Source: Bacteroidota bacterium
Lineage (GTDB): Bacteria; Bacteroidota; Bacteroidia; Chitinophagales; Chitinophagaceae
Direction: 5' to 3'
Assembly (NCBI GenBank): GCA_048497855.1
Contig: JBEHZB010000006.1
Span: 108,153-172,152, forward strand
DNA: 64,000 nucleotides
Part shown: one piece after another, positions 1 through 64,000 of the stretch
Position numbering within the stretch: the stretch's first letter is position 1
How the letters are laid out: every line of letters begins with the position of its first letter
The notes under the pieces: model-generated
The model's database searches: none
What the model saw: the letters and a program-made list of their open reading frames with translations, nothing else
Told to the model about the DNA's origin: nothing
Position numbers and translations under genes: made by a program

Positions 1-5
1 AACGA

Positions 6-74
6 TCAATGTTCAATGCTCAATGTTCAAATACTGCACACCTTGAAAATTGAACATTGATAGTTGAACATTGA
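6..74. repeat. inverted pair of heptamer-word arrays (tcaatgt-type), 25-nt arms, 19-nt spacer
   Basis: The arm 6-30 (tcaatgttcaatgctcaatgttcaa) matches the reverse complement of 50-74 at 22/25 positions. The repeat ends 10 nt upstream of the cutC ATG. Confidence 0.8.
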
Positions 75-83
75 AAATTTCTT

Positions 84-830
84 ATGACCTACCAGTTAGA
101 AGTTATTGCCTTTACCATCGAAAGCTGCATTGCTGCTCAATCTTCCGGTGCACACAGGATTGAGCTGTGCGATAACCCCGGCGATGGCGGCACCACTCCT
201 TCTTATGGTTTTATAAAAGCGGCGAGGAAAAATGTGTCGATAGAATTGTATCCTATCATTCGTCCGCGGGGTGGGGATTTTTTATACAGCGATGCTGAGT
301 TTGAGATCATGCAAACAGATATACAATTATGCAAGCAGTTGGGTTGCGATGGCGTAGTGATCGGTATGCTGCATGCTGATGGAAGTGTAGATAAAGAGCG
401 CTGCAAAAAATTGGTGGAACTGGCTTACCCGATGGGTGTTACGTTTCACCGGGCATTCGACAGAACGAGTGATGCAGCAAAAGCATTGGAAGATATCATT
501 GCCATCGGCTGCGAAAGGATATTAACTTCCGGCCTGCGGCCAAATGCTATGGATGGCGCTGCAACAATTGCACAACTGATACAAAAGGCCGATGAAAGAA
601 TAATCATCATGCCAGGCAGCGGTGTTCGTGCGGATAATATAATTGAATTGGCAAAGCAAACCGGCGCTGTTGAGTTTCATACTTCGGCAAGAACATTTGT
701 AGATAGCAAGATGAATTACAACAATGAAAGCATGAAGGAAAATTTAAAAACTGTTACCTTGGATGTTAGCGAAGTAAAGAAAATCATTACTTCGTTAAAT
801 GATCATTTCACCGCAGAGAACAAGAGTTAA
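84..830 (+). CDS. cutC: copper homeostasis protein CutC
   Basis: 248-aa ORF collinear with E. coli CutC. Recognisable blocks are HRIELC, GGTTPS, IIRPRGGDFLYSD, VTFHRAFD and ILTSG. Confidence 0.85.
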   Translation: MTYQLEVIAFTIESCIAAQSSGAHRIELCDNPGDGGTTPSYGFIKAARKNVSIELYPIIRPRGGDFLYSDAEFEIMQTDIQLCKQLGCDGVVIGMLHADGSVDKERCKKLVELAYPMGVTFHRAFDRTSDAAKALEDIIAIGCERILTSGLRPNAMDGAATIAQLIQKADERIIIMPGSGVRADNIIELAKQTGAVEFHTSARTFVDSKMNYNNESMKENLKTVTLDVSEVKKIITSLNDHFTAENKS

Positions 831-889
831 TAAGAGGTTTCGCAGAGACACTCCGCGTAACCTCTGCCCTCTCTGCTCTCCGCGGTAAA
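806..889. repeat. GC-rich word hairpin (caccgcagag / ctctgc..gcggt arms with nested inner hairpin)
   Basis: tttcaccgcagagaacaagag (806-826) pairs imperfectly with ctctctgctctccgcggtaaa (870-889). The left arm encodes the last codons of cutC. An A-run follows. Confidence 0.55.
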
Positions 890-899
890 AAAAAACAAC

Positions 900-3491
900 A
901 TGCGCTTATTACTCTTACTATTTTTCGCATTCCCTTTTTCTGTTGCTGCACAAAATAATTCCATCGAACTTAACAGCCACTGGCAATTCCGTAAAGAAGC
1001 CGACAGTAAATGGTATAAAGCAACAGTGCCCGGCACCATACATACCGACCTGTTCAACAACAAACTCATCCCCGATCCTTTTTACAGCAACAATGAATAT
1101 AAACTGCAGTGGATAGATTCCGTGAATTGGGAATACCAAACTGTTTTTAATGTAGAAGAAAAACTATTTGCCAAACAAAATATCGACCTGGATTTTGATG
1201 GTCTTGATACCTACGCTGATGTTTATCTCAATGGTAAGCTTATTTTACAGGCCAACAATATGTTCAGGGGCTGGACAATTCCTGTAAAACCATTTTTAAA
1301 AAGAACGAACAATATTTTACGGGTCAAATTCTTCTCTGCTCAAAATAAAGTGGACAGTATTGCAAAAAGCAGGTTGCCATTGGTATTGCCGGATAATAAC
1401 AGGGTGTATGCCCGTAAAGCGCAGTTCCAGTTTGGCTGGGACTGGGGGCCAAAATTTGTCGGATGCGGCATCTGGAAGAAAGTAAAACTGGAAGGATGGA
1501 ACAAACTGAAGATCGAACATTATCAAAACAAACTTTTAAGGATCGAAAATGATACTGCATTCATAGAAACGAGGATCAAACTGAAAGGGAATGTATATGA
1601 TAAAATGCACCTGGCATTTTCTTCTTTTAAGATGAAGAATTATTATAGTACAGGCACGTTCTTACATTTGGACAGCAGTAAATTAGAGCACCATGTTGTA
1701 TCCTATATCCCCCTTAGCCAATACACAGTAACTGAAGGCAGTGAAGTAATTGTAAACTGGGAAATTGCAACGCCTCATTTATGGAACAACAATGATGCTG
1801 ATAACAATTATAACTGCAGCATTACTATTTATGAGAAAGACAAAGCTATTGATGAAATAGATTTTGATTACTCACCTACCAATACAAAACTCATTCAGCA
1901 ACCTGATTCTATCGGCACTTCCTTTTATTTTGAAAAAGATGGGCAGCCTGTTTATATGAAAGGGGCCAACTGGATACCGGGTGATATTTTTTTACCACGG
2001 TTAAAAAAAGAAGATTACAGAAGAATGCTGCAAAGCGCCAAAGATGCCAACATGAATATGCTGCGGGTTTGGGGCGGTGGTGTGTATGAGGCAGATGAAT
2101 TTTATGAGCTCTGCGATTCAATGGGGATAATGGTTTGGCAGGATCTTATGTTTGCCGGGGGCATGTATCCTGGTGATGACGCTTTTATGAAGAATGTAAA
2201 AGAAGAAATAAGATACCAGGTACAGCGATTGCGCAATCATAACTGCATCGTTCTTTGGTGCGGCAATAATGAAATAGATGAAGCCTGGCACAACTGGGGC
2301 TGGCAGGAGCAATTCAATTTGCATGGTGCAGATTCGGCTAAAATATGGAACGATTATGAGCGGTTATTTGAAGACAGTTTGCAAACATGGATAAATGAAT
2401 TTGATGGCACAAGGCCGTATGTTTCTACATCACCGAAGAATGGCTGGGGGCACAAAGAAAGTTTTACCGAAGGCGACAGCCACTATTGGGGCATCTGGTG
2501 GGGGCTGGAAGATTGGGAAGCATTCAAAAATAAAACAGGAAGATTTGTAAGCGAATACGGCATGCAGGCTATGCCCAATATGAATACAATAAAAAGCTAT
2601 GCTGATTCTTTCGATCGCTATTTATATTCTCCTGCAATTAAAGCGCATCAAAAAGCGAATGATGGTTTTAATAAACTGAATTATTATCTCAACCGGTATT
2701 TCATCGATTCCAATAAACTAAAAAAACTTTCGCTGGAAGAATACACTTATCTAACTCAATGTCTTCAATATTATATTTTGAAGAACAGCATTGCGTTGCA
2801 TCGCAATAAATATCCTGCAAACATGGGTACTTTACTATGGCAGCTAAATGACTGCTGGCCCGTAACAAGCTGGAGCATTACGGATTACAGCAGGCAGCCA
2901 AAAGCAGCTTGGTATGCTGTTAAGCAAGCTTATGATGATACTTATTTCGAAATGCGCATGCAGGATTCTTCTTTTATGGTAGCGTTGCATTCACCGGAAT
3001 TAGCCAATGGAAAAGACGTGAAATATTCTGTTTACGATAGCAAAGGAAAGATCATACAGGCATTTTCAGATTCACTGGATACGGAATGGAAGGAAACAGG
3101 TTTTCAACCGTGGATAATGGGCAATAAAATAAACTACGATACAGCTGCATTCAAAAAAGAACTCAATATCAATTTTGCTGATGTAATTATCAATGCTGCA
3201 TTGATCGACCGCGAAAAGAAACTTACGCTTGCTGATAATACATACTATCCGTATTATCCTAAAGATATGCCGCTGTCGAAATCCAACATATCATTAACAT
3301 TGAAACAAAATACATTAACCATCTCTGCGGATTCTATTGCAAGATTTGTTTACCTGGAAATGCCGGGCATAACATTCAGCGATAATTATTTTGACCTGCT
3401 GCCCGGCCAAACGAAGACGATCACCGTAAATAATTATGTTGATGTCAAGAAAATAAAACTGACAACATTATACGATGTGCTAAACAAATAA
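900..3491 (+). CDS. glycoside hydrolase family 2, beta-mannosidase-like
   Basis: 863-aa ORF with signal peptide MRLLLLLFFAFPFSVAAQ. N-terminal WQFRK..ATVPGTIHTDL..DPFY block, LRVWGGGVYE, CGNNE (acid/base region) and SEYGMQ (nucleophile region) are typical of GH2 beta-mannosidases. Confidence 0.8.
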   Translation: MRLLLLLFFAFPFSVAAQNNSIELNSHWQFRKEADSKWYKATVPGTIHTDLFNNKLIPDPFYSNNEYKLQWIDSVNWEYQTVFNVEEKLFAKQNIDLDFDGLDTYADVYLNGKLILQANNMFRGWTIPVKPFLKRTNNILRVKFFSAQNKVDSIAKSRLPLVLPDNNRVYARKAQFQFGWDWGPKFVGCGIWKKVKLEGWNKLKIEHYQNKLLRIENDTAFIETRIKLKGNVYDKMHLAFSSFKMKNYYSTGTFLHLDSSKLEHHVVSYIPLSQYTVTEGSEVIVNWEIATPHLWNNNDADNNYNCSITIYEKDKAIDEIDFDYSPTNTKLIQQPDSIGTSFYFEKDGQPVYMKGANWIPGDIFLPRLKKEDYRRMLQSAKDANMNMLRVWGGGVYEADEFYELCDSMGIMVWQDLMFAGGMYPGDDAFMKNVKEEIRYQVQRLRNHNCIVLWCGNNEIDEAWHNWGWQEQFNLHGADSAKIWNDYERLFEDSLQTWINEFDGTRPYVSTSPKNGWGHKESFTEGDSHYWGIWWGLEDWEAFKNKTGRFVSEYGMQAMPNMNTIKSYADSFDRYLYSPAIKAHQKANDGFNKLNYYLNRYFIDSNKLKKLSLEEYTYLTQCLQYYILKNSIALHRNKYPANMGTLLWQLNDCWPVTSWSITDYSRQPKAAWYAVKQAYDDTYFEMRMQDSSFMVALHSPELANGKDVKYSVYDSKGKIIQAFSDSLDTEWKETGFQPWIMGNKINYDTAAFKKELNINFADVIINAALIDREKKLTLADNTYYPYYPKDMPLSKSNISLTLKQNTLTISADSIARFVYLEMPGITFSDNYFDLLPGQTKTITVNNYVDVKKIKLTTLYDVLNK

Positions 3492-3492
3492 A

Positions 3493-4008
3493 ATGGCTGC
3501 ATTCGATCTGCAATATCAATTATTAAAAGAGCATTCAAAAGCGCAGTGTCTCCGCATTGTTAAATGGGTGGGTAATGATCAGAAGCGCTTTGATGAATTG
3601 TTCCATATCTTTTTAACCGGCGAGTATCGTCAAGTGCAGCATGCAGCATGGCCGGTAAGCTATTGTGTTATTGCACAACCGCAATTCATTAAAAAACACT
3701 GGAGCAGGTTGATAAAGAATTTACAAAAACCCGGCATTCATGATGCAGTAAAGCGCAACAGCATAAGGCTGTTACAGGATATCGATATCCCTGCCAAATA
3801 CCGGGGAGAGCTGATGGATATTTGTTTCCGGTATTTAGCCTCGCCAACAGAACCTATAGCAGTAAAGGTTTTCTCCATGACAGTGCTGGCAAATCTTGCA
3901 AAAGAATATCCTGAAATATTACCGGAATTGAAGTTATTGATAGAAGAACAACTGCCGCATCAATCCGCGGGTTTTAAAAGCCGTGCAAAGAAAATACTCA
4001 GCCTTTAG
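3493..4008 (+). CDS. hypothetical protein (possibly helical-repeat, DNA-alkylation-repair-like; function not supported)
   Basis: 171-aa ORF starting 1 nt after the GH2 stop, which suggests translational coupling. I recognise no diagnostic motif. It overlaps the ndh 3' end convergently by 11 nt. Confidence 0.5.
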   Translation: MAAFDLQYQLLKEHSKAQCLRIVKWVGNDQKRFDELFHIFLTGEYRQVQHAAWPVSYCVIAQPQFIKKHWSRLIKNLQKPGIHDAVKRNSIRLLQDIDIPAKYRGELMDICFRYLASPTEPIAVKVFSMTVLANLAKEYPEILPELKLLIEEQLPHQSAGFKSRAKKILSL

Positions 4009-5275
4009 GTTTTTGTGCCGGCCCCATATCTTTAAATATCAGGCGCAGGTTTTGATCACGTGTAAAATAATTATACACCCAGTTGATAAATACAAAGAAC
4101 CTGTTCTTAACGCCTAATATCAGCATCAGGTGCAGCGACATCCATATCATCCACGCAAAGAAGCCTCCAAAATGTAATTTAGGTTTGGGCATATCTACTA
4201 CAGCAAGGTTGCGCCCTACTGTTGCCATGCTGCCTTTATCGTTGTACACAAATTCTTCCAGTTGTTTATCGCTGCTTTTCATTTCTACCCGGCGAAGGTT
4301 CTGCGCCAGCATATCTGCCTGCTGCATCGCAACCGGAGCTAATTGCGGATGCCCGTTGGGATAAGCGGGCTCTTCCATATAGGCCACATCCCCTATTGCA
4401 TATATATCGGGAAAACCGATCACCTGGCAATGCCTGTCAATTTTTATACGATTACCTTTAGCTATAAGATCTTTATTGATGCCTTCGGGCACATTGCCCT
4501 TTACACCTGCGGCCCAGATCACTGTTGAAGTTTCGATGATCTCCCCGTTTTGCAAGGTTGCTTTTTCTCCATCATAATCTTTAAGGATGGTATTGGTCAA
4601 AACTTTTACACCCAGTTTCTCCAAATATTTCCGGGATTGCTCACTCGATTTTTCACTCATCACGCCCAATGTTTTACCTGTACCTTCCAGAAGATAGATC
4701 TTCATTAAAGAGAAATCCAGTTCGGGGTAATCTTTAGGCAATACAAAGCGGCGCATATCGGCAATAGCACCACTTAATTCTACACCCGTTGGCCCGCCGC
4801 CTACTACCACAATATTCATTAAGCGTTGCAGTTTATTTACATCGGCATTTACGGCTTCTTCAAAATTATTGAGCAGGCAGTAGCGCAGTTGCAATGCTTC
4901 CAGGGTACTTTTCATGGGCAATGCATGATCTATTAAATTCTTATTGCCGAAGAAATTGGTATCGGCGCCGGTAGCAATTACCAATGCATCAAATTCGTAT
5001 GTGCCGATATCGGTTACCACTTTTTTATCTGCTGTATTTACCTGCAATACTTCCGCCATCCGGAAGCGTACATTTTTACTTTTATGAAAAACCTTCCGCA
5101 ACGGGAAAGAGATATTGCTGGCATCGAGGCCAGCTGTAGCTACCTGGTAAAATAAAGGTTGAAACTGGTGAAAGTTATACCGGTCAATTAATGTTACATC
5201 AAAACCGGGTTTATTGCTGAGTTTGCGTGCCAGTCGTAAGCCTCCGAATCCCCCGCCTATTATAATGAGTTTCAT
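3998..5275 (-). CDS. ndh: type II NADH:quinone oxidoreductase (NDH-2), FAD/NAD(P)-binding
   Basis: 425-aa ORF with N-terminal Rossmann motif IIGGGFGG and second dinucleotide motif VVGGGPTGVE. Length and C-terminal membrane-anchoring helices are typical of NDH-2. Confidence 0.85.
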   Translation of the reverse strand: MKLIIIGGGFGGLRLARKLSNKPGFDVTLIDRYNFHQFQPLFYQVATAGLDASNISFPLRKVFHKSKNVRFRMAEVLQVNTADKKVVTDIGTYEFDALVIATGADTNFFGNKNLIDHALPMKSTLEALQLRYCLLNNFEEAVNADVNKLQRLMNIVVVGGGPTGVELSGAIADMRRFVLPKDYPELDFSLMKIYLLEGTGKTLGVMSEKSSEQSRKYLEKLGVKVLTNTILKDYDGEKATLQNGEIIETSTVIWAAGVKGNVPEGINKDLIAKGNRIKIDRHCQVIGFPDIYAIGDVAYMEEPAYPNGHPQLAPVAMQQADMLAQNLRRVEMKSSDKQLEEFVYNDKGSMATVGRNLAVVDMPKPKLHFGGFFAWMIWMSLHLMLILGVKNRFFVFINWVYNYFTRDQNLRLIFKDMGPAQKPKG

Positions 5276-5538
5276 AGTTGTTTGTTTACAGTGTAAAGGT
5301 ACACAATTTTCAATAAATATTGAAAATATTAAAAGCGGACGGGGATTGGTTTGATTTGATGATTAAAAGGATTTTTTCACGCAAAGGCGCAAAGAAGAAA
5401 TGTTTGTTAACCTCACCCCAACCCCTCTCCTTTAGGAGAGGGAACTGGAAGACTAAAGAGAAGATCACATTTTACTATTCAACTTCAATCGCTTTGATCT
5501 TCTACGTGGTTCCCCCTTTAGGGGGCGGAGGGGGTGTT

Positions 5539-6777
5539 TTAATACAACATCCTCACCTTAATAGTCGCTTTTACTTTTTTCAGCAGTTCCAGTGCATTTT
5601 TGCTGAGGTGCTTGTCAACATCCAGCACCACATAACCAATACTGTCATTGGTTTTAAGGTATTGTCCCAGGATGTTGATCTTGTTCTTGCTGAGTTGTGT
5701 ATTGATCTCGGATAACACACCGGGAACATTATTATGTATATGCAGGATGCGATGCGTTCCTTCCTGTGGCGGTAAAGCCAGCGCAGGTACGGTGTGCGAG
5801 CCGGTGCTTATTCCCTTCTCTAAATAATTGAATAATTTACTGCTTACATCATCGCCGATATTATGTTGCGCTTCCTGTGTGCTGCCGCCGATATGCGGTG
5901 TAAGCAATACATTGCTGAGATCCTGCAATGGTGTGGTAAAAGCATCGCCATTCTTTTCGGGCTCTACCGGAAATACATCTATTGCCGCTCCGCCAAGTTG
6001 TCCATCCAGCAATGCTTTTCGCAAAGCATCCAGGTCAACCACTTCGCCACGGGCGTAATTAATAAGTATGGCGCCTTGTTTAAAATATTTGAGCGTGCTT
6101 TTATTAATGAGATTTTTAGTGCTGTTCAGTTCCGGTACATGCAAAGTGATGATATCTGCTTTGCTTACTACTTCTTTCAATGTTTTCCTGTCTTCCGCAT
6201 TTCCCAGCGGCAGCTTTGTTTCCACATCATAAAAAATAACTTTCATGCCCAGCCCTTCTGCCAGTACACTTACCTGGCTGCCGATATTTCCATACCCTAT
6301 GATGCCCAATGTTTTGCCCCGCAGTTCGTAACTGCCGCTGGCTTCCTTCAGCCATTTGCCTTCGTGCGCTGCTTTGTTCTTATCAATGATGCGGCGTATC
6401 AGCATAATGGAAGCGCCGATCACCAGTTCGGCCACGCTCCTGGTATTGCTGTAAGGTGCATTAAACACAACCACGCCGCTTTTTGTAGCCGCTTTCAGGT
6501 CCACCTGGTTCACACCGATACAAAAGCAGCCGATGGCCTGCAGTTTTGTTGCAGCATCCAGTACTTTTTTGGTGATCATTGTTTTACTGCGGATACCTAA
6601 TAAATGTACATCCTTAACAGCCGCTATTAATTCTTCTTCGCTTAATGCGCCGTTCAGCTTTTTTACATTTACATAACCTGCTGCATTGAAGTGTTTTACC
6701 GCTACATCACTGATGTTCTCTAAAAAAAGGATATTGATCTTTTCCTTGGGATAACTTGTTATTTTTTTGTCTGCCAT
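5539..6777 (-). CDS. serA: D-3-phosphoglycerate dehydrogenase (long form with C-terminal ACT domain)
   Basis: 412-aa ORF, the same length class as E. coli SerA. It has the GIIGYGNIG NAD-binding motif, 2-hydroxyacid dehydrogenase catalytic region (ARGEVVD, TPHIGGST) and an ACT-like C-terminus. Confidence 0.9.
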   Translation of the reverse strand: MADKKITSYPKEKINILFLENISDVAVKHFNAAGYVNVKKLNGALSEEELIAAVKDVHLLGIRSKTMITKKVLDAATKLQAIGCFCIGVNQVDLKAATKSGVVVFNAPYSNTRSVAELVIGASIMLIRRIIDKNKAAHEGKWLKEASGSYELRGKTLGIIGYGNIGSQVSVLAEGLGMKVIFYDVETKLPLGNAEDRKTLKEVVSKADIITLHVPELNSTKNLINKSTLKYFKQGAILINYARGEVVDLDALRKALLDGQLGGAAIDVFPVEPEKNGDAFTTPLQDLSNVLLTPHIGGSTQEAQHNIGDDVSSKLFNYLEKGISTGSHTVPALALPPQEGTHRILHIHNNVPGVLSEINTQLSKNKINILGQYLKTNDSIGYVVLDVDKHLSKNALELLKKVKATIKVRMLY

Positions 6778-6874
6778 ATGTTTAACTCCTTATTTTGCAC
6801 AAATATATTCCATCTCCGCCTTACTTATGTTACGAGCTTTAAGATCCATATTCAATATTGCACCTGCTATTGTA

Positions 6875-8188
6875 ATGAAATCCTTTACGATATCACTATA
6901 TGCAACTTTATTTTGCTTTGTTGCTTTTTTTGCTTCCTGTACTTCTTCTTCTTCAAAAAATTCGGCAGCCAAAGACAGCAGCGCCATCATTGAATTGCCG
7001 AAACCTGTGCCTATAGCAGCGGCAGAAGCAGCAAGGATAAGGGCAGCCTGCGAAGCCTGGTATGATACCGTATTGAAAGTGAAAGGCTTTAACGGCGGAA
7101 TGATCGTTGCGAAGAACGGCAATATCATTTTTGAAAAATATTCCGGCACGGCGCACTTACCCGGCAGGGATACCATTACTGCCAACACCGCTTTGCAGAT
7201 CGCTTCTACTTCAAAAACGTTTACGGCAATGGCTGTTTTAAAACTGCAGCAGGATGGCAAACTGAATATTGATGAGGAGTTCGGCAAATATTTTCCGCAG
7301 TTCAATTACCCGGGTGTTACCATACGAACACTGCTGAACCATCGCAGCGGGTTGCCTAATTATACCCATTTTTTAGAGCAGATGAATTGGGATAAAACGA
7401 AGATCGCCACCAACCAGGATATCCTTGATTTTTTAATTCAGCATAAGGCGGAATTCACAGATATCGGAACACCGAATGTTCATTTCTCTTATTGCAACAC
7501 TAATTTTTCTTTGCTGGCATTGCTGATAGAAAAAGTTACGGGAGAAAAATATGCTGCTTATCTGAAACAAGCTTTTTTTGATCCATTGCAGATGACGCAT
7601 ACGTATGTACTGGATATGGCTGACAGTATTACAGCGCCGCCAAGCTATGACTGGAAGGGCGGGCTCATCCCTTTTAATTTCCTGGATGCGGTGTATGGCG
7701 ATAAGAATATTTATACTACTCCCCGCGACCTTTTAATTTGGGACAGGGCCTTGCGAAGCGGCAAGCTGTTTACGGCCGAAACATTGCAACAGGCTTATGC
7801 TCCTTACAGCAATGAAAAGCCCGGCGTTCATAATTATGGGCTGGGCTGGAGGATGAACATTTATCCCACAGGGAAAAAAATGATCTATCATAATGGCTGG
7901 TGGCATGGCAGCAATGCTGCTTTTATCAGGCTGCTGGATGAAGATGCTACTATAATAGTAATAGGCAACAGGTTTACCCGCAATGTTTATCATGCCCGTG
8001 CGCTGACAAGCCTTTTTGGCGATTATATGCAGGTAGAAGATGATGAGGCCGAGGGCTCAAAAACAACCGATTCATCCGCTATTGTCAAGCCGGTAAAGAA
8101 GAAAGCCCCAAAACCGGTAAAGCCTTCTCCTGAAACGACCACTAAAACAAAACCAAAAGCTAAGACTCCTGCAAAGAAACGCAGCTGA
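6875..8188 (+). CDS. serine hydrolase, class C beta-lactamase/PBP4-like family, lipoprotein with Lys/Pro-rich tail
   Basis: Start moved to the internal Met at 6875 (MKSFTISLYATLFCFVAFFASC, lipobox Cys), because the 6767 start would overlap serA. It has S-x-x-K (STSK) and Y-x-N (YCN) motifs. The C-terminal about 45 aa are K/P/T-rich low complexity. Confidence 0.8.
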   Translation: MKSFTISLYATLFCFVAFFASCTSSSSKNSAAKDSSAIIELPKPVPIAAAEAARIRAACEAWYDTVLKVKGFNGGMIVAKNGNIIFEKYSGTAHLPGRDTITANTALQIASTSKTFTAMAVLKLQQDGKLNIDEEFGKYFPQFNYPGVTIRTLLNHRSGLPNYTHFLEQMNWDKTKIATNQDILDFLIQHKAEFTDIGTPNVHFSYCNTNFSLLALLIEKVTGEKYAAYLKQAFFDPLQMTHTYVLDMADSITAPPSYDWKGGLIPFNFLDAVYGDKNIYTTPRDLLIWDRALRSGKLFTAETLQQAYAPYSNEKPGVHNYGLGWRMNIYPTGKKMIYHNGWWHGSNAAFIRLLDEDATIIVIGNRFTRNVYHARALTSLFGDYMQVEDDEAEGSKTTDSSAIVKPVKKKAPKPVKPSPETTTKTKPKAKTPAKKRS

Positions 8189-8229
8189 TTGCGGTAAAAA
8201 CGTTAGGAAAACTTTACCATAACCGCAAT
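8188..8229 (+). terminator. hairpin downstream of the serine hydrolase gene
   Basis: attgcgg/ccgcaat (7 bp) plus gtaaa/tttac (5 bp) stems with a bulge, beginning at the stop codon. A short T-stretch follows. Confidence 0.4.
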
Positions 8230-8334
8230 TTAAGGCAGGATATATGCAGGTTTTATACACATTCTGCATTAAACCGCATGTCAGATGCTGCTTTTTGCAT
8301 TTTTTTTCTTTATTTAGCGTTCCAACTTAACTAA

Positions 8335-9084
8335 ATGCTTAAAAAGGAACGCCAGGCCTATATCATACACCAGGTTAATCTCCACAATAAAGTATTGTCT
8401 GCTTCGCTCAGCAGCGATATCAATGTATCGGAAGATACGATCAGGAGAGATCTCCAGGAATTATCCAATACAGGCAAGCTTATTAAAGTACATGGCGGCG
8501 CCCTTTCCCGCTCTTTCGATAAAGTAACGCAGCCCACTACAAAAGTATATGCCCAGCACAGCAAGCGCATTGTAGCTGCCAAAGCCATCAGGCTGATAAA
8601 AGACGGTATGTTCGTACTTACCGGCGGCGGTACCACTATTATTGAGCTGGCACGGATGCTGCCACCTTCTTTATCGGCTACTTTTATTTCGGGCAGTATC
8701 CCGGCTATAGTAGAATACATGAATCATCCTTCCATAGATGTAATTGTTATCGGCGATAAGCTATCCAGGAATTCCAAGATAACATTAGGGGCAGATGCTT
8801 TGGCGAGAATAAAAACGCTCAAGCCCGACTTGTGCTTCCTGGGTATTAATGCTATTGACCTTTCGCATGGTATTACGGATAGCGACTGGGATGTTGTTCA
8901 ACTGAAACAAACCATGATCGCTTCATCGCAAAAAACGGTTTGCTTAACGATATCAGAAAAGATCAATACGCTTCAGCCGATACATATTTGCGACATCAAC
9001 AAGATAGATGTACTAATAACAGAACTGCCGCCGGAACATCCTATGCTTCAGCCCTATGTGGCTGCAGGCATTACGGTTTTGTAA
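8335..9084 (+). CDS. DeoR/GlpR family transcriptional regulator
   Basis: 249-aa ORF with an N-terminal DeoR-type HTH (RQAYIIHQVNLHNKVLSASLSSDINVSEDTIRRDLQEL) and a C-terminal sugar-phosphate sensor domain of the usual length. Confidence 0.85.
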   Translation: MLKKERQAYIIHQVNLHNKVLSASLSSDINVSEDTIRRDLQELSNTGKLIKVHGGALSRSFDKVTQPTTKVYAQHSKRIVAAKAIRLIKDGMFVLTGGGTTIIELARMLPPSLSATFISGSIPAIVEYMNHPSIDVIVIGDKLSRNSKITLGADALARIKTLKPDLCFLGINAIDLSHGITDSDWDVVQLKQTMIASSQKTVCLTISEKINTLQPIHICDINKIDVLITELPPEHPMLQPYVAAGITVL

Positions 9085-9188
9085 CCGGTATTAAAATACG
9101 ATAGAGACTGAAAAACCAATGATACAGAGAGCGCTGCCTCCACTCAGCGTTTCGCTTTAATTTTTTAAACAAACCAAATCAGATTGCT

Positions 9189-12100
9189 ATGAGAAAATTT
9201 GCAACCAGCCTAATGGTATTGCTGCTTTTTTTGCTTCCGCTTGCTGCCCTGGCGCAGACCACCATTACCGGCAGAGTTACCGGGGAAAATGGTGCGCCTG
9301 TTGAAGGGGCATCAGTAATTATTAAAGGCAAAAAAACAGGGACCAAAACGGATGCTAACGGTAATTTCACCATTTCTGCCGCCAAAGGCGATGTACTGGT
9401 GGTATCTTCCGTAAACTTCACCGCCAAACAGGTAAAGATCAATGATGGCCGCCCTATCGCTTTAACCTTGATATCTACAGATGGAAAAATGGAAGAAGTG
9501 GTAGTTACAGCCATGGATATCAAACGAAATCCCCGGGAATTAGGTTACTCCGTTCAAAAAGTAGATGGTAAAGAAGTACAGGAAACACAACGGGAAAACT
9601 TTTTGAACAGCCTCCAGGGCCGTGTGGCCGGTGTAACGGTTACTTCTACTTCAGGTGTTCCCGGTGCTTCTTCAAGTATTGTATTAAGGGGGTTCAACTC
9701 CCTGTCATTAAGCAACCAGCCGTTGTTTGTAATTGATGGGGTTATTGTAGATAACCAGACGATCGATGAAAACTCCAATGGTGGCTCTGGCGTAGGTTTG
9801 GTTGAAAGAGGCGCGGGCTTGACCAACACAGCTAACAGAAATAATGACTATAATAACAGGATAGCTGATATCAACCCAAATGATATTGAAACGTTTACCA
9901 TATTAAAAGGCCCGGAAGCAACAGCTTTATATGGCAGCCAGGCAAGTTCCGGTGCTATTATCATTACTACACGTAAAGCTAAAAGCAACAAACTGGCTAT
10001 ACAATATGATAATAGTTTCAGGATACAAACCCTTACAAGATTCCCTGATTTTTTTGATGGCTTTTCTGGTGGCTCAAATGGAGATACTACCAGCAAACAG
10101 TTATTCCGTTATTTTGGCCCTGCTTACGAACCTGGAACAACATTTTATGATAATAAGAATGCTTTCTTCAAAACAGGCTTTTCACAAACACATAATCTTG
10201 GTGTCGACTTTGGTATCAAGAAATCAATATTCAGGTTCTCGGGTTCTTATTTCGACCAGGATGGTATAGTGCCTAACAGCAGTTACAACCGATATACTTT
10301 AAAACTGTCGAACACTACTAAATTCTGGAACAATAAAATTGACATCTCTCCTGCCGTATCTTATACCAATACTACCAATAAAAAAGTATTAAGAAGCGCT
10401 GGTGGTTTCATGATCTCTTTATTATCCTGGCCAACCACCAATGATATAGTAGCTTCGCAAGGAGATAATGCTACTAAAAACCCGCTATTTGTTGGTACTT
10501 CAAATACAGAACTTGACAATCCTTTATTTAACGTAAATAACAACAAGGCTGGTGAAAAAACAGAACGTTATAATACATCGTTAGGTATAAATATCAATCC
10601 TTACAGCTGGTTATCATTATCAGGCCGCTTTGGATATGAAACTTATAAAACAGAAGGTTATTTACGTTATCACCCGCTGTCTTATTTTATTTCTGCAAGT
10701 ACTGGTGGCATACAGGACAATTTCTGGAGAAGCTATCATGGTTACAATCATACCATTACTGCTACCGCCAGAAAAACATGGCGCAAAGATTTCAATTTTC
10801 GCCTGATGGCCGGAACGATGTGGCAGGATTATAAAACAGAAATGTATGCCGTATCAGGAACCAATATAGTTGATAATGTTATCGGCTCTAAAATGTATAA
10901 AAACGGGCTGCCTTTAACAAACGCTGACTACAATGCATTGCCCGGCCCTGCTGATAGCAATGCTACAAGAGTTATTACACGTACACGCTTACTAAGAAAT
11001 GTATATGGAGAAAACAACGAGTCAATTCTTAGAGAATTTGCTTACTTTGGCGAGTTTGCGTTTAATTATAAGAACCTGGTGTTCCTTAACTATACGCATC
11101 GGTTTGAAGAAGCTTCTACTCTTCCAAAAAAGAACAGGAAATTTAACTATCCTGGTGGAAGCATAAGTGCAATTGTTACTGATATCTTCCCGGTATTGAA
11201 AAGAGGAAATATCTTGAATTATATGAAAATACGTGGCTCTATGGCTGCAACTGCAAGGTTAAATACGCCTTACTCAACACAATCTGTTTTTGTAAATAAC
11301 CTTGCCAGTGGCGGTGGCTATTCTTATAGCTTCTTTAACAACAACCCTGAACTGGAGCCAGAAAAACAGAGAACGTTTGAAGTAGGTACAGAAATGCGTT
11401 TCCTTAAAAGCAGGCTTGGCATAGATGCAACTTATTATAATACACTTAACAAAGACCAGATCATTGAAAACTTCAGGCTAAGTTATGCTACCGGCTTTGT
11501 ATTAAATACTCAAAATGCCGGCAGCACAAGAAACCAGGGTGTTGAAATTGCTATAGATGCACAGGTAGTTAAAAAGAGAAAATTCAGCTGGTCGACACGC
11601 TTTAACTTCAACAAACAATGGAACAGGATAGAAGAAATGCCTAAGAACGTAGCGTTATACTATCTTGCTGATGCAAACGTATTTCAGAATGTAGGCAGTG
11701 GTGTAGTTTTAGGTGGTACTACTACTACAATATCAGGTTTTGGTTATGCAAGAAATAATAACGGCCAAATATTAATAAGTCCAACAAGCGGTTATCCTGT
11801 TATAGATGGCGTTCAAAGGCCACGTGGAGACAGGTTACCGGATTTCACTTTAGGTTGGGTTAACAATTTAGCTTACAAAAACTGGAAGCTAAGCTTCTTA
11901 TGGGATATAAAGATCGGAGGCGATATTTACAACGGTACCGAACACTTCCTGACCATGATCGGCAGAAGCAAAATGACAGCTGATCGTTTAACGCCAAGAG
12001 TAATAGATGGAGTACTAAGCGATGGCCTTGAAAATACTGATCATCCCACAAAAAATACAATTGTTGTGATTCCTTACTATGATGATTTTTATTACAGGAA

Positions 12101-12389
12101 TTTACCTGAGGAAGAATTCATTGAAAAAGATGTGAACTGGTTCAGGTTAAGAGATGTTACATTGAATTATAGTTTCCCTGCTAAAACATTCAGAAGAATA
12201 AAAGCGATGAAAGACCTTAGTGTATTCTTCACCGCTACAGACCTGGTGCTGATAACCAATTATTCAGGAGCTGATCCTTCAGTAAATACAAACACAGCAG
12301 GAACAAGGGGTGTTGGTACATTTGGATTTGATTATGGCACATTGCCTACGCAGGCTGCCTATAATTTTGGTATCAGGGCATCATTTTAA
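9189..12389 (+). CDS. SusC/RagA family TonB-linked outer membrane protein
   Basis: 1066-aa ORF with a signal peptide, CarboxypepD_reg-like N-domain (ITGRVTGENGAPVEGASVIIKG), plug motif (PLFVIDGV..NDIETFTILKGPEATALYGSQASSGAIIITTRK) and C-terminal Phe. No STN domain. Confidence 0.9.
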   Translation: MRKFATSLMVLLLFLLPLAALAQTTITGRVTGENGAPVEGASVIIKGKKTGTKTDANGNFTISAAKGDVLVVSSVNFTAKQVKINDGRPIALTLISTDGKMEEVVVTAMDIKRNPRELGYSVQKVDGKEVQETQRENFLNSLQGRVAGVTVTSTSGVPGASSSIVLRGFNSLSLSNQPLFVIDGVIVDNQTIDENSNGGSGVGLVERGAGLTNTANRNNDYNNRIADINPNDIETFTILKGPEATALYGSQASSGAIIITTRKAKSNKLAIQYDNSFRIQTLTRFPDFFDGFSGGSNGDTTSKQLFRYFGPAYEPGTTFYDNKNAFFKTGFSQTHNLGVDFGIKKSIFRFSGSYFDQDGIVPNSSYNRYTLKLSNTTKFWNNKIDISPAVSYTNTTNKKVLRSAGGFMISLLSWPTTNDIVASQGDNATKNPLFVGTSNTELDNPLFNVNNNKAGEKTERYNTSLGININPYSWLSLSGRFGYETYKTEGYLRYHPLSYFISASTGGIQDNFWRSYHGYNHTITATARKTWRKDFNFRLMAGTMWQDYKTEMYAVSGTNIVDNVIGSKMYKNGLPLTNADYNALPGPADSNATRVITRTRLLRNVYGENNESILREFAYFGEFAFNYKNLVFLNYTHRFEEASTLPKKNRKFNYPGGSISAIVTDIFPVLKRGNILNYMKIRGSMAATARLNTPYSTQSVFVNNLASGGGYSYSFFNNNPELEPEKQRTFEVGTEMRFLKSRLGIDATYYNTLNKDQIIENFRLSYATGFVLNTQNAGSTRNQGVEIAIDAQVVKKRKFSWSTRFNFNKQWNRIEEMPKNVALYYLADANVFQNVGSGVVLGGTTTTISGFGYARNNNGQILISPTSGYPVIDGVQRPRGDRLPDFTLGWVNNLAYKNWKLSFLWDIKIGGDIYNGTEHFLTMIGRSKMTADRLTPRVIDGVLSDGLENTDHPTKNTIVVIPYYDDFYYRNLPEEEFIEKDVNWFRLRDVTLNYSFPAKTFRRIKAMKDLSVFFTATDLVLITNYSGADPSVNTNTAGTRGVGTFGFDYGTLPTQAAYNFGIRASF

Positions 12390-12407
12390 AAAATAAAAAT
12401 CAACAAA

Positions 12408-14042
12408 ATGAAAAAGAGATATTTAACATTACATATAGCGTCAATTGCCTTGCTGCTGTCTGCCTGCAGTAAAAAAATTGATGATGCCTATGCTAATCCG
12501 AACGCACAGGTAAAACAGCCGATAGAAACATTGATGCCAAACGTTGTAGCTAATATGTGCATCAGCAATACGGCCAATGGTTCGTTATACGGCCCTCAAA
12601 ATGACGGTCAGTATGTTGGCAGGTATATACAGTTTTGGGTAACTAATACTGCCGGCAACCAATACGATCAAATGGGGCAAACTACTACAAACAGTACTGC
12701 TGCAGCATCTGATATTGGTGGCGCACAATGGGCCATGCATTATTATGGCATGGGGCAAAATCTTAGCAAGATAATAGAATGGGGAACAGAAGAAAAGAAA
12801 TGGGATTATGTTGGCGCTGCTTATGCTATGAGAGCTTTTGGCTGGTTAGCTGTTACTGATATGCATGGCGAAGCGATACTTAAAGAAGCTTTTAATACCA
12901 GCCTGTTGGTTTTCCATTATGATACACAGCAGGAAATTTATGAAGAAGTAAAAAGATGTTGCAGGCTTGCGATAGAGAACCTAAGCAAAACAGGCGACGG
13001 CGTAAGTGCAGCAAATTTAGCTTTAGGTGCTAACTACTGTTCTATGAAAGGCGATGTTGAAAAATGGAAGAAATTCACTTATGCAATTATGGCAAGGGTA
13101 TTTCACCGCACAACCAACAAAGCAGATTATAAACCTGATTCTGTAATTTATTACGCTAACCTTGCTGCAACTACCAATGCTGATAATTCTTACATTTTAT
13201 TTGAAGGCGGTACTTCTCCAAAATGCAGCTATTATGGCCCGCTTCGCGGAAATATCCAAACCTTCCGCCAGTCGAGGTTTGCAGCCGATCTGTTTTCTGG
13301 TGTCAACACATCTTTCCCTGGTGTAAATGATCCCCGGGCATGGTACAAATTACGGGAAAATATAAACGGCACATTTAAAGGCATCAGGCCAAACAAGGGA
13401 TTGAATGACGGCCTTGCTGCACCAAATGATATACCACCAAATTTCTTCGGATTGGCAGGTACAGCCACTACCCCATCTGTTGAACGTTACATTTTCCAAA
13501 ATGCAATGCCATGGCCTTTGGTTACAGCATCTGAAATGAAGTTCTTAAAAGCAGAAGCTTATTATCGCAAAGGAGATAAAGCAAATGCGCTTACTGCGTA
13601 TAAAGAAGGCATCACACTTGATTTTGATATGCTTGCTACTACATATCCGCAAAATATACCTGCTGGCCATGTAATAGATGGAACTACTGCATCATCCTTC
13701 TTAGCTAATCCAGCAGTAGTTCCTACAGTTGCCAACTTCAACTTATCACATATCATGTTGCAAAAATATATTGCACTGTATGGTTATGGTTTTATGGAAA
13801 CATGGGCTGACATGAGGCGTTATCACTATGTTGATGTTGAAACAGGCTCAACACGCCAGGTGTACACCGATTTTATCCCACCTTCCGGTGGAGATCTTTT
13901 TCCGAATAATAATGGCAACTTAATTTACAGGGTGCGCCCAAGGTACAATTCAGAGTTCCTGTATAATATAGATGCGCTTACACAAATAGGTGCTACAGCT
14001 CTCGATTTTCATACCAAAAGGCAATGGTTTACCGAGCCATAA
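12408..14042 (+). CDS. SusD/RagB family nutrient-binding outer membrane lipoprotein
   Basis: 544-aa ORF 18 nt downstream of SusC with lipoprotein signal (LLLSAC). TPR-like SusD features include EMKFLKAEAYYRKGD and the C-terminal RxxY..E pattern. Confidence 0.85.
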   Translation: MKKRYLTLHIASIALLLSACSKKIDDAYANPNAQVKQPIETLMPNVVANMCISNTANGSLYGPQNDGQYVGRYIQFWVTNTAGNQYDQMGQTTTNSTAAASDIGGAQWAMHYYGMGQNLSKIIEWGTEEKKWDYVGAAYAMRAFGWLAVTDMHGEAILKEAFNTSLLVFHYDTQQEIYEEVKRCCRLAIENLSKTGDGVSAANLALGANYCSMKGDVEKWKKFTYAIMARVFHRTTNKADYKPDSVIYYANLAATTNADNSYILFEGGTSPKCSYYGPLRGNIQTFRQSRFAADLFSGVNTSFPGVNDPRAWYKLRENINGTFKGIRPNKGLNDGLAAPNDIPPNFFGLAGTATTPSVERYIFQNAMPWPLVTASEMKFLKAEAYYRKGDKANALTAYKEGITLDFDMLATTYPQNIPAGHVIDGTTASSFLANPAVVPTVANFNLSHIMLQKYIALYGYGFMETWADMRRYHYVDVETGSTRQVYTDFIPPSGGDLFPNNNGNLIYRVRPRYNSEFLYNIDALTQIGATALDFHTKRQWFTEP

Positions 14043-14066
14043 TTTTTAATTTAAAAAACAAACAAC

Positions 14067-14843
14067 ATGAAGCATATACTTTCCATGTTATTAATAACCG
14101 CAACAGCAATTACCATTGCATCCTGCGATAAGGATAGAGAAGAAGTGTTGCCGCAAAATTATACAGACAACAAGTCTTACATCAAGATCTTACATACTTA
14201 TACTGCGCTTACTCCTTCTGCAGCAACGCCTGCAGCAGGGCCGTCAGTGAATATTTTTGTGAACAACGAAAAGATAAATGCAACGCCAATTGATTTTGGT
14301 GGTTCATTTCCGAGTTCCGCAGGTTATGCAGCAGTACCTGCCGGCATCAATCAAAGTATAAAAATAGTATTGAACCGTGCAGGAGGCAGTTTGCCAACTG
14401 ATACACTCTCCAATAACCTATACAATTTAGCTGTTGGTGGATATACTACTATTTTCCTCGCTGACAGTTTTCCCAACCCAACTCAGCAAAACCCAATCGT
14501 ATTGCCTTTTGGTGAAACAGTAATAAAAACAAAAAGAGAATTTTATAAAATGAGGTTTGTGAACATGATCGCCAATACTGATACTTTAGAAATATTCTCT
14601 AAACAACTTAATACTGTTGTTATGCCTGGAACAAGGTTCAAATTTGCATCAGATTGGGTAGAGCTTCCATTGACACGCAAGAACGATACGTTGCAGTTAA
14701 GAAAGGTTGGTACCACAACAGTTATCTCTGATATAAAAACCTGGAACCCATCAACAGAAAGGATATATACTGTTTATGGTAGAGGTACAACAACAGGCAC
14801 AGGTACAAGGGCCCGTACACTATTATCTTATCTAAACAGATAG
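14067..14843 (+). CDS. lipoprotein, DUF4397-like (two repeats)
   Basis: 258-aa ORF with lipobox (TIASC). Two internally similar segments (IKILHTY..VNIFVNNEKI and MRFVNMI..LEIFSKQL) resemble DUF4397 repeats. It sits third in the SusC/SusD locus. Confidence 0.5.
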   Translation: MKHILSMLLITATAITIASCDKDREEVLPQNYTDNKSYIKILHTYTALTPSAATPAAGPSVNIFVNNEKINATPIDFGGSFPSSAGYAAVPAGINQSIKIVLNRAGGSLPTDTLSNNLYNLAVGGYTTIFLADSFPNPTQQNPIVLPFGETVIKTKREFYKMRFVNMIANTDTLEIFSKQLNTVVMPGTRFKFASDWVELPLTRKNDTLQLRKVGTTTVISDIKTWNPSTERIYTVYGRGTTTGTGTRARTLLSYLNR

Positions 14844-14864
14844 AAGACAGTTTGGTTATTTATT

Positions 14865-14917
14865 ATGCTTAAATAAAAAGAGCAGCAATTAAATTGCTGC
14901 TCTTTTTATTTAAGCAT
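14865..14917. terminator. bidirectional intrinsic terminator between convergent genes
   Basis: Perfect 26-nt arms: atgcttaaataaaaagagcagcaatt / aattgctgctctttttatttaagcat. The GC-rich centre is flanked by A- and T-runs. It lies between 14067..14843(+) and 14925..16328(-). Confidence 0.8.
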
Positions 14918-14924
14918 TCTATAA

Positions 14925-16328
14925 TTATCCAAAGAATAAATAGCAAAGTATGATAGAAGTAATTATGCCAACCAGATCTGCCAGCAACATAGCGCCCACA
15001 GCATAGCGGGTATTTTTAACAGATACTGCGCCAAAGTAAACGGCTATCACATAAAAGGTAGTATCTGATGAACCTTGCAGGATACAACTTAACCTGCCTT
15101 GAAAAGAATCAGGCTTAAATGTTTCCATAGTAGCAACCATCATTCCCCTGGCACCGCCGCCGCTAAAGGGTTTTATTAAAGCTGTAGGCAGGCCATCTAC
15201 AAAACGGGTATCCATGCCCAATGCTGCAAAAAATACCCTCATACCATTCATTATTACTTCAAATACGCCGCTGTTGCGCAATAAGCTTATCGCTACCAGC
15301 ATACCTACCAGGTAAGGGATGATGCGTACGGCTGTCTCAAAACCTCCTTTTGCACCATCAATAAATGCATCAAACACATCTATCTTTTTATACAATCCGC
15401 CGAGCACAATTAAAAAGAGTATCAGCAATATCAATCCGTTGCTCAGCAAACCAGAGAAAATTTGTACCTGTGTGGTGTTCAAAGATTTGATATACAACAC
15501 CAGTAATGCGATGATGGAAGATATTCCCAATACCCAACCCATGATCACCGGTGTAAAAACATTTATCTTTTGTTTTATCGACACAATGAACATTGCTGCC
15601 ATAGTTGCCACAAAGGTGGCGATCATGCAGGGAATAAAAATATCAGTCGGGTTAGCAGCTTTTGCAGATGCCCTTAATGCAATAATGCTTACCGGTATCA
15701 ATGTCAATCCTGAGGCATGCAAACATAAGAACATGATCTGCGAATTGGATGCTTTCGTTTTATCAGGATTGATCTCCTGCAAACTTTCCATCGCTTTTAT
15801 ACCAAAAGGCGTTGCCGCATTATCCAGCCCTAAAAGATTGGCAGAAAAATTCATCATCATATGCCCCATTGCAGGGTGGCCCTTCGGCAAGTCGGGAAAT
15901 ATCCTGGAAAAGAAAGGCGCTATGATCCTCGACAATAACCGTATCCCTCCTGCCCTTTCTGCAATATTCATAAAACCCATAAACAGGGCCATGATGCCGA
16001 TCAGCCCGATACACAGGTTTACAGCTACTTTGCAGGTTTCAATAATGCCATCTGCGGCTTGTTCTTTATACACCAATATCTTGCCTTCCGCAGTTCTTAG
16101 ATATTTGTCTTCCCCGCTTTTATAGCTGCTGTTGGTACCCAAAGCTGTTAATACCGCAGCCGGGGCTACATTGTTGCTATCGTACACTTTGGTATGGGAT
16201 GTATCTCCCGATTTACCCACCACCATTTTATTGAAGATCGTATTGCCCCCTTCAGAAAAAAGGCAGATTCCTGCGGCGGCTAAAACGGCAATGATGATAA
16301 AGGCACTCCATATTCTGCTTAAAGCCAT
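14925..16328 (-). CDS. nucleoside recognition domain-containing membrane protein (fused SpmA/SpmB-like)
   Basis: 467-aa polytopic membrane ORF. Length and glycine-rich loop patterns match proteins usually annotated as nucleoside-recognition/spore-maturation-like. The substrate cannot be inferred. Confidence 0.65.
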   Translation of the reverse strand: MALSRIWSAFIIIAVLAAAGICLFSEGGNTIFNKMVVGKSGDTSHTKVYDSNNVAPAAVLTALGTNSSYKSGEDKYLRTAEGKILVYKEQAADGIIETCKVAVNLCIGLIGIMALFMGFMNIAERAGGIRLLSRIIAPFFSRIFPDLPKGHPAMGHMMMNFSANLLGLDNAATPFGIKAMESLQEINPDKTKASNSQIMFLCLHASGLTLIPVSIIALRASAKAANPTDIFIPCMIATFVATMAAMFIVSIKQKINVFTPVIMGWVLGISSIIALLVLYIKSLNTTQVQIFSGLLSNGLILLILFLIVLGGLYKKIDVFDAFIDGAKGGFETAVRIIPYLVGMLVAISLLRNSGVFEVIMNGMRVFFAALGMDTRFVDGLPTALIKPFSGGGARGMMVATMETFKPDSFQGRLSCILQGSSDTTFYVIAVYFGAVSVKNTRYAVGAMLLADLVGIITSIILCYLFFG

Positions 16329-16334
16329 GTATTT

Positions 16335-16476
16335 GTTATTAGTTATTGGTTATTAGTTATTGGTGATTAGTTATTGGTGATTAGTTGAACGTCTTTTAGA
16401 CTCAAACCTTACCTTTGCACGTCAAATTCGTTATCGGCTACAAACTTATAACTAATCACCTATAACTTATAACTAA
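16335..16476. repeat. heptamer array (gttatta/gttattg/gtgatta x8, 16335-16390) with imperfect inverted partner (16444-16476) flanking a promoter-like spacer
   Basis: Direct reading of period-7 words. The right arm cttataa ctaatca cctataa cttataa is the approximate reverse complement. The locus lies between divergent genes. Confidence 0.8.
16410..16417 (+). promoter_or_regulatory. Bacteroidetes-type -7 box TACCTTTG upstream of ychF
   Basis: Exact match to TAnnTTTG, with TTG at 16385-16387 about 22 nt upstream. It lies 67 nt before the ychF ATG. Confidence 0.4.
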
Positions 16477-16483
16477 AATTAAA

Positions 16484-17581
16484 ATGGCTTTACAAGCAGG
16501 CATCGTAGGACTACCGAATGTGGGGAAATCAACATTATTTAATGCAGTAAGCAATAGCGCCAAGGCGCAGGCAAGCAATTACCGCTTTTGTACCATTGAG
16601 CCAAATGTGGGTTTGGTAAATGTACCCGATCCAAGATTGGATAAACTGGCTGAACTGGTAATACCCGACCGTATTGTACCCACACAGATCGAGATCGTTG
16701 ATATTGCCGGGTTGGTGCGTGGTGCCAGCAAAGGCGAAGGATTGGGCAACAAATTTTTAGCCAATATCCGTGAGGTAGATGCCATCATTCATGTGATCCG
16801 TTGTTTTGAAGATGAGAATATACTGCGTGACGAAGGCCCTATCAATCCTGTTGGCGATAAAGAGATCATTGAAACAGAATTGCAACTGAAGGATCTTGAA
16901 AGTGTAGAGAAGAAGATACAGCGTACAGAAAAAATGGCGAAGACAGATCCTAAAGCAAAAGTGGAACTGGAAATATTACAGCGTTGCCAGGAACACCTGA
17001 ATAAAGGCAAGAACATTATTTCATTAGGCTTAACAAAAGAAGAAAAAGTAGCTATTGCTGATCTTTTCTTATTAAGCGACAAACCAATTTTATATGTTGC
17101 CAATGTTGATGAAGCAAGCATGCATACCGGTAATAAATTTTCTGACGCACTTACCGAAGCCGTAAAGAATGAAGGCAACCAGGTGATCGTTATGACCAAT
17201 GCCATTGAAGCACAGATCGCAGAATTTGAAGATGCAGATGATAAGGCCATGTTCATGGAAGAATATAAAATGACCGAGCCGGCACTGGATCGTCTTATCC
17301 ATTCAACATACAAACTTCTAAACCTGTCAACCTACTTTACCGCCGGCGTACAGGAAGTAAGGGCCTGGACGATACATAAAGGCTGGAAAGCCCCGCAGGC
17401 TGCAAGCGTTATCCATACTGATTTTGAAAAGGGCTTCATTAAAGCGGAAGTTATTGCTTACGATGATTTCATTACCTACAAATCTGAAGCGGCCTGCCGT
17501 GAGAACGGCAAACTGCGCATTGAAGGAAAAGAATATTTAGTGCAGGATGGAGATGTGATGCACTTCCGGTTCAACGTGTAA
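16484..17581 (+). CDS. ychF: redox-regulated ribosome-binding ATPase YchF
   Basis: 365-aa ORF with G1 motif [13 protein letters not shown], the Obg-like core, a coiled-coil insertion and a C-terminal TGS-like domain ending [11 protein letters not shown]. Confidence 0.95.
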
Positions 17582-17588
17582 ACCACGA

Positions 17589-17636
17589 ATTACACTAATT
17601 AGCACGAATTATACGAATTGATGTAATTAGTGTAAT
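17589..17636. repeat. inverted repeat attacactaatta / taattagtgtaat between ychF and the helicase gene
   Basis: Perfect 13-nt arms (17589-17601 and 17624-17636) with a 22-nt loop. The word cacgaatta is also directly repeated. Possibly the ychF terminator. Confidence 0.6.
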
Positions 17637-17715
17637 CCGTATAATATGTGGCACTTTAACTAACTTTTTTGGAGTAAATAATGTTATACATTTACTCTAA
17701 TCAGTTGATAATAAT

Positions 17716-20184
17716 TTGAAACTCACTTCCACACCCGGTTATACTATCATACACGAATGGCTTGCCCAAAAAGGCCATCACCCTTTTGCATTTCAGCAAC
17801 AAGCCTGGCAGCATATCATCAATGGAAAAAGCGGGCTGGTAAATGCACCAACCGGTTGTGGTAAAACGTATTCTGTTTTCATCGGCGCAGTAATTGATTT
17901 TATCAATCATCATCCCAAAAATTACCAGTCAAAAAAAAATAACGGCTTACAACTCATTTGGATAACACCATTACGTGCCCTTGCAAAAGATATCGGCCGT
18001 GCCATGGAAGAAGTCATCACCGAATTAGGCATACAATGGCAGGTGGGCATCCGTAACGGCGATACACCCATCAGTGAACGGCAAAAACAAAAGCGGCAGG
18101 CTCCCGAAGTATTGATCATTACACCGGAAAGTTTACATTTATTACTGGCACAAAAACATTATCCTGATACTTTTAAATCTTTAAAAATAATTGCAGTAGA
18201 TGAATGGCACGAGCTCCTTGGCAGCAAGCGTGGTGTACAGGTTGAACTGGCAATATCAAGAATCGTTGCCGTTAATACCGCAACAACAGCCTGGGGTATC
18301 TCTGCTACCATTGGCAATTTAGAACAGGCAAGAGATGTATTGATGTCTTCATTACATACAACCGGCGAAATTGTAAAAGCCGATCTTCATAAAAATATAA
18401 CCATCGAATCCATCATTCCTGATGAGATAGAAAATTATCCCTGGGCCGGGCATTTAGGGATACGGTTGGTAAAAAGAGTTATCCCGATCATTGAAGAAAA
18501 TAAAACAACGCTCATCTTCATCAATACAAGAGGCATGAGCGAAAGATGGTACCAGGCCATATTAGATGTAGCGCCTGAATTGGCCGGAGCCATTGCATTG
18601 CATCACGGCAGTATTGAGCAGGACCTGAGATTATGGGTGGAAGAAAATTTGCACACCGGCAAATTGAAAGCCGTTGTATGTACTGCAAGCCTTGATCTTG
18701 GTGTGGATTTTCGCCCGGTTGATGCCGTGATACAGGTAGGCTCACCAAAAGGTGTAGCAAGATTTTTACAACGTGCAGGCCGCAGTGGCCACCAGCCTGA
18801 TGCTACAAGTAAAATTTATTTTCTTCCTACGCATTCATTGGAACTGGTAGAAGCCGCAGCATTAAAGGAAGCCATTGAACAAAAAGTAATTGAAAGCCGT
18901 GAACCGATGTTATTGTGTTTTGATGTGCTGATACAATATTTATGCACCATCGCTATTTCTGATGGTTTTAAACCCGAACAGTTATTCAACGAAATAAAAA
19001 ACACGTATTGCTTTAGAAATATTACCGAAGAAGAATGGCAGCAACTCTTATTATTTCTTACCGCAGGTGGTAAAGCATTGCAGCAATATGATGAATATAA
19101 AAAAGTGGAAGTTGGAGAAGATGGTGTTTACAGAATTACCAACCGCCGCATAGCCATGCGGCACCGTATGCATATCGGCACCATTGTAAGCGATGCGATG
19201 ATGAAAGTAAAATTCATGAGCGGCGGTTATGTTGGTGTCATCGAAGAATGGTTCATCAGCCGCCTGCAGCCCGGCGATGTATTCACTTTAGCCGGAAGAA
19301 ATTTAGAACTGGTAATGATAAAAGATATGGCGGCGCTGGTAAGAAAATCGAACAGTAAAAAATCTATCGTTCCAAGCTGGATGGGCGGACGGATGAGCCT
19401 TACTGCCAATCTTGGCCATATACTCAGGCAGACATTCAATAAGGCTGATCAACCCAAAGCTGCCGCTAAAAGCACAGAGCTTACTGCGCTGAAAGAATTA
19501 TTTCTCCTTCAAAAACAATTATCGCACATCCCCAAAGACAATGAAGTATTGATAGAACAGATCGAATCCAAAGATGGCTTTCATTTATTGGTATATCCAT
19601 TTGAAGGAAGACAGGTACATGAAGCAATGAGCGCTATCATTGCCTATCGTATCGGGCAGATAATGCCCATCACCTTTTCCATTGCCATGAACGATTATGG
19701 TTTTGAATTATTAAGTAACCAGCCCATTCCTGTTGATGATACCAATGCCGTTGATCTTTTTACTACAGACAATCTGCTCATCAACATACAAAAAAGTATG
19801 AACAGCACTGAAATGGCCAGGAGGAAATTCAGGGATATTGCTGTGATCGGCGGATTGATATTCCAGGGCATGCCCGGCGAAAAAGTAAAAGCAAGGCATT
19901 TGCAGAGCAGCGCCGGTTTACTGTTCAATGTATTCAGCGAATACGAGCCCAATAATATTTTATTGAAACAGGCTTATCACGAAGTGTTGGAACAACAAAT
20001 GGAAGAGCAACGGCTGCGCAATGCTTTTACCAGGATCAGCAACAGTACTATCGTTATCACTTTTCCGCAGCATCTTACACCACTCTCCTTCCCTATTATC
20101 GTAGATGGCCTGAGCCGTATCAATCTTTCTTCTGAAAAAATGGAAGACAGGATCAGGCGGATGCAGGAAGAATTGGGGAAATAG
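17716..20184 (+). CDS. ligase-associated DNA damage response DEXH-box helicase (Lhr-core-like)
   Basis: 822-aa ORF with a TTG start in the track. It has Walker A APTGCGKT, a DEWH box (VDEWHELL), helicase C motifs (QRAGRSGH) and a long DEAD-associated C-terminal region. PdeM follows immediately. Confidence 0.85.
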   Translation: MKLTSTPGYTIIHEWLAQKGHHPFAFQQQAWQHIINGKSGLVNAPTGCGKTYSVFIGAVIDFINHHPKNYQSKKNNGLQLIWITPLRALAKDIGRAMEEVITELGIQWQVGIRNGDTPISERQKQKRQAPEVLIITPESLHLLLAQKHYPDTFKSLKIIAVDEWHELLGSKRGVQVELAISRIVAVNTATTAWGISATIGNLEQARDVLMSSLHTTGEIVKADLHKNITIESIIPDEIENYPWAGHLGIRLVKRVIPIIEENKTTLIFINTRGMSERWYQAILDVAPELAGAIALHHGSIEQDLRLWVEENLHTGKLKAVVCTASLDLGVDFRPVDAVIQVGSPKGVARFLQRAGRSGHQPDATSKIYFLPTHSLELVEAAALKEAIEQKVIESREPMLLCFDVLIQYLCTIAISDGFKPEQLFNEIKNTYCFRNITEEEWQQLLLFLTAGGKALQQYDEYKKVEVGEDGVYRITNRRIAMRHRMHIGTIVSDAMMKVKFMSGGYVGVIEEWFISRLQPGDVFTLAGRNLELVMIKDMAALVRKSNSKKSIVPSWMGGRMSLTANLGHILRQTFNKADQPKAAAKSTELTALKELFLLQKQLSHIPKDNEVLIEQIESKDGFHLLVYPFEGRQVHEAMSAIIAYRIGQIMPITFSIAMNDYGFELLSNQPIPVDDTNAVDLFTTDNLLINIQKSMNSTEMARRKFRDIAVIGGLIFQGMPGEKVKARHLQSSAGLLFNVFSEYEPNNILLKQAYHEVLEQQMEEQRLRNAFTRISNSTIVITFPQHLTPLSFPIIVDGLSRINLSSEKMEDRIRRMQEELGK

Positions 20185-20253
20185 TTATTGGTTATTAGTT
20201 ATTGGTTATTAGTTATTGGGAATTGGGAATTGGGATCTGGTGTTTGGATATTG
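20184..20253. repeat. ten tandem heptamers (gttattg gttatta gttattg gttatta gttattg ggaattg ggaattg ggatctg gtgtttg gatattg)
   Basis: Direct reading. The array begins at the last base of the helicase stop codon and ends 8 nt before a -7 box. Confidence 0.85.
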
Positions 20254-20261
20254 TTATTTTT

Positions 20262-20269
20262 TACCTTTG
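20262..20269 (+). promoter_or_regulatory. -7 box TACCTTTG ending 7 nt before the pdeM ATG
   Basis: Exact TAnnTTTG match. The geometry implies a leaderless or near-leaderless pdeM transcript if the box is used. Confidence 0.35.
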
Positions 20270-20276
20270 CCTTCTA

Positions 20277-20930
20277 ATGCGGCCTACGATCTCCCACACT
20301 ATTTTTGACCAGACCTTTTTACTGTCTCCCGACAGGTGTATCTTTTGGGAAAAAGAAAAAGCATTGATCCTTTCTGATCTTCATTTAGGCAAAACTGGCC
20401 ACTTCCGTAAATCCGGCATCGCTGTACCGCAAGGTGTTTTTAAAGAAGACATGCAATGTCTTTTTTCACTTATTCAGCAATTCAAACCGCAGCAGCTTAT
20501 TATCATCGGCGATATGTTTCACAGCCGTTCCAATAAAGAACATGATTTCTTTTTAAAGTGGCGGAATGATCTTTCTTCCCTGCCCATTCATTTAGTAATG
20601 GGCAATCACGATATTTTAGAAAGGGCGTGGTATGATACCGCTTCTATCAGTGTTATTGAAAAACAATTAACGCTTGACAAATTTGTATTTGCTCATGATA
20701 TTGAAGATTGCGAACCTTGCGAAGATCATTATACTTTCAGCGGGCACATGCATCCCGGCATCAGCATCAGCGGGCTCAGCAGGCAATCCTTACACTTCTC
20801 CTGTTTTTATTTTACCCATATGTATGCCGTGCTGCCGGCATTCAGCCGCTTTACCGGCAATTTTTCCATCAAGCCAAAAAAAGGAGAAAAGGTATTTGCT
20901 ATTGTAGAAAAGACATTAGTGAAGCTGTAG
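20277..20930 (+). CDS. pdeM: ligase-associated DNA damage response endonuclease PdeM (metallophosphoesterase)
   Basis: Start moved to the Met at 20277, because the extension from 20202 lies in a heptamer repeat. Motifs LILSDLHLGK, IIIGDMFH, GNHD and GHMHP fit the calcineurin-like phosphoesterase PdeM family. Confidence 0.8.
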   Translation: MRPTISHTIFDQTFLLSPDRCIFWEKEKALILSDLHLGKTGHFRKSGIAVPQGVFKEDMQCLFSLIQQFKPQQLIIIGDMFHSRSNKEHDFFLKWRNDLSSLPIHLVMGNHDILERAWYDTASISVIEKQLTLDKFVFAHDIEDCEPCEDHYTFSGHMHPGISISGLSRQSLHFSCFYFTHMYAVLPAFSRFTGNFSIKPKKGEKVFAIVEKTLVKL

Positions 20931-21069
20931 CAGTTGTTTAATTTTACCTGTTATTTTGCTGTCGCAATCAGCACTACAAATTGTCGCTTTTGCACAGCGT
21001 ACGTTTATTAAATCAATCGCACTTTTGTACAGTCAATGTATTTCAATTTAAAAACTAAATCAAACGAAT

Positions 21070-21549
21070 ATGCAAAAGATCAGCACGTGTTTATGGTTCG
21101 ACAGGAACGCCGAAGAAGCAGTAAATTTTTATGCCACTGTTTTTAAAGATCTTAAAACAAAAGCTACAAGTTATTACCCTGCCGGCAGTATGGGCCCCGA
21201 AGGATCGGTAATGACCATTGTATTTGAAATGGAAGGCCGGGAATTCATGGCACTCAACGGCGGCCCGATGTTCAAATTTACCGAAGCCATTTCCCTTATG
21301 GTGTATTGCAAAGACCAGGCAGAGATAGATGATAAATGGGAAAAGCTATTGGCCGATGGAGGAAAAGAACAGGCGTGCGGCTGGCTAAAAGATAAATTCG
21401 GCCTGTCCTGGCAGATCATCCCGGAAGGCATGGAAGAAATACTGGGCGGAGGAAAAGATTCTGCGGCTGCTAAAAGGGCCATGGAAGCTGTAATGAAAAT
21501 GATCAAATTTGATATACAGGCAATGAAAGATGCCTATGCCGGAAAATAA
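21070..21549 (+). CDS. VOC family protein (PhnB-like / 3-demethylubiquinone-9 3-methyltransferase-domain family)
   Basis: 159-aa ORF with the N-terminal ISTCLWFD..AEEAVNFY signature and CGWLKDKFGLSWQI block characteristic of this glyoxalase-fold family. Confidence 0.8.
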   Translation: MQKISTCLWFDRNAEEAVNFYATVFKDLKTKATSYYPAGSMGPEGSVMTIVFEMEGREFMALNGGPMFKFTEAISLMVYCKDQAEIDDKWEKLLADGGKEQACGWLKDKFGLSWQIIPEGMEEILGGGKDSAAAKRAMEAVMKMIKFDIQAMKDAYAGK

Positions 21550-21570
21550 AGCAGTGCATAAATGATCATA

Positions 21571-21606
21571 AAAAAAATCCCCGCAGTTGCCTGCAGGGAT
21601 TTTTTT
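21571..21606. terminator. bidirectional intrinsic terminator between VOC gene (+) and fasciclin gene (-)
   Basis: aaaaaaatccccgcag ttgc ctgcagggattttttt: a 10-bp stem with one mismatch, flanked by A7 and T7. Confidence 0.7.
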
Positions 21607-21624
21607 ATACTTACTAAAATACGT

Positions 21625-22854
21625 TTATTGAGGTAATAATACCTGGTCAATTTTATGCAAAGTACCATTGATATAATGCTGATCGCTTGTACCGGTATAT
21701 GCAAATGGCGCCGGTGGTGTAGCACCGTATGAAGGTAGTCCATCCGGTGTAGGATTGATCAGAACGTTGGAAGCCGTTGGGTTCACAGCACCCTTTACAG
21801 TAGCCGCAGTTACAGACGGGCCGGTAAACGTAGCTTTTAACCCAACGCCCGGATGTGTCGGTATCGCACCATTCAGCAGTGTTGGATAGTTGGTAGCTGT
21901 AGTAGGTAAGTTTACCGAGAAAGCCCTTACACCTAAAATATGATAAACCACCAATCCTTTTATTAATTGTGTAGTTACATTATTGGAACCCAGGAAGCCT
22001 ATGAATACAGCATCAGGCGATGCTAACGGCACTGCACCACCGCTCAGGTAATTGATCGCTGCTTTCATCGCTGCATTGTTTGGTGCAAATACAGTAAGGC
22101 TTGGGCCAAGGTTGCTCAATGCCCAGATCAGGCTTGAAGTGGAAGTAACAGCCACCCCGCTGTCTGCCCTTTGTATACCAGCTTTAAAGATGGTAAGGTC
22201 AGCATCAGTGTTTATCCTTTCCCACATAGCACGTTGCGGCGGTGTATTGATGGCCGGTGTTTTATGTATCACACCATTGGCAGCAGCAACATCTACTGTA
22301 GTAAAAGGGATATTGTTGATATAGTTGCCGTTTCTTTTACTCAAATAAACATCCAGCCTTGCCAGCGCACTTAATGTAGGCGCCGGGTTCAGTGTGGTAG
22401 CATATTCAAGATTAGGAAAGCTGGTGGGGAAGCTTGATGATCTTACCACCTGCGGCAAGATATTATAGCTTACGATAGAAGCTGCTGTTGTAACAGGCAG
22501 GGTGCTTCCTAAAAATGCAGAATGCACGGCATCAGGCGCTGCTACAGGAATAGCGCCGCTTGAAGCTGCATTAACAAATACCCTCATGGCAGCATTGTTA
22601 GGAACGATCAGTGTGTAACGGTTGGTTCTTGTATTAAGCGTGCTTTGCAAACCGCTGCGTACCACCATCCTGTTGAACAAGCTGTCATCGGCGCTTGCAG
22701 CAAGTGTTGCGCTTAAGGTAATGCCGGTAGTGGTAGTATCTATTGCTGACGGTGTAGGCGCTGTATCTACCCTGTTGCAGGAAGTGAACAACAGCAGGGA
22801 TGCCGCAGCCGCAGTACCGAATTTCTTTATCTTATTAATTAGTTTCATAAACAT
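21625..22854 (-). CDS. fasciclin (FAS1) domain-containing secreted protein, two FAS1 repeats
   Basis: 409-aa ORF with a signal peptide. Two copies of the FAS1 H-box-like pattern are present (YTLIVPNNAAM.. and LTVFAPNNAAM.., each followed later by NGVIH/GTLHKID). It lies directly downstream of a TonB-dependent receptor. Confidence 0.75.
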   Translation of the reverse strand: MFMKLINKIKKFGTAAAASLLLFTSCNRVDTAPTPSAIDTTTTGITLSATLAASADDSLFNRMVVRSGLQSTLNTRTNRYTLIVPNNAAMRVFVNAASSGAIPVAAPDAVHSAFLGSTLPVTTAASIVSYNILPQVVRSSSFPTSFPNLEYATTLNPAPTLSALARLDVYLSKRNGNYINNIPFTTVDVAAANGVIHKTPAINTPPQRAMWERINTDADLTIFKAGIQRADSGVAVTSTSSLIWALSNLGPSLTVFAPNNAAMKAAINYLSGGAVPLASPDAVFIGFLGSNNVTTQLIKGLVVYHILGVRAFSVNLPTTATNYPTLLNGAIPTHPGVGLKATFTGPSVTAATVKGAVNPTASNVLINPTPDGLPSYGATPPAPFAYTGTSDQHYINGTLHKIDQVLLPQ

Positions 22855-22873
22855 GGTTTAATGTTGTTACTTA

Positions 22874-25633
22874 TTAAAATACATTGTACGCAAATCCTAC
22901 ATAATAAAGTCCGCCAACTATTGAGTTACCCACTGCGTTGGTATAATATTGATTCAGCAGGTTATTGGCGCCGATCTTCAGCATTGATTTGGTCATTGGT
23001 ATCTTATAGCTAAGCTGTGCATCCAATGTGCTGGTAGAAGGAATATTACCATTTGCAAAATCGCCTTCATAATAGAAGGCATCCTGCCAGCGGTACGTTA
23101 CATTGAAGCCCATTCTTTTGCCTTTACCAAAGCCATTATTGGCAATAGTAAGATTGGTTCTGTATTTAGGGGTACTGAAATAAGCATTGAAGCCGGCAGG
23201 AACATCTTTCAATTCATCAGAAGAGAAGTTGCCGCTGAACACAAAGTTCCATGGAAGCCTGTAATCGAGGCTGATGCCCCATCCAAAGGTTTTAACTTTT
23301 GATGTGGTATTAACCGGGATAGAGAATATGCTGCCCACATTGCTTACCGGTGTATTGGCTGCCAAAGCATTTACCACATCCTGTACGTTTCCGCTGGTAG
23401 GTTGTATCAGCAGCGTACGGGTAATGAAGTTTTGATACTGGCCATAATAACCATATGCATCTACCAGTAATTTATCTTTATATAATAAGCCTTTGTAGCC
23501 TATTTCATAAGTATTTACCGATTCTGCCTTAAACTCTTTGAACTGGTATTGGCTGGTGTTACCAGGCAATGCGCTCAGCTCAAAAGTAGGTTTGGTATCC
23601 AGTTTATAATACGGGATGAAATTGGCATTACCTCCCAGCAGGCGTGTATTGGAACCAATGTTAAGATTGATCCATTGCTGTTGTGTACTCGGGAAACGGT
23701 AAGCGCTCTGGTAACTCAGGCGGATGTTATTATTTGCCGCTATCCTTATAACTGCTGTTGCCCTCGGTGTAAATCTTCCTTTAAAATTATCGTTCTTATC
23801 ATACCGTCCGCTTACAGAAAGCTTAACCAGGTTGTTGAACAATGCCCTTGAAGCCTGGATATAGCCACCATATTCATTGATCGGGATTTTACCTGCGCTG
23901 TCGGCAAACAAAGTTCCTTCACTGTTCAATACGTATTTTTTATAGTTACCACCAACAATGATATCAGCATATTGACCGGTAAAATGGCTCAGGTTAGCCT
24001 GGCCTTCCAGCATATACAGGTTGGTTTTATCTACAAACAAACCACCGCCCTGGGAGATCGGTTTGCTTCTTACCGAATCAAATAATTGTTTGAAACGGTC
24101 GCTGCCCGGTAAAGGCCTTCCTGCATCAGCTAATGCACGTGAAGCCACCTGCGCATCAAAATCAGTAGCGCCGTTCAAACGCATGGCCAGGTAATTCTGT
24201 GCATATTGCGAGAACCAGCCTGTTGAACCGCCACTTGGCTTCCAGCCTTCGTTCAGCAAACGGGTAGTAACAGTAGCATTGTAGCTTTCACCCGCATTTT
24301 CCTGCGTGGTATAAGCCCTTACATACCAGTAAGGATGATTCAATTCCAGTTTGTACTGTCCTATTTTCAATGCCCTTAAACTGTAGCGTTCGCTACCGGT
24401 ATATACGGTATTACCGGTACCCCAATGGCCCGCCAATACAGCTTCCAGCTTAGAAGTTAATTTATAATGCAATGCACCGGAAAGTTTAAAGTCAACGGTA
24501 TTTTGATTCACCACGTCCGATTCGTTGTAGCCCGTACGGGAAACGTTGATCGGTTTACCGCCATTTAATGTATCAATGAATCCTTTTAAGAAAGGAGCCT
24601 GTGCAGCAATAGCATTAAGCACATTTGTCCTGATATCAATGGTAGTTTCATCGCCATATACATTCACACCGTCGTAATTAGGATCGGTCTTGCGGTCTCC
24701 GTTTATTAACTTACCACTGGTACCGTTGCGCAGGTAATTACGTTGGTCGTAGCCCAGCCAATCTTTCGCTGCGATCAATTCTGCACCGATCTTGAATGCA
24801 AATTTTTCAGACACTTTCTTTGCCCACCTCATTGTCCAGTTATGGTAAGGAGAAACATTACGGAAACGTTTGTCGGTATTCATGATACCTTCTTTTATCT
24901 CGTACGATAATCCTTGATATTTAAAAGGATTTTTGCTGGTAATAAGAATAGTACCATTCATACCACCGGGGCCATACAATGCAGAAGATGCACCTGGCAG
25001 CAATTCCATATTATCTACATCCAGTTGGGTAAGACCAACCACGCCGCCAACAGAAAAGTTCAGGCCCGGCGCCTGGTTATCCATACCATCTACCAGCTGA
25101 TTTACCCTGGTACTGCCGCTTCCGGCAAAACCACGGGTGGTAGGCGTTTTAAAAGTTAAAGAAGAAGTTACGATATCTACACCTTTAAGGTTAGACAATA
25201 CATCATAATATGCGGCTGCAGGTGCAGTACGAATAGTAGCAGCACTCACTCTTTCAATAGATACAGGAGATTCCAGTATCCTTTGCGGCACCCTGCTGGC
25301 AGATACTACTACTTCCTGGCCCAGCGCATTAGATGGTTTAAGTTCTATCTGTGTAGAAGTGGTACTGGTTACTGTTACTTCCTGGAGTTCGTATCCTACG
25401 GATGATACGAGCAATGTTACAGGCAGGCTTTTTACTGATAGTTTAAAATTCCCTTTATCGTCAGTAAAGGTTCCCGTACCGGATCCTTTGACAGTAACGG
25501 AAACAGCACCCGTTGCATCTTTGTTGGTACTATTTCTCACATTACCGCTGATGGTTACATTTTGGGCAAAAGCAGCAAGGGTACATAGCTGTGCCAGCAA
25601 AACCATAACCAAATAGCTTGTAACTTTTCTCAT
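22874..25633 (-). CDS. TonB-dependent receptor with CarboxypepD_reg-like N-domain
   Basis: Start moved to the Met at 25633 (MRKVTSYLVMVLLAQLCTLAAFAQ signal peptide). It has a CarboxypepD_reg domain, plug (RILESPVSIERV), long beta-barrel and terminal aromatic residues (AYNVF). Confidence 0.85.
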   Translation of the reverse strand: MRKVTSYLVMVLLAQLCTLAAFAQNVTISGNVRNSTNKDATGAVSVTVKGSGTGTFTDDKGNFKLSVKSLPVTLLVSSVGYELQEVTVTSTTSTQIELKPSNALGQEVVVSASRVPQRILESPVSIERVSAATIRTAPAAAYYDVLSNLKGVDIVTSSLTFKTPTTRGFAGSGSTRVNQLVDGMDNQAPGLNFSVGGVVGLTQLDVDNMELLPGASSALYGPGGMNGTILITSKNPFKYQGLSYEIKEGIMNTDKRFRNVSPYHNWTMRWAKKVSEKFAFKIGAELIAAKDWLGYDQRNYLRNGTSGKLINGDRKTDPNYDGVNVYGDETTIDIRTNVLNAIAAQAPFLKGFIDTLNGGKPINVSRTGYNESDVVNQNTVDFKLSGALHYKLTSKLEAVLAGHWGTGNTVYTGSERYSLRALKIGQYKLELNHPYWYVRAYTTQENAGESYNATVTTRLLNEGWKPSGGSTGWFSQYAQNYLAMRLNGATDFDAQVASRALADAGRPLPGSDRFKQLFDSVRSKPISQGGGLFVDKTNLYMLEGQANLSHFTGQYADIIVGGNYKKYVLNSEGTLFADSAGKIPINEYGGYIQASRALFNNLVKLSVSGRYDKNDNFKGRFTPRATAVIRIAANNNIRLSYQSAYRFPSTQQQWINLNIGSNTRLLGGNANFIPYYKLDTKPTFELSALPGNTSQYQFKEFKAESVNTYEIGYKGLLYKDKLLVDAYGYYGQYQNFITRTLLIQPTSGNVQDVVNALAANTPVSNVGSIFSIPVNTTSKVKTFGWGISLDYRLPWNFVFSGNFSSDELKDVPAGFNAYFSTPKYRTNLTIANNGFGKGKRMGFNVTYRWQDAFYYEGDFANGNIPSTSTLDAQLSYKIPMTKSMLKIGANNLLNQYYTNAVGNSIVGGLYYVGFAYNVF

Positions 25634-25773
25634 AATAGCGTTGTTTAGGTTTGAAATATAGGGCAAAATAAGCATTGTTGTTTTCAAGTAAAAATTTTTA
25701 TTTCTGAACATATGTTGAAATCTTGACCATATGAAATGCAGGCTTTTAAAAGCGTTGATGTTACTTTAGCAAT

Positions 25774-26697
25774 ATGACTCCATTTAACCTGCCCGGGCAA
25801 ACCGGTTTTTACAGCGGCAAAGTACGGGATGTGTACAGTATGCCCAACGATCTTTTGGTAATGGTTGCCAGCAACCGCATCTCTGCTTTTGATGTGATAC
25901 TGCCCCGCCCCATTCCGTATAAAGGACAGGTACTTAACCAGATAGCAGCGTTTATGCTTAACGCTACAGCTGATATTTGCCCCAACTGGCTGCTCACCGT
26001 GCCGGCGCCCAACGTTAGTATCGGCAAGCGTTGCAAGCCGCTAAAAATAGAAATGGTTGTACGCGGCAACCTTACCGGCCATGCCTGGCGCACCTACCAA
26101 TCCGGCGCACGAACACTTTGCGGCGCTGCTATGCCCGACGGTATGAAAGAAAATGACTACTTCCCCTCGCCCATCATTACACCCAGCACCAAGGCCGATG
26201 AAGGACACGATGAAGACATTACTCCCGAAGAAATAATTGCCAAAGGACTGGCCACACAAGCGGAATGGGATACACTTAAAAAATATGCCTTACAGTTATT
26301 TGCCCGTGGCAAAGAAATAGCCGCCAGGCAGGGACTGATATTGGTAGATACCAAGTACGAATTCGGTACCATTGGCGATACCATTTATTTAATGGATGAG
26401 ATACATACCCCTGACAGTTCCCGTTATTTTTATGCTGATGGTTTTGAACAGCGCCAGGCTAACGGCGAGCGGCAAAAGCAGTTAAGCAAAGAGTTTGTGA
26501 GAGAATGGCTGATAGAAAATAATTTTATGGGTAAAGAAGGCCAAACTGTGCCTGCTATGAGCGATGAATGGATAAGCATTATCAGCAAGCGCTATATCGA
26601 GCTTTACGAAAAAGTGATCGGTAAAGAATTTGTTCCGGAAGAATTGAGTGATGAGGAAACGGAGAGCAGGATCGTAGAAGCATTAGGGAAGTTATAG
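25774..26697 (+). CDS. purC: phosphoribosylaminoimidazole-succinocarboxamide synthase
   Basis: 307-aa ORF with SAICAR synthetase motifs [18 protein letters not shown] and [11 protein letters not shown] (long bacteroidetal/eukaryote-like form). Confidence 0.9.
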
Positions 26698-26699
26698 CT

Positions 26700-26880
26700 G
26701 GGGTAATGGTTGGATGATTTAATTGCTTAATTGTTTTACCAACAATTTATCTATTTAGCAATAGAGCAATATTAAAGTCTGTGTCTCACCGAGGTTTTCA
26801 TAAGCAGATGGCTTAATTGTTTTATTGCTCAATTGCTTTATCAACAATTAATCCATTTAACAATAAAACAATCAGCGCAT
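26700..26880. repeat. ttaattgtt/aacaattaa word hairpins (two related copies)
   Basis: The first is taattgtt-ttacc-aacaattt (26727-26749). The second is ttaattgtt..21 nt..aacaattaa (26813-26851). gcttaattgtttta recurs at about 26725 and about 26811. The same words recur at 28091-28117 and 33846-33871. Confidence 0.6.
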
Positions 26881-26891
26881 TTACTCAAAAT

Positions 26892-26930
26892 AAAAAAGAG
26901 GGCCACTTCAAAATGGCCCTCTCCTTTATT
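26892..26930. terminator. hairpin between convergent purC (+) and 26946..27338 (-)
   Basis: agagggcca (26897-26905) / tggccctct (26914-26922), a 9-bp stem with an 8-nt loop. An A-run precedes it and a T-rich stretch follows. Confidence 0.6.
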
Positions 26931-26945
26931 TATTCTTACTCTTCT

Positions 26946-27338
26946 TTAATTGCTGATGATAGCACCCAGTACCAGTGCAGCCAATCCACCTACTATCAAA
27001 CCTGTACCAAATGATTTCTCTTTTTGTTGTCTTTCCCTTTCCGCATCATTTATTCTTCTTTGCCTTTCATAGCTGCTGAGCGAGCGGTCATTTCTGTAGC
27101 CATTGATCCTTTGATCATATTGTTGGTTCATACGGTCGTATTCTGCCTGCCTGCGATATTGATCAGAACGTCTCCTGTTATCATTATAACCATACGTTCT
27201 CTGCTGATCCTGGTCATTAGTATTCCAGCTATCTCTTGTTTGAGCTGGTTGGTAACCATCCCGGTTGTCGTACCTGCTTTGTGCAGATGCTGCATTAACT
27301 GAAAGTACCGCTGCTAGTATAATTATTAACTTTTTCAT
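26946..27338 (-). CDS. hypothetical secreted low-complexity protein with C-terminal glycine-zipper-like anchor
   Basis: 130-aa ORF with signal peptide MKKLIIILAAVLSVNAASAQ. A roughly 90-aa R/D/Q/N/Y-rich stretch is followed by C-terminal GTGLIVGGLAALVLGAIISN. A hairpin lies downstream (26897-26922). Confidence 0.55.
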   Translation of the reverse strand: MKKLIIILAAVLSVNAASAQSRYDNRDGYQPAQTRDSWNTNDQDQQRTYGYNDNRRRSDQYRRQAEYDRMNQQYDQRINGYRNDRSLSSYERQRRINDAERERQQKEKSFGTGLIVGGLAALVLGAIISN

Positions 27339-27526
27339 TTTACTTAATTTTTAGGTTAAAAAGTTTGTTTTGTTTCTTGTATATATAAGACGGTAGATGG
27401 AATGCGCAGTTTAAGCGGGTTATTGGCGGGAGAGTTAAAAGGGAGTTAAGGTGCAGAGGGATTGTTTAACGGCTTGATGGTTCTATTGTTTAATTGTTAT
27501 GTAGGGATTGCATCGTTTGTTGTCAA

Positions 27527-28030
27527 TCGCCTATTGTCGTTTTACCCCTACTCCCCTTCCCGAAATAATCGGGATGTTTCAAAAGGGAAGAAATGGAGAA
27601 GATTATATTTCTTTTACGTATTCCGGTTGGCTGCCGCCCAAAGTCATTTTTTATCATGAAAGCTTGCCGGAATTTCTGCGAAGGAATCATGATGATCATG
27701 AAAATCTGCCGGAACTTCCGCAAAGGCGTCATGATGATAACGACGGCCTGCCAGGAATCCTGCGAAGCCATCATTATTATAATGATGGTATCCAGGTAAT
27801 TAATGCGGCCAATCAGTAATAAAAGTCATAATTGTATTATAATCAATCATTTAAGACATCAAAGCATGAAAATTAGCCCGGATTTGCAGCGACTCACCGG
27901 CATGATACCGGTACCTTGCCCGAACTTCGGCGAAAGGATCGGTATTATACCGAAAGCTTGCCGGAACTTCCGCGAAGGAACCGGCATCGTACCGGAGGCC
28001 TCCCAGGAAACGAAGGAGTCGAGGGGTAAG
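27527..28030. repeat. 42-bp in-phase tandem array (7 well-preserved units at 27653, 27695, 27737, 27863, 27905, 27947, 27989, plus decayed units between and upstream)
   Basis: I aligned the units by eye. The conserved core is gcYtgccggaaYttccgcgaagg. The offset from the 27653 unit to the 27863 unit is 210 = 5 x 42. Each unit holds an 11-nt core palindrome and a unit-junction hairpin, both showing pairing-preserving substitutions. Confidence 0.85.
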
Positions 28031-28090
28031 GAAAAACGTAATTTATTAAAGATCAATGGGATAATGGCTAAATGGATTTATTGCTACATA

Positions 28091-28117
28091 GGTTAATTGT
28101 TGATAAACCAATTAACC
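28091..28117. repeat. word hairpin ggttaattg / caattaacc flanking the 42-bp array
   Basis: Perfect 9-bp arms with a 9-nt loop. Confidence 0.6.
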
Positions 28118-28369
28118 CATAAAGCTATTTAACCATTTGAATTACCTTTTTTGTCCTTAAAGTAACATATCTCTTATAAAGGCAAAATCTTCGAAAAGAT
28201 AGCATCCCGCTTAAAATATTAATAGTAAGGAACTTATTCACCAGTTTATGAATTATAAACCCATAGTGTGGATTTTTTTCGACCTATTTTAACGATCTGC
28301 AATAAATAAAATTAAGGCACAATAAATGCATAAATGTTTGTGGTTTTTCATAGGATATTGGATTTTAAC

Positions 28370-28402
28370 GAGGTACTGTTTTCACAGTGGCCTCTTTTTT
28401 TT
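28370..28402 (+). terminator. plus-strand-oriented intrinsic terminator with no annotated plus-strand gene upstream
   Basis: The hairpin is gagg-ta-ctgt tttc acag-tgg-cctc, followed by T8 (28395-28402). The T-run overlaps the stop codon of the minus-strand gene 28401..29189. There is no T-run in the minus orientation. Confidence 0.5.
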
Positions 28403-29189
28403 AATCATACTCCTTCTTTATCAGGCCGATCAATTCTTTAGTAAGTGTTTGTTGTTTTTTTAAAGCACTGCGATACAATCTTAAGGATGCCCGGTAACCT
28501 GCAAAATCATTATAGCAGGCAATTATTTTTGTTCTGTCAGTTGTTGCCAGGTCTATCTTATCTCCCATCAGTGTACAAAGCTCATCATTGGAATACTGTT
28601 TTATATCGGTACTTTTTTCTGAACGAAGCCTCGCCTGCAGATCGATCCGGTATTTATAATTGTACACCTGCTTTTCTGTAGATAACAGTTCTTTATAAGC
28701 ATCCAGTACATATTGGGCTTCCTGGTCGCAAAAATCTTTTCCTACATCATATACAGCAATGCCGTCAGCCACATTCTTTTTATCGATCAGGCTAAGGCCG
28801 CCATTATATTTTAACTGGATTATCGTTCGCTCGGTAAAATTCACCTTATCAGGAAACCAGTCGTATTTCATTGTAAAAAGATAATTCAGCTTTATGGCAT
28901 TTATATTATCCATCGGCTGCTGCATCTGGTCAAGCGCAGAGTCGAGCCCTGTTATAGATTCGCTTATCTGGGCTATTATATCGCTTAATTTAACCGTATC
29001 CTTAACCAGGTCGGTACTAAGCGACGACATATATTGTGCTGCTTTTTCCCTGTCATCGCTGTTCTCTTTATTTTTTTGAACAACAATACCCAGGTACACA
29101 CCTATGGTAGTAATGATAATAGGAAAAATGATGTTGGTGCAAAAAGGGTACAGGAAATTCTTGTACAACTTAGATTCAAGGAAACGCAT
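28401..29189 (-). CDS. hypothetical membrane-anchored protein
   Basis: 262-aa ORF with one N-terminal TM helix (IIFPIIITTIGVYLGIVV), then a predicted helical soluble region. No motif recognised. AT-richer than its flanks. Confidence 0.55.
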   Translation of the reverse strand: MRFLESKLYKNFLYPFCTNIIFPIIITTIGVYLGIVVQKNKENSDDREKAAQYMSSLSTDLVKDTVKLSDIIAQISESITGLDSALDQMQQPMDNINAIKLNYLFTMKYDWFPDKVNFTERTIIQLKYNGGLSLIDKKNVADGIAVYDVGKDFCDQEAQYVLDAYKELLSTEKQVYNYKYRIDLQARLRSEKSTDIKQYSNDELCTLMGDKIDLATTDRTKIIACYNDFAGYRASLRLYRSALKKQQTLTKELIGLIKKEYD

Positions 29190-29220
29190 AAGGCAATGGT
29201 TTATTTTGGTACTTTAGGGA

Positions 29221-29637
29221 ATGGAAATATCAGGTATAGTTAATTATGAAGTTATAGTAAAAAAAAGTACCATTCATGGCAGAGGCGTATTTTCTCTTCA
29301 ACAGATAAAGAAGCGTAAAAAAGTAGGTTCGCTGGCAGGAACAATTACTACTATCCGCAAGATCCGCCAGCAAATAAAGTTGAAGAAAAGTATAGCTGCC
29401 GTAGAACTGGACCACGGCCTGGCTTTAGATGCCACGGGTTTTAAGAACGAGCTGTGTTTTATTAACCACTCCTGCCGGCCCAATTGCTACATGAGGATAA
29501 TAAATAAACATGTGGAGATATACACGCTGCGATCTATAAAAAAGAATGAAGAACTTACCTGTAATTACGGCGAAACACATCACGATGGTAAACTGGCCTG
29601 CAACTGCGGCAAAGAATATTGCAGGGGAAAGCTGTAA
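29221..29637 (+). CDS. SET domain-containing protein-lysine N-methyltransferase-like protein
   Basis: 138-aa ORF with GRGVF, NHSCRPNC and EELTCNY motifs plus a C-terminal Cys cluster (CNCGKEYC) resembling a post-SET Zn site. Confidence 0.8.
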   Translation: MEISGIVNYEVIVKKSTIHGRGVFSLQQIKKRKKVGSLAGTITTIRKIRQQIKLKKSIAAVELDHGLALDATGFKNELCFINHSCRPNCYMRIINKHVEIYTLRSIKKNEELTCNYGETHHDGKLACNCGKEYCRGKL

Positions 29638-29699
29638 GCTTGAAGCAAAAAGCCATTAGCGTTCTGCTTTTGGTTTTCTGCTTTCGCTTTAAGCTTTTT
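29636..29699 (+). terminator. long word hairpin plus T-run after the SET-domain gene
   Basis: aagcttgaagcaaaaagc (29636-29653) pairs with gctttcgctttaagctt (29680-29696) over about 15 bp. A T5 run follows. Confidence 0.55.
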
Positions 29700-29923
29700 G
29701 TAGCCGAAATACTACAACAGTTCCATTATTATATTGACAAAACTGCGCCGGCCAGATTATATATTTGTTCCGGTTAATTGCATAGAAATTCCTTTTCGCG
29801 AAGAAGCCCTACATAGCACTGTGTGGGCTTCTTTATTATATAGTTGCTGAGAAAAAGGATGCTTATAAATAAACAGGGTAATTAGTATAATGATACTGTC
29901 AGGAGCAGGGTTATTTCCTTTAG

Positions 29924-31531
29924 CTAGTATTTATTTTTTGGCTTTACAGTTGTAATAATGCCGTTCACATATTTGCGTGTTTTTTCAGCCTCTGCCAAAT
30001 AAGTTACGTTAAGGCTTTTTTGTTTAAATGCTGTAAAAAGACTTGCTTTTAATATTTCATCTTCCTGTTCCTGGGAAATAAAATTATAACAACAGGCCGC
30101 ATCGGCTCTTGTCTTAAGCCAATCATTATCGGGCAAAAAATGAATATTGTACTCCAAAGGACCACCTAATGCAGGAACATAATAATATTTTTTTTGTTCT
30201 GCTACAGTAACCCTGGATTTGCTGATAAGCCAAAAATTATTTCTTGACTGTTTTAAATCTTGTACTAATGCAAGGATACTGTTGGGTTGTTTCCTTACTT
30301 TTCCGGATTCCATAACAACTATATTAGTATTATAAAAACCATTAGCATTTCTTATATAGGGAAAATATTCTGCTGCAGAATTCGGCAGCATGATCAAAAT
30401 ATTTTCTGTTATATTACTGGGCCTGTTAAAATCTGAACTAATGATGCCTCTGAAACCGGAATAAATTATATTCCTGTTGAATTGTTGCAATACGGGCCCC
30501 TTGTATATTTGATCTGCAATATCAATTTGTATAGAGCCGAAAATAATACAATTGGATATAGTAGAATTTAAGCTATACATGCCCACTCCTTGTAGCCCAT
30601 CGGAATAACCATTTGTAGGATCTGCGATAAAGCATGAATCAATCAATACGTTTTCTGAAGACAACGTTGTAACTATTTGGAAACCTTTATTAAAACGCAT
30701 GGAACAATTTCTAATCACAACATCTTTTAATTGCCCGGTACCAAATTCATTTTCTACATCAATACCTGCTCCTGGCATATGCCATCCATATGCGCCTGTT
30801 GATCCGGTAGAATCAAATTCTGAGTTATAACATTTGATATTATGTCCTTTAACAATACTAATCCCCTGCCTGGCATTATTTTTTGCTTTACAATTAAGAA
30901 TACTTATATCATCGCCATTACTCTTTATTAGAAATCCATCAGCAGCAAAATGGTTCGCTGTTACATTTTTAATAATGATCCGGCTACTTACATCTGTTTC
31001 CTTTTCATCATCGATCCTTACTCCATAACATTGACCTTCTACTACCCCGCTTTCTTTTTTCATTTGCAGCACTCCTCCATCCAGTATAATATCTGACAAT
31101 AAAACATCTTTACAGTTAACAAAATAAAATGGAGCTACTGTATTCCTATACGAATATTTATAGATGCGGTCAAGAGACTGATAACCATTTGTTCTTGTAA
31201 AATTGCCATTGATTCGTATTTTACTGTTATTGCCTCGTATAATAAGCCCTTTACAGTTCATGAAAATAATATCAGTAATCTTATTAGCATCGTCACCACC
31301 ATGAATTTTATAGGAAGCAATATAATATTTCCCGAAAGGGATATTCAACGTGCCTCCTCCGGCTCTGGAAATAACTTCAGCAGCTTTTAAAAAAGCGGCA
31401 TAGCAATCTGTTCTGTCATCAGCCCTTGCGCCAAAATCTTTAACAAGATCATATGTTTTTTTTACCTGGCTAAAAGCCGGTACATGAAATGATGCCAGTA
31501 GTAATAGAAGCCAGGAAAAGTTTTTCAGCAT
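29924..31531 (-). CDS. right-handed parallel beta-helix repeat protein (pectate-lyase-3 / GH28-related superfamily)
   Basis: 535-aa ORF with a signal peptide. The N-terminal VKDFGARADDRTDCYAAFLKAAE motif is typical of Pectate_lyase_3 N-termini. It has repeated beta-helix coil-like segments and is markedly AT-rich. Confidence 0.65.
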   Translation of the reverse strand: MLKNFSWLLLLLASFHVPAFSQVKKTYDLVKDFGARADDRTDCYAAFLKAAEVISRAGGGTLNIPFGKYYIASYKIHGGDDANKITDIIFMNCKGLIIRGNNSKIRINGNFTRTNGYQSLDRIYKYSYRNTVAPFYFVNCKDVLLSDIILDGGVLQMKKESGVVEGQCYGVRIDDEKETDVSSRIIIKNVTANHFAADGFLIKSNGDDISILNCKAKNNARQGISIVKGHNIKCYNSEFDSTGSTGAYGWHMPGAGIDVENEFGTGQLKDVVIRNCSMRFNKGFQIVTTLSSENVLIDSCFIADPTNGYSDGLQGVGMYSLNSTISNCIIFGSIQIDIADQIYKGPVLQQFNRNIIYSGFRGIISSDFNRPSNITENILIMLPNSAAEYFPYIRNANGFYNTNIVVMESGKVRKQPNSILALVQDLKQSRNNFWLISKSRVTVAEQKKYYYVPALGGPLEYNIHFLPDNDWLKTRADAACCYNFISQEQEDEILKASLFTAFKQKSLNVTYLAEAEKTRKYVNGIITTVKPKNKY

Positions 31532-31543
31532 AAGTATATTTAT

Positions 31544-31996
31544 TTACTTCCTCAACAACCCAATCTGCCCCAAATGATACGCATCATGTTGCAGGCAACC
31601 CAATATTAACTGGTAAAATGTTTGCCCTTCTACCGGCGAAGGTTTATCAAGGTTCTCTTCTTTAACAATATGTATAGCATTGCGAAGCAAATGATATGCC
31701 GCTTCAAAATCCTGCAGGGTCTGTTTCCAGTTGGCTTCATTCAATTCTTCAGGTAATAAAAAATCAGGAAAGGGCGGCGGGTTACTGTTGCCGCTAAGAC
31801 GGTTCACTACTACACTGCGCCAATACGTAAGATGCGCTACCAACTGCCAGATGGTGTTATAGCCGGGCGCAATAGCTTTAGCCGCTTTATCAGCATTCAC
31901 ACCATGCAGCGCCTCTTTAAAATTGGTACCTATCCAGCAATCGCCGTGCTGCAGGTCGGTAAATAGTTTTAGTATGCGGTTAATCTCATTACCCAT
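31544..31996 (-). CDS. DinB family protein
   Basis: 150-aa ORF whose His triad context (WQLVAHLTYW ... HDAYHLGQI) is typical of the DinB/YfiT four-helix bundle. Confidence 0.8.
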   Translation of the reverse strand: MGNEINRILKLFTDLQHGDCWIGTNFKEALHGVNADKAAKAIAPGYNTIWQLVAHLTYWRSVVVNRLSGNSNPPPFPDFLLPEELNEANWKQTLQDFEAAYHLLRNAIHIVKEENLDKPSPVEGQTFYQLILGCLQHDAYHLGQIGLLRK

Positions 31997-32008
31997 ATTT
32001 TTGTAAGT

Positions 32009-32128
32009 AGTTAATGGTTAATAGTTCATGGTTAATGGTGGCTTGACAAATTTACATTTTCCATATCAATAAAAACACCTGCAATATTTGAACGCTAGCG
32101 ATTAACTATTAACCATTAACGATTAACT
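32009..32128. repeat. inverted heptamer-word arrays (gttaatg-type) flanking the DinB / carboxyltransferase divergent promoter region
   Basis: gttaatggttaatagtt (32010-32026) is the exact reverse complement of aactattaaccattaac (32104-32120), with a 77-nt spacer. The right array abuts the ATG at 32129. Confidence 0.85.
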
Positions 32129-33760
32129 ATGGAGGATATAGAATTCAACAAAAACGAAGATGCGATGAAGCTTTCCTGGAGCCGCGTAAAGCAGCAACTG
32201 GAAAAAATATATGAAGGCGGCGGGAAAAAGTCGTTAGAAAAACAACGGGAGCGTAATAAGCTTACCGCAAGAGAACGCATTGCTTACCTGTGCGATGCGG
32301 ATAAACCTTTTATTGAGATAGGCGCATTTGCAGGCTTTGAAATGTATGCAGAACAAGGTGGCTGCCCGGCCGGTGGTACCGTAAGCGGACTTGCTTATGT
32401 AAATGGCAGACAATGTATTGTGGTTGCTAATGATCAAACAGTAAAAGCAGGTGCATGGTTCCCTATCAGCGGTAAAAAGAATTTACGCATGCAGGAGATC
32501 GCTATGGAAAACAAGCTGCCCATAATTTATCTGGTTGACAGCGCCGGTGTTTTCCTTCCGATGCAGGATGAGATCTTTCCTGATAAAGAACATTTCGGCC
32601 GCATCTTTCGCAACAATGCCAAGATGAGTGCAATGGGCATTACACAAATAGCTGCCGTAATGGGCGCTTGTGTTGCAGGTGGTGCTTACCTTCCGATCAT
32701 GAGCGATGAAACATTGATGGTAGAAGGCAATGGTTCTATCTTTCTCGCAGGAAGTTATTTGGTGAAGGCTGCTATTGGTGAAGATATTGATAATGAAACG
32801 CTAGGCGGCGCTGAAACACATAATGCATTAAGCGGTATTGCCGATTATAAATTTGCTACAGAAAAAGAATGCCTGGATTATATTAAGAAGCTGATGAGCA
32901 AGCTGGCAAAGCCTCAAACAGCCGGTTTCAATCGTATTGCTGCTGTTAAACCAAAAGCAGGTAAAGAAGAAATATACGGTTTACAAAACGAAGGCAATAC
33001 TAAACCATACGATATGGTGAAGCTTATTGAATGCATTACCGATGCAGATAGCTTTGATCAGTTCAAGGAAGAGTATGGCAAAAGTATTGTTTGTGGTTAT
33101 GGACGTATAGAAGGCTGGGCAGTGGGCATTGTTGCCAACCAGCGCCTTATCGTTAAAAGTAAAAAAGGTGAAATGCAGATGGGTGGTGTTATCTATAATG
33201 ACAGCGCCGATAAAGCGGCCCGCTTTATTATGAACTGCAACCAAAAAAAGATACCGCTTGTTTTTTTACAGGATGTTACCGGCTTTATGGTAGGCAGCCG
33301 CAGCGAACATTCCGGCATTATAAAAGATGGCGCCAAGCTGGTGAATGCAGTAGCTAATTCTGTGGTACCAAAGATCACGATCATTGTAGGTAATTCGTAC
33401 GGTGCAGGTAATTATGCCATGTGCGGCAAAGCATACGATCCTCGCTTTATTTATGCATGGCCATCGGCAAAGATCGCAGTGATGGGCGGTGAGCAGGCTG
33501 CTAAAACATTATTGCAGATACAGGTAGCTTCTTTAAAAAGCAAAGGCGAAGAGATCACCAAAGAAGTGGAAGATAAATTACTGAAGGAGATCATGGACCG
33601 TTATCAATCACAAACCTTACCGCAATATGCCGCTGCAAGGTTGTGGGTAGATGCGATCATTGATCCCGGTGAAACAAGAAGGGTTATTGCAGAAGGTATT
33701 GCTGCTGCTGATCATAATAATGATATACCTGAATTTAAAACGGGAGTGTTCCAGGTGTAA
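32129..33760 (+). CDS. acyl-CoA carboxylase carboxyltransferase (beta) subunit, methylcrotonyl-/propionyl-CoA carboxylase type
   Basis: 543-aa ORF with two crotonase-like carboxyltransferase halves. It has the typical LTARERI N-terminal motif, the GGAYLP oxyanion region and GNSYGAGNYAMCG. Confidence 0.9.
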   Translation: MEDIEFNKNEDAMKLSWSRVKQQLEKIYEGGGKKSLEKQRERNKLTARERIAYLCDADKPFIEIGAFAGFEMYAEQGGCPAGGTVSGLAYVNGRQCIVVANDQTVKAGAWFPISGKKNLRMQEIAMENKLPIIYLVDSAGVFLPMQDEIFPDKEHFGRIFRNNAKMSAMGITQIAAVMGACVAGGAYLPIMSDETLMVEGNGSIFLAGSYLVKAAIGEDIDNETLGGAETHNALSGIADYKFATEKECLDYIKKLMSKLAKPQTAGFNRIAAVKPKAGKEEIYGLQNEGNTKPYDMVKLIECITDADSFDQFKEEYGKSIVCGYGRIEGWAVGIVANQRLIVKSKKGEMQMGGVIYNDSADKAARFIMNCNQKKIPLVFLQDVTGFMVGSRSEHSGIIKDGAKLVNAVANSVVPKITIIVGNSYGAGNYAMCGKAYDPRFIYAWPSAKIAVMGGEQAAKTLLQIQVASLKSKGEEITKEVEDKLLKEIMDRYQSQTLPQYAAARLWVDAIIDPGETRRVIAEGIAAADHNNDIPEFKTGVFQV

Positions 33761-33889
33761 GCCAAGCCCCATCCCTAAAGGGAGTTAGGCTTGATGATCT
33801 TTTTGTTTATGGGAGCAGATATTCATTCGAAGTTTAAGCCGTACAACAATTAAGCAATAAAACAATTAAGCCATTTACCAATTCATCCA

Positions 33890-34351
33890 TTGAATACTAT
33901 AACAATTTATACCGACGGTGCTTCACGTGGCAATCCCGGCCCGGGCGGTTTTGGCACTATACTGATGTATAACCATCATCGTAAAGAAATAGCAAAAGGC
34001 TTCAGGCTTACTACCAATAATCGTATGGAACTGATGGCCGTTATTGAAGGACTGAAGGCATTGAAGAAAACTGATATGCCGGTAAGGATATATTCCGACA
34101 GTCAGTATGTAGTGAAAGCGATAGAAGAAGGCTGGCTGAAGAACTGGATAAAGACAGATTTTAAGGGCGGCAAAAAAAACAAAGATCTGTGGACAGAATA
34201 TCACGAGCTTGCTAAAAAGTTTGCTGTTAAAATGGTTTGGGTAAAAGGACATGCCGATAATCCATTTAATAACCGCTGCGATGAATTGGCTACAACTGCC
34301 GCTGATGGAAAACACCTTGAAGTTGATGAATGGTATGAAGAGAATGGTTAA
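33890..34351 (+). CDS. rnhA: ribonuclease HI
   Basis: 153-aa ORF with a TTG start at 33890. It has IYTDGASRGNPGPGG, NNRMEL, SDSQY and WVKGHADNPFNNRCDELA, covering the DEDD catalytic residues. Confidence 0.9.
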   Translation: MNTITIYTDGASRGNPGPGGFGTILMYNHHRKEIAKGFRLTTNNRMELMAVIEGLKALKKTDMPVRIYSDSQYVVKAIEEGWLKNWIKTDFKGGKKNKDLWTEYHELAKKFAVKMVWVKGHADNPFNNRCDELATTAADGKHLEVDEWYEENG

Positions 34352-34356
34352 GAATT

Positions 34357-34428
34357 TCACGCAAAGCCGTAAAGAGAACGCAAAAGATTCTTTGCAGCTT
34401 TTGCATTTTAACCTAGCGCCTTGGCGTG
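34357..34428. repeat. GC-rich word hairpin (tcacgcaaagcc ... gccttggcgtg) with nested gcaaaag/cttttgc stem
   Basis: Outer arms are complementary at 9/11 positions, and the inner stem is a perfect 7 bp (34380-34386 / 34398-34404). It lies between rnhA and the PP-loop gene. Confidence 0.6.
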
Positions 34429-34438
34429 CAACTAAATC

Positions 34439-35152
34439 ATGATCGAAAAATTTATAAAAAACAAACTTCCTCCTGCTACTGTCACCTTTTCATTTGGTGG
34501 CGAAAATAAAAATACGCTTTGCAGTTGGAGCGGTGGTAAAGACAGTTGCTTTGCTTTAATGCAGGCAATGCAACAAGGCTATACCCCTAAAGTATTATTG
34601 AATGTACTGAATGAAGAAGGAAAGATCTCCCGCAGTCATGGTATACCTGCCGCTATTTTGCAATTGCAGGCAAAAGCTGCAGGGTTACCTATACAATTGG
34701 TCAGCAGCAGTTGGGCCGATTATGAAACAAAGTTTACCGCAACTCTTTCTGAACTTAAAGAAGAGTATGATCTTACCCATGCGATATTTGGTGATATTGA
34801 CCTGCAGGATCACCGCGACTGGGAAGAAAAGGTTTGTGCCAATGCCGGGTTAACTGCTCTCCTCCCCTTATGGCAACAAGACAGGGAACAACTGGTTATG
34901 CAAATGCTGGATGCCGGCATCAAAACCATGATTGTAAGCTGTAATGAGGTGCTTGGCCCATCTTTTTTAGGAAGAATTATTGATAAGGATTGTATTGCTG
35001 ATCTGCGAAATGCAGGCGTTGATGTTTGCGGGGAGAATGGTGAGTTCCATACATTGGTGCTGGATTGCCCGTTATTTGATGAAGCTGTACATATTGTTGT
35101 TAAGAATAAGGTATTACACGATAAGTATTGGTTCGCTGAATTGGAACCTTAA
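34439..35152 (+). CDS. PP-loop ATP pyrophosphatase, Dph6/MJ0570-related (diphthine-ammonia-ligase-like) family
   Basis: 237-aa ORF with PP-loop SWSGGKDS. Downstream FGDI and ENGEFHT motifs are characteristic of the MJ0570 family. Confidence 0.7.
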   Translation: MIEKFIKNKLPPATVTFSFGGENKNTLCSWSGGKDSCFALMQAMQQGYTPKVLLNVLNEEGKISRSHGIPAAILQLQAKAAGLPIQLVSSSWADYETKFTATLSELKEEYDLTHAIFGDIDLQDHRDWEEKVCANAGLTALLPLWQQDREQLVMQMLDAGIKTMIVSCNEVLGPSFLGRIIDKDCIADLRNAGVDVCGENGEFHTLVLDCPLFDEAVHIVVKNKVLHDKYWFAELEP

Positions 35153-35156
35153 TATT

Positions 35157-35208
35157 TCACCACAGAGAAATGGAGAAGCAAAGTTTTCGCAGAGATGCTC
35201 TGTGGTGA
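35157..35208. repeat. GC-rich word hairpin tcaccacagag / ctctgtggtga
   Basis: Perfect 11-nt arms with a 30-nt loop, starting 5 nt after the stop of 34439..35152. Confidence 0.65.
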
Positions 35209-35229
35209 CTAAAGTTTATCCTCAAATAA

Positions 35230-35262
35230 AAAAGCCGTTCGCCAGCTGGCGAACGGCTTTGG
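35230..35262. terminator. bidirectional intrinsic terminator between convergent genes
   Basis: gccgttcgccag/ctggcgaacggc is a perfect 12-bp palindrome (35234-35257) flanked by A5 and T3. Confidence 0.7.
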
Positions 35263-35280
35263 AACAAATAATATGTTGAA

Positions 35281-35835
35281 TTATGCAACAGCTTTTTTAA
35301 CTGCATAATTTTGATACAGGTAATAAGCACCGAATAAAATACCACTGTAAAGCAACGCTGCTATCAAACCGGTTTTTAAGAAGGGTAAACCTGCAGCCAG
35401 GCATTTAATATAACCATCAAAAGTTTGAGGATAAGTGTGGTAAACATGATTATCCAATACAAAATAAGAAGTATTAGACAACAGGTAGAACAGCACCGCA
35501 GAAAAAACGGCATACCCTGCAACAGTAAGTACATTGATCTTTTTAAGCGTGAATGCAATGATGGTGATTAAAGCAAAGATGCCGTAACCTACCAATTGAC
35601 CCCAGCCCCAGAAACCTTGTGCTACATGAAATACTTCGAACATTACATCGCTCAAGAACATAGATATGATCGGCAATGCAAAGGCCAGTCGTTTATCTTT
35701 TATAATGGCGCCGCCAAAGATGGCCATGCCGATCATCGGGCTGAAATTATTAGGATAAAGTACAACCCTTGAAATGGCCGCTGCCAGTATAAGCAAAGCT
35801 GCTATTATAATAGAAGTAGTTTGTTGTTTTTGCAT
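35281..35835 (-). CDS. DUF6580-like integral membrane protein (putative ECF-S-like transporter component)
   Basis: 184-aa ORF with about 5 TM segments. The N-terminal pattern SRVVLYPNNFSPMIGMAIFGGAIIKDKRLAFALPIISMFLSD matches my recollection of the DUF6580 family. Confidence 0.55.
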   Translation of the reverse strand: MQKQQTTSIIIAALLILAAAISRVVLYPNNFSPMIGMAIFGGAIIKDKRLAFALPIISMFLSDVMFEVFHVAQGFWGWGQLVGYGIFALITIIAFTLKKINVLTVAGYAVFSAVLFYLLSNTSYFVLDNHVYHTYPQTFDGYIKCLAAGLPFLKTGLIAALLYSGILFGAYYLYQNYAVKKAVA

Positions 35836-35918
35836 GTTTTAGTTCTTTCGGCAAAAATAAGTAATAATTTTTGATTGATTTCTAAATTGTCAACCCGTTG
35901 TTAATTAGGGTATTCCAA

Positions 35919-35926
35919 TAACTTTG
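35919..35926 (+). promoter_or_regulatory. -7 box TAACTTTG ending 4 nt before the yraN ATG
   Basis: Exact TAnnTTTG match at 35919-35926. The ATG is at 35931. Confidence 0.35.
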
Positions 35927-35930
35927 AGGC

Positions 35931-36287
35931 ATGGCTGTACATAATCAAACGGGCAGTATGGGCGAGGCACTGGCGGCAACTTATTTTGCAGAAAGGGGCT
36001 ATAATCTACTGCACCAGAACTGGCGGCATTCGCATTGGGAAGTGGATATCATTGCATCGAAAGATGGTGTGCTGCATTTCATTGAAGTAAAGACCAGGCG
36101 GACAAAAAAATTTGGCCATCCTGAAGATGGCGCCGATAAAAAGAAGATACGCAACCTTATCAATGCGGCTGAAGAATACTTGTATCAATACCCTGAATGG
36201 AAGCGGATACAGTTTGATATACTTTCGATAACGATCATTAAAGGAGGGCTTGCTGAATATTTTTTGATCGAAGATGTGTATCTCTGA
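35931..36287 (+). CDS. yraN: YraN family (UPF0102) endonuclease-like protein
   Basis: 118-aa ORF. GEALAATYFAERGY..LHQNWR...EVDIIA...HFIEVKTR is the restriction-endonuclease-like core of YraN. Confidence 0.85.
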   Translation: MAVHNQTGSMGEALAATYFAERGYNLLHQNWRHSHWEVDIIASKDGVLHFIEVKTRRTKKFGHPEDGADKKKIRNLINAAEEYLYQYPEWKRIQFDILSITIIKGGLAEYFLIEDVYL

Positions 36288-36290
36288 AAA

Positions 36291-36378
36291 AGGAATTTGG
36301 AATTGGGATTTTGTTATTAGGTGATTGACCTGTTACATTATTCTCTTCATCCTAATCCCTAATTACCAATTACTAACT
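36291..36378. repeat. imperfect inverted word arrays (ggaattg/ttattag-type vs cctaatc/taattac-type) between convergent yraN and ykgJ-family genes
   Basis: The left array is aggaatttggaattgggattttgttattaggtgattg. The right array is cctaatccctaattaccaattactaact. They share the complementary words aattgg/ccaatt and attagg/cctaat. Confidence 0.55.
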
Positions 36379-36882
36379 CCTACCTCCCATCGCCGCCTGC
36401 ATCTTCTCCACCATTTTATACGTAGCAGGGCAATACTCAATGTTCTGCTTGTGCACGTGCATATAATCTACCATCTTCCTTCTTGGCAAATGTGGAAAGC
36501 CTGAACAATCTAAAGGACGTATCTCGTAAATAGAACACTTATTGTCGGTAAGATTGAGGAACTGGCAAGGCTGCTTCTTATTCTGCCAGTCTTTATCCTT
36601 CTTTTCATAGATAAGCCATTTATCCATGAACTCTTTCGGCGTTTGATTGAAGTGTGCCGATATTCGTTTAATATCCTGTTTGGTATAAGTAGGCGTCATT
36701 GTTTTACAACAGTTGGCGCAGGTAAGGCAGTCTACTTCTTTCCATACTTCCGGTTCCAAAGCGGCGGTTATTTTATCTAACCCTCGCGGCGGTGCTTTTT
36801 CCAGTTTGGTAAGAAACCGCTTCATCGACCTTGCTGTAAGTTTCACTTTTCTTTTAAATGACCGGAGATTGATTGCCTGCAT
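36373..36882 (-). CDS. YkgJ family cysteine-cluster protein (UPF0153)
   Basis: 169-aa ORF with CLTCANCC plus downstream C..C..C pattern (PCQFL..NKCSIYEIRPLDC). Confidence 0.8.
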   Translation of the reverse strand: MQAINLRSFKRKVKLTARSMKRFLTKLEKAPPRGLDKITAALEPEVWKEVDCLTCANCCKTMTPTYTKQDIKRISAHFNQTPKEFMDKWLIYEKKDKDWQNKKQPCQFLNLTDNKCSIYEIRPLDCSGFPHLPRRKMVDYMHVHKQNIEYCPATYKMVEKMQAAMGGRS

Positions 36883-36967
36883 GTTGTTTATTGATGACTA
36901 TTAACGAAATTTAAGCCGCTAAAATAATGTATAATCAGATTGAATAATCAAAACGTGGATAATCATC

Positions 36968-37867
36968 ATGTGGGAGCCGTATAAAAAAGGATTCAAATCG
37001 TGGCTGCAACTGGAAAAATCGCTGGCCGATAATTCTGTTGAAGCATACCTCCGTGATATCGACAAGCTTACGGAATACCTGCTTACCGTTGATGATAAGA
37101 AAACGCCGCAACTGGTAGAACTGAAAGATCTTGAAAAATTTGTACAATGGGTGGCCGAACTGGGCATGACACCTGCATCGCAGGCAAGGATCATTTCGGG
37201 ACTGAAAAGTTTTTTTAAATATTGTTTGATCGAACAGGTAACCACAACTGATCCAACATTTTTACTGGAAGCGCCCAAGCTTAAGCGGGCATTGCCCGAT
37301 GTGCTGAGCTTTACAGAGATAGAGAATATCATTGCGCAAATAGACCTTAGCACTCCTGAAGGCGGCAGGAACAAAGCTATACTGGAAACTATGTACAGCT
37401 GTGGCCTGCGTGTTAGCGAACTGGTAAACCTGCGCATAAGCTGCCTGTACCTGGATGTAGGCTTTGTTCGTGTGATTGGCAAGGGCGATAAGGAAAGACT
37501 GGTGCCCATTGGCAGCGATGCCATTAAGTACATCAACATCTATAAGAATGACATCCGGGTGCATATTGATATAAAACCCGGGCAGGAAGATATTTTATTT
37601 TTAAACAGAAGAGGAAGCAAGCTTAGCCGGGTGATGATCTTTTTGATATTAAAAGCACTGGCTAAAAAAGCGGGTATCGTTAAAAGTATCTCGCCGCATA
37701 CCTTTCGGCATTCTTTTGCTACACACCTCGTAGAAGGCGGCGCCGACCTGAGAGCTGTACAGGAAATGCTGGGCCATGAAAGTATTACCACTACAGAAAT
37801 ATACACTCACCTTGATAGGGATTTCTTACGTACTACGTTACAACAGTTTCATCCTGCATTTAAATAA
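36968..37867 (+). CDS. xerD: site-specific tyrosine recombinase XerD
   Basis: 299-aa ORF with an N-terminal SAM-like core-binding domain and catalytic RHSFATHL..GADLRAVQEMLGHESITTTEIYTH with the terminal Tyr. Confidence 0.9.
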   Translation: MWEPYKKGFKSWLQLEKSLADNSVEAYLRDIDKLTEYLLTVDDKKTPQLVELKDLEKFVQWVAELGMTPASQARIISGLKSFFKYCLIEQVTTTDPTFLLEAPKLKRALPDVLSFTEIENIIAQIDLSTPEGGRNKAILETMYSCGLRVSELVNLRISCLYLDVGFVRVIGKGDKERLVPIGSDAIKYINIYKNDIRVHIDIKPGQEDILFLNRRGSKLSRVMIFLILKALAKKAGIVKSISPHTFRHSFATHLVEGGADLRAVQEMLGHESITTTEIYTHLDRDFLRTTLQQFHPAFK

Positions 37868-38014
37868 AAAAGTGCCGGAACGCTCAACCCTATTCCGACA
37901 CCTACCCAAAACCAGTGCGATATGTAAAAAGAAAGAAATCGAAAAAAACCGGCCAGATGCTCCTGTTTGAAACTATCGTAAGGCAGTCATCATGACCGGC
38001 GTAAACAACCATCA

Positions 38015-39406
38015 CTATTGAACTATGAAACTACTGCTGTTAGTAAGCGTATTGTTTTCATCGAGCACCCAAACATAATATACCCCGCTACTCCACCTGC
38101 TGTCGCTTTCTATAACCTGTTGCTGCTCCTTTACTGCAGCATTGTATTTCCTTTCCAAAAGAACCGCACCTGCAACACTGGTAACCCGTATTGTGTAGTT
38201 ACCTGTTTGCTTCAGTTTGAATGAAAGTGTGATGGCATTGCCCTTTGGTATAGGGTTAGGGTAAAGTTTTACCGTGTTTGGTTTTTCAATATCATTTGCC
38301 TCTTTGGTATTTTGCTTACCGCTATAAATAGTAAGCCCGGAACTTTTACAATAAAGTGTGGTACTCGTTACGGTCATTTGCCCCACCAGCCTTTTGTGGT
38401 ATTCACCGCTAACTTTTACAGTATCTAACACCATATAAGCAGCCTGCTTTTTTGATGTCATAACAATAGCGCCGTTGCTGCCTTGCGGTCCAAATAAAGC
38501 AGCACCGGATGGACCATTAAGAATCATGATATCTTGCAGATCATTGGGATCGATGTCCTTGTTATCAGGAAGGATAGTTCCGTCTAAAACATAGATCGGC
38601 TTTTTATCCAGGTTACTATAGCTTATTCCTCCCAGCCTTACAATAGTTTTCGTTTGAGGTATTTCTTTCTTCGTTAAATAAACTTCTTTGCTTGTTTTTC
38701 TACCCTCAAAATCAGTTTCGCTCATGGTAAACTCATTATTGTTATAACCTTCTGCGCTTACTTTTATAAAATAGGTTTCATTGGCTTTTATCTTTTTTAT
38801 TTTGCGCTTTCCGCTCTTATCTGTTAAAACGGTTTCTGTTTTACTGTCATCGTAATTTTTTATGATGATAGAAGCATTGCTGATGGGCTTGTTTGTTTTG
38901 TCATCTTTTACAATAAGCGTAGCAGTACGTAATGGCATCACTACTATTGGTATATTCACTGTTGTAAAACTCAATCCTCCTACAGCGCCATAAAAATGCT
39001 GAGATAAATTTGCAGGTTCTTTTACTGCATTGACGATAGAATCTTTTTTTTGAGGCAGCTTTTTAATGGGCGCTGTCTCAATGATCTTCATTGCTCCCTG
39101 CGCTTTTGTTTGCGATGATTTGGAAAAGAAAAGCAGGAACAAAGCAAGGTAGTTCCAATACCATTTCTTCTTTTTGATCGGCTCCGGCGCTGTCATTGTC
39201 CTGTTCAGCTGATCGGGATAAACCCTGCCACAAACTTTTTCGCTAGTAAGTTTAGAGAAGTAGAGCACCATCTGTGCATCACTCATGGCGCTAAAGTCAA
39301 CTACTTCTTTGCAACATGCTTTGCAGAAACGCCCCTGCTCCGTTGGGGACATATTATCCCAGTTCTCGTGGCAAGGTTCCGGTATTGATACCATTAATTG
39401 TTTCAT
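38015..39406 (-). CDS. Zn-ribbon-like N-domain / TM / CarboxypepD_reg + plug-like fragment / T9SS type-A C-terminal sorting domain protein
   Basis: 463-aa ORF. The N-terminus is IPEPCHENW..GRFCKACCKEVVDFSAMSD. A hydrophobic segment ends in ..KAQ at about residues 85-105. It also has a CarboxypepD_reg-like domain, a SusC-plug-like motif (PIYVLDG..LQDIMILNGPSGAALFGPQGSNGAIVMTSKK) and a Por-type tail (KLYPNP...VYYVWV...FIVQ). Paralog of 39419..40444. Confidence 0.7.
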   Translation of the reverse strand: MKQLMVSIPEPCHENWDNMSPTEQGRFCKACCKEVVDFSAMSDAQMVLYFSKLTSEKVCGRVYPDQLNRTMTAPEPIKKKKWYWNYLALFLLFFSKSSQTKAQGAMKIIETAPIKKLPQKKDSIVNAVKEPANLSQHFYGAVGGLSFTTVNIPIVVMPLRTATLIVKDDKTNKPISNASIIIKNYDDSKTETVLTDKSGKRKIKKIKANETYFIKVSAEGYNNNEFTMSETDFEGRKTSKEVYLTKKEIPQTKTIVRLGGISYSNLDKKPIYVLDGTILPDNKDIDPNDLQDIMILNGPSGAALFGPQGSNGAIVMTSKKQAAYMVLDTVKVSGEYHKRLVGQMTVTSTTLYCKSSGLTIYSGKQNTKEANDIEKPNTVKLYPNPIPKGNAITLSFKLKQTGNYTIRVTSVAGAVLLERKYNAAVKEQQQVIESDSRWSSGVYYVWVLDENNTLTNSSSFIVQ

Positions 39407-39418
39407 CGCAGTTTCGGT

Positions 39419-40444
39419 TTATTGAACCAGCAACTTGCCGGTTACTTTCTTGTTAAGGGATGCATTGGTTAACTCAATTACATAAAGCCCGGCCATTTTT
39501 GTATAAACCGCAGAAATAGAGCTTGTTTGATCTGCTGATGAAATGGTAATTAGATCGGTTAACAATAGCTTCCCTGCTGAATTGTAGAGGTTCATTTGCC
39601 ATTGCCCCAATGCAAGATCTTTTAGCTGCATCTTTACTTCCTGCAATACCGGTGCTGGATTGGGAAAGATGCTCAGCTTTGGTTCTACAGCCACCGGCTT
39701 TACACAAACAGGTGTTTCTTTCTTTTTGAACAGATTAAAAACGGGCTTTCTTCTTTTTACTTTCGTTATTACCACTGCACCTCCCAACCATCCTGTCATA
39801 TCATGTCCTTTTAACTGTACCAGTAAACTATCGTTACTAACCTGGCGGTTAAGAGATACTTCTTTTAAAGTATAACCTACGGCACTAAAAACAAGTGTAT
39901 CATATTGGGAACTGGTAACAGTTATCCTGAAAGCTCCGTTGGCATCGCAGGATTGGCCATACTTGCCGTTCTTTATATAAACAGATGCAAAAGGTATAGC
40001 ATTGCCGTCAGTATCTGTTACCCTGCCTTTGATAACCCTGCTATCAGCGATCATCTTACCCAGCACCATGCTTCCCTGTCCTTCATTCACTTTAGTAGCG
40101 GGCCCGCAAACGATATTATCTTTTGCAGGCTTTACCTGTGCCGATGTTTTGGCAGAAAATATAAGAAAAGCAACTGCCATATTCCAGGCATAGCGAAACA
40201 CATTTCTTTTACGCCCTGGTTGTTCTGTTATATCTCTACCCAACTGATCGGGAGAAAATTTACCACATAAGTTCTTGCTGCCGCCAGCTATATACTTCAA
40301 TATTTCAGCATCATTCATGTTGCTAAAATCGATCACTGTCTTTTGGCAACTCAAACAAAACCTTCCTTTTTCTTCCGGCAACATTGCATGCCAGTTTTCA
40401 TGGCAAGGTGTCGGGATAGAGATTTGCATTTGTTTCATAAGCAA
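39419..40444 (-). CDS. Zn-ribbon-like N-domain / TM / CarboxypepD_reg / T9SS type-A C-terminal sorting domain protein
   Basis: 341-aa ORF. The N-terminus is IPTPCHENW..GRFCLSCQKTVIDFSNMND, followed by hydrophobic segment AVAFLIFSAKTSAQ. It also has a CarboxypepD_reg-like domain (IKGRVTDTDGNAIPFASVYIKN) and a Por-type tail (SIFPNP...GLYVIEL...KLLVQ). Alternative starts exist at Met3/Met6. Confidence 0.7.
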   Translation of the reverse strand: MLMKQMQISIPTPCHENWHAMLPEEKGRFCLSCQKTVIDFSNMNDAEILKYIAGGSKNLCGKFSPDQLGRDITEQPGRKRNVFRYAWNMAVAFLIFSAKTSAQVKPAKDNIVCGPATKVNEGQGSMVLGKMIADSRVIKGRVTDTDGNAIPFASVYIKNGKYGQSCDANGAFRITVTSSQYDTLVFSAVGYTLKEVSLNRQVSNDSLLVQLKGHDMTGWLGGAVVITKVKRRKPVFNLFKKKETPVCVKPVAVEPKLSIFPNPAPVLQEVKMQLKDLALGQWQMNLYNSAGKLLLTDLITISSADQTSSISAVYTKMAGLYVIELTNASLNKKVTGKLLVQ

Positions 40445-40455
40445 TATTTTAAAAC

Positions 40456-42477
40456 TTATTTAGTGGCTGATAACTCTTCTTCGTCTTCGTCCTTTTCTAT
40501 TGTATTTCTTTTTATCCTGTCGGCTTTTTTAGCAAGCGTTGTAGCTTTTTGTACCAGCTGTAAAAATTCTTTGCGGTAACCTTCACTATCAGCCCCGATA
40601 GCATTTTGCGCCAGGCTGATCACATTTTTATAGGTGGCCTGCTGTTTAAAAGAAGAATTGCGCAGCAACATACCAAACTCTGCAACAGAAGATGCGAAAC
40701 GATAATTAGCTGAAGTATTTTGCAGTTCCATTTTAGTATCTGTTACCGGCACTTCCATTAATTTACTAACAGCGCCGTCGGGTTGTTTGTATCTTAATTT
40801 CACCGTCATCAATTCTTTGCTGAATGCAGATGGCGAGAATTTTTCTTCCTGCTGATATTTAAGTGTATCAGCACGTTTTAAGAAATCAGAATTTTCACCA
40901 ACCGGTATGATCTCGTACAATGCTGTTACGGTATGGCCACTGCCCATTTCACCGGCATCTTTTTTATCATCATTAAAATCTTCTTTGTTCAGCATCCTGT
41001 TCTCATACCCTATCAGTCGATATCCTTGTACCAATGCGGGGTTAAATTCTATCTGCAGTTTTACATCTTTGGCTATAGTAAATAAGGTGCCGCCAAATTC
41101 ATTCACCAGTACTTTTTTAGCTTCGCTCAGCTGATCGATATAAGCATGGTTGCCATTGCCTTTATCGGCCAGTTTCTGCATCTTGGCATCCTGGTAGTTA
41201 CCCATGCCAAATCCTAATACAGTTAAGAACACACCGCTCTCCCTTTCTTTCTCTATCATTCTTTCCAGTTCATCATCGCTGCTTATGCCTACATTAAAAT
41301 CGCCATCAGTACAAAGTATCACGCGGTTATTGCCATTCTTTATAAAATTTTCTTTGGCAGTTTTATAAGCCAGCTGGATACCTGCACCACCTGCGGTTGA
41401 GCCGCCTGCTTCCAAAGCATCAATGGCATCTTTTATCTTTTGCTTTTGCATACCATTTGTTGATGGCAATACCAAACCTGCGTTGCCTGCATAAACACAC
41501 AAACTTACCTTATCATTTTCCCTTAACTGGTCAACCAGTAATTTTAACGATTGTTTTAACAAGGGTAATTTTTCTTCGCTGTACATCGATCCTGAAACAT
41601 CGATCAGGAAAACAATATTTGCCGAAGGAAGACTTTGTACAGGAATCAATTTACCCTGCAATCCTATCAAAGCCAGGCGGTGATTGGCATTCCAGGGACA
41701 GGCACTGATCTCTGTATTTACAGAAAAAGGATCATTGCCTTTTGGCTGCGGATATTCATACTTGAAATAATTTACCATCTCTTCTATTCGTATGGCACCT
41801 GCGGGCGGTAATTGACCTTCATTTAAAAAGCGGCGCATATTGCTGTACGAAGCTGCATCCACATCGATAGAAAAAGTGGAAAGCGGATTATCCGTTACTT
41901 TTTGAAAAGCATTTTCTGTTATGTAATCGTACCCTTCACGATTCATGTCCTGTGAGTAAAGACTACTCAACCCATTCTCTCCCCTCAAACGTATTGTACC
42001 TTCCTGATTAACTACAGGCGTGGTGGTAGCTGTATGTACCTGTATGCCATTTGCAGTTTTATTAACATTCGCCTGGCGGATAGCATTCAATTGCTGGGCG
42101 CTTACACTCCGTACACTCGATGAAACACTTCTTGCTTTTCGCTGTACGGCATAACCTGTTACTACTACTTCTTTTAATGTATTATCCGTTTTTTCCAGTA
42201 CAACAGTGACCGTTTTTAATGTACCAACATTTACCTGTACCTGTTTAAAACCTGTGCCTGCCACTTCTATTATATCGTTATCCTCTACCCTTATAGTAAA
42301 AACACCGCTGACATCTGCGCTGACAGCAATGCGGCTTCCTCTTATATTTACGGAAGCAAAAGGCACCGGGTTACCATCTTTGTCAGTAACCCTTCCCGTT
42401 ATGACGTGAGTATCTAAAGTTGTAAAAGAAAGCAGTGCAACTACTGCCAGTGTAAATATTAAAATGACCTTCTGCAT
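40456..42477 (-). CDS. von Willebrand factor type A domain protein (YfbK-like: CarboxypepD_reg + VWA-N + VWA + DUF3520-like C-domain)
   Basis: 673-aa ORF with a signal peptide and CarboxypepD_reg (ITGRVTDKDGNPVPFASVNIRG). The block LSTFSIDVDAASYSNMRRFL is typical of YfbK-type proteins. It has a VWA MIDAS motif (FLIDVSGSM ... T..G) and an acidic C-terminal tail. Confidence 0.85.
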   Translation of the reverse strand: MQKVILIFTLAVVALLSFTTLDTHVITGRVTDKDGNPVPFASVNIRGSRIAVSADVSGVFTIRVEDNDIIEVAGTGFKQVQVNVGTLKTVTVVLEKTDNTLKEVVVTGYAVQRKARSVSSSVRSVSAQQLNAIRQANVNKTANGIQVHTATTTPVVNQEGTIRLRGENGLSSLYSQDMNREGYDYITENAFQKVTDNPLSTFSIDVDAASYSNMRRFLNEGQLPPAGAIRIEEMVNYFKYEYPQPKGNDPFSVNTEISACPWNANHRLALIGLQGKLIPVQSLPSANIVFLIDVSGSMYSEEKLPLLKQSLKLLVDQLRENDKVSLCVYAGNAGLVLPSTNGMQKQKIKDAIDALEAGGSTAGGAGIQLAYKTAKENFIKNGNNRVILCTDGDFNVGISSDDELERMIEKERESGVFLTVLGFGMGNYQDAKMQKLADKGNGNHAYIDQLSEAKKVLVNEFGGTLFTIAKDVKLQIEFNPALVQGYRLIGYENRMLNKEDFNDDKKDAGEMGSGHTVTALYEIIPVGENSDFLKRADTLKYQQEEKFSPSAFSKELMTVKLRYKQPDGAVSKLMEVPVTDTKMELQNTSANYRFASSVAEFGMLLRNSSFKQQATYKNVISLAQNAIGADSEGYRKEFLQLVQKATTLAKKADRIKRNTIEKDEDEEELSATK

Positions 42478-42563
42478 AACAAATTGATTTGTTATACAGA
42501 TGCAGTACTAAAAAAAATTACACAATTAAAAAGAGAAAGATTTTTTTGCAGAGAAAATAACCA

Positions 42564-43358
42564 TTATTTTCCATCCAGCATTACTTCCGATTGCTGAAAA
42601 GAAACAGCATCGGTATAAACCGTATTGGTAACTTTTTTACGATAATTTTTAAAGATACTTTGCCAGCGTAATTTCAATACACCTAGTATGCCTTCTTTAA
42701 CAATGCCTTTATTCATTTTACTGGCACCGAGCTTGCGGTCCTTAAAAGTAATAGGCACTTCTTTTATTTTGAAACCCAGTTTCCATGCAGCAAATTTCAT
42801 TTCTATCTGGAAAGCATAGCCAACAAAACTTATCCCATCAAGGTTGATGGATTCCAGCACTTCTTTTCGATAACAAACAAACCCTGCAGTGGGATCTTTA
42901 ATCGGCATCCAAGTTATTATCCTGGTATATAAGGATGCACCTTTGGATAAAGCAATACGGTCTGTCGGCCAGTTCTCTACAGCGCCGCCTTTTACATACC
43001 TTGACCCAACGGCAACACCAGCGCCCGCTTTACAGGCTTCATACAATCGTTCAAGATCAGCAGGATTGTGGGAGAAATCGGCATCCATTTCAAAAATAAA
43101 ACGATACCCTTTGCTTATTGCCCATTTAAAACCGTGGATATAGGCAGTACCTAATCCCAGTTTACCCATACGTTCTTCTAAAAATAACTGGCCGGGATAT
43201 TTGGCAAATAATTCCTTTACAATGTTGGCGGTATTATCCGGAGAGTTGTCATCTATAATAAGAACATGATAGCCTTGCTTCAAATTCATTACGGCACCGA
43301 TTATACTTTCGATGTTTTCCTTTTCATTATAGGTAGGTATGATTACGATTTTTTCCAA
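42564..43358 (-). CDS. polyprenol-phosphate mannosyl/glycosyltransferase, GT2 (Dpm1/GtrB-like)
   Basis: 264-aa ORF with IIPTYNEKENI, IIDDNSPD and EMDADFSH (DxD region), typical of dolichyl/polyprenyl-phosphate beta-glycosyltransferases. Confidence 0.8.
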   Translation of the reverse strand: MEKIVIIPTYNEKENIESIIGAVMNLKQGYHVLIIDDNSPDNTANIVKELFAKYPGQLFLEERMGKLGLGTAYIHGFKWAISKGYRFIFEMDADFSHNPADLERLYEACKAGAGVAVGSRYVKGGAVENWPTDRIALSKGASLYTRIITWMPIKDPTAGFVCYRKEVLESINLDGISFVGYAFQIEMKFAAWKLGFKIKEVPITFKDRKLGASKMNKGIVKEGILGVLKLRWQSIFKNYRKKVTNTVYTDAVSFQQSEVMLDGK

Positions 43359-43439
43359 TAGACTGACCTGGTTTCTTATATATCAAATTTACGATAATTT
43401 ACGTAAAGCCTTATCAACATGTTCTCTACACCATTCCAT

Positions 43440-44210
43440 TTAATTATTTTTTAACAGCGTTTTGTTAAGTATCTCCGTTAATTTTTGCTTGGTGTGTAAA
43501 GGAAAATCACCCCTCATCATCCAATCGTAATACTGTGGTTCTGCTTTCAGCACTTCTATTACAGTTTTCCCCTTGTGTTTACCAAAATTGAATATCTCTA
43601 CACCTTTATCATCAAAACAAAACCTGCGGGCATAATCCACTACTTTATCTTCTCCTATTACAGCTAAAATAGAATCTACACTGTTGCCCAGTTTTTCATA
43701 CCGCTCCAGTTGCGCCATTAATACATCTATTGTTGCTTCTACATCAGCTTCTGCACTGTGTGCATCTACCAGTTCTTTATTACAAAAGAATTTATAGGCT
43801 GCGCTAAGCGTTCTGGGTTCCATGGTATAAAAGATATGCTGCACATCTATCATCTTCTTATTGCTCAGGTCTACATTCAATCCACTCCTTAAAAATTCCT
43901 CCATCAAAATAGGAATATCAAAACGGTTACTGTTATATCCTCCCAGGTCGCAATTGTCGATGAACATCTTTATTTCATTGGCAGCCATTTTGAATGTAGG
44001 TGCATCTTTTACCATTTCATCGGTAATGCCATGAATATCACTGCTTGCTTTGGGTATAGGTATTTGCGGGTTCAGTAGTTTACGCTTTGCCTGGCGGCTG
44101 CCATCGGGCAGTACTTTAATGATCGCTATCTCAATTATTCTGTCTGTAGATAGATTGACCCCGGTAGTTTCAAGGTCGATAAATGCAATTGGGCGAGTTA
44201 AGTTCAACAT
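43440..44210 (-). CDS. DEDDh 3'-5' exonuclease (DNA polymerase III epsilon-like) with C-terminal extension
   Basis: 256-aa ORF with ExoI FIDLETTG, ExoII (NSNRFDIPIL) and ExoIII (HSAEADVEAT) motifs. Confidence 0.8.
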   Translation of the reverse strand: MLNLTRPIAFIDLETTGVNLSTDRIIEIAIIKVLPDGSRQAKRKLLNPQIPIPKASSDIHGITDEMVKDAPTFKMAANEIKMFIDNCDLGGYNSNRFDIPILMEEFLRSGLNVDLSNKKMIDVQHIFYTMEPRTLSAAYKFFCNKELVDAHSAEADVEATIDVLMAQLERYEKLGNSVDSILAVIGEDKVVDYARRFCFDDKGVEIFNFGKHKGKTVIEVLKAEPQYYDWMMRGDFPLHTKQKLTEILNKTLLKNN

Positions 44211-44349
44211 GATTATCTTGGGTTAGCAGGTTATTGGTAATTTTACAGGGCGCAAAGTAATTCATTAGTATATTTCGTCAATTACCGCTGGTAAATTATC
44301 TTTGTCCTAATTATTTGCAATAATAGTTTTTTTTAACTTCAAAAGGAAA

Positions 44350-44466
44350 ATGATGAAAAAAATATTTCTGGTTTTTGCGATCATGGCTGTTACAGTTGCA
44401 GCATTAAGCAGTTGCGGCCCCAGCCGTAAAACCGGGTGCCCTATGACAGAGAAGATCATTCACTAA
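44350..44466 (+). CDS. small lipoprotein candidate (38 aa), below the ORF-track cutoff
   Basis: My own translation is MMKKIFLVFAIMAVTVAALSSCGPSRKTGCPMTEKIIH, a clean lipoprotein signal plus lipobox (LSSC). It ends 20 nt before the ytxJ start. Confidence 0.4.
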   Translation: MMKKIFLVFAIMAVTVAALSSCGPSRKTGCPMTEKIIH

Positions 44467-44486
44467 GAAAAGAGGATTGGTACACA

Positions 44487-44819
44487 ATGAATTGGATAAA
44501 TCTCCAGCAGGAAGAACAGCTAGAACACATAAAGGAATCATCAAAAACAAAACCGCAGGTTATCTTTAAACATAGCTCCCGTTGCTCTATCAGCAGCGTT
44601 GTTAAGAACCGCCTGGAAAACAGTGCCGTACCTCCCGGCATCGACTTCTATTTTCTTGACCTTATCCGTTTCCGGAATATCTCCAATAAAGTTGCCGAAG
44701 ATTTTGCTGTTTATCACGAATCGCCGCAGATCTTACTGATCAAAAATGGTGAATGCACCTACGATGAAAGCCATAGCGGTATCATGATGAGTGAGATAGC
44801 AGAACAGGCAGCGAAATAA
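44487..44819 (+). CDS. ytxJ: bacillithiol-system thioredoxin-like protein YtxJ
   Basis: Start moved to the Met at 44487, giving 110 aa. IFKHSSRCSIS monothiol motif and HESPQILLIKNGECTYDESHSGI match the YtxJ family. Confidence 0.75.
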   Translation: MNWINLQQEEQLEHIKESSKTKPQVIFKHSSRCSISSVVKNRLENSAVPPGIDFYFLDLIRFRNISNKVAEDFAVYHESPQILLIKNGECTYDESHSGIMMSEIAEQAAK

Positions 44820-44863
44820 TGTTGCAACAGTAAGCGCTGCTCTTCAACAATAAAACAATTTAT

Positions 44864-46261
44864 CTATTTAACCATTTTCCAGGAGCCCGCTTTTAACTCC
44901 CACCGCCGTATCTTTTGCGACAGACCGATCAGCAACCCATTGTTCCCCATATATAAAAGCATCAACGGAAACATTTTCAGAAAAGCCCTCTTCACGGTAT
45001 AATCTACGGATACACCCGGTAGTACATGACTTAAGAGAGGAAAAAAAAGATAGATGATCACTATTATGGAGAGATAATTTAAAGCTGTAGCAGTAAACTT
45101 CCGTTTAAAGATCAGTTCTGCTAAAACAAACCCCAGGAAAATAAAAATAAAATAGCCGTAATAGACCACACCCTGCATACTGAAAACAAGAACTGCATTG
45201 GTAGTAGAGTATTGCTGCAGTATTGACTTTACATTTCCCCAATGCGGATTCACCTGGTCTGAAATATTATACGTGCCCGGCAGGTACCAGTTGATATAAA
45301 TATATACAGCAACAACATATACTATTATAACCGGCAACATAAAAACAACAGTTTCTTTCACATATTGCAGCAATCTTTTTTTATGTTTTATTTTATTTAA
45401 AAAGATGACCGGCAAAAGACAAAAGGTCAATAACAATGTTTCTGGACGAATATATGTTGCAATGGCTGCCAGCAAGCCTGCAAAGGCAAGTTCATTGATG
45501 CGCTGGCTTTTAAAATAACTGATAAGAAAATATACCGTAAGAAAAAAGAATACCGCATTACTGTAATCGTACAATATCATGAACGTGTACGCATACATTT
45601 CGGGTATGGCTAAAAACGCAACCAGCAAAAACCCGGCGATCAACCGGTGCAAAGTGGCGCTGAGCATATGATACAGCAGAATGGTGAAACTTACAAAAAC
45701 ACCGCATAACCATATTTGCCCAAAAGAGAAACCTGCAAATTTGTAAATGATCTGAAGACAGGTTATAAAAGGCGGCTTAAGTGTATTGCCGTTTTGCGTG
45801 AGTTCAAAAACGCTGTTGATCATGGTATGTTCACGAACTGTATATTCTGCAATGGCTTCTGCACCGGTAGTTACATCACTGGGTGTGGGTGGAAAATAAA
45901 AGCATCTCCATATACTGAGCAAAACAATACAACCGATCAATAAAAGAAACGGCACTTCATAAAGTGCTGTTTTAAAACGTATATTTTTACAACTCTGTTT
46001 AAGGTTTTTTAAGCCGGCAGCAAAGCGTATGTTCAATAATAATGTTGCAGCAAGCAATGAAGCAAATACACTAATAAAAGTAATGGGTATATAAGCAAGC
46101 TGCAGCAAAAAAGGGATAACAGAAAAAACAGCAATGCCCATTAAAACTGATAATGGAAGAATAAATGCCGGTTTAAGCTCTAATTTAAATAAAGTGATAA
46201 CACCCCAGCCGGCCAGTAATTGCAACAGCAGTAAAAGAATAATAACCAACGGGATGACCAT
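44864..46261 (-). CDS. polytopic membrane protein, possible GT-C (ArnT/PMT-like) glycosyltransferase
   Basis: 465-aa ORF with at least 10 predicted TM helices and one larger loop (residues about 125-160). The architecture resembles GT-C enzymes, but I cannot point to a diagnostic motif. Confidence 0.4.
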   Translation of the reverse strand: MVIPLVIILLLLLQLLAGWGVITLFKLELKPAFILPLSVLMGIAVFSVIPFLLQLAYIPITFISVFASLLAATLLLNIRFAAGLKNLKQSCKNIRFKTALYEVPFLLLIGCIVLLSIWRCFYFPPTPSDVTTGAEAIAEYTVREHTMINSVFELTQNGNTLKPPFITCLQIIYKFAGFSFGQIWLCGVFVSFTILLYHMLSATLHRLIAGFLLVAFLAIPEMYAYTFMILYDYSNAVFFFLTVYFLISYFKSQRINELAFAGLLAAIATYIRPETLLLTFCLLPVIFLNKIKHKKRLLQYVKETVVFMLPVIIVYVVAVYIYINWYLPGTYNISDQVNPHWGNVKSILQQYSTTNAVLVFSMQGVVYYGYFIFIFLGFVLAELIFKRKFTATALNYLSIIVIIYLFFPLLSHVLPGVSVDYTVKRAFLKMFPLMLLYMGNNGLLIGLSQKIRRWELKAGSWKMVK

Positions 46262-46271
46262 ACTGAATGTA

Positions 46272-46823
46272 TTATTTTTTGAAAGCTGTAATCGTATCTT
46301 TTAATGCAGCACTATTGGTTACACTATCAATACTTAATTTCTTTTCGTGCACAGTTACAAACCAATTTGCCTTCGCTGCGGTACTATCGCCTGGCCAAAC
46401 TGTTTTAAGCCCGGTTAAATAGTAAAAGGTAACCGGCTCCGGCACATGATAGCTAACTCCATATCGTTTAAAATAGGCTTCTGAAGGAACCAGTACCAGC
46501 ACCTGTTTTGCTATTCCTTTCTTTTCAAAAAGATCAGCAATGAATTTAGAATAGGTGTATTCTGCACCAAAGCGTTTTGCTTTGCGTTGCTCAAACGATA
46601 ATTGTTTACGCTGCACCCGAAAATCGTTCCAATAGCCAATTACCTTTTCTTTATACCATTTTTTATTGGCAGGTAAAAGAAAGAAAAGGAAGAGTAAGGC
46701 AATGGCTGTAAGAAATAAGATAAGCTTCTTTGAAGTGCGGCTAAGCGTAATTGAAAACAAGCGCCGCTTATTTTTCCTTTGCTGAGGCGTATTTAATGAA
46801 ACAACTTCCTGTTCGTTCTCCAT
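46272..46823 (-). CDS. hypothetical single-pass membrane protein
   Basis: 183-aa ORF with a basic N-terminus, one TM (LILFLTAIALLFLFFLL) and a soluble C-domain. It sits 10 nt upstream (in transcription order) of the GT-C-like gene on the same strand. Confidence 0.5.
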   Translation of the reverse strand: MENEQEVVSLNTPQQRKNKRRLFSITLSRTSKKLILFLTAIALLFLFFLLPANKKWYKEKVIGYWNDFRVQRKQLSFEQRKAKRFGAEYTYSKFIADLFEKKGIAKQVLVLVPSEAYFKRYGVSYHVPEPVTFYYLTGLKTVWPGDSTAAKANWFVTVHEKKLSIDSVTNSAALKDTITAFKK

Positions 46824-47099
46824 CGTATTATTAAGCGGCTTTAAAAATGCAATAATAAATGAAATCAGACATTATCTATTCATATTTTTCATTCCTGTTG
46901 TCCGATAGGCAAACATCTATGACAGAAAAAAAACGAAAACTATATAACGCTGAAAGTACTGTAAACATTAAGTTGCAGGGCCTAATAGAAACCAAGTTGA
47001 GTGTATTTGCTTTATATGCTACTTCGCAGTATCGGTAAAGCAACAGCAACGTTTATATTAACAGTTTTGAATATCGCGGTGGTGATGCGGTATATAAAC

Positions 47100-48053
47100 T
47101 CAATCCGCAGTGATGCGGTAGATCACTTCAAAAGCAATACGCTCATCTTTTTCAAGTGTTATCGCTCCCATCCCGTTATTAAAAGCATCAGGTACGCTGC
47201 TTAAATTTTCGATAGCGATACTGTTGCGGTGCGGCGGTGTGTAGATCTGCAGGTAAGGATAATTTTCTACCGCAATTATTTCCAGCCGTATCTTTTTATC
47301 ATCGCTGGATAAAACACAGGCCGGCTCATTTTCTTTTTGTTCTAAAACAAAACAATTATCCAGGAAAGTATCCCCGATAGGCCTTGCAATATTGAATGTG
47401 GTATAAGGCAGTAATTTACCCGTTGGTACCAGGCCTTCATCAAACTCAACAATAGATGCTGCATTGAACTGCAATTGCAGGTTGTTGATACTTCCACCTA
47501 AAGTGAAATAGGGATGCCATCCATCCTGTATCGGCAGGCGCCCGTTTGTCCTGTTGATCACTTCTGTTCGTACCGAAAGTTCATTATCATATTGTAAGCC
47601 ATAAGTAACAATACAATCGTAATGAAAAGGATAACCTTCCTGCGATCCACGATAGGCATATTGCATTGTTACCCAAGCAACATTTTCGTCTGCACCCGTT
47701 GCCAGTACTTCAAAAGGCTGATCGTATAATAAGCCGTGGATAGCATGATCGCCCAACTTAAATTTCGTGATCTGATATTCCTGTTCTTCAAAACTATATT
47801 TGCCCTGTCGCAAACGGCACACAAAAGGAGAAAGCTTGCTGCTCCTGAACCCTTTGGCAGTAAGGTTTTCAGCAATATCAGCAGCATTTTCGTAGCTGTC
47901 AATAACACTTATCTTTTCCTTATCTTTTACAATGGAAAAAGAATGCAGCATGGCGCCCCACTCGGGCAGTACTTCTGCCACAGTACCTGTTACGTCATCT
48001 GATAAGATGATCTTATTAAATCCCTGGTTGTAAACTGTGTTAACCGAGAACAT
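47100..48053 (-). CDS. aldose 1-epimerase (galactose mutarotase-like) family protein
   Basis: 317-aa ORF with a beta-sandwich mutarotase-like pattern (HGLLY.., GYPF.., DGWHPYF, ENYPYLQIYTP). Confidence 0.75.
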   Translation of the reverse strand: MFSVNTVYNQGFNKIILSDDVTGTVAEVLPEWGAMLHSFSIVKDKEKISVIDSYENAADIAENLTAKGFRSSKLSPFVCRLRQGKYSFEEQEYQITKFKLGDHAIHGLLYDQPFEVLATGADENVAWVTMQYAYRGSQEGYPFHYDCIVTYGLQYDNELSVRTEVINRTNGRLPIQDGWHPYFTLGGSINNLQLQFNAASIVEFDEGLVPTGKLLPYTTFNIARPIGDTFLDNCFVLEQKENEPACVLSSDDKKIRLEIIAVENYPYLQIYTPPHRNSIAIENLSSVPDAFNNGMGAITLEKDERIAFEVIYRITAD

Positions 48054-48152
48054 GTTATGATAAGGAGTTAATGAATTTTAAAGATACGGCTCATAATCTG
48101 TAATTTTTACTGCAGCGCCGTTGTTTTGAATTTTAATTGCAACAGCAAATGA

Positions 48153-51059
48153 TCAGGCATGATTATTATTGCCGTTCTCCGATTCTATCTTCACTAAAAA
48201 ATCAAAAAGATTTTTTTCGGTAGGTATCTGCAGCTTCTTTCGGAGGCGATACCGGCTTATCTCTACCCCACGTACCGAAATGTTCATCAGCTGTGCGATC
48301 TCTTTGGTAGAAAGGTTCATGCGCAGGTATGCCGACAGCTTCAATTCGTTAGAACTCAAAGAAGGATATTTTGTTTTTAATGCCGAGAGAAAATCGCTGT
48401 GCACATTATCAAAGTGCATGGTAAACTGTTCCCACTGCTTATCGATCTTATCTTCATCACTTATTACACGGATGATCTTCTTCAGGTCATCCGAATCTTT
48501 TTCGCTCTCTGCGTGCCGTTTTAATTTAACCATCTGGTCCTTTATCTTACCCAGCAGTTCTCCTTTCTGTACCAGGTGCATGGCTACAGAAGCCAGTTCG
48601 GTATTCTTATGCTGTATCTCTGCCTCCAGTTTTTCATTTTTCAGCTTCACGATCTCTTTATCCGTTTTTTCCAGTTCCAGCTGGTGCAGGTACAACAACC
48701 GCTTCTGCTCTTCTTCGTGCCGTTGCTGCTGCGCTTTAAATTTTCGCTGCAACAGTACATATAATATATATACACCGCAAAGGAACAGCAGCACATAACA
48801 GGCCCTTGCCCAAATGGTTTGATACCAGGGAGGCAGTACTTTAAAATTATAAACAGCTGCTTCCGATTCATTACCAAGGTTATTTCTCGCTTTTACTTTA
48901 AAGGTGTAATCGCCTGCGGGAAGATTGGTATATTCTTTTTCTGTTTTCCCCGAAAACTCCGACCACTTTTCATCAAAGCCCTGTAAGAAATAGCTGTACT
49001 CTATATTGGACTGCTGCGCATATACCGGCGATGCAAATTCAAAATGAAAAGAGTTCCATGAATGGCTTACTTTATTTTTCCTGATGATTGATTTGGCTTC
49101 ATTTACCTCACCTGCATACCCTCCAAACAGCAGGCTGTCTTTTTTATTGATCGCTTTTACCGCGGTGATCTGTACCTGCAAAGGGTATTTTATCTTTTTG
49201 TACTGCTCGTAATTGATATGATAAAAACCTTTTTCGCCGCCAATAAAAATATTGTTCTTATTTACCGGGTAAATATGTTCGAAGCCGCTAACGAATTTAT
49301 TGGTAAGCTCGGGAAAGTAGATGAGATGAGGCTTTGACCCGGACAGATCTACCACACCCAATATCTTATCAAATACAAACCAGATATTGCCTGCACCATC
49401 TTCTTTTAAATACCGTATGCTTTTTTTAGGAAAGAGTTCATTATAAAATGCAGAAGGTTCAAATTCATCCTTCACATCGCTGTATTCAAAAATGCCATTT
49501 TCAGTAGTGAGTATGATACGGTTCTTTACCTTAAAAATATAATTGCCATTGGGAGATTGCACGCCCTGCTGCAATGAATAGTATTTAGTAACAGGAACAT
49601 TATCTTTCAGCTGCACCCTGTAAATGCCTTTGTATGGATGCGCTATCCAGATGTTGTTATTATCAATGCATACAAACCTTGCTGATTCAAAATGGGCAAC
49701 AACATTTTTATTGGTAAATGCACCGTCTTTGTAATCATAAAAATTAATACCCTGGTAAGTACCGGCTATCATTACAGAAGAAGGCAGTACATTGAAATAC
49801 GGAAGAAAGGTCCAGAAGCCGGAACTGTTATCAATAGCTTTGGCTGTATTATTATCAATAACAAAAGCGCCGTCGTGGTGACCCATCAGCAGTTTGCCGT
49901 TTACTTCAGATAAATTCCACACCTGCCCTTTTGTATTATTTACCGGTGTAAACACACCTTTTATATAGCTCAGATCTTTCTCATCGTAAAGCTGCGTTTT
50001 ATATAAGCCATTGGAAGTGCCGATATACAATTCATTATTAAAGATACAGGACGCATAGCCCGAACCTTCATTAAGATAATCCGGGTAAATATGTTTAACA
50101 GCATTATTATACGCTATGAAATCAATGCCATTATCAAGCCCCAGCCAGAGATTTTTTTCCCTGTCCAAAAAAACATCCAGTATATTATTATTCTGCAGCC
50201 CTTCTTTGCGTGAAAATTTTTGTACGAGGTTTCCTTTTTTATCAATGATATAACAGCCATCAAGGTTGGTAGTAAGGGCAATATGGTTATCATTTACCAT
50301 TACCGAAGAAGAGATGTGCATTTCATTAACATTATCCAGGAAAGCCGAACGCATTTTGGTAACTACTGTTCCTGCAACTAAATACACTCCATTCTTTACC
50401 GTAGTAAGGATGGCGCTGTCTTGCCCGATGGTGGTCATTGATGTGGCAAAGTAATCAGCAGGCAATTCGCTTTTGGTTATAAAAGGCGCCCAGATGCCGT
50501 TCTCGAAACTAAGCAGCCCCTTATCAAAATCCTGCGCTATAAGCCTGTTGTTGGATAATGTGATGAAGCGCCAGTGCACGCTATTATATATGCTGCAATG
50601 TTTACCGTTTACCTGGTATATCTTGTTACTGGTTTGAAAGAATATCCAGTCCCGGTAAAAATAGATCTCCCACACATCAGTAAAGGAACGTTCTTCGGGG
50701 GGAAGGATATCTTTCATAGAATGATAGACCAAGGCGCCGTTCTCGCCTGGAGAAAAATAACCGAACTCGTCCTGGCCCCCAACATAAAGTTTATTATCGG
50801 GCCCAAATTCCAGCGATCGCACGATACTGTTGTTGGGAAGCGGGTAGGTTTTCCAGTTGATACCATCGAAAGTAACAACACCTTCACTATTGGCAAAATA
50901 GAGAATGCCCTTTTTATCCTGCCGTATCTGGCGGTTCTGTGCACCTGCTTTATAGAATTGTTTGGAATAGTTGATAATATCGGGCAGGCCGATGGTATTT
51001 TGAGAAAAGCAAAGTGCTGGAAACCAATTGTATAAAATGAGCAAAAAGGCCTTCTTCAT
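48153..51059 (-). CDS. transmembrane one-component regulator: two-component-regulator propeller repeats + Y_Y_Y domain + TM + coiled coil + LuxR/GerE HTH
   Basis: 968-aa ORF with a signal peptide and long beta-propeller repeat region. It has a Y_Y_Y-like Ig domain (EYSYFLQGFDEKWSE..YTFKVKARN), a TM (ACYVLLFLCGVYILYVLL), a coiled coil and a C-terminal HTH (LSSNELKLSAYLRMNLSTKEIAQLMNISVRGVEISRYRLRKKL). Confidence 0.85.
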   Translation of the reverse strand: MKKAFLLILYNWFPALCFSQNTIGLPDIINYSKQFYKAGAQNRQIRQDKKGILYFANSEGVVTFDGINWKTYPLPNNSIVRSLEFGPDNKLYVGGQDEFGYFSPGENGALVYHSMKDILPPEERSFTDVWEIYFYRDWIFFQTSNKIYQVNGKHCSIYNSVHWRFITLSNNRLIAQDFDKGLLSFENGIWAPFITKSELPADYFATSMTTIGQDSAILTTVKNGVYLVAGTVVTKMRSAFLDNVNEMHISSSVMVNDNHIALTTNLDGCYIIDKKGNLVQKFSRKEGLQNNNILDVFLDREKNLWLGLDNGIDFIAYNNAVKHIYPDYLNEGSGYASCIFNNELYIGTSNGLYKTQLYDEKDLSYIKGVFTPVNNTKGQVWNLSEVNGKLLMGHHDGAFVIDNNTAKAIDNSSGFWTFLPYFNVLPSSVMIAGTYQGINFYDYKDGAFTNKNVVAHFESARFVCIDNNNIWIAHPYKGIYRVQLKDNVPVTKYYSLQQGVQSPNGNYIFKVKNRIILTTENGIFEYSDVKDEFEPSAFYNELFPKKSIRYLKEDGAGNIWFVFDKILGVVDLSGSKPHLIYFPELTNKFVSGFEHIYPVNKNNIFIGGEKGFYHINYEQYKKIKYPLQVQITAVKAINKKDSLLFGGYAGEVNEAKSIIRKNKVSHSWNSFHFEFASPVYAQQSNIEYSYFLQGFDEKWSEFSGKTEKEYTNLPAGDYTFKVKARNNLGNESEAAVYNFKVLPPWYQTIWARACYVLLFLCGVYILYVLLQRKFKAQQQRHEEEQKRLLYLHQLELEKTDKEIVKLKNEKLEAEIQHKNTELASVAMHLVQKGELLGKIKDQMVKLKRHAESEKDSDDLKKIIRVISDEDKIDKQWEQFTMHFDNVHSDFLSALKTKYPSLSSNELKLSAYLRMNLSTKEIAQLMNISVRGVEISRYRLRKKLQIPTEKNLFDFLVKIESENGNNNHA

Positions 51060-51092
51060 TTCAGATAAAGTTGGATGTGAAAGTAAGAAAAT

Positions 51093-51173
51093 TTAAATGA
51101 TGTAGTAATGAAGTGGTGAAAATAGCTTAAAAACTGTGTTTTTGTGCTTAATGATGTAGTAGTGATGTATATG
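51093..51173 (+). promoter_or_regulatory. direct repeat pair upstream of the beta-glucan SusC, candidate operator for the adjacent LuxR-HTH regulator
   Basis: The copies are ttaaatgatgtagtaatgaagtggtg (51093-51118) and cttaatgatgtagtagtgatgtatatg (51147-51173). The shared 12-mer aatgatgtagta is spaced 54 bp apart. The pair sits in the divergent intergenic region between the regulator and SusC. Confidence 0.4.
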
Positions 51174-51246
51174 TTTTTTAGTGCTTTGAGCAATTAGCCA
51201 TTACTTTTACGATGCTATTTTTCTTTTCAAAACTAAACGACTGCAT

Positions 51247-54200
51247 ATGAAAAAAACTGCTATTTTGCTATGCGTACTATTCGGCATGATCGTCTTTCAG
51301 CATGCCAGGGCACAAAGTTTTTCCGTTTCAGGAAAAATTACCTCACAAACAAATAATGAGCCCCTTGCCGGGGTTACCGTTTCGGTAAAAGGCAGCTCCA
51401 CCGTAACCGTTACAGATAAAGAAGGTAACTACACCATTACTGTACCCGGTAAAGGATCGGTGTTATCCTTTTCTTACACCGGTATGGCAACCAGGGAAAT
51501 GGTTGTTAATGCCCCGGGGTTTCAAAACGTAGGCCTGGTACAGGTAAACGGTACACTCGATGAAGTGGTGATCATTGGTTATGGTCAGCAAAAGAAAAGC
51601 CTGGTAACAGGGGCTATCTCTTCTGTTAAGGCCGATCAGCTGAACACTGTTTCCAATACCCGGATAGAACAGGCTCTCCAGGGCAGGGTGTCCGGTGTAT
51701 CCATCAGCCCGCAATCAGGGCAACCCGGCGCCGGTCTCAGCGTAAAGATCAGGGGTACGGCTTCTAACCGCAATACCGATCCGCTCTATGTTATTGATGG
51801 TATCAAATCGGGTGGTATCGAATCGCTCGACCCTTCTGAAATCGCTTCGATAGAAATATTGAAGGATGGCGCTTCTGCCGCTATCTATGGTTCCGAAGGT
51901 TCTAATGGTGTAATTATCATTACTACCAAAAGCGGAAGGAAGAATGCTCCCGGCGAGATCACTTTCTCTTCTCAATACGGCACACAATCCGTAAAGGACG
52001 ATTATATTAAAATGATGAATGCACCGCAATACCAGCAGTATTTAACTGAAGCCGGTGTAGCCAATGCGCCAACCCCTGCTGATGTTTCAGCAGTTGGCAA
52101 CGGCACCAACTGGCTGAAAGAAACGATACAGACAGCGCCGCAACAACATCATACTTTATCATTCAGCGGCGGCAATGATAAATCCAATTATTTTCTCAGC
52201 GGAAATATATTTACCCAGGATGGTATTGTGGGCGGTGCGAAGGCACAGTTCAAACGTTATACTGTTCGTCTCAACAGCGATCATAAAGTAAAACCGTGGC
52301 TTACTGTTGGGGAAAGGGTATCTTTTGCACACCATACACGTAAAGCCATTTCTGATAATACAGAATTTGGTTCTATACTCAGCAGCGCTGTGGTAATGGA
52401 TCCGCTTACACCGGTTACCTATACCGGCACTTTACCAACATTTGTGCAAAATGCCATTGCTGCAGGCAAGCCGCTGCGCAAGGATGAGAATGGTAATTAT
52501 TATGGTATTTCCAATTTCTTAAAAGGTGAATACGGAAACCCTATAGCAAGGATAGATATGGCGCATGGGCAAAACATTCAGAATAAAGTTTTTGCCAACG
52601 TATATGCAGATGTTGAGCCTTTCAAAGGATTCAAGTTCACTACACGTTTTGGTGTAGATGCTGCTTTCCAGACAGGACACGGCTGGACACCAACCTTCTG
52701 GTTCTCGGATGAAAGCCAGAACACTGTTGCCAACGGCTACGATTACAGCGACACCTGGACAAGCTGGCTGCTGGAAAACTTTGCTACTTACACCCGCAAG
52801 TTTGGCAATCATAATTTTGTATTGCTTGCAGGTGCTTCTCAACAAAAAAATCATGAAGTGCATATCGGCGGCAGCTATTCCGGTTTGTTCAAAGAAGAAG
52901 ATAAATTCTCTTATGCCGATTATGTACCTGATGCAAATGACAGGATAGGAAGTGTTGCCTTTGATATAACAGGTGCTTCTTTTTACGGGCGTCTTACTTA
53001 TGATTACCTGGGTAAATACCTGTTCAATGCATCGGTAAGAAGAGATGGCTCTTCCAAGCTTCCTGAAAATAACCGCTGGCAAACTTTCCCTTCTTTCTCT
53101 GCGGGCTGGGTATTTACAAAAGAAGATTTCTTTCCGCAAAGCCTTGCCGGCAAGGTTAATTATGGTAAACTGCGTGCAAGCTGGGGACAGAATGGCGGCG
53201 TAGGAAGCCTTGGCCTGGCAGATTACCTGAATGCAGTTGGCGCAGGTATGATTTATCCTGACGGCAATGGCGGTTTCATTGTAGGCGCTGCTCCTACCCG
53301 TTTGCCTAACGATGAATTGAGATGGGAAAACGGTGAGCAATATGATATAGGTACAGACCTTGCTTTCTTAGGCAACCGCCTCACCTTTAGTGCTGACTAT
53401 TATAAAAAAACAACCAAAGGCCTTTTGACCGGCGGTGTGCCTCCAATATTTGTAGGTAATTATTTAACTACTGTAAATGCAGGCGAGGTACAAAACAAAG
53501 GTTGGGAATTTGAACTGAGCTATAAGAATTTCCCTAAACAAAACCAATTGGGTTATGAAGTAGGCGGTAATATTTCATTTAACCAAAACAAAGTAACCTA
53601 TCTCGATCCTAACTCCCCTGTGCTGCCAGGTGCAGCTATCGGTACCGGGTGGACAGCTACTTCCTCTACCGTAGGTGAACCCCTCTGGTATTTTAATGGG
53701 TATAAAACAGATGGTATCTTTCAAACACAGGCGCAGATAAATGATTACGTAACAAAGAACGGCCTCACCGGTTATACACCACAACCCGGCGATCCTATCG
53801 TGATAGATGTGAACGGTGATAAGATCATCTCCCCTGCGGATATGACAAAGATCGGCAGTCCTCATCCTAAATTCATTTATGGCGGCCACGTTAATCTTAC
53901 CTACAAAGGATTCGACTTCCTGGTATTTGTACAGGGCCAGGCCGGTAATGATATGCTGATGGGCTTCAACCGTACTGACCGCTCTACTGCCAACAAACCT
54001 GAATTCTTTTTTACCGACCGCTGGACCGGTGCCAACAGCACCAATATCTGGTTCCGTGCAAACACTACCAATCCTTATATCTATAACAGCGACCTGATGG
54101 TGTTTAACGGTTCATTCATGAGGATACGTCAATTGCAGTTAGGCTATACTTTTCCAACACACCTGCTGAGCAAAATAAGATCGAAGAGCGCAAGGATATA

Positions 54201-54345
54201 TGTATCGCTGGATGACTTCTTCACCTTCACCAAATATCCCGGTGTAGATCCTGAAGTAAGCAATAACGGCAACAGTATAGGAATAGACCGCGGCGGTTAT
54301 CCTATTCCAAGAAAAGCGGTAGTAGGTATATCACTGTCATTCTAA
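51247..54345 (+). CDS. SusC/RagA family TonB-linked outer membrane protein
   Basis: 1032-aa ORF with a signal peptide, CarboxypepD_reg domain, TonB-box-like DEVVIIGYG, plug (PLYVIDGI..IASIEILKDGASAAIYGSEGSNGVIIITTKSG) and C-terminal Phe. Confidence 0.9.
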   Translation: MKKTAILLCVLFGMIVFQHARAQSFSVSGKITSQTNNEPLAGVTVSVKGSSTVTVTDKEGNYTITVPGKGSVLSFSYTGMATREMVVNAPGFQNVGLVQVNGTLDEVVIIGYGQQKKSLVTGAISSVKADQLNTVSNTRIEQALQGRVSGVSISPQSGQPGAGLSVKIRGTASNRNTDPLYVIDGIKSGGIESLDPSEIASIEILKDGASAAIYGSEGSNGVIIITTKSGRKNAPGEITFSSQYGTQSVKDDYIKMMNAPQYQQYLTEAGVANAPTPADVSAVGNGTNWLKETIQTAPQQHHTLSFSGGNDKSNYFLSGNIFTQDGIVGGAKAQFKRYTVRLNSDHKVKPWLTVGERVSFAHHTRKAISDNTEFGSILSSAVVMDPLTPVTYTGTLPTFVQNAIAAGKPLRKDENGNYYGISNFLKGEYGNPIARIDMAHGQNIQNKVFANVYADVEPFKGFKFTTRFGVDAAFQTGHGWTPTFWFSDESQNTVANGYDYSDTWTSWLLENFATYTRKFGNHNFVLLAGASQQKNHEVHIGGSYSGLFKEEDKFSYADYVPDANDRIGSVAFDITGASFYGRLTYDYLGKYLFNASVRRDGSSKLPENNRWQTFPSFSAGWVFTKEDFFPQSLAGKVNYGKLRASWGQNGGVGSLGLADYLNAVGAGMIYPDGNGGFIVGAAPTRLPNDELRWENGEQYDIGTDLAFLGNRLTFSADYYKKTTKGLLTGGVPPIFVGNYLTTVNAGEVQNKGWEFELSYKNFPKQNQLGYEVGGNISFNQNKVTYLDPNSPVLPGAAIGTGWTATSSTVGEPLWYFNGYKTDGIFQTQAQINDYVTKNGLTGYTPQPGDPIVIDVNGDKIISPADMTKIGSPHPKFIYGGHVNLTYKGFDFLVFVQGQAGNDMLMGFNRTDRSTANKPEFFFTDRWTGANSTNIWFRANTTNPYIYNSDLMVFNGSFMRIRQLQLGYTFPTHLLSKIRSKSARIYVSLDDFFTFTKYPGVDPEVSNNGNSIGIDRGGYPIPRKAVVGISLSF

Positions 54346-54373
54346 TTAATTTAAAAACATTAAACTATACAAC

Positions 54374-55885
54374 ATGAAAAGATCACTGATCAAAACTGCG
54401 ATAGTCAGCCTGCTGATTATGATAGTAGCAGGAGGTTGTAAGAAATTTCTTACCAACGAAATTCCCGGCGCTTTCCCGGAGAACGATTTTTATAAAACAG
54501 ATGATGACGTTACACAAGCCGTTACCGGCGTATATGATATGATGCAGGCGCATTACAACAATAACTGGGCAAGCATCTACATGATAAAAAGCCTGCTGAG
54601 TGATGAAAGCAACTGCGGTGGCAATAACTCCGGCGACCAGCCCGGTTATCAAACGCTGGATGATTATTCATTTGATGCAACCAACGATAAAGTAAGGGAT
54701 GCATGGAGAATGTGTTATTTTTCCATCTATCGTGCCAACAAGGTGATCAACAAATCTGATGACCTTACGCCGTTGCGCAAACGCCTTATTGCCGAAGCAA
54801 AAACATTAAGGGCCTATAATTATTTTGAGCTGGTTACATTGTGGGGCGATGTGCCGCTGGTATTGGATGACATCCCGCCTTCCCAATTTACATCAACACC
54901 AAGAGCCCCTAAAGCAGATGTATTTAAACAAATAGAAAAAGACCTGACAGAAGCAGCCAACGTATTGCCGTTAAAAACTGCGTATTCACTGGCAGACAGG
55001 TTCCGTGTTTCGAAAGGTACTGCACAGGCTTTATTGGGCAAGACCTATTTATACGAACAAAAATGGAGTGATGCTGCAACACAGTTCGATCTTGTTATCA
55101 ACTCCAATGTATATAGTGTTGCGCCAAGTATTGCTGCTGCTTTTTCCCAGGCGGGCGAATTCGGGCAGGAATCTATTTTCGAAATATCGTATTCCAGCGG
55201 CCGCAGTTACGATTGGGGAAATTTTCCCTGGGGCGCTGCACCGGAAAGCAATATACATATCCAGTTGATGGGGCCAAGAGGAGATTATTATACAAAAGCT
55301 CCTGCCGATTCACTGATCGCAGGCTGGGGATTCATCAGGCCAAAAGCAAAATTATGGAACGCCTTTATTGCTGATGGCGGTGTGGCAAGAAGGAACCAAA
55401 GCATTATGTCGCAGGGCGAATTGATCGCAGCCGGTGGTAACTGGACAGCGCCTAATGACTGGGACTATGAAGGTTATTTCCAAAGAAAGTATGGCTCATT
55501 TGCTAATCAAACCGGCGGACCGATCGGCGAATTGAACTACGGTACCAACTGGCGCCAGATACGTTACTCCGATGTATTGCTGATGGCTGCTGAGGCGTAT
55601 TACCGTACTGATGAAACCAAAGCAAGAGGCTATATAAATCAGATACGCCAGAAAAGAGGCGTACCTGATGTAACTGCTACAGGCGCTGCATTATTTGAAG
55701 CGATCGTTAGGGAAAGGCAGGTAGAGCTGGCATTTGAAGGTGTACGCTTCCAGGACCTGGTACGCTGGGGCCGTGCCGCTACTGAGTTGGGGCCATTAGG
55801 TTTTCAAACAGGCAAACATGAAGTATTGCCGATACCTGATTATGATGTTAAAACAGGCGGGTTGAAACAAAACGCCCATTATTAA
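54374..55885 (+). CDS. SusD/RagB family nutrient-binding outer membrane lipoprotein
   Basis: 503-aa ORF with lipobox (VAGGC). It has SusD motifs (LRAYNYFELVTLWGDVPL, LLMAAEAYY, RRVELAFEGVRFQDLVRWG-like block). Confidence 0.9.
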   Translation: MKRSLIKTAIVSLLIMIVAGGCKKFLTNEIPGAFPENDFYKTDDDVTQAVTGVYDMMQAHYNNNWASIYMIKSLLSDESNCGGNNSGDQPGYQTLDDYSFDATNDKVRDAWRMCYFSIYRANKVINKSDDLTPLRKRLIAEAKTLRAYNYFELVTLWGDVPLVLDDIPPSQFTSTPRAPKADVFKQIEKDLTEAANVLPLKTAYSLADRFRVSKGTAQALLGKTYLYEQKWSDAATQFDLVINSNVYSVAPSIAAAFSQAGEFGQESIFEISYSSGRSYDWGNFPWGAAPESNIHIQLMGPRGDYYTKAPADSLIAGWGFIRPKAKLWNAFIADGGVARRNQSIMSQGELIAAGGNWTAPNDWDYEGYFQRKYGSFANQTGGPIGELNYGTNWRQIRYSDVLLMAAEAYYRTDETKARGYINQIRQKRGVPDVTATGAALFEAIVRERQVELAFEGVRFQDLVRWGRAATELGPLGFQTGKHEVLPIPDYDVKTGGLKQNAHY

Positions 55886-56058
55886 TTTGATGTGAATGGA
55901 ATTGCAGCTGCAGGGATTCTAATTATGTATCATTCTTTTTTTCTCATAGGCAGCAATCGTTTCTTCTACTGACAGATTCGATGGAATCAAAAGGGTGGAT
56001 AGGTAGAACTTCCACCCTTATTTTAAAACCACTGTGCTTTATTGAATTCATGTTTAAC

Positions 56059-57828
56059 ATGCGATACCTCGTTATCATTACATTCCTGCTGATCAATATA
56101 CAGGCAAATGCCCAGGGGTTTTTAAGAACCAGGGATACTGCCATCGTTGATGGAACCGGCAAATCCGTTATCCTTCGCGGAATGGGCCTTGGCGGCTGGA
56201 TGCTACAGGAACCGTATATGCTGCAGCTTTCGGGAGTTGTTACTACACAACATGATATACGCAACAAGATCACTGCGCTTATCGGCAAAGAAAATACACA
56301 AACATTCTATGATGCCTGGTTAAATAATCATTGTACAAAAGCTGATATTGATTCATTAGCAGCATGGGGATTTAATTCTGTACGCTTACCTATCCATTAT
56401 AACTTATTTACTTTACCTGCTGAAGAAGAACCAGAGAAAGGAAAAAATACCTGGCTTAACAAAGGCTTTCAATTGACAGACAGTTTGCTTAGCTGGTGCA
56501 AAGCCAATAACATCTATCTCATACTTGACCTGCATGCCGCACCGGGCGGGCAAGGCAACGATATCGCCATTGCAGACAGGGATACCGGAAAGTTTTCGCT
56601 TTGGCAATCAGAAGTCAATCAGCAAAAAACAATTGCACTATGGGAAAAATTAGCTGCACGTTATGTAAATGAAGAATGGATCGGCGGCTATGATATTCTT
56701 AATGAACCCAACTGGGGTTTTGAAAATACTGCGGACCGCAACGGCTGCTCGGAACAAGCCAATGCACCGCTAAAAAAATTATTACAGGATATTACCACAG
56801 CTATCCGCAAAATTGATAACAACCATATCATTTTTGCAGAAGCCAATTGCTGGGCCAATAATTATAACGGCCTGCTCCCTTTATGGGATAACAATATGGT
56901 AATCAGTTTTCACAAATACTGGAACTATACCGACAATGCTTCTATACAAAAATTTTTAGATTACCGCACACAATATCATGTACCCATCTGGGCAGGAGAA
57001 ACCGGTGAGAACTCCAACTCCTGGTTTACCGATGTAGTAGCACTGATGGAGAAGAACAATATCGGCTGGTGCATGTGGCCCTTAAAAAAAGCGGGGTTGA
57101 ATAATCCCATGCAGGTAAAGATAAATGCAGGTGCACAGCAGGTATTTGATTACTGGAAGGGCAAAGCGCCGAAACCATCTCCTGCGGCGGCTTTTAAAGC
57201 TTTACTGCAACTGGCAGATAACACCAATGCCAAGAACAATATCATTCACCGCGATGTAGCCGATGCCATGATGAGGCAGGTGTACACTGCTGAAACTATT
57301 CCCTTCAAAAAAAATATCATCAACAACAATACTGTTTTGTTTGCAGCTGATTATGATATCGGCAGAAGCGGTGTTGCTTATCACGATAAAGACTCGGCAG
57401 AATACTGGGTATCTACTTCTAAACGCACCCCCTGGAACATTGGTGGCCAATACCGCAACGATGGCGTAGATATAGAGATCTGCAAAGACGCTCCGCTTTC
57501 CAATGGCTACAATGTAGGCTGGATAGAATCCGGCGAATGGCTGCAATACAGCATCTATGTTCCGCAGGAAGGTATGTTTGATATCAGCCTTCGCACTGCT
57601 GCAAAAGCTGCTGCAAAAGCAAAGCTGTTGTTGAATGATGAAACTGTTTCAGGAAATATTGCATTGCCTGCTACAGGAGGCATACAAAAATGGAAAACAA
57701 GTACAGCAAGAAATATAAAACTAAATAAAGGCTGGAACAGGCTGAGGGTATTGGCGATAAGCGGCGGGTTCAACTTTAATTATTTGCAATTCATTCAAAC
57801 CAAAAATACAGCGAACATAAACCGATAA
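56059..57828 (+). CDS. glycoside hydrolase family 5 (beta-glucanase/glucosidase type) with C-terminal CBM6-like module
   Basis: Start moved to the Met at 56059 (MRYLVIITFLLINIQANAQ). It has the GH5 acid/base ILNEPN and nucleophile region WAGETGEN. The C-terminal about 130 aa have CBM6-like features (GWIESGEWLQYSI ... FNFNYLQF). Confidence 0.8.
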   Translation: MRYLVIITFLLINIQANAQGFLRTRDTAIVDGTGKSVILRGMGLGGWMLQEPYMLQLSGVVTTQHDIRNKITALIGKENTQTFYDAWLNNHCTKADIDSLAAWGFNSVRLPIHYNLFTLPAEEEPEKGKNTWLNKGFQLTDSLLSWCKANNIYLILDLHAAPGGQGNDIAIADRDTGKFSLWQSEVNQQKTIALWEKLAARYVNEEWIGGYDILNEPNWGFENTADRNGCSEQANAPLKKLLQDITTAIRKIDNNHIIFAEANCWANNYNGLLPLWDNNMVISFHKYWNYTDNASIQKFLDYRTQYHVPIWAGETGENSNSWFTDVVALMEKNNIGWCMWPLKKAGLNNPMQVKINAGAQQVFDYWKGKAPKPSPAAAFKALLQLADNTNAKNNIIHRDVADAMMRQVYTAETIPFKKNIINNNTVLFAADYDIGRSGVAYHDKDSAEYWVSTSKRTPWNIGGQYRNDGVDIEICKDAPLSNGYNVGWIESGEWLQYSIYVPQEGMFDISLRTAAKAAAKAKLLLNDETVSGNIALPATGGIQKWKTSTARNIKLNKGWNRLRVLAISGGFNFNYLQFIQTKNTANINR

Positions 57829-57838
57829 AGAAATCTAT

Positions 57839-60013
57839 ATGAAAAAGAAGAACATCAGTATAACAGCCATGCTATTATTAACAGCATGCTGTTTTTATCT
57901 TCCATTGCAGGCGCAGCAAAAGATCGATACTGCGGCAAAGATCCGCAGCCTCATTCAGCAAATGACACTGGAAGAAAAAGTACACATGATACATGCTTCA
58001 TCTTCTTTTACCTCAGGCGGTGTGCCACGCCTTGGCATACCCGAACTGGTTACTTCGGATGGCCCGCACGGCGTTCGCCCCGAACATGGTCGTGACTGGA
58101 ACTTAGATAATAACCTGCTCGATTCAGGAACATATCTGCCTACAGGCGTTTGTCTTGCTGCTACCTGGAACCCAAGCCTGGGCTATGCTTTCGGCGCTGT
58201 GCTAGGAAGCGAAGCAAAGTTCCGCGGTAAGAATGTAATGCTTGGCCCGGGTATCAATATCATTCGTACCCCATTGAACGGTCGCAATTTTGAATACCAG
58301 AGCGAGGACCCTTTCCTGGTATCTAAAATGGTAGTGGGTTATATCAAAGGCGTGCAGGCCCAGGGAGTTTCTGCCTGTGTAAAACATTATGCCGCCAACA
58401 ACCAGGAACTGAAGCGTCATTTCATTGATGTGCAGATGAGCGAAAGAGCATTAAGAGAAATTTATTTGCCCGGCTTTAAAGCTGCAGTGCAGGAAGCAGG
58501 CGTTAATACATTGATGGGTTCGTATAATAAATTCCGGGGGCAATGGGCATCACAAAATTATTATTTGCTTACGCAGATACTTAGAAAAGAATGGGGCTTT
58601 AAAGGCGTGGTGATGAGCGACTGGGACGCTGTGAACAGTACCATGCAGGCCATCTGGAATGGTATGGACCTTGAAATGGGTACCGACCTTCACATGTTGC
58701 CCAATCCTGATTATGGTAAATTCTTTATGGGAGATACTGTTATCAGTTTGGTAAAAAGCGGCAAAGTTCCCATTTATCTTATTGATGAAAAAGTAAGCCG
58801 CATATTGTATGTGATGTATAAAACAGGAATGATGAGCGGTGTAAAACCTGTTGGCGAATACAACACAAAAGAGCATCAGCAAACCGCAGCAAAAGTTGCT
58901 GAAGAAGGAATCGTGTTGCTTAAGAATCAAAATAATATTTTACCGCTTTCCAAAACTACCGTGAAGTCCATTGCAGTGATCGGCTATAATGCAGCAAGAA
59001 AACAATCCATGGGCGGCGGCAGTTCGCAGATAAGAGCCTTTTATGAAGTAACGCCGCTTGCGGGCATTCAAAACATTGCAGGAAAGAATATACAGATCAG
59101 TTATACACCCGGCTACGAAATTAAAAGAGATGCTACAGCAAATGCTGCAATGATACAGGAAGCGGTAGATGCGGCATCAAAAGCGGATGTTGCTGTTATT
59201 GTAGGCGGATGGACACACGGTTATAATTATTCCATCTGGAAAGACAATGCCTACGATGCAGAGGATTATGATAAGCCCGATATGAACATGCCCTTTGGCC
59301 AGGATGAACTGATCAAAGCTGTGCTGAAAGCCAATCCAAAAACTGTTGTTGTATTGATGGGCGGCGGCGCAATAGACATGAGCCAGTGGATAGATAATAC
59401 ACCTGCTGTTATACAATCGTGGTATGCAGGTATGGAAGGAGGCAATGCATTGGCGAAGATAATTTTCGGCGATATCAATCCTTCCGGAAAATTACCGATG
59501 ACCTTTCCTAAAAAACTGGAAGATGATCCTGCGCATAAACTGGGCGAATATCCGGGTGATAAGGATACGGTATATGAACATTACTTCGATGATATTTATG
59601 TAGGTTATCGTTATTTCGATACTTATAATGTAGCGCCGCAGTTTGCATTTGGTCATGGTTTATCTTATACAACATTTGCTTACAGCGGTTTAAAAGTAAC
59701 AGCAAGCGGAAAAGGCGCTGCTGTAAGTTTTACTGTTAAAAATACAGGCAAGGTTGCCGGTGCCGAAGTTGCGCAGGTATATGTAAAACAGGAAGTGTCT
59801 TTATTACCAAGACCGGAAAAAGAATTGAAAGGATTTGATAAGGTTTTTCTTCAGCCCGGTGAATCCAAAACAGTAACGGTTACGCTTGATGAAAATGCAT
59901 TTCAGTATTACAACGATATAAAAAGCGAATGGGTGAAAGAGAAAGGTGTATATGATATCCTGGTAGGCGCATCTTCCCGGGATATAAAGCTTACCGGTAA
60001 AATAAAATTATAA
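57839..60013 (+). CDS. glycoside hydrolase family 3 beta-glucosidase
   Basis: 724-aa ORF with a signal peptide. It has the GH3 N-domain (GRNFEYQSEDPFL, KHYAANNQE), nucleophile motif VMSDW and a C-terminal fibronectin-like domain (GHGLSYTTF). Confidence 0.9.
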   Translation: MKKKNISITAMLLLTACCFYLPLQAQQKIDTAAKIRSLIQQMTLEEKVHMIHASSSFTSGGVPRLGIPELVTSDGPHGVRPEHGRDWNLDNNLLDSGTYLPTGVCLAATWNPSLGYAFGAVLGSEAKFRGKNVMLGPGINIIRTPLNGRNFEYQSEDPFLVSKMVVGYIKGVQAQGVSACVKHYAANNQELKRHFIDVQMSERALREIYLPGFKAAVQEAGVNTLMGSYNKFRGQWASQNYYLLTQILRKEWGFKGVVMSDWDAVNSTMQAIWNGMDLEMGTDLHMLPNPDYGKFFMGDTVISLVKSGKVPIYLIDEKVSRILYVMYKTGMMSGVKPVGEYNTKEHQQTAAKVAEEGIVLLKNQNNILPLSKTTVKSIAVIGYNAARKQSMGGGSSQIRAFYEVTPLAGIQNIAGKNIQISYTPGYEIKRDATANAAMIQEAVDAASKADVAVIVGGWTHGYNYSIWKDNAYDAEDYDKPDMNMPFGQDELIKAVLKANPKTVVVLMGGGAIDMSQWIDNTPAVIQSWYAGMEGGNALAKIIFGDINPSGKLPMTFPKKLEDDPAHKLGEYPGDKDTVYEHYFDDIYVGYRYFDTYNVAPQFAFGHGLSYTTFAYSGLKVTASGKGAAVSFTVKNTGKVAGAEVAQVYVKQEVSLLPRPEKELKGFDKVFLQPGESKTVTVTLDENAFQYYNDIKSEWVKEKGVYDILVGASSRDIKLTGKIKL

Positions 60014-60051
60014 GTTTATCAGCAGGCAGGAATTCTTAAAACGTATTTTTT

Positions 60052-61263
60052 ATGAACAAACGAAAGTATATGCAATTAAGTATAGCCATTTTACTATTTA
60101 CCTTCCTCAGCAACTGTTCCAAAGATGGAGGCTCATCCCCTGCCCCTGCAGATGCATTGCCGAAGATATCTATCGATGATATTACCCATGCAGAAGGGAA
60201 TACCGGCACTACCGTTTTCAACTTTACCGTTTCGCTGGATAAAGCTTCTAAAAATAGTGTTACAGTAAACTATACTACTGTTGAAGGAACAGCAAAAGCA
60301 ACGGAAGATTTTACTACTGTTTCACAAACGGTAACGTTTCTTCCCAATGAAATGCAAAAGACTATTGCTGTAAATGTTGCAACAGATGATATCAAAGAAG
60401 GCGATGATGATTTTAAAGTAGTGCTTTCTGCTGCAACCAATGGCGCTATATACAAAGGCACGGGTACTGCTGTCATAGAAAATGACGACAGCAAGGTTGC
60501 ATTCAGCAACACCGGCTATGATGCACCAACATCATATCCCGGCTACACATTAGCATGGTCGGATGAATTTACAGCAGGCCCGCTCAACCCGGCTATATGG
60601 AGTTTTGAGAACGGCGATGGCTGCCCGGGCATTTGCGGTTGGGGAAACAACGAACTGGAATATTATACCGACAGGCCCGATAATATTTTTTTCCAGGATG
60701 GTAAAATGATCATTGAAGCGAAGAAAGAAAATTATGCAGGAAAGAATTATACCTCTTCCAAAATACTTACCCGTGGTAAAAAATCATTTAAGTTCGGCAG
60801 GATAGATGTTCGTGCAAAGCTTCCTAAAGGTAAGGGTATCTGGCCGGCCCTCTGGCTGTTGCCGCAAAACAATGTATATGGCGCCTGGCCAAAAAGCGGT
60901 GAGATAGATATGATGGAAATGATCGGCCATGAAGCTAACCGGACTTATGGTACACTGCATTTTGGCCCCGGCCCAAACAGTACACAACTGGGCAGGAACT
61001 TTACTTTGCCATCTGGAATATTCAATGATGAGTTTCATGTTTTTTCTTTGGAATGGAAAGCTGACCAGATACAGTGGCTGGTAGATGGCGTTGCGTATTC
61101 AACCTATACCAAAGCTGATTTTGGTGCCAACAATTATCCCTTCAATGAAGATTTCTTTTTTATTATTAACATGGCTGTAGGCGGCAACTGGCCGGGCAAT
61201 CCTGATGCTACTACTTATTTTCCGCAATGGCTCATTGTTGATTATATAAGAGTGTACCAGTAA
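60052..61263 (+). CDS. glycoside hydrolase family 16 (laminarinase/beta-1,3(4)-glucanase type) lipoprotein with N-terminal Calx-beta domain
   Basis: 403-aa ORF with lipobox (LSNC) and a Calx-beta-like segment (ISIDDITHAEGNTG...VNYTTVEGTAKATEDF...DDFKVVLS). The GH16 catalytic motif is GEIDMME (ExDxxE). Confidence 0.85.
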   Translation: MNKRKYMQLSIAILLFTFLSNCSKDGGSSPAPADALPKISIDDITHAEGNTGTTVFNFTVSLDKASKNSVTVNYTTVEGTAKATEDFTTVSQTVTFLPNEMQKTIAVNVATDDIKEGDDDFKVVLSAATNGAIYKGTGTAVIENDDSKVAFSNTGYDAPTSYPGYTLAWSDEFTAGPLNPAIWSFENGDGCPGICGWGNNELEYYTDRPDNIFFQDGKMIIEAKKENYAGKNYTSSKILTRGKKSFKFGRIDVRAKLPKGKGIWPALWLLPQNNVYGAWPKSGEIDMMEMIGHEANRTYGTLHFGPGPNSTQLGRNFTLPSGIFNDEFHVFSLEWKADQIQWLVDGVAYSTYTKADFGANNYPFNEDFFFIINMAVGGNWPGNPDATTYFPQWLIVDYIRVYQ

Positions 61264-61361
61264 TTTGTTTCATATGCGTTTTGTATTGTTTGATGTACCC
61301 GGATATATAATCCGGGTTTTTTAAGGATAAGAGTTCAAATTGATTAATTTACAGGCTACCG

Positions 61362-63296
61362 ATGATGACCGTCAGATCTTTTACGCTATTTATTGTATTG
61401 CTGTTGCTGAGCAATAGAATAACTGCGCAGCTTTGCCAGGGCAGTTTGGGAGACCCTATCATCAATATCACTTTTGGCAGCGGCGGCAATCCCGGTGCTG
61501 CTTTGCCTGCTGTGGCTACCAATTATAATTACATTACTACAGATTGTCCGGATGATGGCAATTATACCGTTCGCAATAATACGACAGCCTGCTTTGGAAA
61601 CACCTGGCACACACTTTCTTCTGATCATACCGGCGATGCAGGCGGTTATTTCATGCTGGTAAATGCCTCGTTTCAGCCCGGCGCATTTTACACCGATACG
61701 GTAAAGGGCTTATGCGGCAACACTACATACGAATTTGCAGCATGGATAACCAATGTGCTGCTGCCTACTTCCTGCAACGGCAATCCCATAAAACCCAATC
61801 TTACTTTCAACATAGAAAAAAAAGACGGTACAGTTTTACAAACGTACAATACCGGTGATATCGCATCTACTTCTTCTCCTTTATGGAAACAATATGGTTT
61901 TTATTTTACTACACCGGTTGGCGGCACCGATGTAGTATTGCGCATTGTAAATAATGCACCCGGTGGCTGCGGCAACGATCTTGCATTGGATGACATTACC
62001 TTTCGCCCCTGCGGGCCGCAGATAACAGCTTCGGTAAATGGCAACCCTGCAACACCAACAGCATTTTGCGAAGGCACAGCGCATACTTATTCACTGCAAT
62101 GCAGCACTTCGGGAGGCTTTAATAATCCTGTATTTCAATGGCAATACCTCGATCCTGCCAGTACATCATGGATAGATATTGCGGCAGCAAATACCAATAA
62201 CTACACAGTTAATTTTGCTGCCAATGCTGCGCCGGGCAAATATCAATACCGGCTTGCAGTGGCAGAATCAGGCAACATTGGCTCGCTGCAATGCAGGATA
62301 TATTCGCAGCCTTTTGTATTTACCATCAATCCCAACCCGGTTACTACAGCGGGTAATAATGGGCCGGTATGCACATCGCAGCCATTAACACTCACTGCAT
62401 CCGGAGGCACACAATATAGCTGGACGGGCCCGAATGGTTTTACCGGCTCTGGCTCACCGTTAGTTATCAATTCCATACAGCTTAACCAGGCAGGGCAATA
62501 CAATGTAGTTGTCACAACAGCAGCAGGCTGCAGCAAAAGCGATCTTACCAATGTTATCATCAACCCTTTGCCTGTTGCAGGCACAAGCTTTACCACTGCT
62601 TCTATATGCAAAGGCGATAGTGTACAATTTATTGCAACCGGCGGGCCCGGTTATCAATGGATACCTGCAACAGGACTTTCCAACGCCGGTATATACAATC
62701 CAAAAGCTTCGCCTGCTATAACAACAACATACAGTGTTATCGTTTCCAACCAGTTCTCCTGCAAAGACACAGCTGATATCATTGTTACCGTAAGCGCCGG
62801 GCCAATAGCCGATGCAGGGCCCGATAAAATAATGCTGAAAGGCCATCCTGTGCAGTTATCAGGACAGGTAACCGGCACCAGCAGTACGTATTCCTGGTCG
62901 CCTGCAACATACATCGATGATATCCATTCGTTGCAACCTGTGGTTGCACCACCGGCAGATACCAAATATATTTTAAAAGCCGTTTCAACAATTGGCTGTG
63001 GTATTTCATTTGATACAACATTGGTAAAAGTGTATAATGATATTTATATCCCCAATGCTTTTACGCCAAACGGCGATGGCAGGAATGATGTGTGGAATAT
63101 CCCTGCATTGGGCGCTTTTACTTCGTTTGAATTAGTACTATACAATCGTTGGGGGCAACCGGTCTTTGAAACAAAAGATACACCCCGCCAATGGGATGGT
63201 ACATATAAAGGAAGCCCCTGCCTTGCGGGCGCCTACAATTATTTTATCAAAACAGGAAATCGGTTTATAAAAGGAACAGTTTTATTGCTGCGGTAA
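61362..63296 (+). CDS. T9SS type-B (gliding motility-associated, CHU_C) C-terminal domain protein with N-terminal CBM-like domain and Ig-like repeats
   Basis: 644-aa ORF with a signal peptide and an N-terminal domain ending GCGNDLALDDITFRPCGP. Repeated about 75-aa Ig-like segments are followed by the C-terminal IPNAFTPNGDGRNDVW...YNRWGQPVFE...WDGTYKG signature. Confidence 0.75.
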   Translation: MMTVRSFTLFIVLLLLSNRITAQLCQGSLGDPIINITFGSGGNPGAALPAVATNYNYITTDCPDDGNYTVRNNTTACFGNTWHTLSSDHTGDAGGYFMLVNASFQPGAFYTDTVKGLCGNTTYEFAAWITNVLLPTSCNGNPIKPNLTFNIEKKDGTVLQTYNTGDIASTSSPLWKQYGFYFTTPVGGTDVVLRIVNNAPGGCGNDLALDDITFRPCGPQITASVNGNPATPTAFCEGTAHTYSLQCSTSGGFNNPVFQWQYLDPASTSWIDIAAANTNNYTVNFAANAAPGKYQYRLAVAESGNIGSLQCRIYSQPFVFTINPNPVTTAGNNGPVCTSQPLTLTASGGTQYSWTGPNGFTGSGSPLVINSIQLNQAGQYNVVVTTAAGCSKSDLTNVIINPLPVAGTSFTTASICKGDSVQFIATGGPGYQWIPATGLSNAGIYNPKASPAITTTYSVIVSNQFSCKDTADIIVTVSAGPIADAGPDKIMLKGHPVQLSGQVTGTSSTYSWSPATYIDDIHSLQPVVAPPADTKYILKAVSTIGCGISFDTTLVKVYNDIYIPNAFTPNGDGRNDVWNIPALGAFTSFELVLYNRWGQPVFETKDTPRQWDGTYKGSPCLAGAYNYFIKTGNRFIKGTVLLLR

Positions 63297-63366
63297 AAAA
63301 TAAGATCCGATAAAGGGCTTTACCATTATCTTTAATGCAGTTGAAAAAATACCGGTTAAAATAAAG

Positions 63367-64000
63367 ATGATGACAATTATCAAGCATAAAGTTTATCCTG
63401 CTGTTGGATTGATCGTTCTTTTATCAATGCTGAGCAATGTTTCTTTTTCTCAAAAGATAAATATAACACAGCAATTCAATAATGCACAACAACAGGTAAC
63501 CTACATGCTGGCAGTTATTGATGCCGCAAAAAAAGATACGGCTGCGGCAAAACTGGTTTCTCCACGGTCGATAGAAAATGGAAAAATAAAACTGGTAAAA
63601 GCATCTGACTGGACAAGCGGCTTTTTCCCCGGCGAGCTATGGCTGCTGTATGAATACACCGGCAGGCAGCAATGGCTGAATGAAGCCAAAAGATATACGG
63701 CATTGATAAAAGATCAACAATTCAACGGCACTACGCATGATCTTGGTTTTATGATCTATAAAAGTTTTGGCACTGGTTATCGCTTAACAGGAGATACTGC
63801 ATATCGTAACGTGATCATACAAGCCGCAAGAACGCTGTCCAAAAGATTTAACCCTGTTACCGGTGTGATACGTTCCTGGGATTTTACCATGGATAAATGG
63901 GAGTACCCTGTCATCATTGATAACATGATGAACCTTGAATTATTATTTGAGGCAACAACACTTACCGGCGATTCTTCTTTTTACAGGATCGCTGTTGCGC
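63367..64000 (+). CDS. glycoside hydrolase family 88 (unsaturated glucuronyl hydrolase-like), 5' partial at window end
   Basis: My own translation from ATG 63367 gives MMTIIKHKVY..SFSQ (signal peptide), then VSPRS..G.IKLV.ASDWTSGFFPGELWLLYEYTG, HDLGFM and IIDNMMNLELLFEA. These are typical GH88 blocks. The ORF is open to the window end. Confidence 0.75.
   Translation, partial: MMTIIKHKVYPAVGLIVLLSMLSNVSFSQKINITQQFNNAQQQVTYMLAVIDAAKKDTAAAKLVSPRSIENGKIKLVKASDWTSGFFPGELWLLYEYTGRQQWLNEAKRYTALIKDQQFNGTTHDLGFMIYKSFGTGYRLTGDTAYRNVIIQAARTLSKRFNPVTGVIRSWDFTMDKWEYPVIIDNMMNLELLFEATTLTGDSSFYRIAVA

Follow-up and report, generated by a model that had tools for sequence, protein, structure and literature searches.

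The closest described systems are the interspersed, intergenic repeats known as BOX, BrickBuilt and REP/BIME. BOX has a modular structure (A-Bn-C) with a boxB subunit of about 45 nt, is open on both strands, has been annotated with spurious CDSs and is often co-transcribed with neighbouring operons (PMC3049150). BrickBuilt, a MITE/minisatellite of Porphyromonas gingivalis, consists of a leader, 23-nt repeats and a tail, occupies about 19 loci, is intergenic with predicted stem-loops and without a match in Rfam, and carries IS5-like terminal inverted repeats and target duplications (PMC4596501). REP sequences and BIMEs are extragenic imperfect palindromes, clustered and sometimes in tandem with flanking DNA, for which a role in the stabilisation or attenuation of mRNA has been proposed (PMC3733652). 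Outside Porphyromonas, almost no interspersed repeat families of the Bacteroidota have been described.

The DNA analysed here is a stretch of 64 kb (the window) from an organism which its PurC sequence places in the Chitinophagaceae, near Lacibacter and Ferruginibacter. Positions 27647-28057, read on the minus strand, are probably best explained as a copy of a lineage-restricted, multi-copy, non-coding interspersed element of the BOX/BrickBuilt/BIME kind. The repeat family is previously undescribed and belongs to a Chitinophagaceae lineage; its kind is already known. The element lies in a gap between two genes of the minus strand, one upstream (28401-29189), whose 262-aa product has no known function and matches DUF6090 weakly, and one downstream (26946-27338), whose product of 130 aa combines a signal peptide with a low-complexity region rich in Q, R, N and D and a C-terminal hydrophobic stretch.

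An earlier inspection of the window (the sequence-only reading) had described a 42-bp tandem array in this gap, and the repeat was confirmed at 27653-27778 and 27863-28030. Tandem Repeats Finder called a period of 42 at 27653-27738 and 27896-27994, a repeat search of the window found in-register copies at spacings of 42, 168 and 210, and the lag-42 autocorrelation was 0.71 (z=10.3) for 27653-27778 and 0.56 (z=7.5) for 27863-28030. The unit sequences and hairpin coordinates given previously are correct. The weaker units proposed to extend back to about 27527 are not borne out, the autocorrelation of 27527-27652 being that of chance (z=0.3) with no profile match there; it is also at chance in both outer parts of the gap. 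Within the window, matches to a profile of seven units and to a 20-nt core (with up to 3 mismatches) are confined to the array. The absence of a credible CDS from the gap was upheld, as no frame has a Pfam match, a homologue or consistent codon usage, and so was the absence of a named RNA family: no Rfam entry reaches its gathering score anywhere in the window, and the gap yields just sub-threshold noise. The units abut with no spacers of the CRISPR type between them.

Homologous copies were found by way of a conceptual translation. A query of concatenated ORFs from all six frames had given no match among 5.8 billion proteins, while a later two-sequence profile of one minus-strand frame (...SFAEVPASFRY...), returned six of 1.84 billion representative proteins in a full HMMER search. 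Three of these (P0127, P0129 and P0131) are short ORFs of the same 14-residue units. The best protein match, P0127, is an NCBI entry. The remaining three are unrelated 14-residue repeats, and the one inspected (P0128) is a satellite of 25 copies of 42 bp on a gene-poor contig. P0129 and P0131 map to intergenic arrays, here L047 and L048, on two different contigs of JGI sample 3300052274, a sample that also holds a close relative of the window organism (locus L027, PurC 94%); the two loci presumably belong to one genome. At the DNA level L047 and L048 have several arrays, whose units are clear homologues of the window units, with nhmmer matches down to E 1e-7 and covariance model scores of 62-70 bits. 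Moreover, 405 nt of the window minus strand (28057 to 27653) are colinear with L047 8004-8406 at 67% identity (E 8e-45), and this segment aligns with L048 too. Both copies are intergenic. What had been described as a local, stand-alone array is thus, judged by sequence similarity, one copy of a dispersed modular family with a defined head, present at no fewer than two further loci of a related genome.

The copy number may be low, as the 64-kb window has one locus and about 75 kb of other Chitinophagaceae loci gave no copies. Blastn searches against plasmids and phages likewise gave no match. A DNA pattern made of two cores retrieved 22 loci from genome contigs, mostly unrelated coding repeats with periods that are multiples of 3, and 5 irrelevant loci from viral contigs. 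Another dispersed motif, Flavo-1 of Rfam, adjoins the arrays in two loci, and the Rfam matches in L047 and L048 are to copies of Flavo-1 only and not to the arrays.

Alignment of the three copies defines the order of parts in a simple element: a pre-head with ATTGATCTT, a divergent head unit, two to five canonical units of 42 nt (sometimes 41 nt), a terminal unit marked by a characteristic core, GCTGGAAATCCGG, and an A-run directly after it. Arrays in the three aligned copies have 3-6 units. Both the window and L047 have two simple elements, arranged head to tail, and L048 has four arrays. A head, a reiterated subunit and an end module can therefore be told apart, as the pre-head, terminal unit and A-run are all conserved in the colinear alignment.

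In the window, read on the minus strand, the first pre-head (ATTGATCTTTAATAAATTACGTTTTTC) spans 28031-28057 and lines up with its counterparts in L047 and L048; it marks the 5' boundary of the element, from which the similarity to other copies runs, and the BLAST alignment with L047 starts at 28057. It is followed by the divergent head unit of the first sub-array (27989-28030, the V4 of the previous reading), which aligns with heads at L047 8031-8072 and L048 7527-7568, and by two canonical 42-nt units (27905-27988, V3 and V2) with the arms TCGGTA/TACCGR (nhmmer E 1e-8 to 1e-7; covariance model 64 bits). The terminal unit of this sub-array (27863-27904, V1) has the core GCTGCAAATCCGGG, which matches the cores of the terminal units at L047 8157-8198 and L048 7905-7946. 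A second pre-head (TTGATGTCTTAAATGATTGATTATAATACAATTATGACTTTT) at 27821-27862 resembles the L047 pre-head TTAAATGATTGATCTTTTAAAGAATAGGGCTTTT, and leads into the degenerate head unit of the second sub-array (27779-27820), which together with the next unit forms a 9-bp junction hairpin at 27768-27788. Three canonical 42-nt units follow at 27653-27778 (U3, U2 and U1), with the arms TCATGA/TCATGA; these were called by Tandem Repeats Finder and score E 1e-9 to 1e-7 with nhmmer and 61 bits with the covariance model. The A-run after the last unit (27647-27652) has its equivalent (AAAAAAG...) after the terminal units in L047 and L048.

The second pre-head and its head unit together make up an interval of 84 nt, which measures 83-84 nt in all three copies, and it is because this interval separates them that the two blocks of the sequence-only reading appeared to stay in phase. 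That reading had taken 27779-27862 for two decayed units; the first part (27779-27820) is indeed a recognisable unit, but the second (27821-27862) is a pre-head (TTAAATGATTGAT...), conserved and found again where arrays begin at other loci. In the alignment of copies the head and tail share a direct motif and not an inverted one, and no terminal inverted repeats were found. A pair of segments matching in inverted orientation at 14 of 18 positions (27542-27559 and 28012-28029) was considered as terminal repeats or an inverton and rejected, as by our estimate about 2.6 such pairs are expected by chance.

Each unit had been reported to carry two palindromes with paired changes between units. Both are present and the paired changes are genuine: for the two helices proposed, 80.5% of cells are paired in the window copy, against 66% in shuffles and 31-44% with slid partners, and 13 cells are changed on both sides where 5.4 are expected. 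The two palindromes are not independent observations, however, because tandem repetition of any palindromic unit necessarily creates two centres of symmetry per period. An alternative pairing of the outer arms within the unit is slightly weaker in the window. The hairpin that stands out bridges adjacent units, the end of one pairing with the beginning of its successor in a stem of 6 bp capped by a U-R-A loop of 3 nt, for example TCATGA-TGA-TCATGA at 27687-27701, with equivalents at 27768-27788, 27897-27911, 27939-27953 and 27981-27995.

Across 20 units this junction hairpin is 95% paired (26-43% in slid controls), both-sided changes occur at four of the six stem pairs, and it is the one structure that RNAalifold predicts. 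There are 40 cells changed on both sides, compared with 16.8 in shuffles, and none of 500 shuffles reaches the observed value, though the 20 units are paralogues and these counts overstate the number of independent events; we estimate that at least five separate compensatory changes took place. The fully complementary stem types number at least five (TCATGA/TCATGA, TCATTA/TAATGA, TCGGTA/TACCGA, TCGGCA/TGCCGG and TCCGCA/TGCGGA, also CCGGTA/TACCGG). An extended, imperfect helix of 15 bp around the junction is 75.7% paired, with several positions pairing poorly. Positions in the linkers are more conserved than those in the stems, and the 27-nt linker between hairpins is itself a quasi-palindrome. 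The description of the module as one under selection on, or templated maintenance of, a folded single strand is still the best available, and the pairing evidence for it is much stronger with the homologous copies.

The second palindrome, the 5+1+5 core, is 82% paired and cannot form a full RNA hairpin with its 1-nt loop, a property that would suit double-stranded DNA. The array could accordingly be a set of binding sites for a dimeric protein, such as a centromere of the sopC type, iterons or a landing pad for a nucleoid protein, phased every four helical turns, to which 42 bp corresponds; alternate positions of the core are also invariant (C-n-G-n-A-n-T-n-C-n-G). The sopC centromere of the F plasmid has twelve direct repeats of 43 bp, each with an inverted repeat, and its palindromes are identical SopB sites beside sopAB. 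Its geometry, direct repeats of about 42-43 bp that each contain a palindrome, is almost identical to that of the window array. The window array differs in that its palindromes covary and that partition genes are absent from its vicinity, the immediate flanking genes being neither partition- nor replication-like. Since stem and core covary between units and between copies, a fixed recognition sequence would be destroyed; the unit length also varies between 41 and 42. A binding-site array is therefore very unlikely, and pairing within a folded strand is the reading retained here.

The homologues were reached through predicted proteins, and a small gene for a protein of 14-residue repeats on the minus strand (...SFAEVPASFRY...), decayed or still functional, had to be weighed. 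Gene callers predict ORFs of 86-97 aa over three homologous arrays, the frame usually stops directly after the array (KK or KKQ, then stop), and its codon-usage score in the second sub-array (0.24) is near the mean of real genes (0.28). The score for the first sub-array is -0.06, so that no frame is gene-like in both. An excess of variation at third positions is absent, the mean column entropy by codon position being 0.83/0.81/0.74, and changes in the stem lead to radical changes of residue (HHD, DAG, DAD). In array B of L047, units of 42 nt alternate with units of 41 nt, so that no frame stays intact. Nor is a start codon conserved: ATG occurs in two of seven pre-heads and is missing from the other five, and in the window copy the frame lacks a start and is interrupted by two stops. 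Conservation of the tail beyond the arrays extends, at the DNA level, through a stop codon and a 1-nt indel, and Pfam has no match for any ORF in the gap.

The element is non-coding, and from the lack of codon periodicity, the 41-nt units, the missing starts, the in-frame stops and the DNA-level conservation of the tail, the ORFs that led to the homologues are most likely spurious calls; a gene for a repeat protein is highly improbable. Large BOX elements of the pneumococcus have likewise been shown to give rise to spurious CDS calls (PMC3049150). The verdict of the sequence-only reading that the region is not a reading frame therefore stands, while its statement that all six frames are open was wrong, two of the six having stops in nearly every unit (the TGA of TCATGA).

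In all three loci the element is located between two co-directional genes and has the same sense as they do (a chance of about 1/64). In the junction stem, 15 cells hold a wobble pair on one strand or the other, 11 of them G:U on the sense strand and 4 of them A:C or C:A, which are wobbles on the other strand. Co-orientation and the G:U asymmetry weakly favour the minus strand of the window, which the sequence-only reading had not considered and which is the more likely functional strand. Folding energies showed no consistent difference between strands. With each observed copy flanked by co-directional genes and oriented as they are, co-transcription with the neighbours is most likely.

Stand-alone genes for structured small RNAs would each have a promoter of their own near the pre-head, and their U-R-A triloop hairpins and linkers would bind a protein repeatedly, as in sponges of the CsrB/RsmZ type, or act in trans. 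Linkers conserved in sequence with stems conserved in pairing only are typical of functional RNA, the 5' pre-head is conserved, the orientation is biased and the bias in G:U pairs points to one strand. No Bacteroidetes-type -33/-7 promoter was found at any head, though, a scan for sigma-70-type promoters gave nothing consistent either, and no intrinsic terminator follows the arrays on the sense strand. The L047 element sits after a strong terminator. Both the copies per locus and the number of units are freely variable, and the family is absent from the same locus in relatives with 91% PurC identity and in more distant ones, so it does not behave as a conserved gene. Small-RNA genes of this kind are unlikely, and co-transcription of the element with its neighbours is the account that we prefer.

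The neighbouring genes themselves differ between loci. In the relative with a PurC of 91% (L029) the 130-aa gene and a gene-free gap of 1 kb are kept, and the gap carries a different 21/42-bp array; at L027 the locus has other genes and a different array of ten 42-bp units inside a called ORF. Neither array is significantly similar to that of the window. Homologues of the 130-aa gene were found at ten metagenome loci (L032-L041) with short upstream regions and no arrays; these, like L029, are without the element. Presence of the array is therefore not conserved at this locus. In the synteny comparison, homologues of the 262-aa gene sit in other contexts. The gene downstream of the element is a different one in all three loci: the 130-aa secreted protein in the window, EamA in L047 and a sigma-54 response regulator in L048.

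This bears on a further resemblance, to the antitoxins of type III toxin-antitoxin systems. The antitoxins of ToxIN, CptIN and TenpIN consist of non-coding direct repeats, each about 36-45 nt long and present in 2-6 tandem copies, a general format that the array fits. A ToxI-like array would be processed into RNAs that inhibit an endoribonuclease toxin encoded downstream. There is no terminator followed by a toxin gene, and since no downstream gene is conserved across the three loci the possibility is effectively refuted.

The dispersal of hairpins also recalls REP sequences and BIMEs. In that case an HUH enzyme, RAYT-like or other, would recognise the hairpins in single-stranded DNA and disperse them, and each array would be a cluster of its sites. 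The units are palindromic, dispersed, extragenic and clustered, their hairpin structure is kept while the stem varies, and in two loci the arrays adjoin Flavo-1. With a 6-bp stem, a 3-nt loop and a helix extendable to 15 bp, the module is an imperfect palindrome that forms a stem-loop, within the 20-40 nt of REP sequences. Neither the GTAG nor the CGTC tag described for REPs (PMC3733652) flanks the hairpin on either strand in 20 aligned units, the units run strictly head to tail without alternation, and their density in the window and in the other Chitinophagaceae loci is far below that of REPs, which number tens to hundreds per genome. In the 64-kb window no RAYT-like ORF was found, a loose tblastn probe giving a single weak match, in one ORF. 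The product of this ORF we take to be an aldose-epimerase-type protein. The sequence-only reading had allowed that a dispersed REP-like element would already explain the array; other loci do carry copies, but the tag and the alternating orientation are absent, and spread by a REP-type enzyme is quite improbable. No target duplications were found for the element, whose mobility is putative. An interspersed element of the BOX and BrickBuilt kind probably accounts best for these observations.

Arrays with a similar core occur in Bacteroidales MAGs. L009 (Paludibacteraceae) and L012 (Prevotellaceae) are intergenic, have a period of 42 bp and a nearly identical core (CTTGCCGGAACTTCGGCAAG), and both show compensatory stem variants, for example ccgg/ccgg to ctgg/ccag in L012. 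They had been picked by a pattern that forced the core, their similarity to the window units outside the core is weak, the centre of the palindrome is shifted by half a base, and the family covariance model gives 16.5 bits for L009 and no match for L012. For these reasons any homology with the window family is putative. A bolder reading would make the 42-nt module the recognition unit of an undescribed Bacteroidota system, either a class of multi-hairpin regulatory or sponge RNAs or a tagless REP-like single-strand hairpin element spread by some other enzyme, with L009 and L012 as distant members of a phylum-wide superfamily; we hold this to be speculative and rather unlikely.

Under the preferred reading, that of a lineage-restricted interspersed element, arrays of 42-nt units would grow and shrink by slippage or unequal recombination, and complementarity of the stems may owe its persistence to selection acting on the folded strand or, alternatively, to template switching within a strand at quasi-palindromes. 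The most likely mode of action is probably that of a co-transcribed, structured intergenic RNA. If it acts at all, such an RNA block would alter 3'-end decay or read-through, a role modelled on proposals for BOX, BIME and ERIC elements, and if transcribed the element may alter the expression of neighbouring genes. The retention of the hairpin while its sequence drifts is unusually clean, and makes the family a tractable case for separating selection on RNA or single-stranded DNA from template switching. The family is also a source of spurious small-ORF calls and of assembly-prone repeats in Chitinophagaceae genomes, and its arrays could serve as strain markers.

Among the described systems, the REP/BIME sequences differ from the window element in their tag, their alternating orientation and their much higher density. 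BrickBuilt differs in its unit of 23 nt rather than 42 nt and in having inverted repeats and target duplications, neither of which was found here, and is like the window element in its phylum (Bacteroidota), its intergenic location, its leader-repeats-tail layout and its lack of a match in Rfam. From BOX, which belongs to a different phylum, the element is set apart by the absence of any sequence resemblance (judged from published descriptions of BOX) and of a boxC-like end that pairs with the head, by its usual head-to-tail duplication and by its several co-varying stem types. With BOX it shares an interspersed, intergenic and non-coding nature, a reiterated subunit on the scale of 45 nt that is present in variable number, and predicted stem-loops.

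A variable spot lies immediately downstream of purC. The regions compared were 26698-27376 of the window, 10925-11500 of L027 (a relative with 94% PurC identity, from JGI sample 3300052274) and 10925-11516 of L029 (a relative whose PurC is 91% identical). At the nucleotide level, the homology of the window to L027 or L029 stops within approximately 50-700 bp past purC. At the variable spot, L027 has genes for GIY-YIG and cupin proteins, and both L029 and the window have a gene for a 130-aa protein.

In L029, the gap that holds the hairpin-repeat array in the window, adjoining the homologue of the 130-aa gene, is occupied by a pyrimidine-rich array (11772-12124) in which approximately 17 units repeat every 21 bp, with a super-period of 42 bp; the array contains no called gene. 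L027 has a separate array of 10 units of 42 bp with 87% matches (13024-13438; identical in L028 from 11910), located within a tightly packed, called 200-aa ORF (...ISFHDREEVSNYRE...). Its similarity to the window units is not significant; the variable core is again palindromic with changing sequence, namely AGTTC-G-GAACT, AGTTC-A-GAACT, TTTCGAAA, GGAATTCC and GAAGCTTC.

The intergenic DNA of the window contains many short tandem repeats that have a period of 7 bp (6-30, 43-79, 16330-16386, 16443-16474, 20184-20235, 32010-32039 and 32101-32130), with the motifs TCAATGT, TTGAAAA, TATTAGT, GTTATTG, GTTAATG and ATTAACT. A GTTATTG run is also found in L027 (4370-4405), at the position orthologous to the run in the window. 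Each of the repeat periods in the lineage (7, 14, 21 and 42) is a multiple of 7. A further short repeat, of the CGCAGAT type with a period of approximately 10-13 bp, recurs at several intergenic sites in the related genome: L027 531-570, 1104-1143 and 14382-14406, and L048 7425-7470 (where an example reads ctgcgttcatctgcgaaaaccgatctgcgtttatctgcgg).

Hairpin arrays that have a 42-bp period and share the core CTTGCCGGAACTTCGGCAAG lie between genes in a Paludibacteraceae MAG (L009, 181-472 and 558-708, the two in inverted orientation) and a Prevotellaceae MAG (L012, 212-583, with compensatory stem variants, ccgg/ccgg to ctgg/ccag). Rfam has no family for these arrays. The search with the protein profile of the minus-strand frame of the window array also matched a 42-bp satellite of 24.8 units with 91% matches on a gene-poor 2-Mb ENA contig (L049, 5126-6159), only because one frame reads ...SFAQVKAS...; the satellite is unrelated and was rejected as a relative of the window array.

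On the plus strand of the window, a hairpin at 28340-28404 (GAGGUACUG-UUUU-CAGUGGCCUC, followed by U8) directly abuts the stop codon of the minus-strand gene for a 262-aa protein and looks like an intrinsic terminator for the plus strand. The match of this segment to FopS, a Bacteroidetes sRNA family in Rfam, was weak and far below threshold (21 bits; gathering score 56).

No copy of the Flavo-1 RNA motif (RF01705) was found within the 64-kb window. Copies exceeding the Rfam gathering score (46.5 vs 42) are present in L047 (8932-9017, plus strand) and L048 (7209-7294, minus strand), the contigs of JGI sample 3300052274 with intergenic arrays homologous to that of the window. In each, Flavo-1 is a few hundred bases from the array, and its orientation relative to the array is opposite in the two contigs. 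These observations are consistent with Flavo-1 as a dispersed repeat sharing intergenic 'junkyards' (PMC9723704).
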